The notes beneath the pieces were generated by a model. That model did no database searches. It had not been told where the DNA came from and worked only from the letters and a program-made list of their open reading frames with translations. DNA of 64,000 nt. Origin: an uncultured Acidobacteriota bacterium. Its GTDB lineage: Bacteria > Acidobacteriota > JAQAZP01. The translations under genes and the position numbers were made by a program. Shown piece by piece: positions 1 to 64,000 of the stretch. The stretch covers positions 2,304,001-2,368,000 of the forward strand of contig CAWIIB010000009.1 in the NCBI GenBank assembly GCA_963836075.1, given 5' to 3'. How positions within the stretch are numbered: the stretch's first letter is position 1; each line of letters begins with the position of its first letter.

Positions 1-2
1 AC

Positions 3-1070
3 TGTAACGGAGCCTCGGTGGACGACGGTTTCGACATCGTGCTCTTCGACCAGGACCGGATCTGGACCCACGACCTGTACCCCGGCGGCACCGACATCAA
101 GGGGCTGATGACCCACGAGTTCGGTCATGCGCTGGGCCTGGGCCACTCCGGCGACTACGAATCCACCATGTGGCCCTACCTCAAAGGCAACGGGATGGCC
201 AACCGTTTGCTGAACGGCGACGACGAACTCGGGTTGAAGGCGATTTACGGCTTCGGTTTCAGCGGGGCGGACCAGTGCTTCTTCCAGCCCGGAGTTTCGG
301 ACAACGACCTGTGCGACACCGCTCTCGAACTCTTCCCCGGCCAGGTGCTGGACGGTGACACCATCTGGGCGCTGGATGACTATGACCCGGGCGCCGGCGC
401 CTGCACCGCCGCGGCCCTGCCCGGGCCGGATGCGGTCTACCGTGTCAGCCTTGGCCAGAACGAACAGTTGTATGTGACCATCAGTCCGGTGACCTCCGGT
501 TTCAACCCGGCGCTCTACCTCTTTTCCGGGTGCGGCGTCGTTCCGCTGAACTGTCTCGCCGGTGCCGATAATGCAGGCAGCAACGGGAACGAGACGCTGG
601 GTTTCCTTTCCCCTGAAGCCGGCGACTACTACCTGGTGGTTGATTCGGCGGTGGCCGGAGGCATGGGCAGCAGCGGGCGGTTCGTGATCAGCGCCGAGGC
701 CAGTGTCGGCTCATCCGGTACCGTGCTCGCCTCCCTGCAGTGCAGCACCACGGCCAGCACACTTCCCTGCGGTGTGAATCTCGAGGTTCGAATCACCAAC
801 ACGACCGGTGAGACGCGGCGTGTTTCGGCCCGCCTGGATCTGGCCAGTGCCGGCGGCCAGGTCTACACCGGCATCCGCGGCGGTTCGGTGAACATCGGCG
901 CCGGCCTCGAATTCTCCCGGGACGTGGTCTTCAATCTTCCCGCCCTGGGAGGGCTTGACGGAACCAACAGTTTCCTGCTCCTCGCCCAGGACACCACCCC
1001 CGGCGATCCCAGCCCGCTGGCCGGTGACCAGTCGGAAGACACGTGCTCCGTGGTCACCACCCTCGACTAG
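3..1070 (+). CDS. Matrixin-family (M10-like metzincin) metalloprotease with accessory and C-terminal domains; 5'-truncated by window edge
   Basis: HEFGHALGLGHS zinc motif and Met-turn (STMWP); frame is open to the window start. Confidence 0.85.
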   Translation, partial: CNGASVDDGFDIVLFDQDRIWTHDLYPGGTDIKGLMTHEFGHALGLGHSGDYESTMWPYLKGNGMANRLLNGDDELGLKAIYGFGFSGADQCFFQPGVSDNDLCDTALELFPGQVLDGDTIWALDDYDPGAGACTAAALPGPDAVYRVSLGQNEQLYVTISPVTSGFNPALYLFSGCGVVPLNCLAGADNAGSNGNETLGFLSPEAGDYYLVVDSAVAGGMGSSGRFVISAEASVGSSGTVLASLQCSTTASTLPCGVNLEVRITNTTGETRRVSARLDLASAGGQVYTGIRGGSVNIGAGLEFSRDVVFNLPALGGLDGTNSFLLLAQDTTPGDPSPLAGDQSEDTCSVVTTLD

Positions 1071-1117
1071 CAGCGATCCCTCCACCTCGCCCAGGACCCT
1101 GTTGCGGCGCTGCGTAC

Positions 1118-1147
1118 AAAAAAACGCCCCTCCGATCGGAGGGGCGT
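1118..1147 (-). terminator. Intrinsic terminator of the 1188-2231 gene
   Basis: Hairpin ACGCCCCTCC-GATC-GGAGGGGCGT with an adjacent A7 run (U7 on minus), between convergent genes. Confidence 0.8.
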
Positions 1148-1187
1148 GAGAGGCGACCGGCTCCCGCAGGGGCCGGGTTACATTCGA

Positions 1188-2231
1188 TTATTCAGCCCAC
1201 GACTGCGGGCCGAACCCTGGCTGCACGGGGCCGCCATAGGAGAAGTCCGGGAGATCCTCGGTCATCAGGCTGTGCAGGTGATGGGCCATGCGCCTCATGA
1301 TCGGGTGTTCATTGAGGTTGCGGGACACATTGTAGAGATACTCAATGGTGATCCCGTTGACCCGGTCGGTGTTCAGGGCCGCCCGATAGGAGTAGACCCC
1401 CAGGTTGTTCTGGTTGACGATGGAGGCATCGCCGGTGGCCACCAGCAGGCTGCCGATCTTGCCCAGCAACTGGGCTCCGTACTCGGAGGCGTTGCCCACA
1501 AACCAGTTGCTGCCGCTGGCCGCCTGAGTGCTGTTGATCACGAATTCCACGGCGTTTTCAACCGAATTGTCCATCGCCAGGAGCCAGTCATTGGTGTTGA
1601 TCAGCCTTCTGGCATTGCCCTGGAAGATGTCGCTGTCCACAATGGCCAGCTCGCCAATCAGAACGTGCGCCTGGAAGCTGGCGCTGAGAATGGCCTCCTG
1701 GCCGCTGAAGGGGGTGCCGCCGTAGATGGCTGTGTACTCAACGGCGGAATCGCTCACCAGCTTGGGCATCACCGCCACCGTGGCGACGGCAGTGCCATAG
1801 TAGGGAGAATCCACACAGTAGAGCAGGGCATCGCACAGCAGCTCGTTGACCCAGCGTTCGTAGGTGTCACGGCTGTTGGGAATGAAGAACTGGTTGTCAC
1901 CGGTCTTTTCGGCCGTCTGGGAGGCACCCCAGGCCAGCAGTTGGCAATACTGGGTCATGCCCTGCAGGTGGTCGGCCATGATTTCAGTGTAGTCGTAGGA
2001 TTCCTTGGCATACGCCAGGTTGGTAAACTCAAACGCTTTCGGCATGGTGGTCTCGATCACGAAGTTCCGGCTCAACGCAGCAGGCGGCAATCCGTCCGCA
2101 TCCTGGACCACCTGGGCAATGGCGCTCTGGGCCAGGGGGCCCCACGCGATACTGTTGCCAGTGGAGAAGATGCTGAAGATTGCCACCGCGGTCAAAACCA
2201 CCAACCAATTCCATTTGCTCTTGTTTTTCAT
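1188..2231 (-). CDS. Secreted hypothetical protein, possibly degenerate Zn-phospholipase C / S1-P1-like
   Basis: Signal peptide ending SIA then WGPLAQ; strong RBS (AAGGAAGG); own terminator. Confidence 0.75.
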   Translation of the reverse strand: MKNKSKWNWLVVLTAVAIFSIFSTGNSIAWGPLAQSAIAQVVQDADGLPPAALSRNFVIETTMPKAFEFTNLAYAKESYDYTEIMADHLQGMTQYCQLLAWGASQTAEKTGDNQFFIPNSRDTYERWVNELLCDALLYCVDSPYYGTAVATVAVMPKLVSDSAVEYTAIYGGTPFSGQEAILSASFQAHVLIGELAIVDSDIFQGNARRLINTNDWLLAMDNSVENAVEFVINSTQAASGSNWFVGNASEYGAQLLGKIGSLLVATGDASIVNQNNLGVYSYRAALNTDRVNGITIEYLYNVSRNLNEHPIMRRMAHHLHSLMTEDLPDFSYGGPVQPGFGPQSWAE

Positions 2232-2831
2232 CGGGTACCTTCCTTCCTTTTTGAGTGCTTCGGGAGCCCCTTATTTCTCCCGAAATTCTTGTACCGCCTG
2301 TCAAGGTTCTCAGGTGCCCTTTTCGGTCTCTGCCTTAATCCAAAGCCTGAAAACTGATACTGCTGAATCCATTCCATGTTGATTTGTTGCGGATCAGTAT
2401 TCGTCTGCTGGTCTCTTCACCACCTCCTTCGCGCTGATCCCGTTCCAGAGTGAATCCATAGCTACCCATCGAATACATAGTCTCTCATCGGTTGTCAGTT
2501 AAGATACTTTAGATGGAAAGTGCAAAAAATGAATTTAAGGTCAACGCTGCGCGCGGAGGGCGGACAAGTTGTCCTTTACCAGGCCGGCGCCTGTAAAATG
2601 TTGAAAATGAATTGATAATAATTATTTAGCCAGGGTCGATTCAGCTCGAAGTGATTTGTTATCGACAGAAAATGGCACTTTTCTTCCACTTTATCTATAT
2701 AATATTTGAAAAATTTGATGTTTTGAACGGATTGTGACCGGCGGATGTCCCCTTCGAAGAAATGGCTGCTGTGCTAGAATACCGGGGCCTTGGAAACCAT
2801 CCCCCGCGCCAAGCGGTTGACCAGGGGTGAA

Positions 2832-4721
2832 ATGCTGAAAAGATTGAACATCGGTATCTTTCTGATCGTTTCCACCGCCCTGGTTCTGGTGGCCTCGCTC
2901 TTCATCTATCGCGAGTTCTCCGTGGCCGGAAACCTCGGATTTCCGCTGGACGATGCCTGGATCCACCTCAACTTCGCCAGAAACTTTTCCCGGGGCCTGG
3001 GTTTTTGCTTCAACCCCGGCGAGCCGGTGGCCGGAAGCACCGGGCCGCTCTGGACCGCGCTCCTCGGCCTTCACCTGTCCCTCTTTGGCTCGTCTCCCGG
3101 CTCAGTCAAACTGCTGGGGCTGCTCCTGCTCCTGGCTTCGGCCTTGCTGGCGGCACGGGTCGCCCGGCAGCTGGGCGCCGGACCGGCGGTCGCCGGAGCC
3201 GCGGCCATCCTGCTGGCGGTCACGCCGAGGATGCAGTGGGCAGCGCTCTCCGGAATGGAGCTGATGCCGGCGATCCTGCTCTCGCTGGGCGGATTCTCTC
3301 TCTATCTCCGCTGGCGGGCCGGCGGGCTCCCGTTCTGGTGTGCCGCGGCCGGGGTCCTCTTCGGCCTGGCCGGGTGGGCGCGGCCGGAAGCGCTGGTTCT
3401 GGCCGGGGGGCCGGGGATCGATCTCATCTGGTCCGGTATTGGCGGCAAGCGAAACGCCGGTCGCGCCGTGCTCCCGCCTTTTCTGCTGCTCTGCGCCGGT
3501 TTTGTCGCCGTGGCCGGCCCGCTGTTCCTGTTCAACTACTGGCTCACCGGCGGGCAATCGATGCTCCCCAGCACCTTCACCGCCAAGACCCTCGGCCTCT
3601 CCTTTTTCGACCGGGCCGCCGGCGGCTCCGTGGTGGGGCTGTTCGTGAGCTCCTTCCAAACCTTCTGGCCGGTGCTCAAATACATGCTGTTCCCCGACAA
3701 CCTGGTGCTCGTCCTGTTGCTGCCCTTTCTCTTCCTCCGCGGCGGCTCCGCCTCAGGTGCCGCGGCGCGGCCGCTCTGGCTCGCCCTGCTGCTGCTGCCC
3801 TTCCTCCGGGCGCTGCTCACCGGTGAAGTGGAAAATTTTCAGCAGTATGGCCGGTATCTGGCCGTGATTACGCCGCTATTCCTGATCCTCGGTGTGCTTG
3901 CTGTTCAGCGGGCGTTTCCGGACCGGGATGACCCCGCTGCTGTTGACCGGTCTCCGGGGGCGACCCTGGGCTCCCTGCTGGCCATCTCCGGGTGCGCCAG
4001 CGCAGCTCTGGGCATCTTCTACCTGCTGAAGCGATCTGTTTTCGGGATGGGACACCAGTGGCCTCAGGCCGGCAGCCAGTGGTATCTGCCGTTCCTCTCC
4101 CAGTCGCAGCCGCGGCATGTGGCCGTCTTTGCCCTGCTGGCGGTTGTTTCTGCCCTGGGCCTCTGGGTCTTCCGGCGGCGGTTGCGGTCCGGTCCGGGCA
4201 CAAAGATCCTGCTGGTGTTGATGCTGGCATTCTGGGTGAGCCTGGTGGAGGATTGGCAGGTGGCCACCGAGTATGCCTGGAACGTGCGCAACATCGAACA
4301 GACCCAGGTGAGGATCGGTCGCTGGCTGGCCGATGAGACGCCGGACGGCGCGGTGGTGGCCACCAACGACATCGGGGCCATCGGCTTCTTCAGCAACCGG
4401 CGGGTGATCGACATGGTGGGCCTGGTAACCCCGGGGATGCTGGAACGGCTCAGGAGGACCAGGGACCGCGAAGGGGCGGTGCTGGACTATTTCCGGCAGG
4501 ACCGGCCCGACTTCCTGGTGATCTTTGATGACTGGTACCCGGGGATCGCCCGCCGGTCTGACCTGCACGAGGAAGAGTTGCGGGTGTCCATTGAAAACAA
4601 TCTGACCTGCGGCAGCCCGGCCACCCGGGAGATGACCGTCTACCGCTGGACGGCCAGGCCGCCCTCACTCCCGCCGGTGCCAGCCCGGGGAACGCCCGGG
4701 CCGGTGTTGCCAGGGGGATAG
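2832..4721 (+). CDS. Polytopic membrane glycosyltransferase (GT-C-like)
   Basis: LDDAWIHLNFARN motif in first loop, many hydrophobic segments, RPE motif, C-terminal DIGAIGF..DMVGL domain; start placed at ATG 2832. Confidence 0.75.
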   Translation: MLKRLNIGIFLIVSTALVLVASLFIYREFSVAGNLGFPLDDAWIHLNFARNFSRGLGFCFNPGEPVAGSTGPLWTALLGLHLSLFGSSPGSVKLLGLLLLLASALLAARVARQLGAGPAVAGAAAILLAVTPRMQWAALSGMELMPAILLSLGGFSLYLRWRAGGLPFWCAAAGVLFGLAGWARPEALVLAGGPGIDLIWSGIGGKRNAGRAVLPPFLLLCAGFVAVAGPLFLFNYWLTGGQSMLPSTFTAKTLGLSFFDRAAGGSVVGLFVSSFQTFWPVLKYMLFPDNLVLVLLLPFLFLRGGSASGAAARPLWLALLLLPFLRALLTGEVENFQQYGRYLAVITPLFLILGVLAVQRAFPDRDDPAAVDRSPGATLGSLLAISGCASAALGIFYLLKRSVFGMGHQWPQAGSQWYLPFLSQSQPRHVAVFALLAVVSALGLWVFRRRLRSGPGTKILLVLMLAFWVSLVEDWQVATEYAWNVRNIEQTQVRIGRWLADETPDGAVVATNDIGAIGFFSNRRVIDMVGLVTPGMLERLRRTRDREGAVLDYFRQDRPDFLVIFDDWYPGIARRSDLHEEELRVSIENNLTCGSPATREMTVYRWTARPPSLPPVPARGTPGPVLPGG

Positions 4722-4813
4722 GGAATCGGTAGAATTGCAACTGCGTGCGCCCTGAGCGGTTACGGGGACCCGCCGGCACAGCGGTTCACCACATCACCAC
4801 CGGAAAACGTGTG

Positions 4814-4824
4814 CCCCCCCCCCC
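4814..4824. repeat. C11 homopolymer in the intergenic/promoter region
   Basis: 11 consecutive C directly upstream of the 4846 gene. Confidence 0.9.
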
Positions 4825-4845
4825 AAGGGGTGGGATCGTTACTTC

Positions 4846-7419
4846 ATGGCAGGAGACGAGGAGAAGATGGAAGAACAAGAGCGACTCACAGCAGCCCACA
4901 TCGGTTCCCCCGACCAAACCCCTGTGCCGGAACCCGTGGAGGAGCCGGTGATCGACAAACCGGTCTGGCCGGTCTCCGGCGGTGGAGTGTGGCGCTATCT
5001 GCTTCTCGGGCTGCTGGTGCTGCTCCTCCTCGGCTTCACGGTGAGCAAGGTGGTCAGTTTTGATGTCTGGTGGCACCTGGAAGCCGGGAAATATTTTCTC
5101 GGCGGCGGCCCGCTGTCCGGTGAAGATCCCTTCTCCTTCACCGCCCAGGGCGAGGGCCACCGCTGGATCGAGGGGCACTGGCTTTTCCAGATCATGCTGG
5201 CGCTGCTCTACAAGGTGGGGGGGATCAATCTGCTGATCCTGTTCAAGGCGGCGCTGATCTGTTCCGCGTTCTTCCTGGTCTACCGCTTCGCCGAAGGCCG
5301 GAGATCCCCGATCCTGGCCCCCTTTGTCTTCGGCCTGGCGGTATTGGCCGTGGCCGAGCGGTTCATTGTCCGCCCGGAGACCGCGTCCTACCTGTTCATC
5401 GCCGCGTTTATCCTGATTCTCGAGGCCTATCGCCGCAGACCGAGGCCGTCCCTGCTGGTCTGGCTGGTTCTGCTCCAGGTGGTCTGGGTCAATGTCCAGG
5501 GGCTCTTCGCCCTGGGACTGGTGCTGATCGGCTGTTATCTCGTCGGCGAGCTGATCCGCTGGCGGGTCAACCTGCCCTACCGCTGGGACGCCCGCAACCC
5601 GCTCAAGGACCGGGATTTTCTCATGCTGCTGGGAGCAGGGGCGGTCTGCCTGCTGGTCTGCCTGCTCAACCCCTCCGGCATTCACGGCGCTCTCTTTCCG
5701 TTGGAACAGTTCCAGATGATCCAGGGCGACGAGAATATCTTCCGCCAGACGATTCTCGAGTTTGACCGGCCCTTCTCCGACCGGTTCCCCGCGGGGAACC
5801 TGGCCACCAGGGCCCTGGTGGCCCTGCTGGCCGTCTCGCTGCTCTCCTTCCTGCTCACCTTCAAGCGCTGGGACCTGACCCGGGTTCTGCTCTTTGGGCT
5901 CTTCCTTTTCCTCGGGCTGTCCGCCCGCCGGAACATCGCCATATTCGCCCTGGTGGCCGCGCCGCTCACCGTGATCAACTTCCGCCAGTGGGCTTCGGGG
6001 CTGCCCGCGGGCTCGAAACTGCGCCTCTTTGGCCTGCGGATGCTGAACTGGCGCCCGGTGGCGGCCGGACTGGTGGCGCTGTTTCTCTGCTTCGGACTCT
6101 GGCTGGCGGTTTCGGACCAGTTCTTCATCAAGACGGTGGGCTCCACAAAGTTCGGTATGGGCATGAACAGCGATGCCTACCCGGTGGCCGCGGCCGACCT
6201 GATCGTCCAGCGGGACCTTCAGGGGCCGCTGTACAACGAGCTCAGCTTCGGCGGCTACCTGATCCACCGTCTGTACCCCCAGCGGAAGATCTTCATCGAC
6301 GGGCGGAACGAACTCTACGGCAAGGAGTTCTACACCCGCTATATCGAAACCCTGGTCAGCCCCGAGCAGTGGTACGACCTGGCCCGCGACTACGACCTGC
6401 AGCTGGCGCTGCTCAACGTCCGGTCGCCGATCAACGACCGGCTGATCCAGACGCTCTACATGGACCCGGAATGGGCGCTGATCCAGCACGACGGGACCTC
6501 GGCGCTCTTTGCCCGCAAGGGCGGGGCCAACGATGCCGTCATCGCCGCCCTGGACACCGATCTCTCCACTCTCGATGCTCCCCCGCCCGGGGCCATACCG
6601 CCGGTGGAGCCGCGGCGCAGTATCGGCGGCGGCCTCTATCCGGCAGCCGAGATCTTTCTCGGGCTCTTCTATCTCAAGCTGGGGGCCCCGGCTCTGGCCC
6701 GGCCGGTGCTGGAGCAGGCGGTGGAGCTGGGCAGCGACCTGGTGAGCACCAGGCTCTACCTCGGCGAGATCTACGCCCAGTCCGGAGAGATGGAGCTGGC
6801 CCTGGAGCAGTTCCAGACGATGATCAAGCTGGAACCCGGGATGGCGGTGGCCTACGAGCGGATGGCCAGTGTGCTGCACAACACCGGGCAGGTGGAGCAG
6901 GCGCTTCAGCAGTACAAGCGGGCACTGGAGCGGGGTTTGGACAACGATCTCCTGCGGACCAACATGGGCGACTGCTACCTGCAGATGAACCTCCCCGAGG
7001 AGGCGCTGGTGGAGTTCCAGCGGGCGGTGGAGATGAACCCCGGCAATCCCGACATGCGCTACAACGTCGCCTTCGCCCACCAGGTGCTCATCGAACCGGC
7101 GATGGCCGCCGGCAACGAACCGGAAGCCCAGCGGCGGCTGGACCTCTGTCTGGAGGAATACCTGCGGGTTCTGGAGATCGATCCCCAGCACTTCCGGACA
7201 CTGTTCAACCTCGGTCTGATCTATTCCGGCGGCGGGCAGCTGGCCGAGGCGCGACAGTGCTTCCTCTCCTTCCTCGCCATCCCCGGGGTGGACGAGAGCT
7301 ACCGGGCCCAGGCTCAGCAGTATCTGGACCAGGTGGAGAGCCAGCTGGGACAAAGCCCCATGGACGGACCGCTGGCCGGTGCGCCGGTGGCTGGTCCACT
7401 GGCCGGGGGTGTGCAGTAG
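4846..7419 (+). CDS. Membrane protein (GT-C-like N-terminus) with C-terminal TPR repeats
   Basis: DVWWHL..G motif, RPE, W.N..G.F and FIDGR motifs, TM segments, then TPR-like helices; start may be 4867. Confidence 0.8.
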   Translation: MAGDEEKMEEQERLTAAHIGSPDQTPVPEPVEEPVIDKPVWPVSGGGVWRYLLLGLLVLLLLGFTVSKVVSFDVWWHLEAGKYFLGGGPLSGEDPFSFTAQGEGHRWIEGHWLFQIMLALLYKVGGINLLILFKAALICSAFFLVYRFAEGRRSPILAPFVFGLAVLAVAERFIVRPETASYLFIAAFILILEAYRRRPRPSLLVWLVLLQVVWVNVQGLFALGLVLIGCYLVGELIRWRVNLPYRWDARNPLKDRDFLMLLGAGAVCLLVCLLNPSGIHGALFPLEQFQMIQGDENIFRQTILEFDRPFSDRFPAGNLATRALVALLAVSLLSFLLTFKRWDLTRVLLFGLFLFLGLSARRNIAIFALVAAPLTVINFRQWASGLPAGSKLRLFGLRMLNWRPVAAGLVALFLCFGLWLAVSDQFFIKTVGSTKFGMGMNSDAYPVAAADLIVQRDLQGPLYNELSFGGYLIHRLYPQRKIFIDGRNELYGKEFYTRYIETLVSPEQWYDLARDYDLQLALLNVRSPINDRLIQTLYMDPEWALIQHDGTSALFARKGGANDAVIAALDTDLSTLDAPPPGAIPPVEPRRSIGGGLYPAAEIFLGLFYLKLGAPALARPVLEQAVELGSDLVSTRLYLGEIYAQSGEMELALEQFQTMIKLEPGMAVAYERMASVLHNTGQVEQALQQYKRALERGLDNDLLRTNMGDCYLQMNLPEEALVEFQRAVEMNPGNPDMRYNVAFAHQVLIEPAMAAGNEPEAQRRLDLCLEEYLRVLEIDPQHFRTLFNLGLIYSGGGQLAEARQCFLSFLAIPGVDESYRAQAQQYLDQVESQLGQSPMDGPLAGAPVAGPLAGGVQ

Positions 7420-7466
7420 TCACGGCGGTCAGGCAGCTACACCCTGGGGAGGGGCAGTGTGGATCT

Positions 7467-8249
7467 TTAGAAGGGATAGATATTGTCCACGTTGGTCAGA
7501 TCCTTGTAGTAGATCCAGAAATCGGTAGTCAGCACCAGAGCCAGGGTCTTGTACAGATACTGCTGCAGCCAGATCCGGATCTTCGAGATGTTCTTCATCG
7601 GCACCACCACCAGGTCACCCGGCTGGAGGTAATACACTCCCACCCCGCTGATCAGTGCTTCCTTGTCGGTGAGATCCAGTTCAAGAAACTCGGTTTCGGT
7701 GGGGTTCTTCTTGCGCATGAGCACCACCCGGCTCAACGTTCCATTGGCTGTGATGCCGCCGGCCCGGACCACGGCCTGCCGCACGGTGACCGGCTGACGC
7801 AGTGAGATGACCCCCCCCCGGGCCACCTCACCGCCCACAAAGGCCCGGGCGGCCACCGAGTGGCGGAGGATCACGTTGATTCTCGGTTGGCGGAAGACCA
7901 CCGAGTATTTCTCCCGCAGCACCAACGACAGTTCGTCCAGCCGCAGGCCCGCCGCCCGTACGTCGTCAACCAGGGGAAGGGAGATCATTCCGTCGGTGCG
8001 CACGGTGACCATCGCCCGGTGGACATCGGTGCGAATGGCATAGACCACTTCCAGGAAGTCACCGGAGCAGATACGGTAGGGCTGGGGCATCACCAACCGC
8101 ACGTCATCCGGTGCGGCAAGATCCTGGGCCATGGCCGGCACGGGGGCAAAAAGGACGAGCAGCAGGATGAGCAGACCGAACCTGACTCGGAACAGTCCGC
8201 GAGGTTTGGAACCGGCTGGCCGTGTGACGCCGGGCCGAAATCTGTCCAC
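7467..8249 (-). CDS. Polysaccharide biosynthesis/export family protein (Wza-like, SLBB domain)
   Basis: YRI.SGD.L.V, VRTDG.ISLPLV.DV.AAG, VGGEV, LQPGDLVVVP motifs. Confidence 0.85.
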   Translation of the reverse strand: MDRFRPGVTRPAGSKPRGLFRVRFGLLILLLVLFAPVPAMAQDLAAPDDVRLVMPQPYRICSGDFLEVVYAIRTDVHRAMVTVRTDGMISLPLVDDVRAAGLRLDELSLVLREKYSVVFRQPRINVILRHSVAARAFVGGEVARGGVISLRQPVTVRQAVVRAGGITANGTLSRVVLMRKKNPTETEFLELDLTDKEALISGVGVYYLQPGDLVVVPMKNISKIRIWLQQYLYKTLALVLTTDFWIYYKDLTNVDNIYPF

Positions 8250-8455
8250 CGTGCATTCTCCTGGGTCGACGACGAAACGACAGCTGTCACATTCCCATCG
8301 TCATATTCTAGCAGACTGTTGAGCGTGACGAAACAGATCTTTCCCCGAAGACTGGAGATGGTAATATGTGCCATCCGGGTACCCGCTCCCCGCTGCGTTG
8401 GGGGGGATTGATTATTTCTGCCGCTGAACCGTGAACGCCAGAGGAGGAATGAACA

Positions 8456-9397
8456 ATGGGCAAGCTGGCCTTTCTCTTTCCGGGCCAGGGATCGCAATAC
8501 GTGGGCATGGGCCAGGAACTGTATGACCGGTATGACTATGCCCGGGACATCTTCCAGCGGACCGACGAACTGTCCGGCCGCCCGGTGTCCGGCATCTGTT
8601 TTGAAGGGCCGGAGGAGCAGCTGACCCTTACCGTGAACCAGCAACCGGCGGTCACTGCGGTCAACCTCTGCTGCCTCGAGTTCCTGCGGCGCGAAGGTAT
8701 TGAACCTGACTTTGCCTGCGGGCACAGCCTGGGCGAGTTTTCCGCGCTGCACAGCGCCGGTGTTCTGGGGCGGGATGACACCATCAGCCTGGTGGCCCTG
8801 CGGGCCCGCCTGATGCACCGCGAGGCCGAAGCCAACCCCGGGGCGATGAGCGCGGTGATCGGTCTCCATGTCCCCACGGTGGCCGAGATTCTCGAGGGAC
8901 TGCCCGGCGCGGGACGGGTCGGCATCGCCAACCACAACTCGGCCGAGCAGATCGTCATCTCCGGTGACGCGCCGGCAGTGGCCGCGGCCGGCGAGGCCTG
9001 TGCCGCCCGGGAGGCCAAGGTGGTGCCCCTGCCGGTGAGCGGTGCCTGGCACAGCGAACTGATGCGCGGGGCCGTGGACGATTTCGCCGGGGCGGTGAAC
9101 GGCGCCGAGGTGCAGGCGCCGGCCTGCACGGTGGTCTTCAACGTCACCGCCGGCCCGGAGTCCGATCCGGCCGCCATCCGCGAATTGATGGTGCGGCAGC
9201 TGGTGAGCCCGGTTCGCTGGTTCGACACCATGCACCACCTGATCGGGCAGGGGGTGGACACCTTTGTGGAGGTGGGCCCGAAGAGCGTGCTCAAGGGGCT
9301 GCTGCGGCGGATCCATCCCGATCGCAAGGCAGCCACCATGGCCAACGTGGAGAGCGTGAAGAGCCTCTCCGCCTTTGTGGAGCAATGGAAATCCTGA
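8456..9397 (+). CDS. fabD: Malonyl-CoA-ACP transacylase
   Basis: FLFPGQGSQ, GHSLGE, VSGAWHS, PVRW, EVGP motifs; RBS GGAGG. Confidence 0.95.
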   Translation: MGKLAFLFPGQGSQYVGMGQELYDRYDYARDIFQRTDELSGRPVSGICFEGPEEQLTLTVNQQPAVTAVNLCCLEFLRREGIEPDFACGHSLGEFSALHSAGVLGRDDTISLVALRARLMHREAEANPGAMSAVIGLHVPTVAEILEGLPGAGRVGIANHNSAEQIVISGDAPAVAAAGEACAAREAKVVPLPVSGAWHSELMRGAVDDFAGAVNGAEVQAPACTVVFNVTAGPESDPAAIRELMVRQLVSPVRWFDTMHHLIGQGVDTFVEVGPKSVLKGLLRRIHPDRKAATMANVESVKSLSAFVEQWKS

Positions 9398-11016
9398 AGC
9401 GTGATCAGCGAAGCGGCGGCCTGGCGGTCCGGCGCCGGTGGGGGGTGGCGTTGCTGCTGCTGGCCTGTGCCGGGCTTGCTGTTGCCGGGGACGGGCTGCC
9501 CCACTGGCTCACCGTGATCACCGCCGACCAGTTGAAGGGCGACGTGGGCTTCCTCGCCTCGGAGGAACTGGCCGGCCGGGCGGTGCTCACGCCGGGATCG
9601 AAAACCGCGGCCGCCTTCATCGCCTCCCGGTTTCAGGCCCTGGGCCTCAAGCCGGCCGGGGAAGGGGACCGCGACTGGTACCAACAGGTGCCGCTGGTCC
9701 GGGCCCGGGTCCGTTCCGGGCTCTGCCGGGTGGTGCGGGAAGACGATGATCTGCCGTCTCTGGACCTGGTCTGGGGCACTGATTTCCGCTGCCGGCCCGG
9801 CAGGTTGTCGGGGTTCGACATTTCAGCCGGCGCGGTTTTCGGCGGCTACGGCATCCATGCGCCGGGTCTCGGTCACGATGATTTTGCCGGCCTCGAGGTG
9901 CAGGGCCGGGTGCTCATCGTGCTGGCCGGCGGGCCGGAGGCCGGCAGCGATGCGCAGGCCGGACGCGGGCTCCTCTCCCGCCGCTACGCTTCGGTGACCG
10001 CCAAGCGCGAAGCGGCCCTGTCCCGGGGGGCGTCAGCGCTCATCATTCTTCCCCTTCCCGGCTCCGGGGAGGAGGAGGTCCGTCTGCGTCCCGATTTCTG
10101 GCCCGACCATCTGGCTCGCGCCGGGGAGGAGGAGGGCGAGGACAGCGGTATTGCCTGTCCGTCGATTCTTCTCCGGGAGGACGCCGCCGCCAGGCTGGTC
10201 ACCCTGGCCGGGATCCAGCTGGTTCCCGGGGGCGGCCCGCCCCGTCCATTGCCCGGGGTTCGCATCTCCTGCTCCCTGAAGATGGAGCCTCCCCAAGCGG
10301 TCTCCACTCAAAACGTGCTGGGCCTGATCCCGGGAAGCGACGAACTGCATTTTCGCGAGTTTGTTGTCGTCTCGGCCCACTATGACCACCTCGGTGTCCG
10401 GGGAGGGGATCTGCTCTTTCCCGGGGCCGACGACAACGCTTCGGGGGTGGCGGCGATGATCGCAGCGGCCCGGGCCCTGGCCGCCCTGCCGCTGCATCTC
10501 CGGCCGGCACGGAGTGTTCTCTTTGCCGCCTGGGCCGGCGAGGAGCGGGGGTTTCTCGGTTCGGAGCATTTTGTCAGCCACCCCACGGTGCCGCGAGGTC
10601 AGATCAAGGCCCTGGTCAACCTCGACATGGTGGGCCGGAACAATGGCGGTGAGGACGCTCACCACAATACAGCCCTGGCCATCTATTCCGCCCAGGCCCC
10701 GCTCCTCGAGGCGTTGCTGGACGAAGCGGCGGAAGCCGCCGGTCTCGACCTGCGGCTCCGGCCCCGCCTGCAGTTCGGCCCCACCAGCGACCACAGGGTT
10801 TTCCACCGGCAGGGCATCCCCTCGCTCCACCTCTTTACCGGAGTCCACGGGGACTACAACCGGCCGGACGACACGGCGGACAGGATCAACTACACCAAAC
10901 TGGTCCGGGTGGCCCAGGTGGCCGCCGGCCTGGCCTTCCAGCTGGCTGACGAACCGGACCCGCCGCTCTTTGACGAGACCATCACCGAGATCAAGGGCCG
11001 CAACGATCCGTTTTAG
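9385..11016 (+). CDS. M28-family peptidase with PA domain, exported
   Basis: SAHYDHLG, GADDNASG, GEERG, NLDMVG, SDH motifs; signal-like N-terminus. Confidence 0.9.
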   Translation: MEILKRDQRSGGLAVRRRWGVALLLLACAGLAVAGDGLPHWLTVITADQLKGDVGFLASEELAGRAVLTPGSKTAAAFIASRFQALGLKPAGEGDRDWYQQVPLVRARVRSGLCRVVREDDDLPSLDLVWGTDFRCRPGRLSGFDISAGAVFGGYGIHAPGLGHDDFAGLEVQGRVLIVLAGGPEAGSDAQAGRGLLSRRYASVTAKREAALSRGASALIILPLPGSGEEEVRLRPDFWPDHLARAGEEEGEDSGIACPSILLREDAAARLVTLAGIQLVPGGGPPRPLPGVRISCSLKMEPPQAVSTQNVLGLIPGSDELHFREFVVVSAHYDHLGVRGGDLLFPGADDNASGVAAMIAAARALAALPLHLRPARSVLFAAWAGEERGFLGSEHFVSHPTVPRGQIKALVNLDMVGRNNGGEDAHHNTALAIYSAQAPLLEALLDEAAEAAGLDLRLRPRLQFGPTSDHRVFHRQGIPSLHLFTGVHGDYNRPDDTADRINYTKLVRVAQVAAGLAFQLADEPDPPLFDETITEIKGRNDPF

Positions 11017-11504
11017 CTGTGCAGCACCAGCTCCCAGAAACGGGCATCGGGCAGGGGATTGTGGCGGTAGGGGGGGATGGGGCGGAAACCCAGCTTGCGG
11101 TAGAGCGCGTTGGCCGCGGTCATCCGGGCGGTGGTGTCCAGACGCATCCGGCCGTAGCCGGCCTCCCGGGCGGCGGCGATCACTGCCACGGCCAGCTGCC
11201 GCCCCACGCCCATCCCTCGGAACGTCCGCACCACGAAAAGGCGTTTCATCTCACAGATCCCGGGGGCGAAGGGCCGCAGGGCCACGCAGCCCGCGGCGTT
11301 GCTGTCCCGTCGAGCCAGCAGCAGCCGGCCCTGGGGCGGGGCGTATTCACCGGGCAGGCCGGCCACCTCGTCATCGAACCCTTGGAAATCGAGGTCGAAC
11401 TCCAGCGAGTCGGCATAGTCCCGGAAGAGCCGGGCGGCTTCGGTCAGACCAGGGCCCTGGTGGGCTTCGAGGATCTCCGTGCTGGTTGGTTTTGTGTTGT
11501 CCAT
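11013..11504 (-). CDS. GNAT N-acetyltransferase
   Basis: CEMKRLFV..FRG.GVGR and A.ALYRKLGF motifs; start at ATG 11504. Confidence 0.9.
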   Translation of the reverse strand: MDNTKPTSTEILEAHQGPGLTEAARLFRDYADSLEFDLDFQGFDDEVAGLPGEYAPPQGRLLLARRDSNAAGCVALRPFAPGICEMKRLFVVRTFRGMGVGRQLAVAVIAAAREAGYGRMRLDTTARMTAANALYRKLGFRPIPPYRHNPLPDARFWELVLHS

Positions 11505-11833
11505 TCTCAACAGTGATGGGAATAACATGGCCACTTGATCAATATCATCGCAATTGTATGACATACAAATACATTTAACCATATTGAATCCCGCCGAAAA
11601 ATGGCTAAGCCCCGCCGGAATATATATGACAAGTGGAATATTTCTGCTGATTTCTAATCACTTCGGTTCGAGTCCGGCCCGACTCCACGGACCAATGGCT
11701 CAGAGCGTACATGTCAGAGATGAAGTGAAAATCCAAATGACCAGAGGTCGTTGGTATCAAACTCGGATTGAGTGCTTCCTGCAATAACCTCATAACTTTT
11801 CATTTGAACACCTGATCCCTTGAGGGAATGTAA

Positions 11834-11863
11834 TTGACAGAAGGATAAAATCCAGCGTATCGT
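11834..11863 (+). promoter_or_regulatory. Putative sigma-70 promoter of the FG-GAP gene
   Basis: TTGACA-18 nt-TATCGT in an AT-rich intergenic region. Confidence 0.45.
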
Positions 11864-11932
11864 GTTCGCAAATGAGAGCGCCACTTAGAGTAAAGGTGGG
11901 ACTCCGACAGCACGCAGAGCAGTAGATCATAA

Positions 11933-14485
11933 ATGAAACACCCAAAACATAGAGTTCAGGTCGGCATATCTGCGATTTCCGTGATCGTCACCTTGTTGGC
12001 TTTACCGGCGATTGCGGAGACCCGCTTATTTGAAGCGAGAGTTGACTACCAAGCTGATCGTGGGCCCTGGTCCGTAGCTATCGGGGACATGGATGGTGAT
12101 CAGACACTTGATCTGGCCGTGGCGAACGCTCTGGACAACGATATCTCGGTGCTACTGGGTGACGGGGACGGCACCTTTCAAGATGCAGTGAATTACGAAT
12201 CCGGTGAGCGACCTTCTGCGGTCGACATCGGTGACCTGAATGGAGACGGGAATCTCGACTTAGTCACGGCGAATTACCTGGGCGACGATGTCTCGGTTCA
12301 TCTGGGTAATGGGGACGGCACGTTTCAGAATGCGGTGAACTACGGGGTCGGCATCTATCCCAATTCGGTTGTCGTCGCGGATCTGGACGGCGATGACAAT
12401 CTCGATCTGGCCGTAGCAAACCGGGGATTCTATTACTATGCGGAAGGTAATGTGTCCATACTGCTGGGCAACGGGGACGGCACATTCCAGACCGCAGTGA
12501 ACCACTATGCCGGTGTAGAACCTTATTCGGTTGCTGCCGGAGACCTGAATAACGATGGCAATCCTGACCTGGCCGTGACGAACACCGGGTATGAGTATTA
12601 TGGAGGGGGCGTGTCGGTGCTTCTCGGAAACGGGGACGGCACATTCCAGGACGCGGCAGGCTATTCAACTGGTGACTTGTTTTGTTCAATCGCCATTGGC
12701 GAACTCGACGACGATGGAGCTCTGGACCTGGTCGTGGCCAGTTATCGAAGTCCCCCCAGCGTTTCGGTGCTCTCGGGCAACGGGGACGGCACCTTCCAGA
12801 ACGCTGTGAGTTACACGACCAGCTCCGGGCCTACTTCAGTCGCTCTCGGAGACATGAACGGGGACGAGGCGCTCGATCTGGCCGTGGCCTGTTACTGGGG
12901 ATACGATCTTGCTGTTCATCTGGGTAAGGGGGACGGTACCTTCGCACCGCCTGTTTACTACGATGCCGGCTGGCATCCTCAATCAGTTTCCCTCGGTGAC
13001 CTGGACGGCGAGGGGAATCTCGACCTGGTTGTGGCAAACTATTGGAGCGACTACGTATCGGTGTTTCTTGGCAACGGGGACGGCACATTTCCAGCCGCGG
13101 AAAACTACGCTGCCGGCTATGAACCCTGGTCGATAACCACCGGGGACCTGAACGGTGATGGGAATCTCGACCTGACCACGGCAAACAGGGGAAGCGATGA
13201 TGTTTCGGTGCTGCTGGGCAATGGGGATGGTTTATTCCAGGATGCAGTGAACTATGGTGTCGGCGTCAGGCCCTGGTCGGTCGTGGTTGGGGATCTGGAC
13301 AGCGATGATGATCTCGACCTGGCCGTGGCGAACAATAATACCAGTGATGTCTCGGTGCTTCTGGGCAACGGTGACGGCACTTTCCAGGCGGTTGTGAACT
13401 ATTCGGTCGGAGATATACCCAGATCGATCGCCAGCGGGGACCTGGACGGCGACGGTGACCTCGATCTTGTGGTGGCGAATACATACAGCGACCACGTTTC
13501 TGTGTTGCTGGGTATCGGTGACGGCACCTTTCAGGGTGCGGTCAACTACGGGGTTGGAATCGAGCCCGAGTCAGTCGCCCTCGGCGATCTGGACGGCGAT
13601 GGAGATCTCGACCTGGCCACGGCAAACATGGAGAGTGACGATGTCTCGGTGCTGCTAGGCAACGGTGATGGCACGTTTCAGAATTCGGTGACCTACGCTG
13701 TCGGGCAATGGCCCAAATCTGTCGCCATCGGGGACCTGGACGGTGACGACAATCTCGATCTGGTGGTAGCGATTCGTGGTGACAGCGAAGTCTCAGTGCT
13801 GCTGGGCAACGGTGACGGCACTTTCCAGGCCGCGGTGAACTACGAAACCGGCCGCTGGCCTGAATCCGTTACGATCGGGGACCTTGATGGTGATGGAAAT
13901 CCAGACCTGGCCGTGGCCAATGGGGGCAGCAGCAATATCTCGGTGCTGCTGGGCAATGGGGACGGCAGCTTCCAGTACGCTGTGAACTTCGGAAGCGGTC
14001 ACGGTACTGAATCGGTCGTCACAGGGGACCTGGACGGTGACTATGATCTCGACCTGGCAGTGGCGAACTCAGCGCAATCTAACGTCTCGGTGCTGATCAA
14101 CCGATCCCCGGCCAAAACCGTGTCTTCGCATTTAGCCTGCATGCCTTCCTCCGGGACGGTACCTTTCCACACCACCATGGCGGTGCAGCTGATCAACCTC
14201 GAGCCGCAGCGTCCGGCCACCCGGATCGCCGGGCGGATCAACGTGCAACTGGCCAACGGCAGCAGCTTTGGCGGCTGGAAGCAGGGGACGGTTAATGTAG
14301 CCCAGACCGAGATGTTCACCGTGGGCTGGAGTCAGCTCATTCCGGCGAGTGGGACCGTAATCGGTTCAAACCTCTTCACCCTGGTTGCCGAAGATGTCAC
14401 TCCGACACCTTACAATCAACCGCCCTACAGCCCTGCCGGCGACACGGACATTGAAATCTGTAAGGTGGTGGGTATTGCACCCTGA
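11933..14485 (+). CDS. Secreted FG-GAP/VCBS repeat protein (14 repeats, likely two 7-bladed propellers) with C-terminal domain
   Basis: Signal peptide; 14 GD(L/M)DGDG.LDL...VSVLLGNGDGTF units. Confidence 0.92.
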   Translation: MKHPKHRVQVGISAISVIVTLLALPAIAETRLFEARVDYQADRGPWSVAIGDMDGDQTLDLAVANALDNDISVLLGDGDGTFQDAVNYESGERPSAVDIGDLNGDGNLDLVTANYLGDDVSVHLGNGDGTFQNAVNYGVGIYPNSVVVADLDGDDNLDLAVANRGFYYYAEGNVSILLGNGDGTFQTAVNHYAGVEPYSVAAGDLNNDGNPDLAVTNTGYEYYGGGVSVLLGNGDGTFQDAAGYSTGDLFCSIAIGELDDDGALDLVVASYRSPPSVSVLSGNGDGTFQNAVSYTTSSGPTSVALGDMNGDEALDLAVACYWGYDLAVHLGKGDGTFAPPVYYDAGWHPQSVSLGDLDGEGNLDLVVANYWSDYVSVFLGNGDGTFPAAENYAAGYEPWSITTGDLNGDGNLDLTTANRGSDDVSVLLGNGDGLFQDAVNYGVGVRPWSVVVGDLDSDDDLDLAVANNNTSDVSVLLGNGDGTFQAVVNYSVGDIPRSIASGDLDGDGDLDLVVANTYSDHVSVLLGIGDGTFQGAVNYGVGIEPESVALGDLDGDGDLDLATANMESDDVSVLLGNGDGTFQNSVTYAVGQWPKSVAIGDLDGDDNLDLVVAIRGDSEVSVLLGNGDGTFQAAVNYETGRWPESVTIGDLDGDGNPDLAVANGGSSNISVLLGNGDGSFQYAVNFGSGHGTESVVTGDLDGDYDLDLAVANSAQSNVSVLINRSPAKTVSSHLACMPSSGTVPFHTTMAVQLINLEPQRPATRIAGRINVQLANGSSFGGWKQGTVNVAQTEMFTVGWSQLIPASGTVIGSNLFTLVAEDVTPTPYNQPPYSPAGDTDIEICKVVGIAP

Positions 14486-14621
14486 GGTGCGGCCAACGTA
14501 ACCAACGAATATTCCAACGAAGGCCCGATAATTCGTAAGGTAGTTAGAGACTGCCTCTTTCCATGTAAATCCACAGGGCCTGAAATTCACTGTACAAAAA
14601 AATGGCTCCCCGGGCGCAGCA

Positions 14622-14765
14622 GTAAGAGGTGGACCCCATTCTTTGGACAGCCAGACGGATCGTCTACGGTGAACTCCAGGTTGTTGATCACGCCGCCACC
14701 CTCTCGGTGGAGACCTCCATGGGCGTCTGGTCACCGAAGGCCGAGTGGGGGCGATCACAGCATTC
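14622..14765 (-). mobile_element. IS3-family remnant (transposase C-terminus plus terminal repeat)
   Basis: Minus frame reads DRPHSAFGDQTPMEVSTERVAA-stop (14688), like the RPHS.LG..TP tail of IS3 OrfB; followed by GTGGACCCCATTCTTTGGACAG, resembling an IS3 terminal IR. Confidence 0.7.
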
Positions 14766-14776
14766 TGGGATCCATG

Positions 14777-15820
14777 TCAGCCTTGCCCGATGCGGGCCAG
14801 CTTGTGGATCAGCCCATCGGTATCCGCACGGGTCGTGCGGTAAACGATGTTCACGGTCTCGTCCGCCAGGGTACGCGCCGCGGACACGTCACCGGCGATG
14901 TCCACATCGAGAAACTCGTCCAGCGGGCGGTAGAGGCGGGTCGTCCTGACGCCCAGATCGGCAAAGCGGGCCAGCAGCGATTGGCGCGCGGCCGTGTCCG
15001 GCACCCGGAAGCTGTAGCGCCACGGCAGCCACTGGTCACCGCAGTCCGCAAACGGAACCACACCGGGCAAGTTGTCAATGATTGCGCGCGCCTGGTGGAT
15101 CGTCGCAGAGACGTGCTCCAGGCCGGCGACCCACTGCTCGAACCGTTCCCCCAGGCACTTGAGAATGCCGCTGGGGAAGCGGTACTTCAACAGGCCGAAG
15201 CGTGTGTCCCATGCGACCATGGCGTTGTAGTCGTTTTTCAACATCAGCTTGAGTGCCATTCGATTTTTCACGCCGGGGAACAGTCCATATGGGCGCTGTG
15301 ACGCCAGCCGGCCCATGGCCCCGGCCAGATGGGCGTCACCGGTGATCACCAGACCGCCCCCGGCCAGTTCCAATGGCTTTGCATAGCCGAAACTCACCAC
15401 ACCCACATCCCCACGCGCGCCCAGCGGCACGCCGCCAACCCGGCCACCGTAGGCCTGACAGGCGTCCTCGACCACTACGCATCGCTTCGGTAATTCAAGC
15501 GTCCGGATGATATCGATGTCGGCGGGACGCCCGAAGGCATCGATGGCGACGATGGCGGCAACCCGTTCGTCCAACGCGCTCGCCAGAGCGGACAATGAGA
15601 AATCGTAGGTCTCTGCCGACATGTCGACCATGACGGGCATGCCGGCGGCGGCCAGGACGGACACGGCGACGTTGGGACAGGCCAGCGCGGGGATGAGAAC
15701 ACGGCGCCCCTGAACACCGGCCGCCCGCAGGGCCAGGGACAGTCCCACGGTTCCGCTTCCCACCGGCTGACAGTGATCGGCTCCGAACCAGGCGCGAATG
15801 TTATCCGGGATCTGTGTCAT
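14777..15820 (-). CDS. DegT/DnrJ/EryC1/StrS PLP-dependent sugar aminotransferase
   Basis: SGT, VEDACQAYG, SFGYAKPL (catalytic Lys) GGG motifs. Confidence 0.85.
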   Translation of the reverse strand: MTQIPDNIRAWFGADHCQPVGSGTVGLSLALRAAGVQGRRVLIPALACPNVAVSVLAAAGMPVMVDMSAETYDFSLSALASALDERVAAIVAIDAFGRPADIDIIRTLELPKRCVVVEDACQAYGGRVGGVPLGARGDVGVVSFGYAKPLELAGGGLVITGDAHLAGAMGRLASQRPYGLFPGVKNRMALKLMLKNDYNAMVAWDTRFGLLKYRFPSGILKCLGERFEQWVAGLEHVSATIHQARAIIDNLPGVVPFADCGDQWLPWRYSFRVPDTAARQSLLARFADLGVRTTRLYRPLDEFLDVDIAGDVSAARTLADETVNIVYRTTRADTDGLIHKLARIGQG

Positions 15821-16724
15821 GCTGGTCGCGTGCTTCCAGTTCTTTCACGATTCGATCGATCTCGGCCGACCGCGTCTCGTGGTCCGTTTCTTTGCCGGCG
15901 CTGGCCGTAAAGGCCAGGGGTGCTGAGCCCGTCCGGTGTTGCAGTGTCACACCGGCAGCGGCGTATGTCGACAAAGCCCATTCAATCAACGCGGCCGGCC
16001 GGCTGCAGAAGTCCTCGTAACGGATAGTGAAATTATGGTTGTCCGGGACGCTCCGCAGGGCCTGGGTGATGCTTTGCTCGACGCCCCACATCTGGTGTAC
16101 GACACGCTCCAGCTCGGTTGTAAAAGTCTGGTCGTGAAACTGTGGCGGCGCCACGCCCCACCACTGGGTGGCGGGCACGTCGTGCGCCACACGGCTCTTG
16201 AGCACCGACGCCACGGTATCTCCCATATCGCGGGAAACGTGGATGAACCTCGCGTCGGGAAACAACCACAGGAGGTGTGCGATCCGCACCGAGTTCGCGT
16301 TGTTCTTGTTGGCGAAGGGTGCGCCAAAGATCGACTCGTATGCACGCACGATGGTCCGTAATTCGTGCAACCGGTCGACCCTTACGGGATGATCCAACTC
16401 GTAGCGTGGAAACCAGCGGTGAAAGATCTCCCAGCCGTCGCTGGGGGCGGCGGCGCCGTGGATGACCCCGTACGCACTGTCATACGATGGTTCGAACCGG
16501 TAGCGCTTCCTGGCCCACCAGCCAAAGGTTATGCACGCATTGGGGTGCTGTTTCGCCAGGTTGGGGAAATAGGCGAAGACCAGGGAGTTGAGCAGATGCT
16601 GGATGACCACGGTGGTCCCGCTGCGGGGCGCCCCCACGACGAACAACGGCGGATACCGATTCTTCAGCTTCGCGGCAGCCACGACGGCGGACTCCAATAC
16701 CCCCGCTGTTCGACTCAGCAACAC
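15801..16724 (-). CDS. Sulfotransferase family protein
   Basis: FVVGAPRSGTT PAPS-binding loop, FPDARFIHVSRD, IRYEDF. Confidence 0.88.
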   Translation of the reverse strand: MLLSRTAGVLESAVVAAAKLKNRYPPLFVVGAPRSGTTVVIQHLLNSLVFAYFPNLAKQHPNACITFGWWARKRYRFEPSYDSAYGVIHGAAAPSDGWEIFHRWFPRYELDHPVRVDRLHELRTIVRAYESIFGAPFANKNNANSVRIAHLLWLFPDARFIHVSRDMGDTVASVLKSRVAHDVPATQWWGVAPPQFHDQTFTTELERVVHQMWGVEQSITQALRSVPDNHNFTIRYEDFCSRPAALIEWALSTYAAAGVTLQHRTGSAPLAFTASAGKETDHETRSAEIDRIVKELEARDQHDTDPG

Positions 16725-16755
16725 GATTGCGCTACCTCAGCTACACGTATCAATC

Positions 16756-17700
16756 TTATCCATGCCGTTCGGTCAGCCGTTCCAGGGCTTCGCGGGCCGC
16801 TTCCTCCACCTCCGGGTGGAGGCCGGTGCCCAGCAGGGACTCGATCTCCCGCGCCATGGACGGCGGCCCGGCTTCGCCGAAGATGTAGAGCATGTCGCCG
16901 CGGGCCGGCTCCGGCGCACCGCTGAACTTCTCCTGCAGTGCGGGAAGCAGCCGCTCCACCAGGGCGGAGGAGTGCTCCAGCAGTTCCTCCAGCACCATCA
17001 TTGCGCCCAGACGCACCGACATGGCCTCACTGGCCAGCAGGCTGCAGAGGGCCGGGCTCGCCTCTCCCGTCTCCACCATCAGCCGGGTCAGCGGCCCGGC
17101 GTTACCATTCTCCAGCAGGCGCACCAGGACACCGGCGTCGATGTTCACCCGGTCACCGGGCGCCAGCAGCGCCTCCAGGTCCCCGGGGCGTATGCTGCCG
17201 GTCCAGCGAAAGGTCCGGTCGAGGATCAGTGTGGGCACCGACTTGATCCGGTCGGCCTCGGCCAGGTCGCCGCAGGCCTCACTGTCGATGATCTCCAGGC
17301 GGAGTGTTCCTCCGGGAACGATGAGCGGCAGCAGGGCCCGAACCGCGGCGGGGCAATGGGGGCAGGCGGCAGCGACATAGATCTGCAGGGAAGCAGCACG
17401 GAAGGTTCCGTGATCGCCGTCGCCGGCAAGGGCTTCGAGGAACGGTTCCAGTTCAGTGCCTGTTGGCGCCGCCCGATAGAGAATCGCGCCCTGCCGCAGG
17501 TTCAGCGCGGGGAGTTCGTCATCGGCGGGCGGGGATTCACTGACCGTCAACATTTCGCAGCTGTCGGCCAGCCAGGTGCAGAACTCGCGGAGCTGTTCGG
17601 TGCGCGGGTGGTCAGCGGTCGTCAAGCGGATTTCCAGGGGCCGGTGCTGTTCCTTCGACCACCGGTCAACGGTCTCCCGCGCCTGCTCGCTGATCCTCAT
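16756..17700 (-). CDS. Thioredoxin-fold protein (AhpF N-terminal-like) with C-terminal helical/HEAT region
   Basis: P.G.EL.PFL, CPHC, I.SVPT motifs. Confidence 0.75.
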   Translation of the reverse strand: MRISEQARETVDRWSKEQHRPLEIRLTTADHPRTEQLREFCTWLADSCEMLTVSESPPADDELPALNLRQGAILYRAAPTGTELEPFLEALAGDGDHGTFRAASLQIYVAAACPHCPAAVRALLPLIVPGGTLRLEIIDSEACGDLAEADRIKSVPTLILDRTFRWTGSIRPGDLEALLAPGDRVNIDAGVLVRLLENGNAGPLTRLMVETGEASPALCSLLASEAMSVRLGAMMVLEELLEHSSALVERLLPALQEKFSGAPEPARGDMLYIFGEAGPPSMAREIESLLGTGLHPEVEEAAREALERLTERHG

Positions 17701-18773
17701 AGGGCGGCCAGCCTGAGGATCTCCACCACCATGGCCAGCGCTTTTTCCATGTCGGCCACGTGGATGTGCTCCTCGGTGGAGTGTTCCAGCCGGGCCCCGA
17801 TGCCCACCACCGCCATTTCGATCCCCCGGTTGTTGTAGATCGAGGCGTCGGTGAACCCGGTGATGAAGGTGGTTTCAGCTTCGATGCCCACCGTGCGCAG
17901 CGCCTGTTTGGACAGCTCCACCGTCCAGGAGTCCGCGGGGATGTCCACCGCTTCGCAGAGGCAGTCCATGGTCACCCGGACCTGGGCGCCGGCCGCTTCC
18001 ACTTCGCGGGTGATGGTGCCCACCATCTCTTCGGCCAGCGCGTGGGCCTTGCCGTGGTCGAGGCTGCGGCACTCGGCGAGGAAACTGGCCGAGTCGGGTA
18101 CGCCGTTGCGAATGATCCCGCCGCTGATCACCCCCACGTTGGCGGTGGTCTCGCCGTCCAGCCGGCCCAGCTTGAGGGCCGAGATGGCTTTGGCGGCGGC
18201 GAGGATGGCGTTGATGCCCTTCTCCGGCTCCATGCCGGCGTGGGCCGCACGGCCCTTGACCTCGGCATCGATGGCGAAATACGACGGGCCGCCAATGACA
18301 ATGGTGTCCAGGGTGTCATTGTCCAGCAGGAACCCGCGCCGGGCGCTGATCAGGCTGAAGTCCAGTTCCTTGACCCCCAGCAGGCCCACTTCCTCCTGGC
18401 GGCTGATCGCCACCTCCACCGGCGGCCGGACAGTTGCGGTGCGCAGCGCTTCCAGCATCTCGGCGATGCCGGCCTTGTCGTCGGCGCCGAGAATGGTATC
18501 GCCCTTCGACCGGATCACCCCGTCTTCCAGCACCGGCTCGATGCCGGTGCCCGGTTGCACGGTATCGGCGTGGCAGGAGAGCAGCACCGGGTCCTTGCCC
18601 TCGCAGCCCAGGGCCGGCAGTTTGGCCACCAGGTTGCCGTAGCCGTCCACCGTCGCTTCGGCGCCCAGGGCGGTGAACTCCCGCTCCAGGTAGGCGATCA
18701 TCTCCGCCTCGTTGCCCGATTCGCTGGGAATGCGAACCATCTCCAGGAACTGCTCGACCATTCTCTCCGACAT
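17697..18773 (-). CDS. M20 peptidase T-like metallopeptidase
   Basis: H.DTV.PG, LGADDKAG, EEVGL.G, AHAG.EPEKG, HST.E motifs. Confidence 0.9.
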   Translation of the reverse strand: MSERMVEQFLEMVRIPSESGNEAEMIAYLEREFTALGAEATVDGYGNLVAKLPALGCEGKDPVLLSCHADTVQPGTGIEPVLEDGVIRSKGDTILGADDKAGIAEMLEALRTATVRPPVEVAISRQEEVGLLGVKELDFSLISARRGFLLDNDTLDTIVIGGPSYFAIDAEVKGRAAHAGMEPEKGINAILAAAKAISALKLGRLDGETTANVGVISGGIIRNGVPDSASFLAECRSLDHGKAHALAEEMVGTITREVEAAGAQVRVTMDCLCEAVDIPADSWTVELSKQALRTVGIEAETTFITGFTDASIYNNRGIEMAVVGIGARLEHSTEEHIHVADMEKALAMVVEILRLAAL

Positions 18774-18786
18774 GGGTCACCTCTGT

Positions 18787-20742
18787 TTACGGGTTCTCCG
18801 CTTTCCGCAATTCTTCCTTGATCCAGTTCTCCATCCCGCCCGCGGCCACCACCGACTGGGGTACCGTGGAGAGAGGCTGGAACCTGAACCGCTGACCGTC
18901 GAACTCCACCTCGGAGGCCGTGATGTCCACCGTGATCTCCTGGCCGGTGTTTACCGTGGCGGCACCGGGGTCGGGGTGGGCCTGGCGGAGGTGGTCCAGC
19001 AACCCGGGGCATTCGATGCAGATGAAACCGTTGTTGATCGCATTCCGTTTGTAGGTCTGGGAGAAGGAACCGGCAATCACCAGCTGGATGCCGGCGAACT
19101 TGAGGCAGGTGGCGGCCTGCTCCCGGGAACTGCCGCAACCGAAGTTCATCCCGCCGATGATGATGTCGCCGCTGCCGGCGATGGTGCGGAAATCCGGGTC
19201 GTAGTTCTCGAAGGCCTTTTCCGCCATCTCCTCGGTGGACAGGTCATCGGTGTAGGTCCATTTCCCGGCGTAGATCCCGTCGGTATTCAGATTGTCTGCC
19301 GGCAGGTAGAGCAACCGGCCCTTCATCCGCCGGGGGAAGCCGCTGATGGTTTCCACCGTGGCGGTTGGGCCGGACTTGTCCTCTCCGTGGCGTTCGATGC
19401 TGGCTGACAGGGTGGACGGTGTCCCCGCGGTAACCGGCCCGGTGATCCGGCCGGCGACGGCCGACGCGGCCACCACCACCGGAGAGGCCAGGTAGGCCTG
19501 GGCCGAACGGTGACCCATCCGGCCTTTGAAGTTGCGGTTGGTGGCCGAAATGCCGGTTTCGCCCTCCTTCAGCGTCCCCGCCCCGAGGCCGATACAGGTT
19601 CCGCACCCGGGCGGCAGGGTGATCGCTCCGGCATCGATGAACGTCTGCCAGATGCCCTGTTCTTCCGCCGCCGACTGCACCGAGGCGGACGCGGCGGCGA
19701 CGTAAAACTCCACACCCTCGGCCACCCGTTTCCCGGCCACCACCTCCGCGGCCGCATTGAGGTCCTCCAGTCTGGCATTGACGCAGGAGAGCAGGTAGGC
19801 CTTCTGGATCGGGATCTTCCGCTTGACGATGTCGGATAGCGGGAAGGCCTCCCGGACCCCGTCGGGGCCGGTGACCCTCACCGAGACCGTGGAGAGGTCG
19901 AGGGTGATGTCCGCCGCATAGCGGGCGTTCGGGTCGGGGCGGAACCAGTCGGTTTCGAAGCAGCGCACCTCTTCCTCCCGCAGCCGCGGGTTGGGGGAGA
20001 GAAGCATCCGTTTCGCCTGATCGAGGAGATAATCACGGGTCTTCTCGTCAAAGGGGAAGAAGGCGGCCAGGGCCCCCCATTCGGTGGACATGTTGGCGAT
20101 GGTCATCCGTTCAGCGATGGAGAGGGAGGAGACGCCCTCGCCGCAGAATTCCAGGGCGCAGTTGAGCACTTCGTCGTTGTTGAAGGTGCCGCAGAGCGTG
20201 ATGATCACGTCCTTGCCGCTGGCCTCCGCCGGCAGTTCTCCGGTGAGGCGGACCCGCACCACCTGGGGCACCTGCCACCAGGTTTCGCTGCTGGCCCAGA
20301 TGGCGGCGGCATCGGTGCGAACCACCGGAGTCCCCACCGCGGCCAGGGCTCCGTAGATGTTGGAGTGGGAGTCGGAGGCCACCACCAGCGAACCCGGGGT
20401 GACAAAGCCTTCCTCAAGCATCAACTGGTGGCCGATGCCGGCGCCGGCGGGATAGGCGGTGATGCCCTGGGCCAGGGCGAACTCGGCGATGGTCCGGTAC
20501 TTGGCCAGGTTTTTTTCTGAACGGTCCTGGACGTTGTGGTCCAGGGTGAACACCGGCTGTTCCGGCAGGGCGACATGCTCGGCGCCGATGGAGCGGAATT
20601 TGGGGATCACCGCCCCGGTGTTGTCGTGGGTCATCACGTGTTTCGGCCGGACAAAGATGTAGTCGCCGGAACGCACACTGGTGTCGGGCGCCAGCCGGAC
20701 GGCATGGTGCTGAGCGATTTTTTCGATGGAATTCTGAGCCAT
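18787..20742 (-). CDS. lysF: Homoaconitase, single-chain (large and small subunit fused, fungal LYS4-like)
   Basis: HVMTHDN, VASDSHSN.YG, TPVVRTDAA.IW, SCVN, CGTCIGLG, NRNFKGRMG, NTDGIY.GK, NFGCGSSREQAA. Confidence 0.85.
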   Translation of the reverse strand: MAQNSIEKIAQHHAVRLAPDTSVRSGDYIFVRPKHVMTHDNTGAVIPKFRSIGAEHVALPEQPVFTLDHNVQDRSEKNLAKYRTIAEFALAQGITAYPAGAGIGHQLMLEEGFVTPGSLVVASDSHSNIYGALAAVGTPVVRTDAAAIWASSETWWQVPQVVRVRLTGELPAEASGKDVIITLCGTFNNDEVLNCALEFCGEGVSSLSIAERMTIANMSTEWGALAAFFPFDEKTRDYLLDQAKRMLLSPNPRLREEEVRCFETDWFRPDPNARYAADITLDLSTVSVRVTGPDGVREAFPLSDIVKRKIPIQKAYLLSCVNARLEDLNAAAEVVAGKRVAEGVEFYVAAASASVQSAAEEQGIWQTFIDAGAITLPPGCGTCIGLGAGTLKEGETGISATNRNFKGRMGHRSAQAYLASPVVVAASAVAGRITGPVTAGTPSTLSASIERHGEDKSGPTATVETISGFPRRMKGRLLYLPADNLNTDGIYAGKWTYTDDLSTEEMAEKAFENYDPDFRTIAGSGDIIIGGMNFGCGSSREQAATCLKFAGIQLVIAGSFSQTYKRNAINNGFICIECPGLLDHLRQAHPDPGAATVNTGQEITVDITASEVEFDGQRFRFQPLSTVPQSVVAAGGMENWIKEELRKAENP

Positions 20743-20809
20743 GCGGACCCTCCAGCTGTGAGGGAGGCCCGGTGGGTGTTCCGCACCGTCACCGGAACCT
20801 GCCGTTCAC

Positions 20810-20835
20810 AGATATTCTGAGAAAAAAGAATATCT
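20810..20835. promoter_or_regulatory. Candidate operator (perfect 9-bp inverted repeat) upstream of homoaconitase
   Basis: AGATATTCT-N8-AGAATATCT, AT-rich in a GC-rich background. Confidence 0.4.
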
Positions 20836-20865
20836 TATCCTGCTGTGCCGGAATCTTCCAGTGGA

Positions 20866-24771
<3,906 letters not shown>

Positions 24772-24939
24772 TCCGGACGCACCCCGCCTTTCTGGAGATT
24801 CGGTACCTCCATCATGCCAGTCGGTCCTCCCTTTCCCTATCGGTGCAAACCGGTGCGGATATAACTGCCGGGGTTGCGAAAAGCGGGTTCCTGGCGGTGA
24901 ACTTTCTTTTGCGGCCAGCGGGGGAGGCCCGGATCGCGG

Positions 24940-25560
24940 TCAGTGGATCAGCCTGGCCGCCCGGGAATTTTTCAGCGCCTGGCAGAGGACACTCACCAGT
25001 TGCGGAGCGAGGCTGCGGCGAACCGAAAGTTTCAGCCGCACCGTATCGCCGTAGTCGCTGGCCAGTTTGGCCGCTCCAAACCGGCTGAGCAGCGGTTCCA
25101 CCAGCCCGGTCTGCGGGAAACCGAAGGTCACTTCCAGGACGGCCGTTCGGTGACGGACCACCCGTGGCGCATGCTCCAGTGCCAGGCCGGCGGCGTCCCG
25201 GTAGGCCCGGGCCAGGCCTCCGGTGCCCAGCTTGATGCCGCCGAAATACCGTGTCACCACCACCAGGGTGTCGGTGAGGCCGGCGGAGGCGATGGCGAAG
25301 AGTATGGGCCGGCCGGCCGTGCCGGAGGGTTCTCCGGCGTCGCTGGACGCTTCGGCGCCAGCGGAGAGGCGGAAGGCCCAGCAGTGGTGGGTGGCATCGT
25401 GCATTTCACGGGAGATGGCGGCCAGGGCGCTCCGGGCTTCGTCGGGGGTCAGAGCCGGTTGGGCCGCGGCGATAAAGCGGGAGGATCGGATTCGTACTTC
25501 TTCCCGGTGGGGGGCGGAGAGGGTGACGTAGCGGTCCGGATCCTGTGCCGCCTCGCTCAT
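24940..25560 (-). CDS. yigZ: YigZ/IMPACT family protein
   Basis: SRFIA, ATHHCWA, SD.GEPSGTAG.P, VTRYFGGIKLGTGGL.RAY. Confidence 0.92.
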   Translation of the reverse strand: MSEAAQDPDRYVTLSAPHREEVRIRSSRFIAAAQPALTPDEARSALAAISREMHDATHHCWAFRLSAGAEASSDAGEPSGTAGRPILFAIASAGLTDTLVVVTRYFGGIKLGTGGLARAYRDAAGLALEHAPRVVRHRTAVLEVTFGFPQTGLVEPLLSRFGAAKLASDYGDTVRLKLSVRRSLAPQLVSVLCQALKNSRAARLIH

Positions 25561-26684
25561 TGAATCAGCAGCCTCCGGTACAGTTCCTCGTAGAGATTCA
25601 CCACGCTGTCCGGGGAGAACTGTTCATGGGCCACCATCCGGCCAGTCTCACCCATGGACCTCCGCAGGTCATCGTCGCCCAGCAGTTTGAGGGCGTTGGC
25701 GGCCATGGAGTTCACGTCGCCGATGGGGGAGAGGTAGCCGGTCTTCCCGTGGCTCACCACTTCAGGCAGTCCGCCGGCGTTGGTGCCGATCACCGGCACG
25801 CCGCAGCCCAGGGCCTCCAGGGCCACCAGACCGAAGCTCTCCGATGCGCTGGGCAGCAGGAGGAGGTGGGAATTGTTGAGAATCTCGGCGACGTTGGCCT
25901 GTTTGCCCAGAAAGAGCACGTCGCAACAAGCGTCCCGCTCCCTGCAGATCTCCTCGGCCTTTGAGCGTTCCGGCCCGTCCCCGATGAAGACCATTTTCGC
26001 CGACATCTGCTCCCTGACCTTGAAGAAGATGGCCAGCACGTCCTCGATCCGCTTCACCGGGCGAAAGTTCGAGATGTGCACCAGAACCTTGGCCGTGGGG
26101 TCGATGGGGAACCACGGCTCGCCGTTTTCCGAGGTGTTGTCCAGAATGTCCCGGGGCAGGAAGTTGCCGATCACCTCGATGGGGGTGGCGATGGAAAAGG
26201 TGTCCAGGGTGACCTGGCGCAGATACTGCGAGACCGCGGTCACCGCATCGCTCAGTTCGATGCCGTACCGAGTGACTTCAAGGTAGCTGCGGTCGTTGCC
26301 CACCAGGGTGATGTCGGTGCCGTGGAGGGTGGTGATCACCTTGAGGTTGATCCGCTTTCGCCGCAGCATGTCCCGGGCCAGCAGTCCGCTGATGGCGTGG
26401 GGGATGGCGTAGTGCACATGCACCAGGTCGAGTTTTTCGTGTTCCGCCACTTCGGCGATTTTGGTGGCCAGGGCCAGCGAGTAGGGCGGGTACTGGAACA
26501 GGGGATAGGCGAAGACCTTCACTTCGTGGAAGAAGATCCGTTTTCCCGGGGGGAAGATCCGGGCCGGCACGTCGTAGCTGATGAAGTGAATATTGTGCCC
26601 CCGGCGGGAGAGCTCCTTGCCCAGTTCGGCGGCCACGATGCCGCTGCCGCCAAAGGTGGGGTAACAGACCATGCCGATATTCAT
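25557..26684 (-). CDS. bshA: N-acetylglucosaminyl L-malate synthase
   Basis: CYPTFGGSG.VA.ELG, HVHYAIPHA, TTLHGTDIT, HISNFRPVKR, ESFGL. Confidence 0.95.
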   Translation of the reverse strand: MNIGMVCYPTFGGSGIVAAELGKELSRRGHNIHFISYDVPARIFPPGKRIFFHEVKVFAYPLFQYPPYSLALATKIAEVAEHEKLDLVHVHYAIPHAISGLLARDMLRRKRINLKVITTLHGTDITLVGNDRSYLEVTRYGIELSDAVTAVSQYLRQVTLDTFSIATPIEVIGNFLPRDILDNTSENGEPWFPIDPTAKVLVHISNFRPVKRIEDVLAIFFKVREQMSAKMVFIGDGPERSKAEEICRERDACCDVLFLGKQANVAEILNNSHLLLLPSASESFGLVALEALGCGVPVIGTNAGGLPEVVSHGKTGYLSPIGDVNSMAANALKLLGDDDLRRSMGETGRMVAHEQFSPDSVVNLYEELYRRLLIQ

Positions 26685-27469
26685 CGTCCCTCCTCCTCCG
26701 GCTCAGCTGATTCGGGGAAGAGCTCCATCGGGTCATTCACCAGTGGCGGCAGGCGGGTCAGGAACGGTTCGCCGTGATCGACACCGGCCAGCGAACCGAA
26801 CCACTTCGAGCGGGCCAGCAACTGCTCCATGAACCGCGGGGTGCTGATGGGGGTTGCCGGCCCGCCGCTGTCCGGCTCGAGGTCCGCCGACCCGCCCTCC
26901 AGAACTCCGGTGGCGAACTGGGTGCGGTAACTGGCGATGGCCCGCTCCTTCACCGCCTGGTCCTCGCTCACGTCCACCACCAGGGATGGTGTGAATGGGT
27001 GGTGGCACATGTAATGCAGCAGGCCGCTGACCCGGTGGGGCGGCTGGCCGGTGTCCACCTTCTCCAGACCGGCCTGGAAGGCGGCGGCGCGGATCAGCAG
27101 TGCGGCCAGTTCGTGGTCCGGGTGGCGGTCCTCGGAGTGCGGCAGTAGCAGCAGGCGGGGCCTCAGCTCCCTGATCGCTCCGATCACCGCCCGCCGGTTG
27201 GCCGCGGTGTTCTCCAGGCCGCCGTCGGCCAGACCGAGATTGATCCGCTGCTGGACACCGAGCGCCTGCGCCGCTGCTTTCGCTTCGGCCTTGCGGGTTT
27301 CCGGAGTTCCGCGGCTGGAGAGTTCGCCCTCGGTGAGATCGACGATGGCGGTGCGGTATCCCAACCGGACCAGCCTGGCCACCGTCCCGCCGCAGAACAG
27401 TTCCACATCGTCGGGGTGCGGGCCAAAGGCCGCCGCGTGGAAGGGTGCGCCAACCGTGGGGGATGTCAT
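26681..27469 (-). CDS. bshB1: Bacillithiol biosynthesis deacetylase
   Basis: PHPDDVEL, DLT.GE..RG, DRHPDH; lies between bshC and bshA. Confidence 0.92.
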   Translation of the reverse strand: MTSPTVGAPFHAAAFGPHPDDVELFCGGTVARLVRLGYRTAIVDLTEGELSSRGTPETRKAEAKAAAQALGVQQRINLGLADGGLENTAANRRAVIGAIRELRPRLLLLPHSEDRHPDHELAALLIRAAAFQAGLEKVDTGQPPHRVSGLLHYMCHHPFTPSLVVDVSEDQAVKERAIASYRTQFATGVLEGGSADLEPDSGGPATPISTPRFMEQLLARSKWFGSLAGVDHGEPFLTRLPPLVNDPMELFPESAEPEEEGR

Positions 27470-27514
27470 CGTCTGGTCACTCCTTTCATCCGCTCGTTCC
27501 GTGCCGTGGTCCGG

Positions 27515-29185
27515 TCAGCGTAAGGCCACCATCTGGTGCGCATCGCAGCATGGCTCCACCACCGCCAGCAGATCGTCCAGCAACCCCATGCCGTGGCGGC
27601 AGATGAAGGGCAGGCCGGAGAGCGCCCGTTCCTGCGGCTTTTCCTTCGGGCGCAGCGTGTTCAACGTACGCTCCAGGGCGTCGAAGGTGGTGCGTTCGCG
27701 GCGCTGCAATGCTGAGCGAACTTTTCTCTCCACCTTGTCCAGGCCTTTCAAACCGCCTCCGCGTATCTTGCCCACCGGGCCGGTCAGTGTCTTGTCCAGG
27801 GGAGTGAGCGCATCCTCCAGATCGTCGAGCAGCGCGCCCAGCCGGTGACGGGCCTGCTCCAGGGATTCGAACAGGCCGGGGTCAGCTGTCTCCCGGAGCA
27901 GGCGGGGGCGAAGTTCCTCGGAACGGAGCAGGGCGGCGGCCGGTTCAACTGCGTACTTTACCAGGAACCGTTCTGCCGCCTGATCGATGATGGTGAAGGA
28001 TGGCCGGTGGATCACTGCCGGGGCGCTCATCCCCACCACCGGGTAGAGAGCCGCCGACTGGGCCAGGTACGCCGTTTCGCCCGGGCCACCCACGTAGGCT
28101 GCAGTGGGGAAAAGGTGGTCCTGGAACAGGCAGCGGGTCAGGGCGCTGCCACTGAATCGCCACGGTTCCGCTTCCGCCAGCTCTGCCAGCCGTTCCCGGT
28201 CAATGGCCGGTCCCTGTAAACCGCCCAACACCAGGGGGGATTCCGCCTCACCCTGCCGCTGGCGAAGAATGGCCCGTCGCCGTCCCTCGTCGTCGATGAG
28301 AAAGAGCCCGGTACGGCCTTGCCGAGGAGCTACCTGCAGCGGGTATCCCCTGGTTTCCAGCAAGTCTTCCCGCTTGCTCAGTGCCAGCTCCAGCGGGAAT
28401 ATCTGCCGCAGGAAACGGTCCAGCAGCGGCCTGGTGAGGGATTTGATTTCGCGCTGGGAGGGATCGACCATGATCAACCCGTAACGGCCGAAAAGTCGTG
28501 ACATCAGCCGGCCGAATCCTTCCGCCAGGCTGCCCGATTTTTCGTAAGCCTCGAGGAACGGAGCCAGGGGTTCTGCTGCGCCCTGAAATCGGTCCCGCAG
28601 GACCCCCGCTACGTCCGCCAGGTCGCCGATGGTCCTGGCCGAAATGGGACGCCCGTCCTCCGTCTCGTTGTCGGGGAGCGTTGCCGTTTCGATATCTCCG
28701 CTGCCCGCGGTGAGATACGTAAATCGTTGGACCTCCCTGAAATCGTGATCATCGGCAGCGATCCAGAAGACCGGCACGGCGTCCACTCCGTTTTCGCTCA
28801 GATACCGCGCCGCCCGGATGGCTCCCAGCGCCTTGTACAAGGTGTAGAGCGGCCCGCCCAGAAAGCCGGCCTGCTGGCCGGTGACCACGGCCATGGTTCC
28901 CGGACTGGCCAACTTGCCAATGGCTTCCGCTGTTTCGTCCCCGCCCCCCAACTGTCGGTTCTGCTGGTGGAGGATCCGGGCCAGCTGGTCCCGCGGCGCC
29001 GCTTCTTCTCCCTCCTCCAGCGCCTGCCGGCGCGCCGCGGCCGCCCGGCACAGCTGGTCCGGAGTCCGGGCGGGGTGCGGGTAAATGGAGGGGAAGAGAT
29101 CGGGCCGGCCTTCGAGGAAATGGCGGGCCAGTTCCCCTGTTTCGGGATATCGACCCGGGGGCAGACTGCCGATGGTGGTGATCAT
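27515..29185 (-). CDS. bshC: Bacillithiol biosynthesis cysteine-adding enzyme
   Basis: VVTGQQ.G..GGPLYT.YKA, PVFW.A.DDHDF.E, YVGGPGE.AY, PQER. Confidence 0.93.
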   Translation of the reverse strand: MITTIGSLPPGRYPETGELARHFLEGRPDLFPSIYPHPARTPDQLCRAAAARRQALEEGEEAAPRDQLARILHQQNRQLGGGDETAEAIGKLASPGTMAVVTGQQAGFLGGPLYTLYKALGAIRAARYLSENGVDAVPVFWIAADDHDFREVQRFTYLTAGSGDIETATLPDNETEDGRPISARTIGDLADVAGVLRDRFQGAAEPLAPFLEAYEKSGSLAEGFGRLMSRLFGRYGLIMVDPSQREIKSLTRPLLDRFLRQIFPLELALSKREDLLETRGYPLQVAPRQGRTGLFLIDDEGRRRAILRQRQGEAESPLVLGGLQGPAIDRERLAELAEAEPWRFSGSALTRCLFQDHLFPTAAYVGGPGETAYLAQSAALYPVVGMSAPAVIHRPSFTIIDQAAERFLVKYAVEPAAALLRSEELRPRLLRETADPGLFESLEQARHRLGALLDDLEDALTPLDKTLTGPVGKIRGGGLKGLDKVERKVRSALQRRERTTFDALERTLNTLRPKEKPQERALSGLPFICRHGMGLLDDLLAVVEPCCDAHQMVALR

Positions 29186-29940
29186 GCGAATTCCTTGCGG
29201 CCGGTGAGAATCATCCTCGGCGCGGTGGGGCCATAGGCGGCTCCCGCGGCAAAATCGCCGTGCACGCCATCCAGGATCAGACCGGATCCGGCGATCATCC
29301 CGGCCATCTCGTCCCGGGTGTAGAGTCGCACCGACTCGCGATAGGTCTGCTCCCTGCCGCCGGGGGCCCTGATCAGTATATCCTTCTCCACCCGTCCGGT
29401 CTCCTCATCCACCCGCCGGCGTTGCCGCACGTCGCTGCCGTCGGGAAGGCTGGTGCGGCTCTCCGGCACCAGGGTGGCCCGCACCTGGTCCGGGTTGAGG
29501 TAGTCAACCAGGAATCGCCCGCCCGGCAGCAGCACCGAGGCGATGGCGTCGAGGATCAGCCGGTTCTCCTCGTCGGTGGAGAAGTAGCCGAAGCTGGTGA
29601 AAAAGTTGGTCACCAGGCCGAAGACCGGCCCGAAGGGCAGCCGGCGCATGTCGCACCGGGCCAGTTGGTACCCGTGGCCGGAAGAGGCCTCGTTGGTGCC
29701 GGCAGCCTGGGCCAGCAGCGCCGCCGAGAGGTCCACGCCCACCACCCGGAAGCCCTTCGCGGCCAGCAGGCGGGTGTGGCGCCCGGCCCCGCAGCAGAGG
29801 TCGAGAACCCGGGTGTCCCGGCCCAGGCCGTCCAGGGTCTGGAGCAGGAAATCCACCTGTCGCTCTGCCTCGGCGGAGTCGCGGTGCGGGTAGAGCCGGA
29901 TGTAGTCCAGCCCGAACCAGTTGGCATACCAGTCTTCCAT
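29182..29940 (-). CDS. Class I SAM-dependent methyltransferase, candidate bacillithiol N-methyltransferase (NmbA-like)
   Basis: VLDLCCGAGRH, FFTSFGYF; stop overlaps the bshC start. Confidence 0.85.
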   Translation of the reverse strand: MEDWYANWFGLDYIRLYPHRDSAEAERQVDFLLQTLDGLGRDTRVLDLCCGAGRHTRLLAAKGFRVVGVDLSAALLAQAAGTNEASSGHGYQLARCDMRRLPFGPVFGLVTNFFTSFGYFSTDEENRLILDAIASVLLPGGRFLVDYLNPDQVRATLVPESRTSLPDGSDVRQRRRVDEETGRVEKDILIRAPGGREQTYRESVRLYTRDEMAGMIAGSGLILDGVHGDFAAGAAYGPTAPRMILTGRKEFA

Positions 29941-30010
29941 GAACAGGGTCTCCAGGTCAAACGTGAAAACCGCTGGCGCAACACCCATTTATAGCACATA
30001 GACGGTTACC

Positions 30011-30039
30011 TTGACTCCCCCCCGGCAGGCCACTAGACT
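30011..30039 (+). promoter_or_regulatory. Putative sigma-70 promoter
   Basis: TTGACT-17 nt-TAGACT. Confidence 0.6.
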
Positions 30040-30111
30040 CGATCCTGTTCACCCACCGACCAGAGGTCATTGACCAGAACCGCCGGCATGATGATACGTC
30101 AGGAGAGGATC

Positions 30112-32181
30112 ATGGCCCTTCGCTATTCACCAGTGGAAATGTTCGCCCGGATCATACCGGTTCTCCTGCTGCTTGCGGCGGTTGGCTGCGGCAGCCCGCC
30201 GGGATCAGAAGAAAACGCTGACGGGGCGGCGGGGTTGACCACCCCACTGTTGGCCGAGATCTGCCGCTTCGAGGACCGCCGGACACCGGTGGCGGATCGT
30301 TTCGACGAGTTTGCCGCGCACCCCGACCCGGCGGTCAGGGCGCGGGCGGCCCTGGCCCTGGGGCGGATCGGCGACCCGCGGTCGGATCCGTTGATTCAGG
30401 CGCTGCTGGAAGACGAGGATTCCGGTGTGCGGGGCGAGGCGGCTTTTGCCGCCGGGCTGGCCGGTGACCCGGCCCTGGAACCGGCGCTCCGCCGACGGTT
30501 GGACGACGATGACCCGCAGGTCCGCGGCCTGGCGGTCCAGGCCCTGCTGCGGCTGGGCCCGGGGGATCAGGGCCCGGGTCCGCTGGCCGATCTGCTGCTG
30601 GAACGGGTGGGCGATGAGCCCGGTGATGAACTGCAGATGCTGCTGGGCAATGCCTGGCGTCTGGACGGTGATCACGGGTTGGACGATCTGCTGGTGGGGT
30701 GGGCCGCCAAACCGGCGGACGCCGGAGGGCGGCAACGGCTGGCGGCCATCTACAGCCTGGCCCGCAGCGGAGAACCGGCGGCCGCCCCGCTGTTCATCCG
30801 CCTGCTGGACGACGAGGATCCGGCGGTGCGGGCCCTGGCGGCCCGGGGCCTCGGGGCGGCCGGCGCCAGGGGTGTGGATCCGGCGGTGGCCGGTGCCGCG
30901 GTGGCCGGTGCTCTAGCTGGCGAGGACCACTGGCTTGTCCTGGTGGAAGGGTGGGGCGCCCTGGGCCGCCTCGGCTTTGCACCGAAAGCGGACGTGCACT
31001 GCCGGGCCATGGGCGACCGCCACCCCCAGGTCCAGACCGCCGCCATCCGGGCCGCCGGCTCGATGGCCGATGCGGGCGATGAGGTCCGGACGTGGCTGGC
31101 GGCCCTCCTCGGCGCGGACGAGCCGGGGGTGGCCCCGGATGCCGCCGAGGCCCTGGCCCGTCTGGGCGACCCCCGGGGCCTGCGCTGGGGATTGGAGGCC
31201 ACCCGATCACCGGAGCCGTTCAGGCGCGGGGATGCGGCAGCGGTGCTGGCCCACTTTGCCTCGGTTGACGGTGCTCGCGCCGCCCTGCGGTCGTTGCTGG
31301 GTGATGAGGCCGGGAGCGTTGTGCGCGCAGCGCTCACCGCGGTGGCCGGCGCCGGCCGCTCGGCAGATTTCCAGGAGGACATCACCCGGATCCTGATCGA
31401 GGGCCGCGATCCCCTGACGCGGGCGGCGGCGGCCGAAGCGCTGGGCGCCCTGGGGGATCCGGCGTCCTCGCTGCCCCTGCTCCTGGCGGCCGACCTGCGG
31501 GAGTCGAAGCAGAAAGCGGTCGATTGTCGCCTCTCCGTCCTGGGGCTGCTGGCCGGCCACCCGGACAACCCGGATGTGGTGCAGGCGGTGCAGCGGGGTC
31601 TGGAGGGACGGGACCGGCTGGTCCGGCAGCGGGCCGCCGAAATCCTGACCGGCTGGGGGCGGCGGGCGGAGATCCCCGCCGGGGTTTGCGAGGAACGGGG
31701 CAAGCCGCAACTGGACCGCTACCTCCGGGCGGCGGAACTGTATCACCGCCGAGTGAGGGCCCGGATCGACACCGCTCACGGGGCGATCATCCTGGATCTC
31801 TTCCCGAAGGAAGCGCCGCTCAACGTGCTCAACTTTCTCGAACTGGCCCGGGACGGGTATTTTGACGGCACACGGTTCCACCGGGTGGTGCCCGGGTTCG
31901 TGCTCCAGGGCGGCGATTCCCAGGGGGACGGGTGGGGCGGTCCGGGGTATGCCATCCGTTGCGAGAACAGCCGCCTGCAGTATGATCGCGGCATGGTGGG
32001 CATGGCCCTGTCGGGCAAGGACACCGGGGGGAGCCAGTTTTTCATCACCCTCGCCCCCCAACCGCATCTCGACGGACGGTACACCATCTTCGGGAGGGTG
32101 GCCGAAGGGATGGACGTGGTGGACCGGATCCGCCGCGGGGAGCGCATCACCACGGTGCGAATGATGGTTGACCCCGCCTGA
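30112..32181 (+). CDS. Lipoprotein with HEAT repeats and C-terminal cyclophilin-type PPIase
   Basis: Lipobox-like AAVG-C; HEAT repeats; FHRVVPGFV.QGGD and DTGGSQFFI motifs. Confidence 0.88.
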   Translation: MALRYSPVEMFARIIPVLLLLAAVGCGSPPGSEENADGAAGLTTPLLAEICRFEDRRTPVADRFDEFAAHPDPAVRARAALALGRIGDPRSDPLIQALLEDEDSGVRGEAAFAAGLAGDPALEPALRRRLDDDDPQVRGLAVQALLRLGPGDQGPGPLADLLLERVGDEPGDELQMLLGNAWRLDGDHGLDDLLVGWAAKPADAGGRQRLAAIYSLARSGEPAAAPLFIRLLDDEDPAVRALAARGLGAAGARGVDPAVAGAAVAGALAGEDHWLVLVEGWGALGRLGFAPKADVHCRAMGDRHPQVQTAAIRAAGSMADAGDEVRTWLAALLGADEPGVAPDAAEALARLGDPRGLRWGLEATRSPEPFRRGDAAAVLAHFASVDGARAALRSLLGDEAGSVVRAALTAVAGAGRSADFQEDITRILIEGRDPLTRAAAAEALGALGDPASSLPLLLAADLRESKQKAVDCRLSVLGLLAGHPDNPDVVQAVQRGLEGRDRLVRQRAAEILTGWGRRAEIPAGVCEERGKPQLDRYLRAAELYHRRVRARIDTAHGAIILDLFPKEAPLNVLNFLELARDGYFDGTRFHRVVPGFVLQGGDSQGDGWGGPGYAIRCENSRLQYDRGMVGMALSGKDTGGSQFFITLAPQPHLDGRYTIFGRVAEGMDVVDRIRRGERITTVRMMVDPA

Positions 32182-32253
32182 GGCCTGCCCTATGATTATC
32201 GCTTTCAAAGCGCCGGCCCGGTTTTCGGGCTGATCCGCAGTGTCAGCAGGGGA

Positions 32254-33559
32254 GTGGACAAGATGAAAAAATGGGTCTATATCAGCGATATCGCCGGCCA
32301 CGTGGGCGAGGAGATCACGCTCAAGGGGTGGCTGGCCGGCCGTCGTTCCAGCGGCAAGATCCATTTCCTCCAGTTCCGTGACGGCACCGGGTTCATCCAG
32401 GGCGTGCTGGGCAAGGGCGATACTTCTCCCGAAGTGTTCGATCTGGCCGGGACCCTGACCCAGGAGTCCTCCCTGGAACTGGACGGGGTGGTCAAGGAAG
32501 ATCCCCGGAGCCCCAGCGGGTTCGAGCTGGGGATTACCGACGTCCGCCTGATCCACCTCACCGAGGATTACCCCATCACCCGCAAGGAGCACGGTGTCGA
32601 TTTCCTGATGGATCACCGCCACCTCTGGCTGCGCTCCAACCGCCAGCACGCCATCATCCGCGTGCGCAGCGAGATCGAGCAGGCCTTTCGAGACTATTAC
32701 TACGAGAGGGGTTTCGTGCTCATCGACAGCCCGATCCTCACCCCGGCGGCCTGCGAGGGGACCAGCACGCTTTTCGAGACCGACTACTTCGGCGAGCCGG
32801 CCTTTCTCAGCCAGAGCGGGCAGCTCTACCTCGAGCCGGCCTGTGCCGCCCATGCGCAAGGTCTACTGCTTCGGCCCCACCTTCCGGGCCGAGAAATCCA
32901 AGACCCGCCGCCACCTCACCGAGTTCTGGATGCTGGAGCCGGAGGTGGCCTTCGCCGAACTGGACGATGTCTGCGACCTGGCCGAGGATTTCCTCGTCTC
33001 GGTGGTGGCCCGGGTGCTCGACCGCTGCGGCGAGGAACTGAAACGCCTGGAGCGGGACACCGCACCGCTGGCCAATGTGGCCGGACCGCTGCCCCGGATC
33101 ACCTACACCGAGGCGGTGGAGATTCTGCAGCAGGCCGGGCTCGAATTCGAGTGGGGTGGAGACTTCGGCGCCCCCGACGAGACCGTGCTGGGCGAGAAGT
33201 TCGACCGGCCGGTGATGGTGACCCACTGGCCGGCCGAGGTGAAGGCCTTCTACATGGAGCGCGACCCCGAGAACCCGCACCTGGCCCTCGGCGTGGACGT
33301 GATCGCCCCCGAGGGGTATGGCGAGATCATCGGCGGCGGTGAGCGGATGTCCAGCCACGAGCAGCTGATCGGCCAGATCCGGGAGCACGAGCTCCCCGAG
33401 GCGGCGTTTCAGTGGTATCTCGATGTTCGCAAGTACGGATCGGTGCCCCACGGCGGTTTCGGCATCGGCCTGGAGCGGACCGTTGCCTGGATCTGCGGTC
33501 TGAAGCACGTCCGGGAGACCATCCCCTTCCCGCGGATGCTCAACCGGCTCTATCCCTGA
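32254..33559 (+). CDS. asnS: Asparagine--tRNA ligase, one apparent extra base near 32855
   Basis: N-part to [10 protein letters not shown]; other frame [24 protein letters not shown] to PHGGFG.GLER; deleting one base restores AAHGKVYC. Confidence 0.92.
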
Positions 33560-33567
33560 GCCCGGCA

Positions 33568-34921
33568 ATGAAAAGCCTCTGTCTGATCAATCTCGGCTGT
33601 CCCAAGAACCTGGTGGACGGCGAGGTCATGCTCGGCCGGCTGGCCGGGGCCGGGTTCCGCCCGGTGGCCGATCCCGCCGATGCCGAGGTGATCGTGGTCA
33701 ACACCTGCGGTTTCATCGAAGCGGCCCGGGAGGAGGCGGTGGACGTGATCCTCGATGCCGCCGGGTACAAGGAACGCGGCAGTTGCCGGACCCTGGTGGC
33801 GGCGGGTTGCCTGGTCCAGGACCAGCGGGAGGACCTGGCCGACGCGATCCCTGAGCTGGATGCGCTGGTGGGCCTTCACGACATCGACCGCATCGTCGAG
33901 ATCTGCGGCGGCACGGCCGGGGATCCGAGCTCGGCCGCGCGCAGCGGATTCTCGGCACCCCGCCACACCTGGCCTATCTCAAGATCGCCGAGGGGTGCGA
34001 CAACCGCTGCACCTTCTGCACCGTCCCCCGTATCCGCGGGCCGCTGATCAGCCGGCCGCAGGATGAGCTGATCGCCGAAGCCGCGGGACTGGCGGCCCGC
34101 GGGGTACGGGAACTGATACTGGTGGCCCAGGACACCACCGCTTACGGCCACGACCTGGACGGCGGACCGGCGGCACCGCCCGGCTGGTCTCGCTGCTCGA
34201 ATCGCTCAACGGAGATCCCCGGCCTGCTCCGCCTGCGCCTGATGTATTCCTATCCCGAGCGGCTGGATCACGAACTGGTCCGGGCCCTGGCGGATCTTCC
34301 CGCGCTCTGTCCCTACCTCGACATCCCGCTGCAGCACGTGTCGGCCCGACTGCTCCGGCGGATGGGGCGCGGCGCCGGCGCACCGGGCGGCACTGCCGGG
34401 CCGGAAACTTACGAGGAACTGGTCCGGATCGCTGCGCCGTGAGATCCCGGGTCTGGCCATCCGCACCTCCCTGATCGCCGGCTTTCCCGGGGAGAGCGAA
34501 GCCGAGTTCGAAGAGCTGGAGCAGTTCCTCATCCGCAACCGCCTGGACCACGTGGGAGTTTTTGCCTACTCTCCGGAGCCGGGCACCCCGGCGGCCCGGC
34601 TGCCCGACCTGCTGCCGCAGCAGGAAGCCGAGACCCGGCGCAACCGGTTGATGGAGGTGCAACAGTCGATCTCCCTGGAGCTGAACCGGGAAAAGGTGGG
34701 CCGGCGGATCCAGGTGCTGGTGGACGGTCCCTCGACGGAAACCGACCTCCTGCTGGAGGGCCGGATGGCGACCCAGGCCTTCGAGGTGGACGGTGTGGTG
34801 CTGATCAACGAGGGGCAGTTGCCGTGCCGGCGAACTGGTGGAGGTGGAACTGATCGAGGCGCACCCCTACGACCTGGTGGGCCGGGTTGTGGGGCGGGAG
34901 AAGGATGGCGATGAAATCTGA
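33568..34921 (+). CDS. rimO: Ribosomal protein S12 methylthiotransferase, interrupted by several apparent indels
   Basis: [50 protein letters not shown] and TRAM-end YDLVG appear in order across different frames. Confidence 0.88.
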
Positions 34922-35420
34922 GACCCCCACACTGACCGACCGGCTGGCCCTGCTCTGGGGCACCGGGTTCGGCACCGGCTATTCGCCGGTGGTCTCCGGG
35001 ACGGTGGGCACCCTGGTGGGGATCCCGCTCTACCTGCTTCTGCACCGGGTCACCTTTGTTCCCTGCGGCACGGCGGTGGGACTCGCCCTCTACCTCACGG
35101 TGACCGCACTGCTTTTCCTGGCCGGGGTGGCCGCGGCCACCCGCCTGGAGAAGCGCTTCCGCCGCAAGGATCCCGGCCAGGTGGTGGCCGACGAGGTGGT
35201 GGGCTACCTGGTGGCCACCTGTGCCATTGCTCCCTCCCTGGCCTCGGTGGTAATCACGTTTGTCCTCTTCCGGATCTTTGATATAGTGAAACCGTTTCCC
35301 GCGCGCCGGTCGGAGCGTCTGCCCGGCGGCTGGGGAATCATGGTCGACGACCTCTGGGCCGGTCTGTACGCCAACCTGGCGGCCCGGGTCTGTCTGTACG
35401 TGTGGGGCCTCGTCTCCTAG
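34905..35420 (+). CDS. pgpA: Phosphatidylglycerophosphatase A
   Basis: GT.GT, DPGQVV.DEV.G, FRIFDI.KPFP, GG.GIM.DD. Confidence 0.92.
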   Translation: MAMKSETPTLTDRLALLWGTGFGTGYSPVVSGTVGTLVGIPLYLLLHRVTFVPCGTAVGLALYLTVTALLFLAGVAAATRLEKRFRRKDPGQVVADEVVGYLVATCAIAPSLASVVITFVLFRIFDIVKPFPARRSERLPGGWGIMVDDLWAGLYANLAARVCLYVWGLVS

Positions 35421-36412
35421 TGGATGTCCTCAGAGATTTCGAGATGGATGATCTGGCCCGCCTGGTGCGGCAGCGGGGGGACGATCGTCCGGCGGTGGTC
35501 ACCATCGGCAATTTCGACGGCCTGCACCAGGGCCACCGGCTGATCCTCGACACGGTTCTCCGGCGCAGTGTGGAAATCGGCGGCCAGAGCATACTGATCA
35601 CCTTCGATCCTCACCCCCAGCGGGTTATCCGCCCCCAGTCGGCACCGCCGCTGCTGATGACCATTGATCAAAAGGCTCGGCTCCTGGAACTGCTCGGTTT
35701 TGACCTGCTGCTGGTCATCCCCTTCAGCCCGGAAATGGCTGTCCGGACGGCCGGCCAGTTTGTGGAACGCGTTTTGTTGCGGTCCCTCCGCACGGTTGAG
35801 GTGCACGTGGGCTCGAACTTCCACTTCGGGCACCGCAAGGAGGGCAATCTCGATTTCCTCCGCAAAATGGGCCGGCTCCACGGCTTTCTGGCCCACGGGG
35901 TGCGCGAAGTGGAGGCCGGTGGTGCGGTGGTCAGCAGTTCCCGGATCCGCCAGGCCCTCCAGGAGGGTGACGTCGAGTTGGCCGGCGAACTGCTGGGCTA
36001 CCCCTTTCACGTGACCGGGCGGATCGTCCACGGCGCCGGCCGCGGCCGGAAGCTGAAATTCCCCACCGCCAACCTGGCCAGCGACGGTGAGATCCTGCCC
36101 CGTCACGGCGTCTACCTCACCCGTTTCGAGATCAAGGGCAGCACCCTGAGCGGCTTGACCAATGTGGGGGTCAACCCCACATTTGGTGAGCAGAAGCTCA
36201 GCGTGGAAACCTATCTCCTCGATTTCGACGGCAACATCTACGACGAGACCGCCCGCCTGTTTTTCCTCAAAAGAGTTCGAGAAGAGATTCGCTTTCCCGA
36301 TGCGGAGGCGCTGGTGGCCCGGATCGAAAAGGATCTGGAGGTGGCCCGTGAGTACTTCGGGCTCCCCGAGCCGCTGGGCGCGGGGCTGACGCCGGGCCGG
36401 GCCGGCGGGTGA
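35420..36412 (+). CDS. ribF: Bifunctional riboflavin kinase/FAD synthetase
   Basis: TIGNFDGLH.GH, VSSS.IR, G.GR...FPTAN, NVG.NPT, VETYLLDF. Confidence 0.95.
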   Translation: MDVLRDFEMDDLARLVRQRGDDRPAVVTIGNFDGLHQGHRLILDTVLRRSVEIGGQSILITFDPHPQRVIRPQSAPPLLMTIDQKARLLELLGFDLLLVIPFSPEMAVRTAGQFVERVLLRSLRTVEVHVGSNFHFGHRKEGNLDFLRKMGRLHGFLAHGVREVEAGGAVVSSSRIRQALQEGDVELAGELLGYPFHVTGRIVHGAGRGRKLKFPTANLASDGEILPRHGVYLTRFEIKGSTLSGLTNVGVNPTFGEQKLSVETYLLDFDGNIYDETARLFFLKRVREEIRFPDAEALVARIEKDLEVAREYFGLPEPLGAGLTPGRAGG

Positions 36413-36484
36413 TCATGGGCGAATAGACTGCGTCGCCGCCGCGTAGGATGCCTGAAGTGAATCCCCGGTCCCGGGGCAGCTGTG

Positions 36485-36766
36485 CTATTTGAACAGGTCG
36501 TCAAAGGCGCTGCGCGCATGGTTCTGCCGGTGCTCGCCGCCGGCGGCGGTGGAGCTGTTCATTTCGAAGAACTCGCAGAAGTTGCTCCGGTCACGGACGC
36601 CGACAAATTCAGCAATCGGTTCATCGCACTTGTTATGCGCACTCTCATTGTAGAACCGGCAGTTCAGGCAGCACCTGACGTCGCTGCGGCAGTGCGGGCA
36701 GACATCGTCGCGGCTGATCTTGCCCTCGACCGGAATCTTCCTGTGGCAGTGATGGCAAGTGGACAC
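36485..36766 (-). CDS. Small Cys-rich hypothetical protein (probable metal binding)
   Basis: CHHC, CPHC, CCLNC, NFC..F; GTG start with GGAGG RBS. Confidence 0.75.
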   Translation of the reverse strand: MSTCHHCHRKIPVEGKISRDDVCPHCRSDVRCCLNCRFYNESAHNKCDEPIAEFVGVRDRSNFCEFFEMNSSTAAGGEHRQNHARSAFDDLFK

Positions 36767-36879
36767 GGTGGTCGCCTCCCGTGGCTGAAACCGACTCCAA
36801 TCAATCGTAGCTCCCGCCTTCCGGGCTGTCAACGGTATGCGGGGTTCGGAACCCGGGCGGGCCTCTGCCGCTGGAATCA

Positions 36880-37569
36880 ATGAAGCGATCCAGGACCAGA
36901 AAAGACGCCGAAACCTTTCCCTCACCAACCCGTATACACGAGGTGGAGGCGGAACCCGGCGGCCCGGAGCGGGCCACCGACGAGGAGATCGTCGGCCGGG
37001 TGCTGGCCGGTGAGCGGGAGCTTTTCGAAGAACTGGTGGTGCGCTACCAGCGCCGGATCATGCACTACCTGACCCGAATGGTGAAGGACCCGGATCTGGC
37101 CGAGGACCTGGCCCAGGTGACCTTTGTCAAGGCATATACCGCTCTGGACTCTTTCGATCCGCAATACCGGTTCACCACCTGGGTCTACCGCATCGCGTCG
37201 AACGCAGCCATCGACCACCTCCGCCGGAACCGAATACGGCCGTTCTCTCTGGATCAGCCGCTGGAGACCGAAGACGGGACTTTGGAGCAGCAGATCCGTG
37301 CCCCTGGTCCCGCGCCGGATGAACTGGCCGGCCAGGGAGAGGTCCGGGTGCTGCTCCGTAAGGCGGTTGACCGGCTGCCGTCGGAATACCGGCAGTTGAT
37401 CGCCCTGCGGCACGGTTCGGACTGTAGTTACGAGGAGATCTGCTCAATCACCGGCCTGCCCATGGGCACGGTGAAAAACCGGCTTTTCCGGGCGCGAAAC
37501 CTGCTGCGGGACATACTCGCCGGCAGCGAACTCCAGCGCGGTCCGGACCGGGAGGAGGGCATGGCGTGA
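36880..37569 (+). CDS. ECF sigma-70 family factor
   Basis: AEDLAQ.TF, F.TW.YRIA.N, SYEEI..ITGLP.GTVK.RL.RAR. Confidence 0.93.
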   Translation: MKRSRTRKDAETFPSPTRIHEVEAEPGGPERATDEEIVGRVLAGERELFEELVVRYQRRIMHYLTRMVKDPDLAEDLAQVTFVKAYTALDSFDPQYRFTTWVYRIASNAAIDHLRRNRIRPFSLDQPLETEDGTLEQQIRAPGPAPDELAGQGEVRVLLRKAVDRLPSEYRQLIALRHGSDCSYEEICSITGLPMGTVKNRLFRARNLLRDILAGSELQRGPDREEGMA

Positions 37570-38171
37570 CCAGGGAACATCAGCACCCCCAGGCGGAAGA
37601 GCTTCAGGCCCGGTTGGACGGCCAGTTGTCCCTGGAGGAACAGCGGGAGGTGGACGCTCACCTCCAGGGGTGTGCCCGCTGCTGCGGGGAACGTGCTGCT
37701 CTTGAACTGCTCTTTGGTGAACTGGCGGCCCTCGAGCAGACCGCCGGGCCGGAACCCGGCCCGCGTTTCTCCCGCCGGGTGATGGCGGAGATCCTGAGGC
37801 GGGAGACAGAGGCTCGGGTGCGCCGGAACCGCGTGATGGTGCCGGCCGCCGCGGCCGTCTTTCTCGCCCTGGTGCTGGCTCTATGGCTGGCGCCGTCCCC
37901 CGGTCTGCCGCTGGGCGCCGGCGCCGGCGGTGGCCCGGCCTTTCACGTGCTGGTGGGCGCCATGCTGAAAGTCGTGCACAGCGGAGCGGTGATGGTCGCC
38001 GAAGGACTGGATCTGGCGTTCCGGCTGGCCCGCACCACCTCCGCCCTCCTGGCGGCGTTGCCCGGGACGGTCTGGGCGGCCTGTCTGGTCCTGTTCTTCG
38101 CCGTCCACGGCGCCCTGGCCCTCCTGCTTCAGGACTATGCCAGGCGGAACTACGGGAGCATCCGGTCATGA
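37566..38171 (+). CDS. Zinc-finger (ZAS) anti-sigma factor, membrane-anchored
   Basis: HLQGCARC (HxxxCxxC), TM helices; overlaps the sigma stop. Confidence 0.85.
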   Translation: MTREHQHPQAEELQARLDGQLSLEEQREVDAHLQGCARCCGERAALELLFGELAALEQTAGPEPGPRFSRRVMAEILRRETEARVRRNRVMVPAAAAVFLALVLALWLAPSPGLPLGAGAGGGPAFHVLVGAMLKVVHSGAVMVAEGLDLAFRLARTTSALLAALPGTVWAACLVLFFAVHGALALLLQDYARRNYGSIRS

Positions 38172-39112
38172 TCGATCTGCCCAGACCCTCACTTCACCGC
38201 TTCCTCATGCTCCTCCTGGTTACGCTGGTTCTGTTGCCGGTGCTTCCGGCGGTGGCGGACGCTGCCGAGCCGAACACCATTTATGGCCGTGACCTGGTGA
38301 TCGATCTCGGGGAGGTGATTGCACGGGATGTAATGGTGGTCTTCGGCTCGGTGACCGTGGACGGTGTGGCCGAGCGCGACGTGGCCACCTTCGGCGGCTC
38401 GGTCAAGGTTCGGGGTGCGGTGCAGGGATCGGTGATCGCCCTTGGCGGCTCGGTGGACATTGAAACGGCGGGGAAAGTGGAAGGCGACCTGATCTGTTTT
38501 GGCGGAACGGTGAGCCAGGAGACCCGGGAGCGGGTGGCGGGGAAAGTGGTGATGCTCGGGTCTCCCGGGCGCCTTTTCGGTCTCGGTGGCCAGAGCGTCG
38601 ACGACATGCCGGTTGGGTTCCTCCAGTCCCTGCGGTGGCCGCTGGTCTTGCTGCTGGGCTGGCTGGTGGTGGCCCTGGTGGTGGGGCTGGCTTTCCCGGG
38701 GCAGGTGGCGGTGGCCGCCGGGGAACTGGCCCGCAGGCCGCTGTTCAACGGTCTGGCCGGGCTCCTGGGAGTGGCCGCCCTCTGTCTGTCGCTGGCCGCA
38801 TCGGTGCTTCTCTCCCTCCTGATTGTCGGCATCCCCCTGCTGGTGATCTTTTTCGTCACCGGCCTGGTGCTCAAGGTGTTCGGCATGGTGGCCGTATTCC
38901 ACCTGGTGGGCCGCTGGATTGGCGGTCGAACGGCCGGTGGCGACCCCAACCCGCTGCTGCTCACCATGCTCGGCTTTTTCGCTGTGGGTCTGGTCCGCCT
39001 CATCCCCTGGGCCGGTCAACTGGTCTGGTTGCTGGCCGGTATCATGGGAATCGGGGTCGCCCTGACCACCAAGTTCGGGTCGGGGGCCCGGTGGTTTCGT
39101 CTGAGAGGCTGA
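38168..39112 (+). CDS. Membrane protein with N-terminal bactofilin-like beta-helix repeats
   Basis: Signal peptide, V.GDV...GG.V.V.G repeats, several C-terminal TM helices. Confidence 0.75.
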   Translation: MIDLPRPSLHRFLMLLLVTLVLLPVLPAVADAAEPNTIYGRDLVIDLGEVIARDVMVVFGSVTVDGVAERDVATFGGSVKVRGAVQGSVIALGGSVDIETAGKVEGDLICFGGTVSQETRERVAGKVVMLGSPGRLFGLGGQSVDDMPVGFLQSLRWPLVLLLGWLVVALVVGLAFPGQVAVAAGELARRPLFNGLAGLLGVAALCLSLAASVLLSLLIVGIPLLVIFFVTGLVLKVFGMVAVFHLVGRWIGGRTAGGDPNPLLLTMLGFFAVGLVRLIPWAGQLVWLLAGIMGIGVALTTKFGSGARWFRLRG

Positions 39113-39374
39113 CCCCCATGGTTATCGATCCATCCTCTTGATCTTTCTTGAGTTCCCGACATTTCTAAACGTTTTCCCCCACTGTGCCGATATGAAATTC
39201 GGGAGCCGGTTTCGTTCGGCTCCTGCCAGTGGCGGGACCCAGTCCCCCCTCCGGCTCAGGGGTACACAAGGAATGCGAATTTCGCACCTATCAAGCCCGG
39301 CTCAGGAACCCGGGCAGTGGGACCGATGCAGATTCTGAGGACGACCAGTGCCGCGCTAAGGAGCAAGTTGGTTT

Positions 39375-39791
39375 ATGGCCAAAACACGTTGGGATGCGGA
39401 CGGGGAGGAATCAGGCTCGAAGCTCCTCTCGGCGGCCGGCAATTCCGAGATCAGTCCCATGGACTGGGTGGGGAAGGCCGGCACGGAGGAGGCCAACCTT
39501 GGCGAAGACGATCCCGGCGGTGTTGAGACATCCCTGGTGCGGGGTGGGGCGCTGCACGAAGTCTTTCGGCTGATTCACAAGATAAACAATCATCTCCAGG
39601 TGATTACGATCAATGCCGAGATGATGGAAATGATGAACGGAAATTCGAACCGCTACATCTCGAAAATCATGGACGCCGCCATCACCATCCGGGAGCAGAT
39701 GGACGATTTTCGTGATACGCACGGGGGCCAGAATCGACGCCTGCGGGATGTGGTCGATAAACTGGATCTCGATGACTTCGGCATAGGCTAG
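39375..39791 (+). CDS. Small protein with isolated HisKA-like H-box
   Basis: LIHKINNHLQVITINAEM resembles kinase H-box; no ATPase domain; start uncertain. Confidence 0.6.
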   Translation: MAKTRWDADGEESGSKLLSAAGNSEISPMDWVGKAGTEEANLGEDDPGGVETSLVRGGALHEVFRLIHKINNHLQVITINAEMMEMMNGNSNRYISKIMDAAITIREQMDDFRDTHGGQNRRLRDVVDKLDLDDFGIG

Positions 39792-39893
39792 TTGTGCACC
39801 CGGTCCCGAGCGCAGACGACTCCGCGCGCGAGGCCCTGGTTCTGCGGTCTCCGAGCCGGCCCCGGAATGTCGAACACGCGTCGGGTGTGGGAA

Positions 39894-39922
39894 TTGACTC
39901 TCTGGCGGATTTCCATTACATT
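39894..39922 (+). promoter_or_regulatory. Putative sigma-70 promoter
   Basis: TTGACT-17 nt-TACATT. Confidence 0.6.
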
Positions 39923-40093
39923 TTCGCCCGTAAGGGTGCCATGGGCGTTGTGTGGCTCCGCATCTCCCCGTAGCCGTTCCCATCCCGTAACCGAGAACAG
40001 ACGATTCAGTCACGGCCGCCCCCGCCCGATACAGCAGCTCGGCAACCTGTGTCCTGGCCGAAAGCAGGAAGAGACAACGAGGCTCTGAGACCC

Positions 40094-42451
40094 ATGGAAC
40101 GGATCGCCAGGGACATCCGGCGCCAGATCAAGCGGGAGGAGACCTTTCGGGGGATTCTCCATACGCTGGCCGGGACCGCTGCCCTGGAAACCCGTCTGGC
40201 CGCAGCCCTGGCCGGCCTCTCCCGGCTGATCTCCTTCGATGCCTTTGAGCTCAGTTATCCCGACCCGGCCGGCGGGCCGTCCTGGTTTGCGCTCCTGGCG
40301 GACCGCGAGGCCCTCTCCTCGGCCGCCGGGTTCCGCCGGCGGACCGTGACCCATCCCGGCCGGTCGGACGGCCCTGCCGCCAAGGCCCTGCTGTTGCGCA
40401 GCCCCATCTCGATGGATCGTTTCGCTTCGGCCGGTGCCGGCAGAATGCCGGAGGGGATCGATGCTTCACTGACCATCCCCCTCTTTTGCGGCACCGAGAT
40501 CACCGGGCTGATGGCCGTCTACTCCCGGCGCAGCGGCAGTTTTGCCCACGGGGATGTGGGTCTGCTGCAGCAGTTCGGCGACCTGGTCACCCTGGCCCTG
40601 GAGCAGCAGAGAGCGGCGGCGAACCTGAACCATGGCGGAGAGATGGCGCAGCGGCTGGGACATCGCCTGCCGGCGGTGTCCTCCTGTTCGCGAAGCACCC
40701 ACTACCTGGCCGACCTGGAGAAGGTGCTCGGTGAAGTGTTCTCCCTCCGCGGCTTCCGGCTTTTCGAGGTCCGGATGGGGTCGGGGGTGGCTGACCTGGT
40801 GGAACAATTCCCCGGACGGTCCGAGGGTGGCTCACCGCCGGACGAGGGGCGGCGGACGCGGTTTCCCGCTTCCGACCTGTCCCTGGTTTCCGGGGGCGAG
40901 ATCAAGGTCGCCGCCCAGGGTCGCGACGCGGACGCCCTGCAGCGTTTGGCGGCGCCATACGATATGTCTTCGGCCACGGTGTTCATCCCGCTCCGCGTGG
41001 AGCGGGAGCCGGCCTGGTTGGTCACCGCCGCCGGCGACCCGGCTCTGTTGGGCGAGCCCACCACGGTCAGCCTGCTGCGGATCCTGCAGAACACGGTGGA
41101 GCAGGCGCTGTCCGGAATGACGGTGTACCGCGGCCTCCGCTCGGACGTGGCCCGGCTCACCGGTCTGTTGTCCCTGGCCAAGATCCTCACCGAGCTATCC
41201 CCGGAGAGCGGCGTGTTCCAGGTGGTGATCGACAAGATCGGAGAGTTGATCGACTTCGATGGCTGCACGATCTACGTGCTGGACGGCGACGAACCGGATC
41301 TGGTGCCGGTGGTCTCCAACGAGGATCCGGGTCCCGGCGGCGTATCGGGAGCCGGCAGGAACCGCCGCCGGCAGTGGCTGGACAGCGTACTGCAGCTGGG
41401 CGAGGCCAGAATGCTCAACGGTGTCGGTAGCAGCGAGGGGGCGGGCGAGCACCTGATGGCCAGCCCGATGCTGCACAAGGGCCGGCCGTTCGGCATCTTC
41501 TGCATCCAGCGCGGCGGACATCGGCCGTTCAGCGCAGAGGACCTCTCCCTGCTCACCACCCTCGCCGGGTTCACCGCCGACGCCATGCACCGTTCGCTGC
41601 GCCAGCAGGAACAGCTGTCCCTGCACCGGGCGTTCAGCCTGGTGGACCAGCACGCCGGCGAAGGGATCCTCTTCCTCGACGGCCGGATGAAAATCACCCG
41701 GACCAGCCGCGAGGCGCTTCGGCTCCTGGGGTGCTCGGCGGGCGAGCTTCTGGGTCATGACCTGCGGGAGCACCTCTTCCGCAACGGGCCGGAGGCCGAC
41801 GGCCTGCTGGAGCAGCTGCTGGCGGGGAAGAAGGTCGAAGGGTTCCGCACCTACGCCCGTCCGGCCAGCGATGCCCCGGTTCCGGTGGTGCTCACTGCCG
41901 CCCTGCAGGACCAGGTGGCCGGCGCTGCCGGTGGCCTGGTTCTCGTGCTCCGCGACGCCACCCAACGGTTGCGTCTGGAAAACCAGTTGAAGAAAGCGGC
42001 GGTCACCGATCCGCTCACCGGGCTGAAAAATCGCCACGAGGCATACCCGGCCCTGGCTGCCGAACTGGGGCGGGGGCTTAGCCGGGACCGTTTTCTCTCC
42101 GCGCTGCTCTTCAGGGTGCGGGAACTGGATGAGTTCAACGTCCGGCACGGCTGGCTGGAGGGAGACAAGATGGTCCAGGAGGTGGGCGGGATCATCAGCA
42201 AGCGGATTCGATGCCACATGGACGCCGCCTATCGCTTTGGTGACGGCGCCTTCCTGGTGATCATGCCCGACACCCCCGGCCGGGATGCCGAGGCGGCTTC
42301 GCGGCGGATTCTCGGCGGGGTGGACCAGGGCTACAGCGGGCGCATCGTGCTGGATGCCGCGGTGACCCAGAGCCGTTTCGCCGACACTCCGGACACCATT
42401 CTCCAGCGGTTGTTCACCCGCCTCGAGGGTCCGGAGTCGGCTCTTCCCTGA
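40094..42451 (+). CDS. GAF/GAF/PAS/degenerate GGDEF protein
   Basis: GAF motifs, PAS, TDPLTGL.NR, active-site loop YRFGDGAF. Confidence 0.85.
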   Translation: MERIARDIRRQIKREETFRGILHTLAGTAALETRLAAALAGLSRLISFDAFELSYPDPAGGPSWFALLADREALSSAAGFRRRTVTHPGRSDGPAAKALLLRSPISMDRFASAGAGRMPEGIDASLTIPLFCGTEITGLMAVYSRRSGSFAHGDVGLLQQFGDLVTLALEQQRAAANLNHGGEMAQRLGHRLPAVSSCSRSTHYLADLEKVLGEVFSLRGFRLFEVRMGSGVADLVEQFPGRSEGGSPPDEGRRTRFPASDLSLVSGGEIKVAAQGRDADALQRLAAPYDMSSATVFIPLRVEREPAWLVTAAGDPALLGEPTTVSLLRILQNTVEQALSGMTVYRGLRSDVARLTGLLSLAKILTELSPESGVFQVVIDKIGELIDFDGCTIYVLDGDEPDLVPVVSNEDPGPGGVSGAGRNRRRQWLDSVLQLGEARMLNGVGSSEGAGEHLMASPMLHKGRPFGIFCIQRGGHRPFSAEDLSLLTTLAGFTADAMHRSLRQQEQLSLHRAFSLVDQHAGEGILFLDGRMKITRTSREALRLLGCSAGELLGHDLREHLFRNGPEADGLLEQLLAGKKVEGFRTYARPASDAPVPVVLTAALQDQVAGAAGGLVLVLRDATQRLRLENQLKKAAVTDPLTGLKNRHEAYPALAAELGRGLSRDRFLSALLFRVRELDEFNVRHGWLEGDKMVQEVGGIISKRIRCHMDAAYRFGDGAFLVIMPDTPGRDAEAASRRILGGVDQGYSGRIVLDAAVTQSRFADTPDTILQRLFTRLEGPESALP

Positions 42452-42466
42452 TCTGGTCCGTACAGC

Positions 42467-42507
42467 AAAACCCCGACTGTGGTTCGGGGCCGCAGTCGGG
42501 GTTTTTT
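42467..42507. terminator. Bidirectional intrinsic terminator
   Basis: AAAACCCCGACTGTGG...CCGCAGTCGGGGTTTTTT between convergent genes. Confidence 0.85.
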
Positions 42508-42527
42508 CTTCCAGCAGTTGCCGGCGT

Positions 42528-43598
42528 TTAATAATCCCTGGCGTTGATCAGGACGACGTTCTCCCGGGAGACCAGCCGGGCGTTGCCGCTGTCTGCGGCC
42601 AGCACCAGCCGGACCAGCACTTTCCGCCCGCCGGTGGGGCCGCCCATCATCACCTCGAAGCCGTGGGGGAAGCCGTCCTGGTTTGTGTCGGCGGTGCCGA
42701 AGGCCGGCACCGTATCGCCGAGGTCGAAATCGGCGCTGGTGTTGAACGCCACGCTGTAGACCATCTTGCCGCCGATCCGCGGCTCGTGCATGTTTGAGAT
42801 GGCCGGGCTGGCATCGAACATCTCCACCGCGTAGCCGGTGCTGGGCGCAGTGGCCATGGACCCGCTGGCAAAACTGAAGAACGCTGAGTCGGCATCCTCG
42901 TCCGGGTTCCAGGCCATGGTCACCGCCGGCCGGTCAGTGGAGGGGTCCGCGGTGGCCAGAGCCCCCAGGGCGGCCGACAGCGTGGCTCCGGCGTCATCGT
43001 AGTCGTTTAGCCGGACCAGCTGGTTGTAGTCGGCAAAGACCACACTCTCCCAGCGGTAGAGGTCGAGGATGCATCCTTCGCTCTCGATCTCTTCGGCAGT
43101 GCTCCTGGTCAGGTAGTAGTAGATCAGCCGGTAGAGGTCGATGCGCACGCCGGCCGATTCGTCGAGATACGGGGTTATGGCCTGGGCAAAGAGGAGCGCG
43201 TTGCCCACGCTGGCCGGGTTGAAGGGGTGGTCGGCGTCTCCGACCAGGCTCGGTGAAAATGAGCCGTTGACGTCGATGGTGGCCAGCGAGGAGGTATCCA
43301 GCGGCGTCGGCGCCGCGGACAGGTCCAGGGCCGCCTGGTATCCCTGGCCCTGAGTGCCGTCACCGATCAGTTTCTTTGACTGCAGCACCTCGGTCTTGAT
43401 CTCGTTGACCAGTCGCTGCCCGTATTCACTGAGGTCGTTGTTCGCCTCGAGATAGAGATTGGTCTGGGCCGTGCCCACCAGCAGGTCATAGACCATGATG
43501 CCGATGACGGTGAAGAGGAACATGACCACCATCAGTTCGGTGAAGCTCACCCCGGCATCGCCCTGCCTGTTACGTCGCTCGTTCAGTATTCGTCTCAT
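42528..43598 (-). CDS. Type IV minor pilin / pseudopilin (PilW/GspJ-like)
   Basis: Class III signal AG-VSFTELMVVM with Glu at +5. Confidence 0.8.
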   Translation of the reverse strand: MRRILNERRNRQGDAGVSFTELMVVMFLFTVIGIMVYDLLVGTAQTNLYLEANNDLSEYGQRLVNEIKTEVLQSKKLIGDGTQGQGYQAALDLSAAPTPLDTSSLATIDVNGSFSPSLVGDADHPFNPASVGNALLFAQAITPYLDESAGVRIDLYRLIYYYLTRSTAEEIESEGCILDLYRWESVVFADYNQLVRLNDYDDAGATLSAALGALATADPSTDRPAVTMAWNPDEDADSAFFSFASGSMATAPSTGYAVEMFDASPAISNMHEPRIGGKMVYSVAFNTSADFDLGDTVPAFGTADTNQDGFPHGFEVMMGGPTGGRKVLVRLVLAADSGNARLVSRENVVLINARDY

Positions 43599-43643
43599 CT
43601 TTCACCCCTCTGGCAACCCCTCGCGGCGGAGCGGCACGGTGGT

Positions 43644-46600
43644 TCAGCGCTGGATGAAAATCCGCCGCTGGTGATAGGCGTAGTGCAGCAACAGATCTCT
43701 GCGGTAGACCTCGACACGGATGACGTAGCTCCCCTCGGGGAACGCACCCTCGTTGGAGACGTCCCAGTCGTAGTTGTTGGTGGTGGAACACTCGTGCGCG
43801 GTGTCCGGCCGCACCCCGGTGAAACAGGGCGTGTCGTCCTGCATGTAGAGCCAGGAACCGCCGGAATCGATGGAATACTTCACCGTGTAGACCAGGTCGT
43901 CGGTTTCGGCGAACCCGGTGGGGTAGTCGTCGAGATACTTGGTGTTGTCCCAACGCTTCCACCTGGTCCTCCAGGTGAGCATGATCGAGTTGGGGTCGTC
44001 CAGGCTGTCCACTTCGGAGGGGTGGGTGATCTCCAGCCGCGGTATCTGGTGAATCCGCCCGTCGGTCCCCGGGATTCCAGCGTTCATCATACCGTTGACC
44101 AGCGAGATCACCGCCAGCCGGCCAAGGAACGCCTGACCCGAGTTCACGCCGCGGTCCAGTCCGCTCATCACCAGGAACGTGTAGTCGTCATCGGTGAGGT
44201 TCATGTCCGGGTTGTCCGCGCTCTGCATTGCGACCAGCGCGTTGCCCTGCCGCGACGAGTCGTTGGAATAGAAGGTCTTGGGCATGCTGGTGGTATTGCG
44301 CACGGAGGAATATTCGGGTTCGTTCCACTCGTTGGGGTAGCGTGATCCGTAGTCCAGCTTGAAGGGCCGCGAGGCGGTGAGCACCTTGGGCATGGGGAAG
44401 TTGAAGATTTTCCCCATCTCCTTGCCGTCGGCGGTCCTGGTGCTGCTGGACCCATCGGCATAGTCGTGGTTGAAGGGGCCGTTGCCGCTGCCGGTGGCGT
44501 TGAAGAAGGTGGAGCAGCCGTTGGTGCTGGTCCGGCGCCGCCGGTCGGCGCTGTTCATGAAGTCGAGACTGCTGTGGGCCATGCTGCGCCATGTCTTGCT
44601 GCGGTACGAATTCGAGGAGAGGTTGCCGTTGGTCAAGTAGGTCGAGCCGGTGAGATACTCGGCGTCGGGAAAGGTCTCACCGAGCCACGGAATGCCGAAC
44701 CACTTGGCGTCACCGCTGTTGGCCAGTTCCTCGATGCCCCTGGTGGAGCTGGTGATCGCCTTCATGTAGATCGATCCGCCGGATCCGTCATACGGCTTGC
44801 CGTTCACCGGGATGCCGCTGTCGAACCCGTTGCTCGAGTCGGCGCCCACCTCGTGGCCCAGCCCCACGTAGTAGAAGGAGAAGCCGTTCATGGTTGTGAA
44901 GATCGACCCGGTGTTCAGGATGCCGCTGCGCAGAAAACTGGCCTGCCGCGGCCAGTCGAATTCCACCCGGTCGCCGCTCCAGCCGTGGCGGCAGCGGTTG
45001 AACCCGCTGTAGCCGCCCATTGTGCTGTCGTCCTGCCAGAACCAGTTGTAGCGGTGCTCCAGCTTGACGTCGAGGTATGGCGAGTGCCGGGGATCGCCCA
45101 GGATCTGGTAGCGCTCGGTCACCGGGGTGCCGGCATTGCCGATCCAGACATAGGTCTCGGAGAGGTTGTAGGGGTGGTTGCCCACGCTGCCGGTCTGGTT
45201 CACCAGCAGGCCGGAGTTGTCCAGCAGGTTCCAGTCGCTGACGTTGACGTCGCGGTCGGTGATCCGGGTCTGGACGGTGAGGACGCCGTCGTCGGGCAGC
45301 ACCCGGTCTTTCAGCGTGATGATCCAGCGCGCCGTGTTTTTCGGGTCGCTGTTGGTGTTGTTGGCCAGGTTCTGGGTGAAGTCCGTGCCCACCGGGCAGG
45401 GAATGTAGTCCAGGCCGTAGAGCCGGTCGCCGGGGTCCAGGCCGCTGCCGTTGCCGGCGGTGCCCGGCGCGGTGATGTAGCCGCCCGATGCCCGCGGGCA
45501 CTCCAGCGGGGTGTTGAAGAGGCAGATCACCGCGGCGGTCTCGTCTTCCGGCGTGCTGCCGTCATCCGGGATGTTGATGACCCGGCTGCACATCCAGTCG
45601 GAGGCCGGAGTGTAGGTCAGTTCGCGATCGTTGTCGTAAGTCGGCTCGATCATGACGTAGTCATACATGTTGGTGTAGTCGGTGGGCGCCAGCGGGTCGT
45701 TGTGGGCCGGATCGCACCACCTACTCACCACGCCGCCGCGGACCAGCTGCAGGGTGAAGTCGGGGTCGGCGGTGTTGCCCACCACGTAGGTGTCGTCCAG
45801 GACTACGCCCGGGAGGCGGACCGTGATCATGTCGTTCATGATGTAGTAGTTGTCGCCCACGCCGGCGGAGTTGAGGTAGCAGGACGCCGGGTCCCGCTTG
45901 GCCGGCCGGTCCTTCCAGGCGTAGACCCTGAGGGTCACGTCCTCGTTGTTCTCATGCTCCAGCTGTTCCGCGTGGGTCACCACCCGCAGGCCCTGCCGGC
46001 TGCCGGCGTCGTAGTAGTTGTCCCCCGTGCTCGAACCGTCAATCTCCGGGTCCTTGGCCGGGTCGGAGTAGTTGCGGATCGGCGGGGTGGGCAGCAGTTC
46101 GCCGTGGAGGTTGAGAATGATGGCGTTGCTGTAGTTTTCCGGCATGCTGTTCAGCTCTTCCAGCAGCTGGCGCAGGCTCGGCTCGTTGTCGTCGGTGGCC
46201 CTGGTGGCCCGCATTTCCAGTTCCCTGGGGTAGCGGACGCAGTGGTTGTACTCGTCGGCCAGGGCGTAGGACGTGGCGTTCTGCAGCAGTCCGTCCACGT
46301 TCAGCCGGGCGCCGATTTTTTCCGGGTCGTAGTAGAGGAAGTTGTCATCAGTGCGCACCAGGCCCGGGTAGTGGTAGACCCAGTCCACCGCCGTGGACGG
46401 CCCGTCCACCAGGTTGAGATACGGGGCGTAGAGCGGGTCCCGGCCGTAGCCGTGCCGGGTGATCCAGTGGACGCGGAACTCCAGCCCGGGGTTCCGCGAC
46501 TGCAGGTCGTTGATCGAGTTCTCCACCAGCGGGCGGATGGTGGACATGTGGACCCACCAGCCGGGAACGTTCTCGATGGCGATGCAGTAGACGTCAAAAA

Positions 46601-47129
46601 CCTGGCTGGGCGGGAAAAAGTCGCCCACGGTGCGGATGATGGTGGTGATGTCGGCCAGGGTTTTGTCCTCCAGGCCGTTCTCGGTCTTGAAGACCTTCAC
46701 GTGCACCAGCCGCACGTCGCGCGAGTTCTCGTTGGGCACCGGCCGCACGTTCACCCGGCGCAGGTAGTTCCAGTTTCCCCCGTCCAATGCCAGGTTTTCA
46801 CTCAACGCGTCCGACGGGTCGGTGACGCCGTGCTGGGTGGTGAGCACCGGCAGGCTGACGATGCCGTCGTCGTAGTTGTCCAGCATGTCGGCATGGGTCT
46901 CGCCGCCGCCCTGGACGTAGGCTCGCAGCTCGTTGACGATCTGGATCGCCTTCTGGGTGGCGAAGTCCTTCTCCTTGTTCGCCTTGGTGGTGGTGAAGGA
47001 AACGCCGATGTAGTGGACCACCATCAGGAGGGTGGCGGTGAGCAGGAAGAGGGAGATCAGCATTTCGGCCAGGGAAATACCGCGGTCGCCCCGTTTCCCG
47101 CCGGCAACAATCTGTATCCGTTTGTTCAT
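43644..47129 (-). CDS. Giant pilin-like protein (PilV-like N-terminus plus ~1000-aa extracellular region)
   Basis: Class III signal RG-ISLAEMLISL; Asn/Asp/Gly/Tyr-rich body; start 47129 with GAGGAG RBS. Confidence 0.8.
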   Translation of the reverse strand: MNKRIQIVAGGKRGDRGISLAEMLISLFLLTATLLMVVHYIGVSFTTTKANKEKDFATQKAIQIVNELRAYVQGGGETHADMLDNYDDGIVSLPVLTTQHGVTDPSDALSENLALDGGNWNYLRRVNVRPVPNENSRDVRLVHVKVFKTENGLEDKTLADITTIIRTVGDFFPPSQVFDVYCIAIENVPGWWVHMSTIRPLVENSINDLQSRNPGLEFRVHWITRHGYGRDPLYAPYLNLVDGPSTAVDWVYHYPGLVRTDDNFLYYDPEKIGARLNVDGLLQNATSYALADEYNHCVRYPRELEMRATRATDDNEPSLRQLLEELNSMPENYSNAIILNLHGELLPTPPIRNYSDPAKDPEIDGSSTGDNYYDAGSRQGLRVVTHAEQLEHENNEDVTLRVYAWKDRPAKRDPASCYLNSAGVGDNYYIMNDMITVRLPGVVLDDTYVVGNTADPDFTLQLVRGGVVSRWCDPAHNDPLAPTDYTNMYDYVMIEPTYDNDRELTYTPASDWMCSRVINIPDDGSTPEDETAAVICLFNTPLECPRASGGYITAPGTAGNGSGLDPGDRLYGLDYIPCPVGTDFTQNLANNTNSDPKNTARWIITLKDRVLPDDGVLTVQTRITDRDVNVSDWNLLDNSGLLVNQTGSVGNHPYNLSETYVWIGNAGTPVTERYQILGDPRHSPYLDVKLEHRYNWFWQDDSTMGGYSGFNRCRHGWSGDRVEFDWPRQASFLRSGILNTGSIFTTMNGFSFYYVGLGHEVGADSSNGFDSGIPVNGKPYDGSGGSIYMKAITSSTRGIEELANSGDAKWFGIPWLGETFPDAEYLTGSTYLTNGNLSSNSYRSKTWRSMAHSSLDFMNSADRRRRTSTNGCSTFFNATGSGNGPFNHDYADGSSSTRTADGKEMGKIFNFPMPKVLTASRPFKLDYGSRYPNEWNEPEYSSVRNTTSMPKTFYSNDSSRQGNALVAMQSADNPDMNLTDDDYTFLVMSGLDRGVNSGQAFLGRLAVISLVNGMMNAGIPGTDGRIHQIPRLEITHPSEVDSLDDPNSIMLTWRTRWKRWDNTKYLDDYPTGFAETDDLVYTVKYSIDSGGSWLYMQDDTPCFTGVRPDTAHECSTTNNYDWDVSNEGAFPEGSYVIRVEVYRRDLLLHYAYHQRRIFIQR

Positions 47130-47180
47130 CGTTCTCCTCGCAATCATCTCTTGCGGCCGCGGGCCCCGGGGGCCGTTGGT

Positions 47181-48389
47181 TCAAACGCCTCTGTTGGCCA
47201 CGTGGTAGGGCGACCGCGCAGCGCGGTACTGCCCAAGTTTCTGGCGGACGATGTCCATGATGTCCTGGTCATACATGACTTCGGCGATGTCCAGGCCGCC
47301 CTGGATGACGGAGTCTCCCATCACCATCACCGTGCCGCTGATCAGCGACGGCGACTTCTGGGTATAGTTGCCGGTGACGAAAATCAGCCCGGAGTAGATC
47401 GAGAGGCTGTTGTCGTCGATCAGGCAGTCGCCGTCAACGATCACGATACCGCCGCCGTTGAGCGGGCGGCTGTAGTTGAAGGTGGCGTTGCCGTCGATGT
47501 AGATGATGCCCAGCGAGGGCAGGTCCGGCGGCAGGTCGGCTGTGCTGGTGACGTAGATGTCGGCCAGGCTCTGCAGGTCCTCCGGTGTGGAGGCGAAGAC
47601 CTGGCGCACCAGGGCGGTCACCGAGTCGGTCTGGCCGGGGAACACCGCGGCCTGATTCCGCCCACCTTCGATGATGCCGCCGTTTTTTATCACCTGGCCG
47701 CCGCCGCTGCGGTCAAAGACGATGGCGGCGGTGGTGATCCCGCGCACCCGCCCCTTGGTGTTGATGGTCACCCTCCCGGTGTCGGAAATCAGCGCGGCGT
47801 TGGCGGTGGGGGCGATGGCCAGGCGCTGGACCTCGCTGGCCAGGGTCACCTGGCGCACCACCCGGTTGGGATACTCGTTGTACGCTTTCAGCGGGTCGTT
47901 TCTTTCGTAGACGATCCCCTTGCTCTCCACGAACCACACCGTCCCCGGCGCAGCCTCCTCGGAGTTGATGATCCGTTGCGAGGAGATGTCCCGCACCACC
48001 ACGTCGGCGGTGACCGGGTCCACTTTCATCACTTCATACCGGCCGTAATGGCCGGTCTGGGAGCTGATTTCGAACTCGCGGACGATGCCGATGGACGGGT
48101 CCTCGGTGTCGATGATGTCCTCGCTCGGGTCGTAGACCGGCTCGAACTCCGCCACCGGCTGGGTGGACTGCCGGCGGAACCAGGAGAGCGCGTCGGTGAT
48201 CCCCGCCTCGGCCGCACTGGTGGCCTGCCCCTTGAGGTTCAACTCGTGGACGATGGCATCGCGTGTGGTGGTCAGCAGGGTCAGCCCGACGATGATCAAC
48301 GACGAACCGAGGAGGATGACGAACAGGGCGAGGAGGATCGTCGATCCTTCCTGCCCGCAAAGCTTTTCTCCGAACAGTCTTTTGCTCAC
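47181..48389 (-). CDS. PilX/GspK-like minor pilin with C-terminal beta-solenoid
   Basis: EG-STILLAL (no Glu5), A..AAEAG, G.I.V.G repeats; GTG start with AAGGAGG RBS. Confidence 0.8.
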   Translation of the reverse strand: MSKRLFGEKLCGQEGSTILLALFVILLGSSLIIVGLTLLTTTRDAIVHELNLKGQATSAAEAGITDALSWFRRQSTQPVAEFEPVYDPSEDIIDTEDPSIGIVREFEISSQTGHYGRYEVMKVDPVTADVVVRDISSQRIINSEEAAPGTVWFVESKGIVYERNDPLKAYNEYPNRVVRQVTLASEVQRLAIAPTANAALISDTGRVTINTKGRVRGITTAAIVFDRSGGGQVIKNGGIIEGGRNQAAVFPGQTDSVTALVRQVFASTPEDLQSLADIYVTSTADLPPDLPSLGIIYIDGNATFNYSRPLNGGGIVIVDGDCLIDDNSLSIYSGLIFVTGNYTQKSPSLISGTVMVMGDSVIQGGLDIAEVMYDQDIMDIVRQKLGQYRAARSPYHVANRGV

Positions 48390-48447
48390 TGGAGGTCCTC
48401 CTTGCGGCATTTGTCTGCCTAACTTCTTATCGGTCGATACCTTCAGC

Positions 48448-48464
48448 AGCAATAACCATACCAG
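48448..48464 (-). promoter_or_regulatory. Sigma-54 (-24/-12) promoter of the pilin cluster
   Basis: CTGGTATGGTTATTGCT, GG-N10-GC, about 60 bp upstream of the first pilin gene. Confidence 0.7.
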
Positions 48465-48714
48465 CGAAGATGAAAAGGCCTTCAAGTGTAGCAATAGCAT
48501 CGGTTACTTCCTCAAGGTCAGGGATGGCCCTCCAGGGCCCCGCCCGGATTTGTTACGGAGTCGTAACCGGATGCACCTCGGTTTCCCCCCTGGCGGCCAG
48601 GTTTGACGGCGGCGTAGGGACGGTGATACCATTTCCCGTTGACAGATCATCTGAACAGGGACGTTTCGGTCATCGCCGGACAGCGACTGACGGACGATGG
48701 CGGAGAGAGGCGGC

Positions 48715-48939
48715 ATGACCGCCCTGCGGCTGGATCAAATGGGTGGACCGCTCGGAAAGCGCTGGTTTTCCTGCTTTCTGATCTTCTTCTTCCTCTACCT
48801 GCTGGCAGATACCTTTCTCGAGGACGGCCCTTTCGGATCGGCAGTCACGTTCATATCTCTGGCCCTGGCGTTGACCGCGTTCTTCAGTGGCGCCCCGGGG
48901 CTCCGTGACCGGAAACGGTCGGGAGGCGGACCAGGATGA
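48715..48939 (+). CDS. Small two-TM membrane protein
   Basis: Two hydrophobic segments, RBS, stop overlaps next start (ATGA). Confidence 0.55.
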   Translation: MTALRLDQMGGPLGKRWFSCFLIFFFLYLLADTFLEDGPFGSAVTFISLALALTAFFSGAPGLRDRKRSGGGPG

Positions 48940-50456
48940 CCGACAAGGCAATCATCCTCGACAGCGGAATCGTCAAAACTCTGCACCGTGTGATGTCCAC
49001 CGGAAACGCCGATGCCCGCCTGGAACTGGCCCGGGCCTTCAACGTGCGGGCGATGCACGCCGAAGCCCTGGAACAGAGCCGTCGGCTGATCGGCGACGAC
49101 CCGGGCAACGGTGACGCCTGGCTCGAGGCGGCGCGGTCCACCTTTCACCTCAGCGAGGAGTCGGTTCCCGAACTCCGAGCGATGTTCCTCAAGGATGCCG
49201 CCCCCTTTGAGAACCAGGGCTGGTACCAGCTGACGCTTGGGCTGCTCCATTTTTATGCCGGTGACGAGGAACTGGCCCGTCAGATGGTGGAGCAGGTGGT
49301 GGTGGCGAACCCGGAAGACTCCCGGGCCTGGGAGATACTGGGCAACATCAATTTCAACCTCGGCGACCTTGGTGCGGCCATGGACTGCCTGAGCACGTCC
49401 CTGGAGCACGATCCGGACAACCTGTCGGCTATCCACCTTCTGGGCACCTGCTATTACCATCAGGGCGAAGCAGAGCAGACGCTGATGTACTACCAGAAGG
49501 CCATCGCCCAGGAGGAGATGTTCGCCCGGGCCTGGATTTCGCTGGGCGAGTTCTTCCTGCGGGACGAGGGAGGCTACGCCAAGGCGCTGCAGTGCTTCAG
49601 CCGGGCTATTTCCATCAACCCTCACAACTACGACGCGTACTTCTTTCTCATCGACTATTACATCGAGGGCCGGCAGTTCGAACTGGGTCTGGCCGAGGCG
49701 CACCGCATTCTGCAATTGCGGGCCAACGACCATATCCAGGCCGAAGCGCACAATTACATCGGCTACATGCAGTTCAAACAGGGGCTTTACGAGGAAGCCG
49801 AGGCCAGCTACAAGCGGGCCCTGGACCTGGACGACCAGTTCGCCTCGCCCTGCCAGAACCTGGGGCTGCTGCATCTCAGCCGCAAGGAGATCGACCATGC
49901 CCGGATCCTCTTCAAGCGGGCCGTCGAACTGGATCCAACCGTGGCCTGGTCGCACACCAAGCTGGGCTACATCTATTTTGACGAACGGGTGATGGACAAG
50001 GCCGAGCAGCACTTCAACTCGGCCCTGGGGAACGATGCAGAGGACTACTGGGCCATGCTCGGCCTGGCCGAGGTCAACCGGATCCAGCGGAAATACAAGA
50101 ATCAGCTCGAACACTGCCGGCGGGCAGTGGAGCTGCAGCCGGACCACACAAATGTGCAGAACCATCTGGGCATCGCCTTCGAGTGCAACCGGAAATACGA
50201 CCAGGCCGAGGCAGCGTATCTGCGGGCGATGGAAATCGATCCGTTGAACCGCTGGGCGGCCAATAATCTGGGGTATCTCTACGAGAAGCTGCTGAAACGG
50301 GAAAAGTCCGATATCTATCGGGATAAAGCCATAAAGATCTGGAAAAAGCGACTGCAAATCTGTGCCCGCACGGGTCAATCCACCCGCGGCGCCAACAGCC
50401 ACCTGAGCAAGCTCGGCATTCCCCAACAGCAGATCGACGCCTGGATGCAGGAATAA
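48936..50456 (+). CDS. Tetratricopeptide repeat protein
   Basis: About 12 TPR-like 34-aa repeats. Confidence 0.88.
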   Translation: MTDKAIILDSGIVKTLHRVMSTGNADARLELARAFNVRAMHAEALEQSRRLIGDDPGNGDAWLEAARSTFHLSEESVPELRAMFLKDAAPFENQGWYQLTLGLLHFYAGDEELARQMVEQVVVANPEDSRAWEILGNINFNLGDLGAAMDCLSTSLEHDPDNLSAIHLLGTCYYHQGEAEQTLMYYQKAIAQEEMFARAWISLGEFFLRDEGGYAKALQCFSRAISINPHNYDAYFFLIDYYIEGRQFELGLAEAHRILQLRANDHIQAEAHNYIGYMQFKQGLYEEAEASYKRALDLDDQFASPCQNLGLLHLSRKEIDHARILFKRAVELDPTVAWSHTKLGYIYFDERVMDKAEQHFNSALGNDAEDYWAMLGLAEVNRIQRKYKNQLEHCRRAVELQPDHTNVQNHLGIAFECNRKYDQAEAAYLRAMEIDPLNRWAANNLGYLYEKLLKREKSDIYRDKAIKIWKKRLQICARTGQSTRGANSHLSKLGIPQQQIDAWMQE

Positions 50457-50544
50457 CCGGTTGGTCCCCAAGGACCGTGCCGGACCCCGCCGGCAGGATC
50501 GGCGCGGACGGTCCGGCTGTACCTTTCCATGCGGTGATGAGGGA

Positions 50545-52236
50545 ATGGCAAGAAAAAAATCGACGAGCAGGAACAGCGGCAAGCAGCATAGTGATAACGG
50601 CCGGAGTCAGGTCCCCGCACCGGACGATCAGATGGAGCGGAGCGAAATCGCCGCCTGGCTGGACACCTTCTGCCGGTTGGCCGGGGAGGTGGGTGATGAG
50701 GACGAAGGGATCAGCCACCTGGTGGTGCCCGATGACTACCGCGGGTCGGTGGATCAGATCCTGACCCTGATCGAAAAACGGGAGCGCCACCGGGGCACAC
50801 TGACCGAGGCCGCCGGTCTATCCGCCCCCCAGCTGATCAGGCTGCTGGAGGAGGCCGGCGTGGCCGGTCTCACCGAGACGGCCATGGCGTTGCCGGCGCT
50901 CGGTTCCGGCGTCCAGTTCGCGATCCTCGACGACCTCTCCTCCTGTGCTGTTGACCAGGGGACGTCGCCGGGTGCCGAGGGGCTGCGCCAGGTGGGGCAC
51001 CTGTTGCAGGACCTGGCGGAACTGTTGCCCGACGAGCCGCCGGAGTTCCATGCCCAGCGTTTCTGGGAACTGGAGCCGGGGCACCGGGAGATTCTGCTGC
51101 GCCTGCTCCACGAAAAAACCGGTGAGCAGGTGGTTCCCTTCCTCGGTCTGGTCTGCGGCCGGGAGCGGGCGGTGGACCTGCAGGTGGTGGACCTGGCCGG
51201 AACGGTGGCCTCCGAGAAAGCGGCCGCACTGCTCCTGCGCCTGGAGTCGGAATCCGGGGACAAGCTGGTGCTCAAGGCGCTGAGCAAGATGCTCTACAGC
51301 CTGCGCAGCAAGGGAGTGAGAGGGGCCGAGCGGACGCCGGTCCCCGCCGGAGAAAACGCTTCACCCATCCATTTTGAAGAGTCGGTGGAGACCCGGGCCT
51401 TTATCAGTGGTATCGACTGGCAGGGCCAACGCCTGGTCCTGCTGGCCGGCCTGCCCGGGACGCGGGGGTTTGCCGTGGCCCAGGCCCTGATGGACGACGT
51501 GCGGGGTATCCGCGAGTTCACGGTGTGGAAGATGTCCCGCGCCGACCTGCGGGAAATGGTTGACCGGGCCCAGCAGCGCAGCGCGCTGCTGCTCTGCGAG
51601 GTGCCGGCGGAACACGCCTATTTCGTCCTGGAGGAGGCCTTCCAGACCGCCCGGCCTCTGGGGTTCGACCCGCCGCGTGAATTTCTCCACTGGCGTTCCT
51701 CCGAATCCTGGCCCCGCACCGACCACCGGGAATATCGGCACCCGGTATGCTCTCTGGTTCCCGTGGAAGGTCTTGCCGAACCCACGGGAGCCGACTGGTC
51801 CCGTCTGCTGGCCACCGACCCGCTCACCGGCTGGACCCTGGGGCCCGAGGAAGCGGTCAAGGCCTATCACGAGGTGCAGACCGGGGGAGAGAGTGCGATC
51901 ATCGTGCCCGGGGCGATCCAGGAAGAACGGCAGCAGGGGGCGTTCCGCCAGGTGCTGACCGCCCGTTTCGACCTGGCAACCTGCGGCCGCTACCGCCGCC
52001 GGCTGGAAGAGACCGCCTACCTGCTGCACCTCTCCGGCAAGGGAGAGGAAGCCGGTCTGGCGATGGTCGCCCGCGACTGGATCGTCAGCCTGGCGGACCA
52101 GATCTGGGACCACCCGCTGATTGCCGCCCTGGTGCAGCGGGACCTCGACCTGGTGGCCCGGCGGGAAAAGGAATCCCGGGAACAGGATGTTTCTCTGGTC
52201 CGCTCCCCCTGGGAAGGTCGGCCCGGCGGGAAATAG
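50545..52236 (+). CDS. Hypothetical protein (helical)
   Basis: Long ORF with genome-typical codon use; no motif recognised. Confidence 0.7.
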   Translation: MARKKSTSRNSGKQHSDNGRSQVPAPDDQMERSEIAAWLDTFCRLAGEVGDEDEGISHLVVPDDYRGSVDQILTLIEKRERHRGTLTEAAGLSAPQLIRLLEEAGVAGLTETAMALPALGSGVQFAILDDLSSCAVDQGTSPGAEGLRQVGHLLQDLAELLPDEPPEFHAQRFWELEPGHREILLRLLHEKTGEQVVPFLGLVCGRERAVDLQVVDLAGTVASEKAAALLLRLESESGDKLVLKALSKMLYSLRSKGVRGAERTPVPAGENASPIHFEESVETRAFISGIDWQGQRLVLLAGLPGTRGFAVAQALMDDVRGIREFTVWKMSRADLREMVDRAQQRSALLLCEVPAEHAYFVLEEAFQTARPLGFDPPREFLHWRSSESWPRTDHREYRHPVCSLVPVEGLAEPTGADWSRLLATDPLTGWTLGPEEAVKAYHEVQTGGESAIIVPGAIQEERQQGAFRQVLTARFDLATCGRYRRRLEETAYLLHLSGKGEEAGLAMVARDWIVSLADQIWDHPLIAALVQRDLDLVARREKESREQDVSLVRSPWEGRPGGK

Positions 52237-52373
52237 CTCGTCCCCCGCCGATCGGCCCATCCGCCGGGCCTCGCACTCCGCTATGATAAAATAACTGCTC
52301 CACCGGGGACCGGGCCACCAGCCGGTTCCCGGATCAGGTGCAGTCTTCGACAGGTGCAGACGGAGGTCGTTCC

Positions 52374-53735
52374 ATGCGCGTCCTGCTGGTCAACCCGCCG
52401 GCACAAACGGTATTCGCCCGGATGGGGATGAGCTTGCCGCCACTGGGCCTGCTCTATCTCGCTTCCGCTCTGCAAGCGCGGGGACACGAGGTGGCGGTGC
52501 AGGACTTCGCCGTCGAGGGGCGGTATGAAACATTCGATTTCAGTGCCTGGGATGCGGTGGGGATCACCACCGACACCTGCCGGGCGGAACGGGCCTACGA
52601 AATCGCCCGCCGGGCCAAAGCGGCTGGTGCGCTGGTGGTGATGGGCGGGCCGCACACCCACTACTGCGAAGAGGAAGCGCTGGCTCCCGGCCATGCGGAC
52701 TACGTGGTTCGCGGCGAGGGTGAGGAGACCCTGCCGGAGTTGCTCGCGGCAGTTGAGGCCGGAAGCGACCCGCTGCAGGTTCCGGGCCTTTCCCGGGCCG
52801 GGGGTGCCCGGCCCGGCGGCGGGGTGGAGATCCGGCGCAGCGCCGACCGTCTGCCGGTGAACGATCTTTCCGCGCTGTCTTTCCCCGCCCGGAACCTGTT
52901 GCGGCCCGAACTGTATCGCAAGGCCCAGGTGGGTGGGCGGCCCACGGCCACCATCAGCACCAGCCGGGGCTGCCCCAGCAACTGCCACTTCTGTTCCGTG
53001 CCCGATTTTGTCGGCCGGCGGCTGCGGTTCCGGACGCTGGAAAACGTGATGGAGGAGATCGATGACATTTATCTCCAGCACGGCTACCGGGCGCTGGCCT
53101 TCATGGATGACAATTTCACCGTCAACCCGCGGCGGGCCTCGGCCATCGCCGAGGCGATCATCGACCGCGGGTATGATCTCAACCTCTGGCTCTTTTCCCG
53201 GCCGGACACCATCGTGCGCAATCCGGAGATGGTGCGGCTGCTGGCCCGGGCGGGGACCAGAACCATCTTCATGGGCATCGAAAGCGGCCGGGAGGAGACG
53301 CTCCAGGCCTTCAACAAGCGCTGTACTCCCGATGTGGCCCGGGAGGCGGTGGCCCTGCTCAAACAGAACGGTATCGAAACCCTCGGTGCGTTCATCCTTG
53401 GCGCCCTGGAGGATGACCGGGCCGCCGTGCGCCAGCTGGTGGACTATGCCCGCGAACTGGACACCGAGACGGCCCAGTTCGCGATCCTCACGCCGTTCCC
53501 CGGGACACGGCTCCACCGGCAGCTGAAGTCTCGAATCAAGGACAGCAACTGGTCCAGATACGATGGGGTGCACCTGGTCTTCGAGCACCCGGCGTTCCCC
53601 GGGAGATCGCTGGAACGGTGGCTGATCAGGGCCTACATACTTTTCTACTGTCGTTCCCGGGAATCGGTGAGCCGGTTTTTCACGTTTCTCAAGGCTCGTC
53701 GCCGGGGCCAGCGGGATGCACAGCTGCAGAACTGA
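52374..53735 (+). CDS. B12-binding-domain radical SAM protein
   Basis: PPLGLLYLA, GGPH, SRGCPSNCHFC, F.DDNF, GIESG, TPFPGT. Confidence 0.92.
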   Translation: MRVLLVNPPAQTVFARMGMSLPPLGLLYLASALQARGHEVAVQDFAVEGRYETFDFSAWDAVGITTDTCRAERAYEIARRAKAAGALVVMGGPHTHYCEEEALAPGHADYVVRGEGEETLPELLAAVEAGSDPLQVPGLSRAGGARPGGGVEIRRSADRLPVNDLSALSFPARNLLRPELYRKAQVGGRPTATISTSRGCPSNCHFCSVPDFVGRRLRFRTLENVMEEIDDIYLQHGYRALAFMDDNFTVNPRRASAIAEAIIDRGYDLNLWLFSRPDTIVRNPEMVRLLARAGTRTIFMGIESGREETLQAFNKRCTPDVAREAVALLKQNGIETLGAFILGALEDDRAAVRQLVDYARELDTETAQFAILTPFPGTRLHRQLKSRIKDSNWSRYDGVHLVFEHPAFPGRSLERWLIRAYILFYCRSRESVSRFFTFLKARRRGQRDAQLQN

Positions 53736-53758
53736 CGCTCTGTCCCGGGGAGTTCCAG

Positions 53759-55690
53759 ATGGGGATCTCGGTTCATTTCGGTACTCTCAAGCGCCGCCGG
53801 GCGCTGCCGCTGGCGGGTCTGTACTGTTGCCTGCTGCTGGCGCTGCTGATTCTTCCCGGGAGGCTCCCGGCCCAGGAACTGGACGGGATGCAGGTGGAAC
53901 GGGACGCGGTGGCCGACCTGCTGCGCTGCCACCTGGAGGCGCTGGGGGGGCGTGAACGGATTCTGGCCCTCTCCGGGACCCAGGTCACGTCCACGGTGAA
54001 GGCGTTCGGTCTGGAGGGCCGCAGTGTCACCTGGACCAGCGCGCCAAACCTGATCCGCAACGAACTGGACCTGGGGTTCATCACCCAGTCCGCCCTGTTC
54101 GACGGCGAAGTCGCCTGGAAGATGGACGGCAACCAGCGGGTTTCCCGGCTGGAAGGCGAGGAGCGGGAGGCGCTGGTGGGACGTGCGATCTTCGCCAGCC
54201 ATCTGTATTGCTTTCCCGAAATCAACGATTCGGTCTACCTCTACCGCGGGCCAACCAAGCGCGATGGACGGACCCTGCTCTGCCTGGAGGTGTCACCACC
54301 GGGGGCCGCCTCGGCCAGCCTCTATTTCGATCCGGACAGCTGCCTGCTGGTGCGCAGCGAGGTCCGCAGCCAGGAACTGGAGTCCGTGACCACCTACGAT
54401 GATTTCCGTGAGGTGGACGGTATCCTCTTTCCCTTCTTCTCCCGGCTCTCCACCGGCGACCCCCGTTTCGACCTGGAGACCCGGGTGAGTACCGTGACCC
54501 TCGATCCGGCAGTGGATGGCCGGTTCTTCACTCTGGCTGAAGCCGAGGAAGTGGGTTTTGACTGCCGGCTGGCCAACGGTGATGCCGCCGAGGACATCCC
54601 GATGCAGCTGGCCACCGACCTGATCCTGCTGGAGGTGGCGGTCAACGGCGTGGGAGGGATGCATTTCCTGCTGGATACCGGGGCCTCGGTGAGCGTGATC
54701 AACCAGTCGCTGGTGACCCGGCTGGGTCTGGAGAAGAAGGGCCGGCTGGTGGAGGTGATCGGCGCCGCGGGCCGCGCCGAGGCCTCGTTCACCCGGGTGG
54801 ACTCCATTGCCATGCCCGGCCTGGAACTGGTGAACCAGAGGTTGCTTTCCGTGGATCTCGATCCCTTCCTGCCCTATGTTGGGCGCCGGGTGGACGGGAT
54901 TCTCGGTTACGACTTCATCAGCCGTTTCGTGCTCAAGTTAGACTACGAGAACCAGACCATCAGTGCCTACCGGCCGTCGGCCTACCGCTACACCGGCGAA
55001 GGCCAGGTGCTGGACATCGAGCTCCAGGGCAACCTGCCGGTGATCAAAGGCCTGGTAGAGGACGAGCACGAAGGCGGGTTCCTGCTTGACACCGGGGCCA
55101 GCGCCGCCCTGGTCCTGCATCGGGAGTTCATCGGGGCCCACAACCTGCTGCGGGGGAAACGGGACCGGCGCGAAGTGTTCAGCGGGGGAGTGGGCGGTGT
55201 GGTACGGCAGATCTCCGCCCACCTCACCGCCTTCGGGCTCGGCCAGTACCGTTTTACCGACCTGCCGGCCCTGTTCAGTCTCGAGCCCCGGAGTGTGGGC
55301 CGGTCACGGCGAACACCGGTGGCGGGAAAGATCGGGGCCACCCTGCTCAACCACTTCACCATCTGTCTCGACTACCGGCAGGGCCGGGTGATCCTGGAGC
55401 CCAACCGCTTCTTCAGTGAACCGGTGCGCGTGGACCGTTCAGGGATGCAGCTGGTGCTCAGTGACGGTGAGGTGCTGGTGGCCGGGGTCGCACGTAAATC
55501 CCCGGCCCGGCGTGTGGGGATCAAGGTGCTGGACCGGCTGGTGATGCTGGATGGCCGCTCGGCCCTGGAACTGGGGCTGCCCTATATTCGCGATGTGCTC
55601 CGCGGACCGGCGGGGGGCAGGGTCCGCCTGATGCTCCAGCGCCGGGAGAAGGAGCGGACCGTCACCCTCAAGCTCAAGGACTACCGCTAG
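53759..55690 (+). CDS. Exported aspartyl protease (two retropepsin-like domains) with C-terminal PDZ
   Basis: FLLDTGA twice, DGILGYDF, SPARRVGI...D PDZ motif; signal peptide. Confidence 0.88.
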   Translation: MGISVHFGTLKRRRALPLAGLYCCLLLALLILPGRLPAQELDGMQVERDAVADLLRCHLEALGGRERILALSGTQVTSTVKAFGLEGRSVTWTSAPNLIRNELDLGFITQSALFDGEVAWKMDGNQRVSRLEGEEREALVGRAIFASHLYCFPEINDSVYLYRGPTKRDGRTLLCLEVSPPGAASASLYFDPDSCLLVRSEVRSQELESVTTYDDFREVDGILFPFFSRLSTGDPRFDLETRVSTVTLDPAVDGRFFTLAEAEEVGFDCRLANGDAAEDIPMQLATDLILLEVAVNGVGGMHFLLDTGASVSVINQSLVTRLGLEKKGRLVEVIGAAGRAEASFTRVDSIAMPGLELVNQRLLSVDLDPFLPYVGRRVDGILGYDFISRFVLKLDYENQTISAYRPSAYRYTGEGQVLDIELQGNLPVIKGLVEDEHEGGFLLDTGASAALVLHREFIGAHNLLRGKRDRREVFSGGVGGVVRQISAHLTAFGLGQYRFTDLPALFSLEPRSVGRSRRTPVAGKIGATLLNHFTICLDYRQGRVILEPNRFFSEPVRVDRSGMQLVLSDGEVLVAGVARKSPARRVGIKVLDRLVMLDGRSALELGLPYIRDVLRGPAGGRVRLMLQRREKERTVTLKLKDYR

Positions 55691-55693
55691 AGA

Positions 55694-56818
55694 TCAGTCG
55701 AGATACTCGTTGATCTCCTGGTCGGCGAAGTTGCGGGTGACATACCAGTTGGCCTTATTGCGGAAAAAGGACTTCGGCTTGTCGGGGCAGATCTCGTTGT
55801 AGAAGATCAGGTAGTGCCGCTTCACCGGGTGGTGGAAGAAGCCGAGGCGGACCATTGTCTCCCGCATGTCGGGGATGAAGAACTCCAGCCCCTTGGCCAC
55901 ATCACAACGCTCCCGGCGGAAGCGGGCCAGCACCTCGTGCACCATCGCCCGGATCACGGCCTCGTCCCCCCGCCGGGCGAGGAAGTCGACCAGCAAACCT
56001 TCGCGGATCCCGTTGTGTTTGAGCACCGTGCGGAACACCATGTAGCCGCGCATGTCGCCGGAACTGTCCCGGACCACCAGCTTGGTGTAGTGCTTTCCAG
56101 GATATTCACAAAAGCGCCAGTTGAGATACGAGTCGTCCCGCAAGACGATGATCGGATACCCGGGGCCCACCCGGGCGAAGAAGTCGGAGGTTTCCTTGTC
56201 GAAGCGCTCCACCTCTTCTATGGTCAGACCTTTCTCGCGAGGGGTCCCCAGGCCCTTGAATAGCCGCATGATGACCAGGGCCGGTTTGAGAACCAGATTG
56301 GCGGCGCCGGTGAGCAGGGGGTTCAGCGACTTGCGCTGCAGAACGTAGCGGGCGTTCAGCGGCAGCACCATGGGGCCGAAGGCCCCCACTTCGTCCACGC
56401 CCACCTTTTTCCCGGCGCGCAGCCAGATGGGCACCGTCTCCTGGATGGGGAAGCCCGACCCCAGGGTGGATGCCGAGAGCTTGATCACTTCCCGGGCCAG
56501 GCGGAAACCCTTCATCCCGCCGCGATGTTTGGGGTGGACCATGTAGTCCATCACCCAATGGGAGTTGTATATCGACCCGTCCACCATCAGCTGGGCCGGG
56601 ACACAGGACACCGAGCCAATGATCTTCCCCTCTTCCTCGAGGATGAAAATCACCGGCCGGTCCGGGTCCGTGCTGGGGTTCATCTCGTAGAGCCACTCCC
56701 AGCAGGCCAGGTTCATCTCACTCTTCTCTTCGTCCCAGCAGGCGGCGAAGAGCTCGAGCAGGGCCGGTTTGTCCTGCCTGGTGTAGTTGCGGATCTGGGT
56801 GGACGGTCTGGCGACCAT
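55694..56818 (-). CDS. GNAT-family acetyltransferase (long form)
   Basis: W.Y..NP, D.MVHP.HRG, R...YLNWR motifs. Confidence 0.75.
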   Translation of the reverse strand: MVARPSTQIRNYTRQDKPALLELFAACWDEEKSEMNLACWEWLYEMNPSTDPDRPVIFILEEEGKIIGSVSCVPAQLMVDGSIYNSHWVMDYMVHPKHRGGMKGFRLAREVIKLSASTLGSGFPIQETVPIWLRAGKKVGVDEVGAFGPMVLPLNARYVLQRKSLNPLLTGAANLVLKPALVIMRLFKGLGTPREKGLTIEEVERFDKETSDFFARVGPGYPIIVLRDDSYLNWRFCEYPGKHYTKLVVRDSSGDMRGYMVFRTVLKHNGIREGLLVDFLARRGDEAVIRAMVHEVLARFRRERCDVAKGLEFFIPDMRETMVRLGFFHHPVKRHYLIFYNEICPDKPKSFFRNKANWYVTRNFADQEINEYLD

Positions 56819-56833
56819 GGCGCTCCCTCTGTT

Positions 56834-58072
56834 TCAGCTGCAGATGACGGCGGCAACCAGCTCCACGGCCTGGTCGATCTCTTCCCGGGTGATGGTGATC
56901 GGGGGAGCGAAGCGGACGGTCTGCTCGTGGGTGTCCTTGGCCAGCACCCCGTGCTTCATCATCTTTTTCAGATACGGCTTCGCCTTGCCCGCCTCCCTGG
57001 TGAACTCCATGCCGATGAGCAGGCCCTTGCCGCGGATCTCTTTGATCAGCGGCGAGTTGAGCGCCCGGAGCTTGTCCATGAAATAGGCGCCCTTTTCCGC
57101 GGCCTGTTCGTCCATCCGTTCCTCCTGCATCAACTCGATGGCCGCGATGGCCACCGCCGAGCTGAGCGGGTTGCCGCCAAAGGTGCTGCCGTGGCTGCCG
57201 GGGGGGAAGGCGGCGTCCATCGCTTCGTTGGAAGAGGCCACCGCCGACACCGGCATGATGCCGCCGCCCAGGGCCTTGCCCATGATCAGGGCGTCGGGCC
57301 GCATGTCCTCGTGCTGGAAAGCAAAGACCTTGCCGGTGCGGAAGAAGCCGGTCTGCACCTCGTCGAGGACCAGCAGAACGTTATGCCGGTCGCAGATTTC
57401 GCGGATTTTCACCAGGTAGCCGTCGTCGGGGACGATGATCCCTCCCTCGCCCTGGATCGGCTCCACCAGGAAGGCGGCGGTGTTGGGTGTGATCGCCGCC
57501 TCCAGCGCCTCGGCGTCGTTGAAGGGAATGGTGACGAACCCGGGGGTGTACGGGCCGAATTCGTCATGGGCATCGGGATCGTCGGAGAAACTGACGATGG
57601 TGGTGGTGCGGCCGTGGAAATTTCCCGAACAGACGATGATTTCGGCCTTGTTCGCCTCCACGCCCTTGACCCGGTAGGCCCAGCGCCGGCTCATCTTGAT
57701 CGCCGTCTCCACCGCCTCGGCCCCGGTGTTCATCGGCAGCATCTTCTCCATGCCGGTGAGCTGGCAGAGCACGTCGGCGAAGAGGGCCATCTCCTCGGTG
57801 TAGAACGCCCGGGAGGTGAGGGTGATCTTCTTCAGCTGGTTCACCATCACCTCCACCAGCTTCGGGTGCAGGTGGCCGACGTTGAGCGCCGAGTAGCAGC
57901 CGAGCATGTCGAACAGTTTTTTGCCGTTCTTGTCCCAGACATAAATACCCTCGCCACGGGTGAGCACCACATCCATCGGTGCGTAGTTGTGGGCGCTGCG
58001 CCGCTCGGTGAGCTCGAGCACTTGATCGTGATTCAGTGTCCGGTCCAGGGCTGAGGAGCTGGTGGTTCCCAT
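56834..58072 (-). CDS. rocD: Ornithine--oxo-acid transaminase
   Basis: AHNY.P, YSALN.GH.HP, LTSRAF, PMNTGAEAVETA.K, EPIQGE.G, DEVQTG, GKALGGG. Confidence 0.93.
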   Translation of the reverse strand: MGTTSSSALDRTLNHDQVLELTERRSAHNYAPMDVVLTRGEGIYVWDKNGKKLFDMLGCYSALNVGHLHPKLVEVMVNQLKKITLTSRAFYTEEMALFADVLCQLTGMEKMLPMNTGAEAVETAIKMSRRWAYRVKGVEANKAEIIVCSGNFHGRTTTIVSFSDDPDAHDEFGPYTPGFVTIPFNDAEALEAAITPNTAAFLVEPIQGEGGIIVPDDGYLVKIREICDRHNVLLVLDEVQTGFFRTGKVFAFQHEDMRPDALIMGKALGGGIMPVSAVASSNEAMDAAFPPGSHGSTFGGNPLSSAVAIAAIELMQEERMDEQAAEKGAYFMDKLRALNSPLIKEIRGKGLLIGMEFTREAGKAKPYLKKMMKHGVLAKDTHEQTVRFAPPITITREEIDQAVELVAAVICS

Positions 58073-58102
58073 GACGATAACCTCTGTGAAGTAGATGGGT
58101 CG

Positions 58103-58131
58103 AAAAAAAACCCGCAGCCTGTTCGCGGGGT
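58103..58131 (-). terminator. Terminator-like hairpin plus U8 in the rocD leader
   Basis: Minus RNA ACCCCGCG-AACAGGC-UGCGGG-U8, about 30 nt before the rocD start. Confidence 0.6.
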
Positions 58132-58157
58132 CGCTTGCCTCGTCCGAAGCGCCGTCA

Positions 58158-58186
58158 AATATATCACCGGCTGGCGGCGGATTCAA
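58158..58186 (-). promoter_or_regulatory. Putative sigma-70 promoter upstream of rocD
   Basis: TTGAAT-17 nt-TATATT with extended -10 TG. Confidence 0.65.
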
Positions 58187-58219
58187 CGCCGCGCGGCACT
58201 GCGGGACGGCCCGCGGAAA

Positions 58220-59419
58220 TCACGAGGAATTCGATGTTTCAGCGGGAAATTCCGGCGGGTGGCCCGCCGCCTCCAGCAGCAGGTTGATGGTCTGCCGGGC
58301 CGCCCGTTCCCAGGAGAAATTCCGGCAGCGTTCAGTGCCCCGCCGGGCCATCTGCTCCGACTCCCGGTGGTGGGTCAGGGCCCGGGCCATCACTCCGGCC
58401 ATCTGCTCCACATCTTCCGGGTCGAAATAGAAAACGGCATCCCCGCCCACTTCGGGTAGCGAGGCGGCACTGGAACTGGCCACCGGAACGCCAAAGGCCA
58501 TTGCCTCCAGCAGCGGCAGGCCGAACCCCTCGTGCAGGGACGGGTAGGCAAAGAGCCGGGCCGTGCGGTAGAGGATGGCCAGAGTTTCATCGTCAACCCA
58601 GCCGGTGACCAGCAGGTCCTGCTCACCCAGTTCCAGGCGCCGGGCTTCGGCTTCCACCCGGGCGTGGGCCCGGCCCTTGATTCCGGCAAGTACCAGCTGC
58701 AGCCGCTCCAGCCCGTCCTGGCCGGCCAGTCTGGTTTTCACCTGCCGGAAGGCCTGGAGCAGCCGTTCCACGTTTTTGTGCGGAGCCAGGGTCGAGACGC
58801 AGAGGATGTGGGCCGGGCAGACACCCAGGGCATCCAGCCGTTGCCGCATCTCCTGATCGGACGGTGCCGCGGCGGCCGCCTGCTCCAGCAACCGGCGGGC
58901 GGGAGCCTCGTGGATCACCCGTACCTTTTCAGGTGGCAACCCGTAGGCCTGGCAAAGCCGGTGGGCGGTGAACCGCGAGACAGCGATCACCCGCTGGGCC
59001 CGGCGAGCGGAGAAGGGGATCAGTGTCTCCAGAAAGAGGCGGTAGGAGCGGGGGAAATTGTCCGGGTGGGTGCGCCAGATCAGGTCGTGAACCGTCACCA
59101 CCGTGGGCAGCCCGCCGCAGATCGGGGTGGTGAACCCGGGCGAGAACAAGACGTCGGCACCGTGTCGCAGCAACTGCCAGGGCAGCACCAGCTGTTCCCA
59201 GAGGATGCGCCGTGGCCGGGACTCCGCCGTCACCGGGCACAGAATCCGCTCCAGCCCCGGGGCGTCAGCGAAGGTGTGGTGGTTCTCGCGGTTGGTAAAC
59301 AGGATCAGGCGGTGCCGGATGGAAACGTCGGCCATGGCCGCCAGCAGGGAGCGGGTGTAGATCTCGGTGCCGCCCACCCGGCCGGGCAGCAGGAACAGCG
59401 TGTTGACGGCAATGTTCAT
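58220..59419 (-). CDS. Glycosyltransferase family 4
   Basis: [32 protein letters not shown]. Confidence 0.92.
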
Positions 59420-60609
59420 CCGCCTTCGGCCGCCTCCTCAGCCTCGGTTCCCGGGGCGTCCGGTTCGTCACCGGCAGGTTCCTGTCCGCCCGGTGGCGCT
59501 TCGTCCTCGGCCTGGTCGAGCTTGTCATACTGGCGGCGCACGGCGTTGTAGTTCACGGTGACCACCGCCTGGGACGGACTGTTGGTGGAAATGCTGATGG
59601 TGCCTTCGGTCTCGCTGTTCGCCTCCAGGGCATCGGCCCGGAGGGTGGCGGTCAGTTCGAATTTCTGGCCCGCAATCAGCTCCACCAGGTCCAGGTCCAG
59701 CAGACCATTGTTGTCCCGGCAGCCGAACACGCTGAGCGGCCTGTCCGGGCTGTGTCCGGTGAGGTAGATCCGTTTCCAGCTGTCCCGCGGGTCCCGTTTC
59801 CCTGTTCCCACCACCATCAGCCGCAGGTGATCGGGCGTCACTTCCACGTCACCAGTGATCAGTCCGGTGATGTTCAGCGTGGCCGGGGGAGGGCCCCCGG
59901 ATGCGGCAGTGGCGGTAATGGTTTCCTTCAGCGGACCCGTGGACAGACCGGGCAGGGCCGAGATCTCGATCTCCAGGCGCTGGTGACCGTCCATGGTTCC
60001 GCCGCTATCCACCAGCCGGGCGGTGATGTGAGGGGATGTGGATTCGAGGCCGGCCAGTTCGGTATCCGCTGGATCACGGACCAGAATCACGGCGCGTCCG
60101 GAAACCGCTTCCACGGCCTGGTAGTGAATCGTGCCCAGAGCCAGCGCCCCTGTTTCGAAACCGAAGGGCACCTCCACCCGGGCGGTGAACATCAATCGGG
60201 TCAACCGGTTCTGCGGGTCGTTGGAGGTCAGTTCAATGACCCGGCTGGTCTCGCCCACCACGTCCTGACCGATAAAAGTCACTTCCACACCACCCTCCTC
60301 TCCGGGAGGGATCACCGGGTGGAGGATGGAGGTGCTGATGCAGGAGCAGTGCCCGTCGGCCTTGACCAGGCGCAGGTCGGCATTACCACTGTTCCGGATG
60401 GTGTAGACTGCGGAAACCGCTTCACCCCGGACCACGGTGCCGGCATGGTGTTCCGGGTGGGGAATCTCGATCAGCGGAGCGGCAGATTCCGTGGAAGGTT
60501 CGGCAACGGCCTGAAGCGGCTCGTCCTCTTCAGCCGGGGCGGCGATGCCGCCCAGCAGGAGCAGGGCGACCAGTGCGGCGGTGGCCGTGGTCAGCGGTGT
60601 GCGGGTCAA
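59416..60609 (-). CDS. Exported DUF1573 (Ig-like) domain protein, Cys-containing paralogue
   Basis: Signal peptide; N.G...L.L...GHCSC, IPPG..G, TSNDP motifs. Confidence 0.85.
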   Translation of the reverse strand: MTRTPLTTATAALVALLLLGGIAAPAEEDEPLQAVAEPSTESAAPLIEIPHPEHHAGTVVRGEAVSAVYTIRNSGNADLRLVKADGHCSCISTSILHPVIPPGEEGGVEVTFIGQDVVGETSRVIELTSNDPQNRLTRLMFTARVEVPFGFETGALALGTIHYQAVEAVSGRAVILVRDPADTELAGLESTSPHITARLVDSGGTMDGHQRLEIEISALPGLSTGPLKETITATAASGGPPPATLNITGLITGDVEVTPDHLRLMVVGTGKRDPRDSWKRIYLTGHSPDRPLSVFGCRDNNGLLDLDLVELIAGQKFELTATLRADALEANSETEGTISISTNSPSQAVVTVNYNAVRRQYDKLDQAEDEAPPGGQEPAGDEPDAPGTEAEEAAEGG

Positions 60610-60692
60610 GGGGTCACCAGCGATTCAGGGGAGGGCAGCAGAGCCGGCCGGAGGCAGCGTGCCGCCCCCGGCCCGGTCAACCCTTTGTTTCT

Positions 60693-62090
60693 CTATGGTT
60701 TCGGCGTTTTCTCCTTCTCCTCCTCGTCCGAATCGCTGTCGGTATCTGAATCAGCCGGCGGCTCGTCCTTTTTCTGGATCTCCGGCATCTTTTTCGTCTT
60801 GGCCGGCTGTTCCGCGCCTCCCAGTTCACCGCCCGGAGCGAACGGGTCATTCTCACCCGCGGCAAACAGCCCTTCAGCGGTATCGCTCTTCAGGGCAGGC
60901 TGTCCGTCGCGCAGGCTCCCTCCTATGGGGGGTGGCATCTTCCTTCCGGATCTGTTTTTCTTGTCGCCCTTTTCCTTGTACGACTTGCGCACCGCACTGT
61001 AGCGTATGGCCACCTCTTTCTGACTGGGGAAGTTGGTGGTCAGGACCACGTTGCCGCTGATATTGCCCTTCCCGGGAATGCTATCCGGTTTCAGTGTCGC
61101 GGTCAGTTCGTACTTTTTCCCCGGCGACAGCGGTTTCAGCTCGAGATCCAGGTGGTCCTCGGTGTCCTTGATATCGACGATCTCCAGATTGGCGCCCTCA
61201 ACGTGGTTGCTGATGAAGATCTTTTTGGTCAGGGTGGACGGCCGGGAGGAGGCCGTGTCGGTGACCACGAAGGTCATCCACTCCGGTGAGACCTCCACAT
61301 CCCCGATCACCGAGCCGGTGAGGCGGAGCATCGCTGTGGGTTTATCCGGGAGATTGGTTTTCAGGGTGACGGTCTCGTTGATCCGGCCCAGCGGCAGACC
61401 CGGCAGTGTGGTCACTTCCAGCTTCATCCGGTCGTAGTGGCCATTGTTGTCGGTGTAATCGAGCATCCTGGCGCTGATGAACTCGGATGAGGGATTCACT
61501 TCCAGCACTTTGGTGGCCGCCAGATCCTTGACCAGGATGAACGAACTCTTGGTTGTGCCCGCGTCGCGGCTCACCTTGCCCAGGTAGAGGCTCGGCTGCT
61601 CGAAGTCGAAGACCACTTCGATAAAGACCTTGACCCGGATGGTCGAGGTGGGGTTCTTCGGGTCGTTGGACGTGACCGTGATCGACTTGGTCAACGCGTT
61701 CTTTTTCGATCCGGAATTGAAAGAGACCTTGATCGTTCCTTCCCCGCCCGGGGGAATCGCCGTCTTGGTAACGACGGCAGCGGTGCACCCTCAGGAACCT
61801 TTGGCCTTGATCAACTGGAGCGGTGCATCTCCCTTGTTGATCACCTTGAAATTGTGGCTCACCTTGCTTCCGCTGGCGATGGTGCCAAAATCGTGCAGCG
61901 GCTCCGGAAAAAAGATCTCCGGAGCAGGTTGACCCGCTTCCACGCTCTTGCTGGCCTGGGAGAGTTTCCCCCTGGCGGTTTTGGCCGCCGGGTCCGCCGG
62001 CTTCTCCTGGGCTGCCAGTGGCGGGGTGAATACCAGGACCGCAGCGATAATCACCATCACCGCTGCAACGGAAAGAGAGGATCTGTTCAT
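60693..62090 (-). CDS. Exported DUF1573 domain protein, predicted selenoprotein (465 aa, Sec100 in S-U-G-C)
   Basis: ORFs 61791-62090 and 60693-61694 are in one frame, separated only by TGA at 61791-61793; read-through gives KAKGS-U-GCTAAVVTKTAIPPGGEG, which aligns without gaps to the paralogue's KADGH-C-SCISTSILHPVIPPGEEG. Confidence 0.8.
61759..61778 (-). promoter_or_regulatory. Candidate bacterial SECIS element
   Basis: GCCGUC-GUUACCAA-GACGGC starting 12 nt after the UGA; loop starts with G, 18 nt after the UGA. Confidence 0.7.
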
Positions 62091-62507
62091 GGCTTCTGCT
62101 ACCTTTCACTGACCGGGTCACCCCCGGAACATCCTGTTGCTCCTCGTCACCGAATGGGGAACGGACGTGTCCACAATAGCGGTCGGAATCTCCAAGGAAC
62201 CGCTCCCGGTGACTGTGGAACCTGATACGCATGGAGTCGGCGAAGCGTCGAGAAGAAATCAATGGTTTCCGCCTGCCGGCTGCATCGTTGCCCCTGAAAC
62301 CGCAAAACCCTGCCCTGAGGCAGGATTGGGCTTGGAACAGCCATATTTTCAGCAGTATAAATATAGGGGATCGTTTGAAGTCCGTCAAGAGCGACACTGT
62401 CCGGCCGGGAGGCCGATGACCACAGAACAGGACAGCCCGCCATGTGGAGCGGAACAAGCGTGACTTTGTAAGCGTTTTAAATTGAATTCGTTACGACTAT
62501 CGTTATG

Positions 62508-62524
62508 TTGGCACGGGGTTTGCT
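62508..62524 (+). promoter_or_regulatory. Sigma-54 (-24/-12) promoter
   Basis: TTGGCACGGGGTTTGCT matches the consensus YTGGCACGRNNNTTGCW. Confidence 0.8.
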
Positions 62525-62659
62525 ATGTAAAGGGGTGTTCCCTCGCCAGAGTGGAACGCCGGCGAACCCGCCGGACCCCATGGAGCCTTTGACCAGCGGC
62601 GGGGTTCTGAAGGCCGCCGCCAGGATGCACGGATAGCCATTCCAGATGGAGGTAGAAAG

Positions 62660-63298
62660 ATGAAACGGAACACGAAGAGTAACGGAAGCCCCCAGGCAGA
62701 ATTCCTGGGCAGAGTTTTCTCCATGGCGTTGCCGCTGGTGGCCATCGGTCTACTGGTGGCGGTGTCGGTGGCCGCGGCCCAGGCCAAGGCCGACCCCGTG
62801 GTGAAGGACTACCAATTCCACACCAGCAGTAAGATGAATGGCCTGGAGCTGGTTGTGGGTACCCAGCTGATCCAGACCAAGAGCGATGCCGACATGCCCG
62901 ACTTCACACCGCTGCTCTTCTCGCTGATCAATCTCGATCACCGCGGGGTCACCGTGGAGCGGGACAGGATCAAGCTCACCGACCAGTACGGTACCGAACT
63001 GCCGCTGGCCACCCTCTCCGAGGTGCGCAAGGACTACAAGCGTTTTCGCCAGGACCGGCAGTTTTTCACGGTCACCAACTTCGGTGGACAGTTGGAGCGC
63101 ACCACCAGGATGGTGGCCACCAACTTCTTCCCCCTGCCGGGTGAGATCGGGATTTACCGGATCCAGGTGCCCCAGTGGGGCAAAATGTTTGATTTGCTCT
63201 ACTACAAGGGTACGCTCACCTCCGGTGAAACCTACAAGCTCACCGTCGATGTGAAGGAAGACGTCCCTGACCTCACCATCGAGTTCCAGGCTCCCTGA
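62660..63298 (+). CDS. Exported hypothetical protein
   Basis: Signal peptide (AAAQA), RBS GGAGG, genome-typical codons. Confidence 0.75.
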   Translation: MKRNTKSNGSPQAEFLGRVFSMALPLVAIGLLVAVSVAAAQAKADPVVKDYQFHTSSKMNGLELVVGTQLIQTKSDADMPDFTPLLFSLINLDHRGVTVERDRIKLTDQYGTELPLATLSEVRKDYKRFRQDRQFFTVTNFGGQLERTTRMVATNFFPLPGEIGIYRIQVPQWGKMFDLLYYKGTLTSGETYKLTVDVKEDVPDLTIEFQAP

Positions 63299-63411
63299 CC
63301 GGCGCCCCGGCCGATGGTGAACAACTGAATTTGGCAGTAACGCGGTGATGCGGCGGCTCTCGTATCCACACCCCCTCACGGGATGCCCGCCGCTGATCCG
63401 CGTTTTTTGTC

Positions 63412-63532
63412 AAAACGCCGGCTGAGGTCCAGGGGCTGCGTTATGCGCCGATGAATAATGCTCACTTACGACAGAGTAAGCTCCGCTTATTCATCGGCGC
63501 AAGCCTTGCCCCTGAACCACAGCCGGCGTTTT
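63412..63532. repeat. ERIC-like long imperfect palindrome (miniature element)
   Basis: AAAACGCCGGCTG...TGCGCCGATGAATAA / TTATTCATCGGCGCA...CAGCCGGCGTTTT; minus-strand core GCGGAGCTTAC-TCTGTC-GTAAGTGAGCATT. Confidence 0.75.
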
Positions 63533-63552
63533 AAAAACTTCTGAAAAATATT

Positions 63553-63600
63553 GAGCACCGGGGACGGGTACAACCCGTCCCCGGTGCTCTTTTTCTTTCT
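63553..63600 (+). terminator. Strong intrinsic terminator
   Basis: 16-bp perfect stem GAGCACCGGGGACGGG-TACAA-CCCGTCCCCGGTGCTC followed by a T-rich tract. Confidence 0.85.
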
Positions 63601-63647
63601 TCTTCTTGTTCTTTTTCCTGTTCGTGAACCCAGTCAGGTTGGGTGGA

Positions 63648-63772
63648 GGAAAACCCTTCTATTTGGTCGCTGGCGAGGCGCAAGCCGAGGCAAAAGCGCA
63701 GCATACATTGTGGTATGTGAGCATTTTAACGAGGTTTGCAACAACGCCAGCGACCAAATAGAAGGGTTTTCC
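63648..63772. repeat. Second ERIC-like long palindrome
   Basis: 28-bp terminal IR GGAAAACCCTTCTATTTGGTCGCTGGCG; core GCGCAGCATAC-ATTGTG-GTATGTGAGCATT. Confidence 0.75.
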
Positions 63773-63774
63773 CC

Positions 63775-64000
63775 CTATTCCCATTCGATGGTGGAGGGCG
63801 GCTTGGAGGTCACGTCGATGGCCAGGCCCGACACTTCGGGGAATGCCTTCACGGCCTGGCGCAGTTCGTCGATCAGCGCGTCGGGCAGCGGGGAGGGGGC
63901 GGCGGTCATGCCCCGTTCGGAGAGGATTGGCCGCACCACGGCCAGCTCGCTGCCCTTGGAGTTGATGGCCAGCGGGACCAGCACGGTGGGGCACTGCCAG
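63775..64000 (-). CDS. guaA: GMP synthase C-terminus (truncated by window edge)
   Basis: C-terminal signature DVTSKPPSTIEWE. Confidence 0.85.
   Translation of the reverse strand, partial: WQCPTVLVPLAINSKGSELAVVRPILSERGMTAAPSPLPDALIDELRQAVKAFPEVSGLAIDVTSKPPSTIEWE

What the first reader, a model, noticed from the sequence alone, without database searches (positions are those of the whole stretch)
60693..62090. Hidden exported selenoprotein: DUF1573 gene with in-frame UGA, U-G-C motif and SECIS-like hairpin
Seen: the two ORFs share a frame and are separated by a single TGA (61791-61793). The intervening codons are ordinary DUF1573 sequence. The TGA falls exactly on the first Cys of the adjacent paralogue's C-S-C, in an ungapped alignment. 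A perfect 6-bp hairpin with a G-initiated loop follows 12 nt later, and I see no equivalent hairpin after the paralogue's Cys codon. Known: DUF1573 carries a CxC motif, and bacterial Sec insertion needs a SECIS just 3' of the UGA. Inferred: a 465-aa signal-peptide-bearing selenoprotein of Ig-like fold, unlike classical redox selenoenzymes, which standard gene callers would split. I cannot check whether this family is already in selenoprotein catalogues.
Basis: partly seen in the sequence, partly recalled or inferred. Interest (0 to 1): 0.9.

Follow-up and report, generated by a model that had tools for sequence, protein, structure and literature searches.

The report
Known-family DUF1573 selenoprotein gene, split by callers
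The in-frame TGA is almost certainly a genuine selenocysteine codon in an exported three-domain Ig-like protein, but this DUF1573 "U-G-C" selenoprotein family has been in the catalogues since 2007, so it is a new member of a known kind.

Summary
One frame runs 62090-60693 (-) and is broken only by TGA at 61791-61793. Reading through gives a 465-aa protein with a DUF1573 domain (Pfam, 101 bits). The TGA sits on the first Cys of the family's CxC motif, and a 6-7 bp hairpin starts 12 nt after it.

The selenocysteine reading is well supported:
- The genome has selA, selB, tRNA-Sec (anticodon TCA) and two selD genes.
- Two more paralogues in this genome carry TGA at the same column.
- Across 61 related genomes, 22 of 23 TGA-bearing matches (13 genomes) have x-U-G-C. 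All 24 stop-free matches examined have C-x-C there.
- An uninterrupted hairpin of at least 6 bp follows the codon in 17 of 22 Sec forms and 0 of 24 Cys forms.
- The 60 nt after the TGA are the best-conserved part of the gene among three orthologues.

The family is not new. It is OS_HP2 = pfam07610, motif UxC/UGC (Zhang & Gladyshev 2007, 2008; reviews of 2022 and 2026; NCBIfam NF041425). This protein scores 95 bits there, under the 100-bit cut-off. Orthologues in protein databases are stored as truncated fragments.

Function is unknown. I infer an exposed selenenylsulfide redox or metal site on an envelope protein.

The parts
60693..62090 (-). Whole selenoprotein gene: ATG at 62088-62090, TAG stop at 60693-60695, 465 codons including one UGA (Sec)
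   Evidence: translation with TGA=U; Pfam DUF1573 101.4 bits; NCBIfam NF041425 95.0 bits against a cut-off of 100
62010..62090 (-). Predicted N-terminal signal peptide, about residues 1-27 (MNRSS..., hydrophobic core, ...PLAA|QE)
   Evidence: Read by eye from the translation; no signal-peptide predictor was available. AF2 pLDDT is below 55 for residues 1-50
61791..61793 (-). UGA = selenocysteine codon (residue 100) in the motif S-U-G-C-T
   Evidence: Same column carries TGA in 22 of 23 TGA-bearing matches and C-x-C in 24 of 24 stop-free matches examined
61758..61779 (-). SECIS-like hairpin: 7 bp (6 Watson-Crick plus 1 U.G), 8-nt loop GUUACCAA, stem starting at nt 15 counted from the U of UGA
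   Evidence: -12.4 kcal/mol. Identical in the two same-genus orthologues. 57 of 60 nt after the TGA are identical in three orthologues, against 66% for the whole gene
61644..61910 (-). DUF1573 / HYDIN-VesB-like Ig domain (residues 61-149); the first beta-sandwich, carrying the U-G-C turn
   Evidence: AF2 model: strands 91-98 and 103-107 flank a four-residue turn 99-102 (S-U-G-C), pLDDT 94-97
61305..61610 (-). Second Ig-like beta-sandwich (residues ~161-262)
   Evidence: AF2 model, pLDDT mostly above 90; no Pfam family reported there at E <= 0.01
60984..61298 (-). Third Ig-like beta-sandwich (residues ~265-369)
   Evidence: AF2 model. The same three-domain layout aligns with the adjacent paralogue over residues 56-387
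60696..60983 (-). Low-complexity K/E/D/P-rich C-terminal tail (residues ~370-465), predicted disordered
   Evidence: pLDDT 43-70; least conserved part among orthologues
59416..60609 (-). Adjacent Cys paralogue (397 aa, C-S-C at the Sec column), 83 nt downstream
   Evidence: no hairpin at the equivalent place; the same neighbour is found in L067 and L068
58220..59419 (-). GT4 glycosyltransferase whose ATG overlaps the paralogue's TGA stop (ATGA); possibly the same operon
   Evidence: gene order conserved in L067 and L068; no terminator-like site between the genes
62360..62388 (-). Promoter-like site (TTGACG-17-TATATT, 10 of 12), about 270 nt upstream of the ATG
   Evidence: a consensus match only, not evidence of function

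Best explanation
This is one gene for an exported selenoprotein of the DUF1573 (OS_HP2) family.

Shown by computation:
- The UGA at 61791-61793 lies on the first Cys column of the family's CxC motif.
- It is followed by a hairpin at the spacing expected of a bacterial SECIS.
- The genome holds the full selA/selB/selC/selD machinery.

Inferred from the established bacterial mechanism: SelB carrying Sec-tRNA(Sec) binds the hairpin while the ribosome sits at the UGA and inserts selenocysteine. The product is then the full 465-aa protein, not a 99-aa stump.

Inferred from sequence and model:
- A signal peptide takes the protein across the inner membrane.
- The mature protein is a rod of three Ig-like beta-sandwiches with a disordered charged tail.
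- S-U-G-C forms a tight exposed turn between two strands of the first domain.

Most likely chemistry (inference, about even odds): U100 and C102 cycle between selenol/thiol and an intramolecular selenenylsulfide. That would make the protein a redox-active envelope component that exchanges with thioredoxin-like (TlpA/ResA-type) partners. Sec would replace Cys to give a more reactive nucleophile.

When selenium is scarce the gene would yield only the truncated peptide. The adjacent Cys paralogue could then partly stand in (speculative).
For: - Frame and motif.
- Family: DUF1573 101.4 bits; OS_HP2_seleno 95.0 bits.
- Sec machinery in the same genome, all over their cut-offs: tRNA-Sec 74.7 bits with anticodon TCA, SelB 365.7 bits, SelA 562.8 bits, two SelD genes each with one in-frame TGA.
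- Two more paralogues in this genome have TGA in x-U-G-C-T.
- Relatives: 61 genomes searched, 35 with a match, 79 match rows (my count), 23 rows with one TGA in 13 genomes. In 22 of those 23 the TGA is at this column.
- All 24 stop-free matches examined have C-x-C there: 21 CGC, 2 CSC, 1 CNC.
- Hairpin specific to Sec forms: at least 6 uninterrupted bp in 17 of 22 Sec against 0 of 24 Cys. dG <= -6.5 kcal/mol in 19 of 22 against 1 of 24. Mann-Whitney p = 2e-6, and 8.5e-5 after collapsing same-genus orthologues to 16 against 23.
- At least eight different stem sequences occupy the same place.
- All 13 genomes with a TGA form have SelB over its cut-off.
- Three orthologues: 57 of 60 nt after the TGA are identical against 66% overall; third codon positions 17 of 20 against 47%.
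- Contigs of three DNA runs (X1, X2, X9) cover 61791-61793 with no listed difference there. The X2 variant shows 14 listed differences in the flanks and none listed between 61723 and 61802.
- TGA is an ordinary stop elsewhere, for example at the end of the adjacent paralogue.
- A Cys-form protein 50% identical reads ...KAKASCGCT....
- Redox link: Cys forms with the same Ig array are fused to a thioredoxin-like domain with CxxC (P0037, P0061 read; P0044, P0059 by their Pfam lists).
- Structure: mean pLDDT 81.6, and mostly above 90 over residues 55-370 (blocks of 87 and 73 at 271-290); the U lies in the turn 99-102.
- Literature: the family is listed as a selenoprotein family with motif UxC/UGC.
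Against: - There is no experimental evidence of selenium incorporation for this gene. In the passages I read, no experiment on the family is reported and all predictions are computational.
- For this sequence alone the hairpin region folds no better than shuffles (z -0.39, +0.15).
- The whole-segment MFE contrast between Sec and Cys forms is modest: p = 0.007 on energy, p = 0.06 on z-scores.
- A G in the first two loop positions does not discriminate: 14 of 22 Sec forms against 11 of 24 best hairpins in Cys forms.
- The NCBIfam OS_HP2 cut-off is not reached: 95 against 100 bits. None of the 61 genomes has a match over it.
- The SelB association is not significant, because 51 of 61 genomes have SelB. 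My arithmetic puts the chance of 13 of 13 at about 0.1.
- The redox mechanism is pure inference. The neighbourhoods of the three Sec paralogues share no theme.
- The RNA contigs of X20 cover only parts downstream of the TGA and may be DNA carry-over.
Confidence: 0.9

Rival explanations
1. The U-G-C turn is a metal-binding site (for example Cu(I), Hg or Zn held by selenolate plus thiolate), not a redox-cycling pair. The protein would be an envelope metal chaperone or sink. It is still a selenoprotein; only the chemistry differs.
For: Several catalogued selenoprotein families in the same tables are metal-handling proteins: MerT, MerP, a cation ATPase, CopZ-like and YHS proteins. A two-residue Cys/Sec pair on an exposed turn could chelate a soft metal (inference from the model).
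Against: No metal-resistance or transport gene lies next to any of the three paralogues examined. The domain fusions seen are to thioredoxin-like domains, not to metal domains.
Confidence: 0.25
2. The TGA is a true stop. Either two separate products are made (a 99-aa signal-peptide stub and a 333-aa protein restarted at TTG 61694), or the gene is a pseudogene inactivated by a nonsense mutation.
For: Gene callers report it this way. The 333-aa ORF and its orthologues are stored as separate proteins of 303-345 aa. TGA is a normal stop in this genome.
Against: - The break cuts the DUF1573 domain in two.
- The 32 codons between the TGA and the TTG are conserved domain sequence.
- The same codon at the same column occurs in 22 genes of 13 genomes.
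- A dedicated hairpin follows it.
- The downstream piece would lack a signal peptide.
- Three paralogues in one genome would have had to acquire the same nonsense mutation.
Confidence: 0.03
3. The TGA is an assembly or sequencing error for TGC/TGT.
For: The genome is a multi-contig assembly: 10 contigs, 94.7% complete, 4.6% contamination.
Against: Contigs from three other DNA runs cover the site without a listed difference. Same-genus assemblies carry TGA there too. Only contigs could be laid, not raw reads, and 56 difference rows were not displayed.
Confidence: 0.01
4. The UGA is read through, but by a near-cognate tRNA (Trp or Cys) or by a general recoding of UGA, not by Sec-tRNA.
For: Read-through as such cannot be told apart from Sec insertion by sequence alone.
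Against: The complete Sec machinery is present. The UGA sits only on a Cys column. TGA ends ordinary genes here, so there is no genome-wide reassignment.
Confidence: 0.03

Closest known systems
OS_HP2 / 'DUF1573 domain-containing protein' selenoprotein family (Zhang & Gladyshev 2007, PMC1976440; GOS 2008, PMC2398784; reviews PMC9312934 and PMC13188914; NCBIfam NF041425 OS_HP2_seleno)
   Same: Same Pfam domain (PF07610) and the same UxC/UGC motif at the single CxC site. Cys homologues exist and a SECIS-like stem-loop lies downstream.
   Different: It scores 95 bits, under the 100-bit NCBIfam cut-off, and 0 of 61 related genomes reach it. The phylum here is Acidobacteriota by the record title of L068, whereas the family was first found in deltaproteobacterial worm symbionts. 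The protein is long: three Ig-like domains plus a tail. I could not see the original OS_HP2 sequences (figures are not held, supplements are closed), so their length and architecture were not compared.
Cys-form DUF1573 proteins, e.g. the adjacent paralogue 59416-60609 and P0012
   Same: Same three-domain layout: 34% identity over 334 aa to the paralogue and 50% to P0012. CxC is at the same column, and the N-terminus is signal-like.
   Different: They have Cys in place of Sec and no hairpin after the codon.
Exported thiol-disulfide oxidoreductase selenoproteins (DsbA-like, DsbG-like families in the GOS table)
   Same: It may work like them: a Sec paired with a nearby Cys in a protein predicted to act outside the cytoplasm (for the catalogue; the function here is inferred).
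   Different: The fold is an Ig-like beta-sandwich, not a thioredoxin fold. The motif is UxC, not UxxC. It is not a member of those families.
Bacterial SECIS as defined for E. coli fdhF (recalled from memory: minimal upper stem-loop about 11 nt after UGA, with G and U in the apical loop near positions 23-24)
   Same: The stem starts at nt 15 and the loop at nt 22-29 begins G-U. Paralogue p3 has a 6-bp stem with the loop GGUC at nt 21-24.
   Different: No bulged U is evident and the loop here has 8 nt. SelB binding was not tested. Rfam has no matching model.
HYDIN/ASH/VesB-like Ig domains (PF22544, PF15780)
   Same: Same fold class. The best Foldseek matches are arrays of such domains in ciliary central-apparatus proteins, followed by cadherins and titin.
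   Different: Those are eukaryotic structural proteins without the CxC/UxC motif. The likeness is in fold only: TM-scores 0.15-0.33 because multi-domain rods superpose poorly.

Membership tests
DUF1573 (Pfam PF07610) | Score over Pfam's gathering cut-off | tested here: met
   101.4 bits against 26.1, residues 61-149, profile positions 3-91 of 98
NCBIfam NF041425 OS_HP2 family (seleno)protein | Score over the curated cut-off of 100 bits | tested here: not met
   95.0 bits with C in place of U; 84 bits in the six-frame search; 0 of 61 related genomes over the cut-off
Catalogued DUF1573/OS_HP2 selenoprotein family (literature definition) | PF07610 domain with Sec in a UxC / UGC motif | tested here: met
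   S-U-G-C-T at residues 99-103. The tables list 'pfam07610, UxC' and 'PF07610, UGC'
Catalogued DUF1573/OS_HP2 selenoprotein family (literature definition) | Homologues with Cys aligned to the Sec | tested here: met
   24 of 24 stop-free matches examined have C-x-C at the column; also the adjacent paralogue and P0012
Catalogued DUF1573/OS_HP2 selenoprotein family (literature definition) | Direct sequence likeness to the original OS_HP2 members | not testable with these tools
   Accessions are given in the reviews but cannot be fetched here. Figure 4 of PMC1976440 is not held and supplements are closed
Bacterial selenoprotein gene (general) | selA, selB, selC and selD in the same genome | tested here: met
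   All are over their curated cut-offs; tRNA-SeC has anticodon TCA
Bacterial selenoprotein gene (general) | Stem-loop immediately 3' of the UGA, present in Sec forms and absent from Cys forms | tested here: met
   At least 6 bp in 17 of 22 against 0 of 24; dG <= -6.5 in 19 of 22 against 1 of 24. Caveat: the single-sequence z-scores are not significant
Bacterial selenoprotein gene (general) | G within the first two nucleotides of the apical loop (bSECISearch rule, recalled from memory) | tested here: inconclusive
   Met for this gene (loop GUUACCAA). Across Sec forms it holds in 14 of 22, against 11 of 24 best hairpins in Cys forms, so it does not discriminate
Bacterial selenoprotein gene (general) | Selenium actually incorporated at the UGA | not testable with these tools
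   Needs 75Se labelling or mass spectrometry
Thioredoxin-fold thiol-disulfide oxidoreductases | Thioredoxin fold with a CxxC/UxxC motif | tested here: not met
   No thioredoxin-like Pfam match. The model is all-beta Ig-like and the motif is UxC. Only 'works like' is proposed

The most novel reading that the evidence does not exclude
DUF1573 Ig-like arrays would be the envelope-side redox partners or substrates of TlpA/ResA-type thioredoxins. In these Acidobacteriota the conserved cassette Sec-DUF1573 -> Cys-DUF1573 -> GT4 glycosyltransferase would form one module: a selenenylsulfide-bearing 'fast' subunit and a Cys 'backup' or partner subunit acting together on the cell surface. That would give a first function to DUF1573. 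It would also be a rare case of a Sec/Cys isoform pair kept side by side in bacteria.
Probability: 0.15. Interest if true: 0.55.

Novelty: new member of a known kind. Interest (0 to 1): 0.3.

Why it matters
In practice, this is an annotation gap. In 13 of 61 related genomes, genes of this kind carry the Sec codon. None of the 61 genomes reaches the NCBIfam cut-off, and orthologues sit in protein databases as headless 303-345-aa fragments with no Pfam domain. Acidobacteriota selenoproteomes are therefore undercounted, and the DUF1573 domain of these proteins is invisible to protein-level searches.

Biologically, the family still has no known function. A Sec on an exposed turn of an exported Ig-like rod, a Cys twin next door and thioredoxin fusions in relatives give a testable redox hypothesis.

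It does not change what is known about Sec decoding, and it is not a new selenoprotein family.

Tried and rejected
- Rfam search of 61600-61900 at E <= 10: no match. This says nothing about the hairpin.
- My first attempt to fold the paralogues' hairpins used wrong coordinates in L002 and L003 (second and third sequences). Those two folds are meaningless and were replaced.
- Whole-segment MFE and z-score comparison of Sec and Cys forms was only weakly discriminating, so I replaced it with a position-restricted hairpin measure. The first script for that crashed on sequences with no hairpin and was fixed.
- PDB sequence search gave only marginal matches: 2qsv E = 0.23, 2e6j HYDIN E = 0.3.
- Foldseek against PDB gave generic Ig-array matches and no functional lead.
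- The neighbourhoods of the other two Sec paralogues have no common theme. One has a sulfatase, an M64 peptidase, Ddl and a Rex-like protein. The other has CarD, a methyltransferase, an AhpC/TSA gene 2 kb away on the other strand, DUF456 and a PMT-like protein.
- ORF listing with TGA=U on those loci was uninformative in this GC-rich DNA.
- The RNA-library contigs (X20) do not cover the TGA and cannot show read-through.
- Literature: a search for 'DUF1573' found 4 papers in the library, none with a functional study. The 2026 review has no occurrence of 'Acidobacteri', 'signal peptide' or 'periplasm'.
- A window-wide scan for other pairs of long high-GC3 frames separated by a single TGA found two places (31207-31209 and 29182-29184, - strand). 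Neither has a Cys-like context, so I did not treat them as selenoprotein candidates.
Full report
**The observation**

The minus strand between 62090 and 60693 holds a single reading frame interrupted once, by TGA at 61791-61793. Read with TGA=U it gives 465 residues and ends at TAG. The Sec candidate is residue 100, in ...LQLIKAKGS-U-GCTAAVVTKTAIPPGGEG....

Pfam places a DUF1573 domain on residues 61-149, so it spans the TGA (101.4 bits). The 32 codons between the TGA and the next possible start (TTG at 61694) are part of that domain.

The neighbouring gene 59416-60609 (-) is a paralogue: 34% identity over 334 aa. In an ungapped block its C-S-C aligns with U-G-C.

Twelve nucleotides after the UGA a hairpin forms: GCCGUC / GUUACCAA / GACGGC, plus a closing U.G pair (window 61779-61758). 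The paralogue has nothing comparable there; its best hairpin is 4 bp at -2.1 kcal/mol.

One caveat applies. Taken alone, this GC-rich stretch folds no better than its dinucleotide shuffles (z -0.39 and +0.15).

**Does the organism decode Sec?**

The window lies in a 6.2-Mb assembly of 10 contigs. That genome holds:
- a tRNA-Sec (74.7 bits, over Rfam's gathering score; ARAGORN calls tRNA-SeC with anticodon TCA);
- SelB (365.7 bits);
- SelA (562.8 bits);
- two SelD genes over the cut-off, each with one in-frame TGA of its own.

TGA otherwise ends ordinary genes, for example the adjacent paralogue. There is no genome-wide reassignment.

**Comparative test of the codon**

The NCBIfam model NF041425 finds four places in the genome. 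Three have one TGA inside the match, and all three read x-U-G-C-T.

In 61 related genomes (own included), 35 have a match. I count 79 match rows, 23 of them with one TGA, in 13 genomes. I translated all 23. In 22 the TGA stands at this very column, followed by G-C-[T/A/S]. The 23rd is a weak match (E = 2e-4) without the motif, and its TGA lies at the end of the match.

Of the 56 stop-free rows I examined the 24 for which a locus was at hand. I left out L048, which comes from an unpublished genome. All 24 have C-x-C at the column: 21 CGC, 2 CSC, 1 CNC.

All 13 genomes with a TGA form have SelB over its cut-off. The 10 genomes without a SelB match hold five OS_HP2-like matches, none with TGA. 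Since 51 of 61 genomes have SelB, this agreement is expected by chance about one time in ten (my arithmetic), so it is only consistent, not probative. The tallies include the unpublished genomes G025 and G048. No sequence of theirs was used.

**Comparative test of the hairpin**

All 22 Sec forms fold into a stem-loop that starts 11-19 nt after the U of UGA, with at least eight unrelated stem sequences.

A whole-segment energy comparison with the 24 Cys forms is only modest. Means are -13.2 and -10.0 kcal/mol (p = 0.007), z-scores give p = 0.06, and GC content is equal.

A position-restricted measure is clear-cut:

| Measure | Sec forms | Cys forms |
|---|---|---|
| Uninterrupted stem of at least 6 bp | 17 of 22 | 0 of 24 |
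| Best hairpin at or below -6.5 kcal/mol | 19 of 22 | 1 of 24 |
| G in the first two loop positions | 14 of 22 | 11 of 24 |

For hairpin energy, Mann-Whitney gives p = 2e-6. After collapsing the same-genus orthologues (16 against 23) it gives 8.5e-5. The five Sec forms below 6 bp have interrupted stems in the MFE folds. The loop-G rule does not discriminate between the two groups.

Among three orthologues (own, L067, L068) the 60 nt after the TGA are 57/60 identical against 66% for the whole gene. Third codon positions are 17/20 identical against 47%. That is what an RNA constraint laid over coding sequence predicts.

**Independent DNA**

Contigs of three DNA runs (X1, X2, X9) cover 61791-61793 without a listed difference. 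In X2, a diverged strain, 14 of the contig's 15 differences are listed. They lie at 61646-61722 and 61803-61869, with none listed between. Only contigs were available and some difference rows were not displayed, so this is good evidence but not final.

Contigs of an RNA library (X20) match 61233-61383 and 61536-61686. They show neither read-through nor, strictly, transcription.

**What the protein looks like**

By eye, the first 27 or so residues form a signal peptide (basic N-terminus, hydrophobic core, PLAA|QE). No predictor was available.

An AlphaFold2 model built from a 60-sequence alignment has mean pLDDT 81.6, mostly above 90 for residues 55-370. It shows three beta-sandwiches (about 58-158, 161-262 and 265-369) followed by a disordered K/E/D/P-rich tail. 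S99-U100-G101-C102 is the four-residue turn between strands 91-98 and 103-107.

Foldseek finds arrays of HYDIN/ASH-type Ig domains, cadherins and titin. This is fold class only. No solved structure is close in sequence.

**What is known**

NCBIfam's best match is 'OS_HP2 family (seleno)protein', at 95.0 bits against a cut-off of 100. I read the following:
- Section 12 and Table 2 of Zhang & Gladyshev 2007 (PMC1976440). OS_HP2 is one of six new selenoprotein families from Olavius symbionts, with two TGA-containing genes and stem-loops downstream.
- A table passage of the GOS paper (PMC2398784), whose row reads 'OS_HP2 pfam07610 UxC'.

The family, its domain and its motif are therefore already catalogued.

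I saw no functional or experimental study. Four papers in the library hold 'DUF1573' at all. Figures and supplements were not visible, so I could not compare the original sequences.

**What is new here**

The additions are modest:
- The gene is a below-threshold relative, and 0 of 61 related genomes reach the NCBIfam cut-off.
- Its phylum is Acidobacteriota, by the record title of L068.
- It has three Sec paralogues per genome.
- In public protein collections its orthologues are headless fragments of 303-345 aa without any Pfam domain.
- The order Sec gene, Cys paralogue, GT4 glycosyltransferase (start overlapping the paralogue's stop) is kept in L067 and L068.

**Mechanism**

Shown by computation: codon, column, hairpin and machinery.

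Inferred from the established bacterial pathway: SelB with Sec-tRNA reads the UGA on the hairpin's cue, and the full-length protein is exported.

Inferred more weakly: U100 and C102 form a reversible selenenylsulfide on an exposed turn. The support is the UxC/CxC geometry and the Cys forms with the same Ig array fused to a thioredoxin-like domain carrying CxxC. I read P0037 and P0061; P0044 and P0059 are known only by their Pfam lists.

A soft-metal site is the main alternative for the chemistry. The neighbourhoods of the three paralogues give no further hint.

A test of pairing between the Sec protein and its Cys neighbour could not be run.

**Verdict**

This is a real and well-supported selenoprotein gene that standard callers split. 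It belongs to a family already in the catalogues, so it is a new member of a known kind. Its interest is low to moderate, and its main value is for annotation and as a handle on the unknown function of DUF1573.

Noticed in passing
G000:C4:17381-18301 (+) and G000:C9:892330-893256 (-) (loci L022, L023): There are two selD (selenophosphate synthetase) genes over the TIGR00476 cut-off, each with one in-frame TGA. SelD itself is probably a selenoprotein here, in two copies.
   Followed up: no
G000:C1:848539-848820 (+) and G000:C1:411713-411994 (+) (loci L002/L069, L003/L070): Two further DUF1573 paralogues in the same genome carry TGA in x-U-G-C-T, each with its own hairpin. One has the loop GGUC on a 6-bp stem. 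Their neighbours share no theme.
   Followed up: partly
window 59416-59419 and 58220-60609 (-); L067:2914-5303; L068:4615-7007: The Cys paralogue's TGA stop overlaps the ATG of a GT4 glycosyltransferase (ATGA). The order Sec gene, Cys gene, GT4 is conserved in two same-genus records.
   Followed up: partly
rows: G005:C41, G018:C2 (4633946/4635016), G035:C10, G050:C32, G006:C1 (1232606/1233672): DUF1573 genes often come in tandem pairs about 1.1-1.4 kb apart in related genomes. In G005 one member of the pair carries TGA and the other does not, in the opposite order to this window.
   Followed up: no
proteins P0037, P0044, P0059, P0061: These homologues have the same DUF1573 Ig array fused to a C-terminal thioredoxin/AhpC-TSA/Redoxin domain. 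P0037 and P0061 carry both CGCT and a CxxC.
   Followed up: partly
L070:2149-2814 (-): An AhpC/TSA-Redoxin gene lies about 2 kb from Sec paralogue p3, on the other strand with genes between. This is weak as a context hint.
   Followed up: no
window 31207-31209 and 29182-29184 (- strand): At two other places in the window, long high-GC3 frames are separated by a single TGA. The flanking peptides show no Cys-like motif, so these are probably adjacent genes that share a frame.
   Followed up: no
window 61723-61802: In the diverged strain seen in run X2, the stretch holding the TGA and the hairpin has no listed difference, while the flanks have 14.
   Followed up: partly
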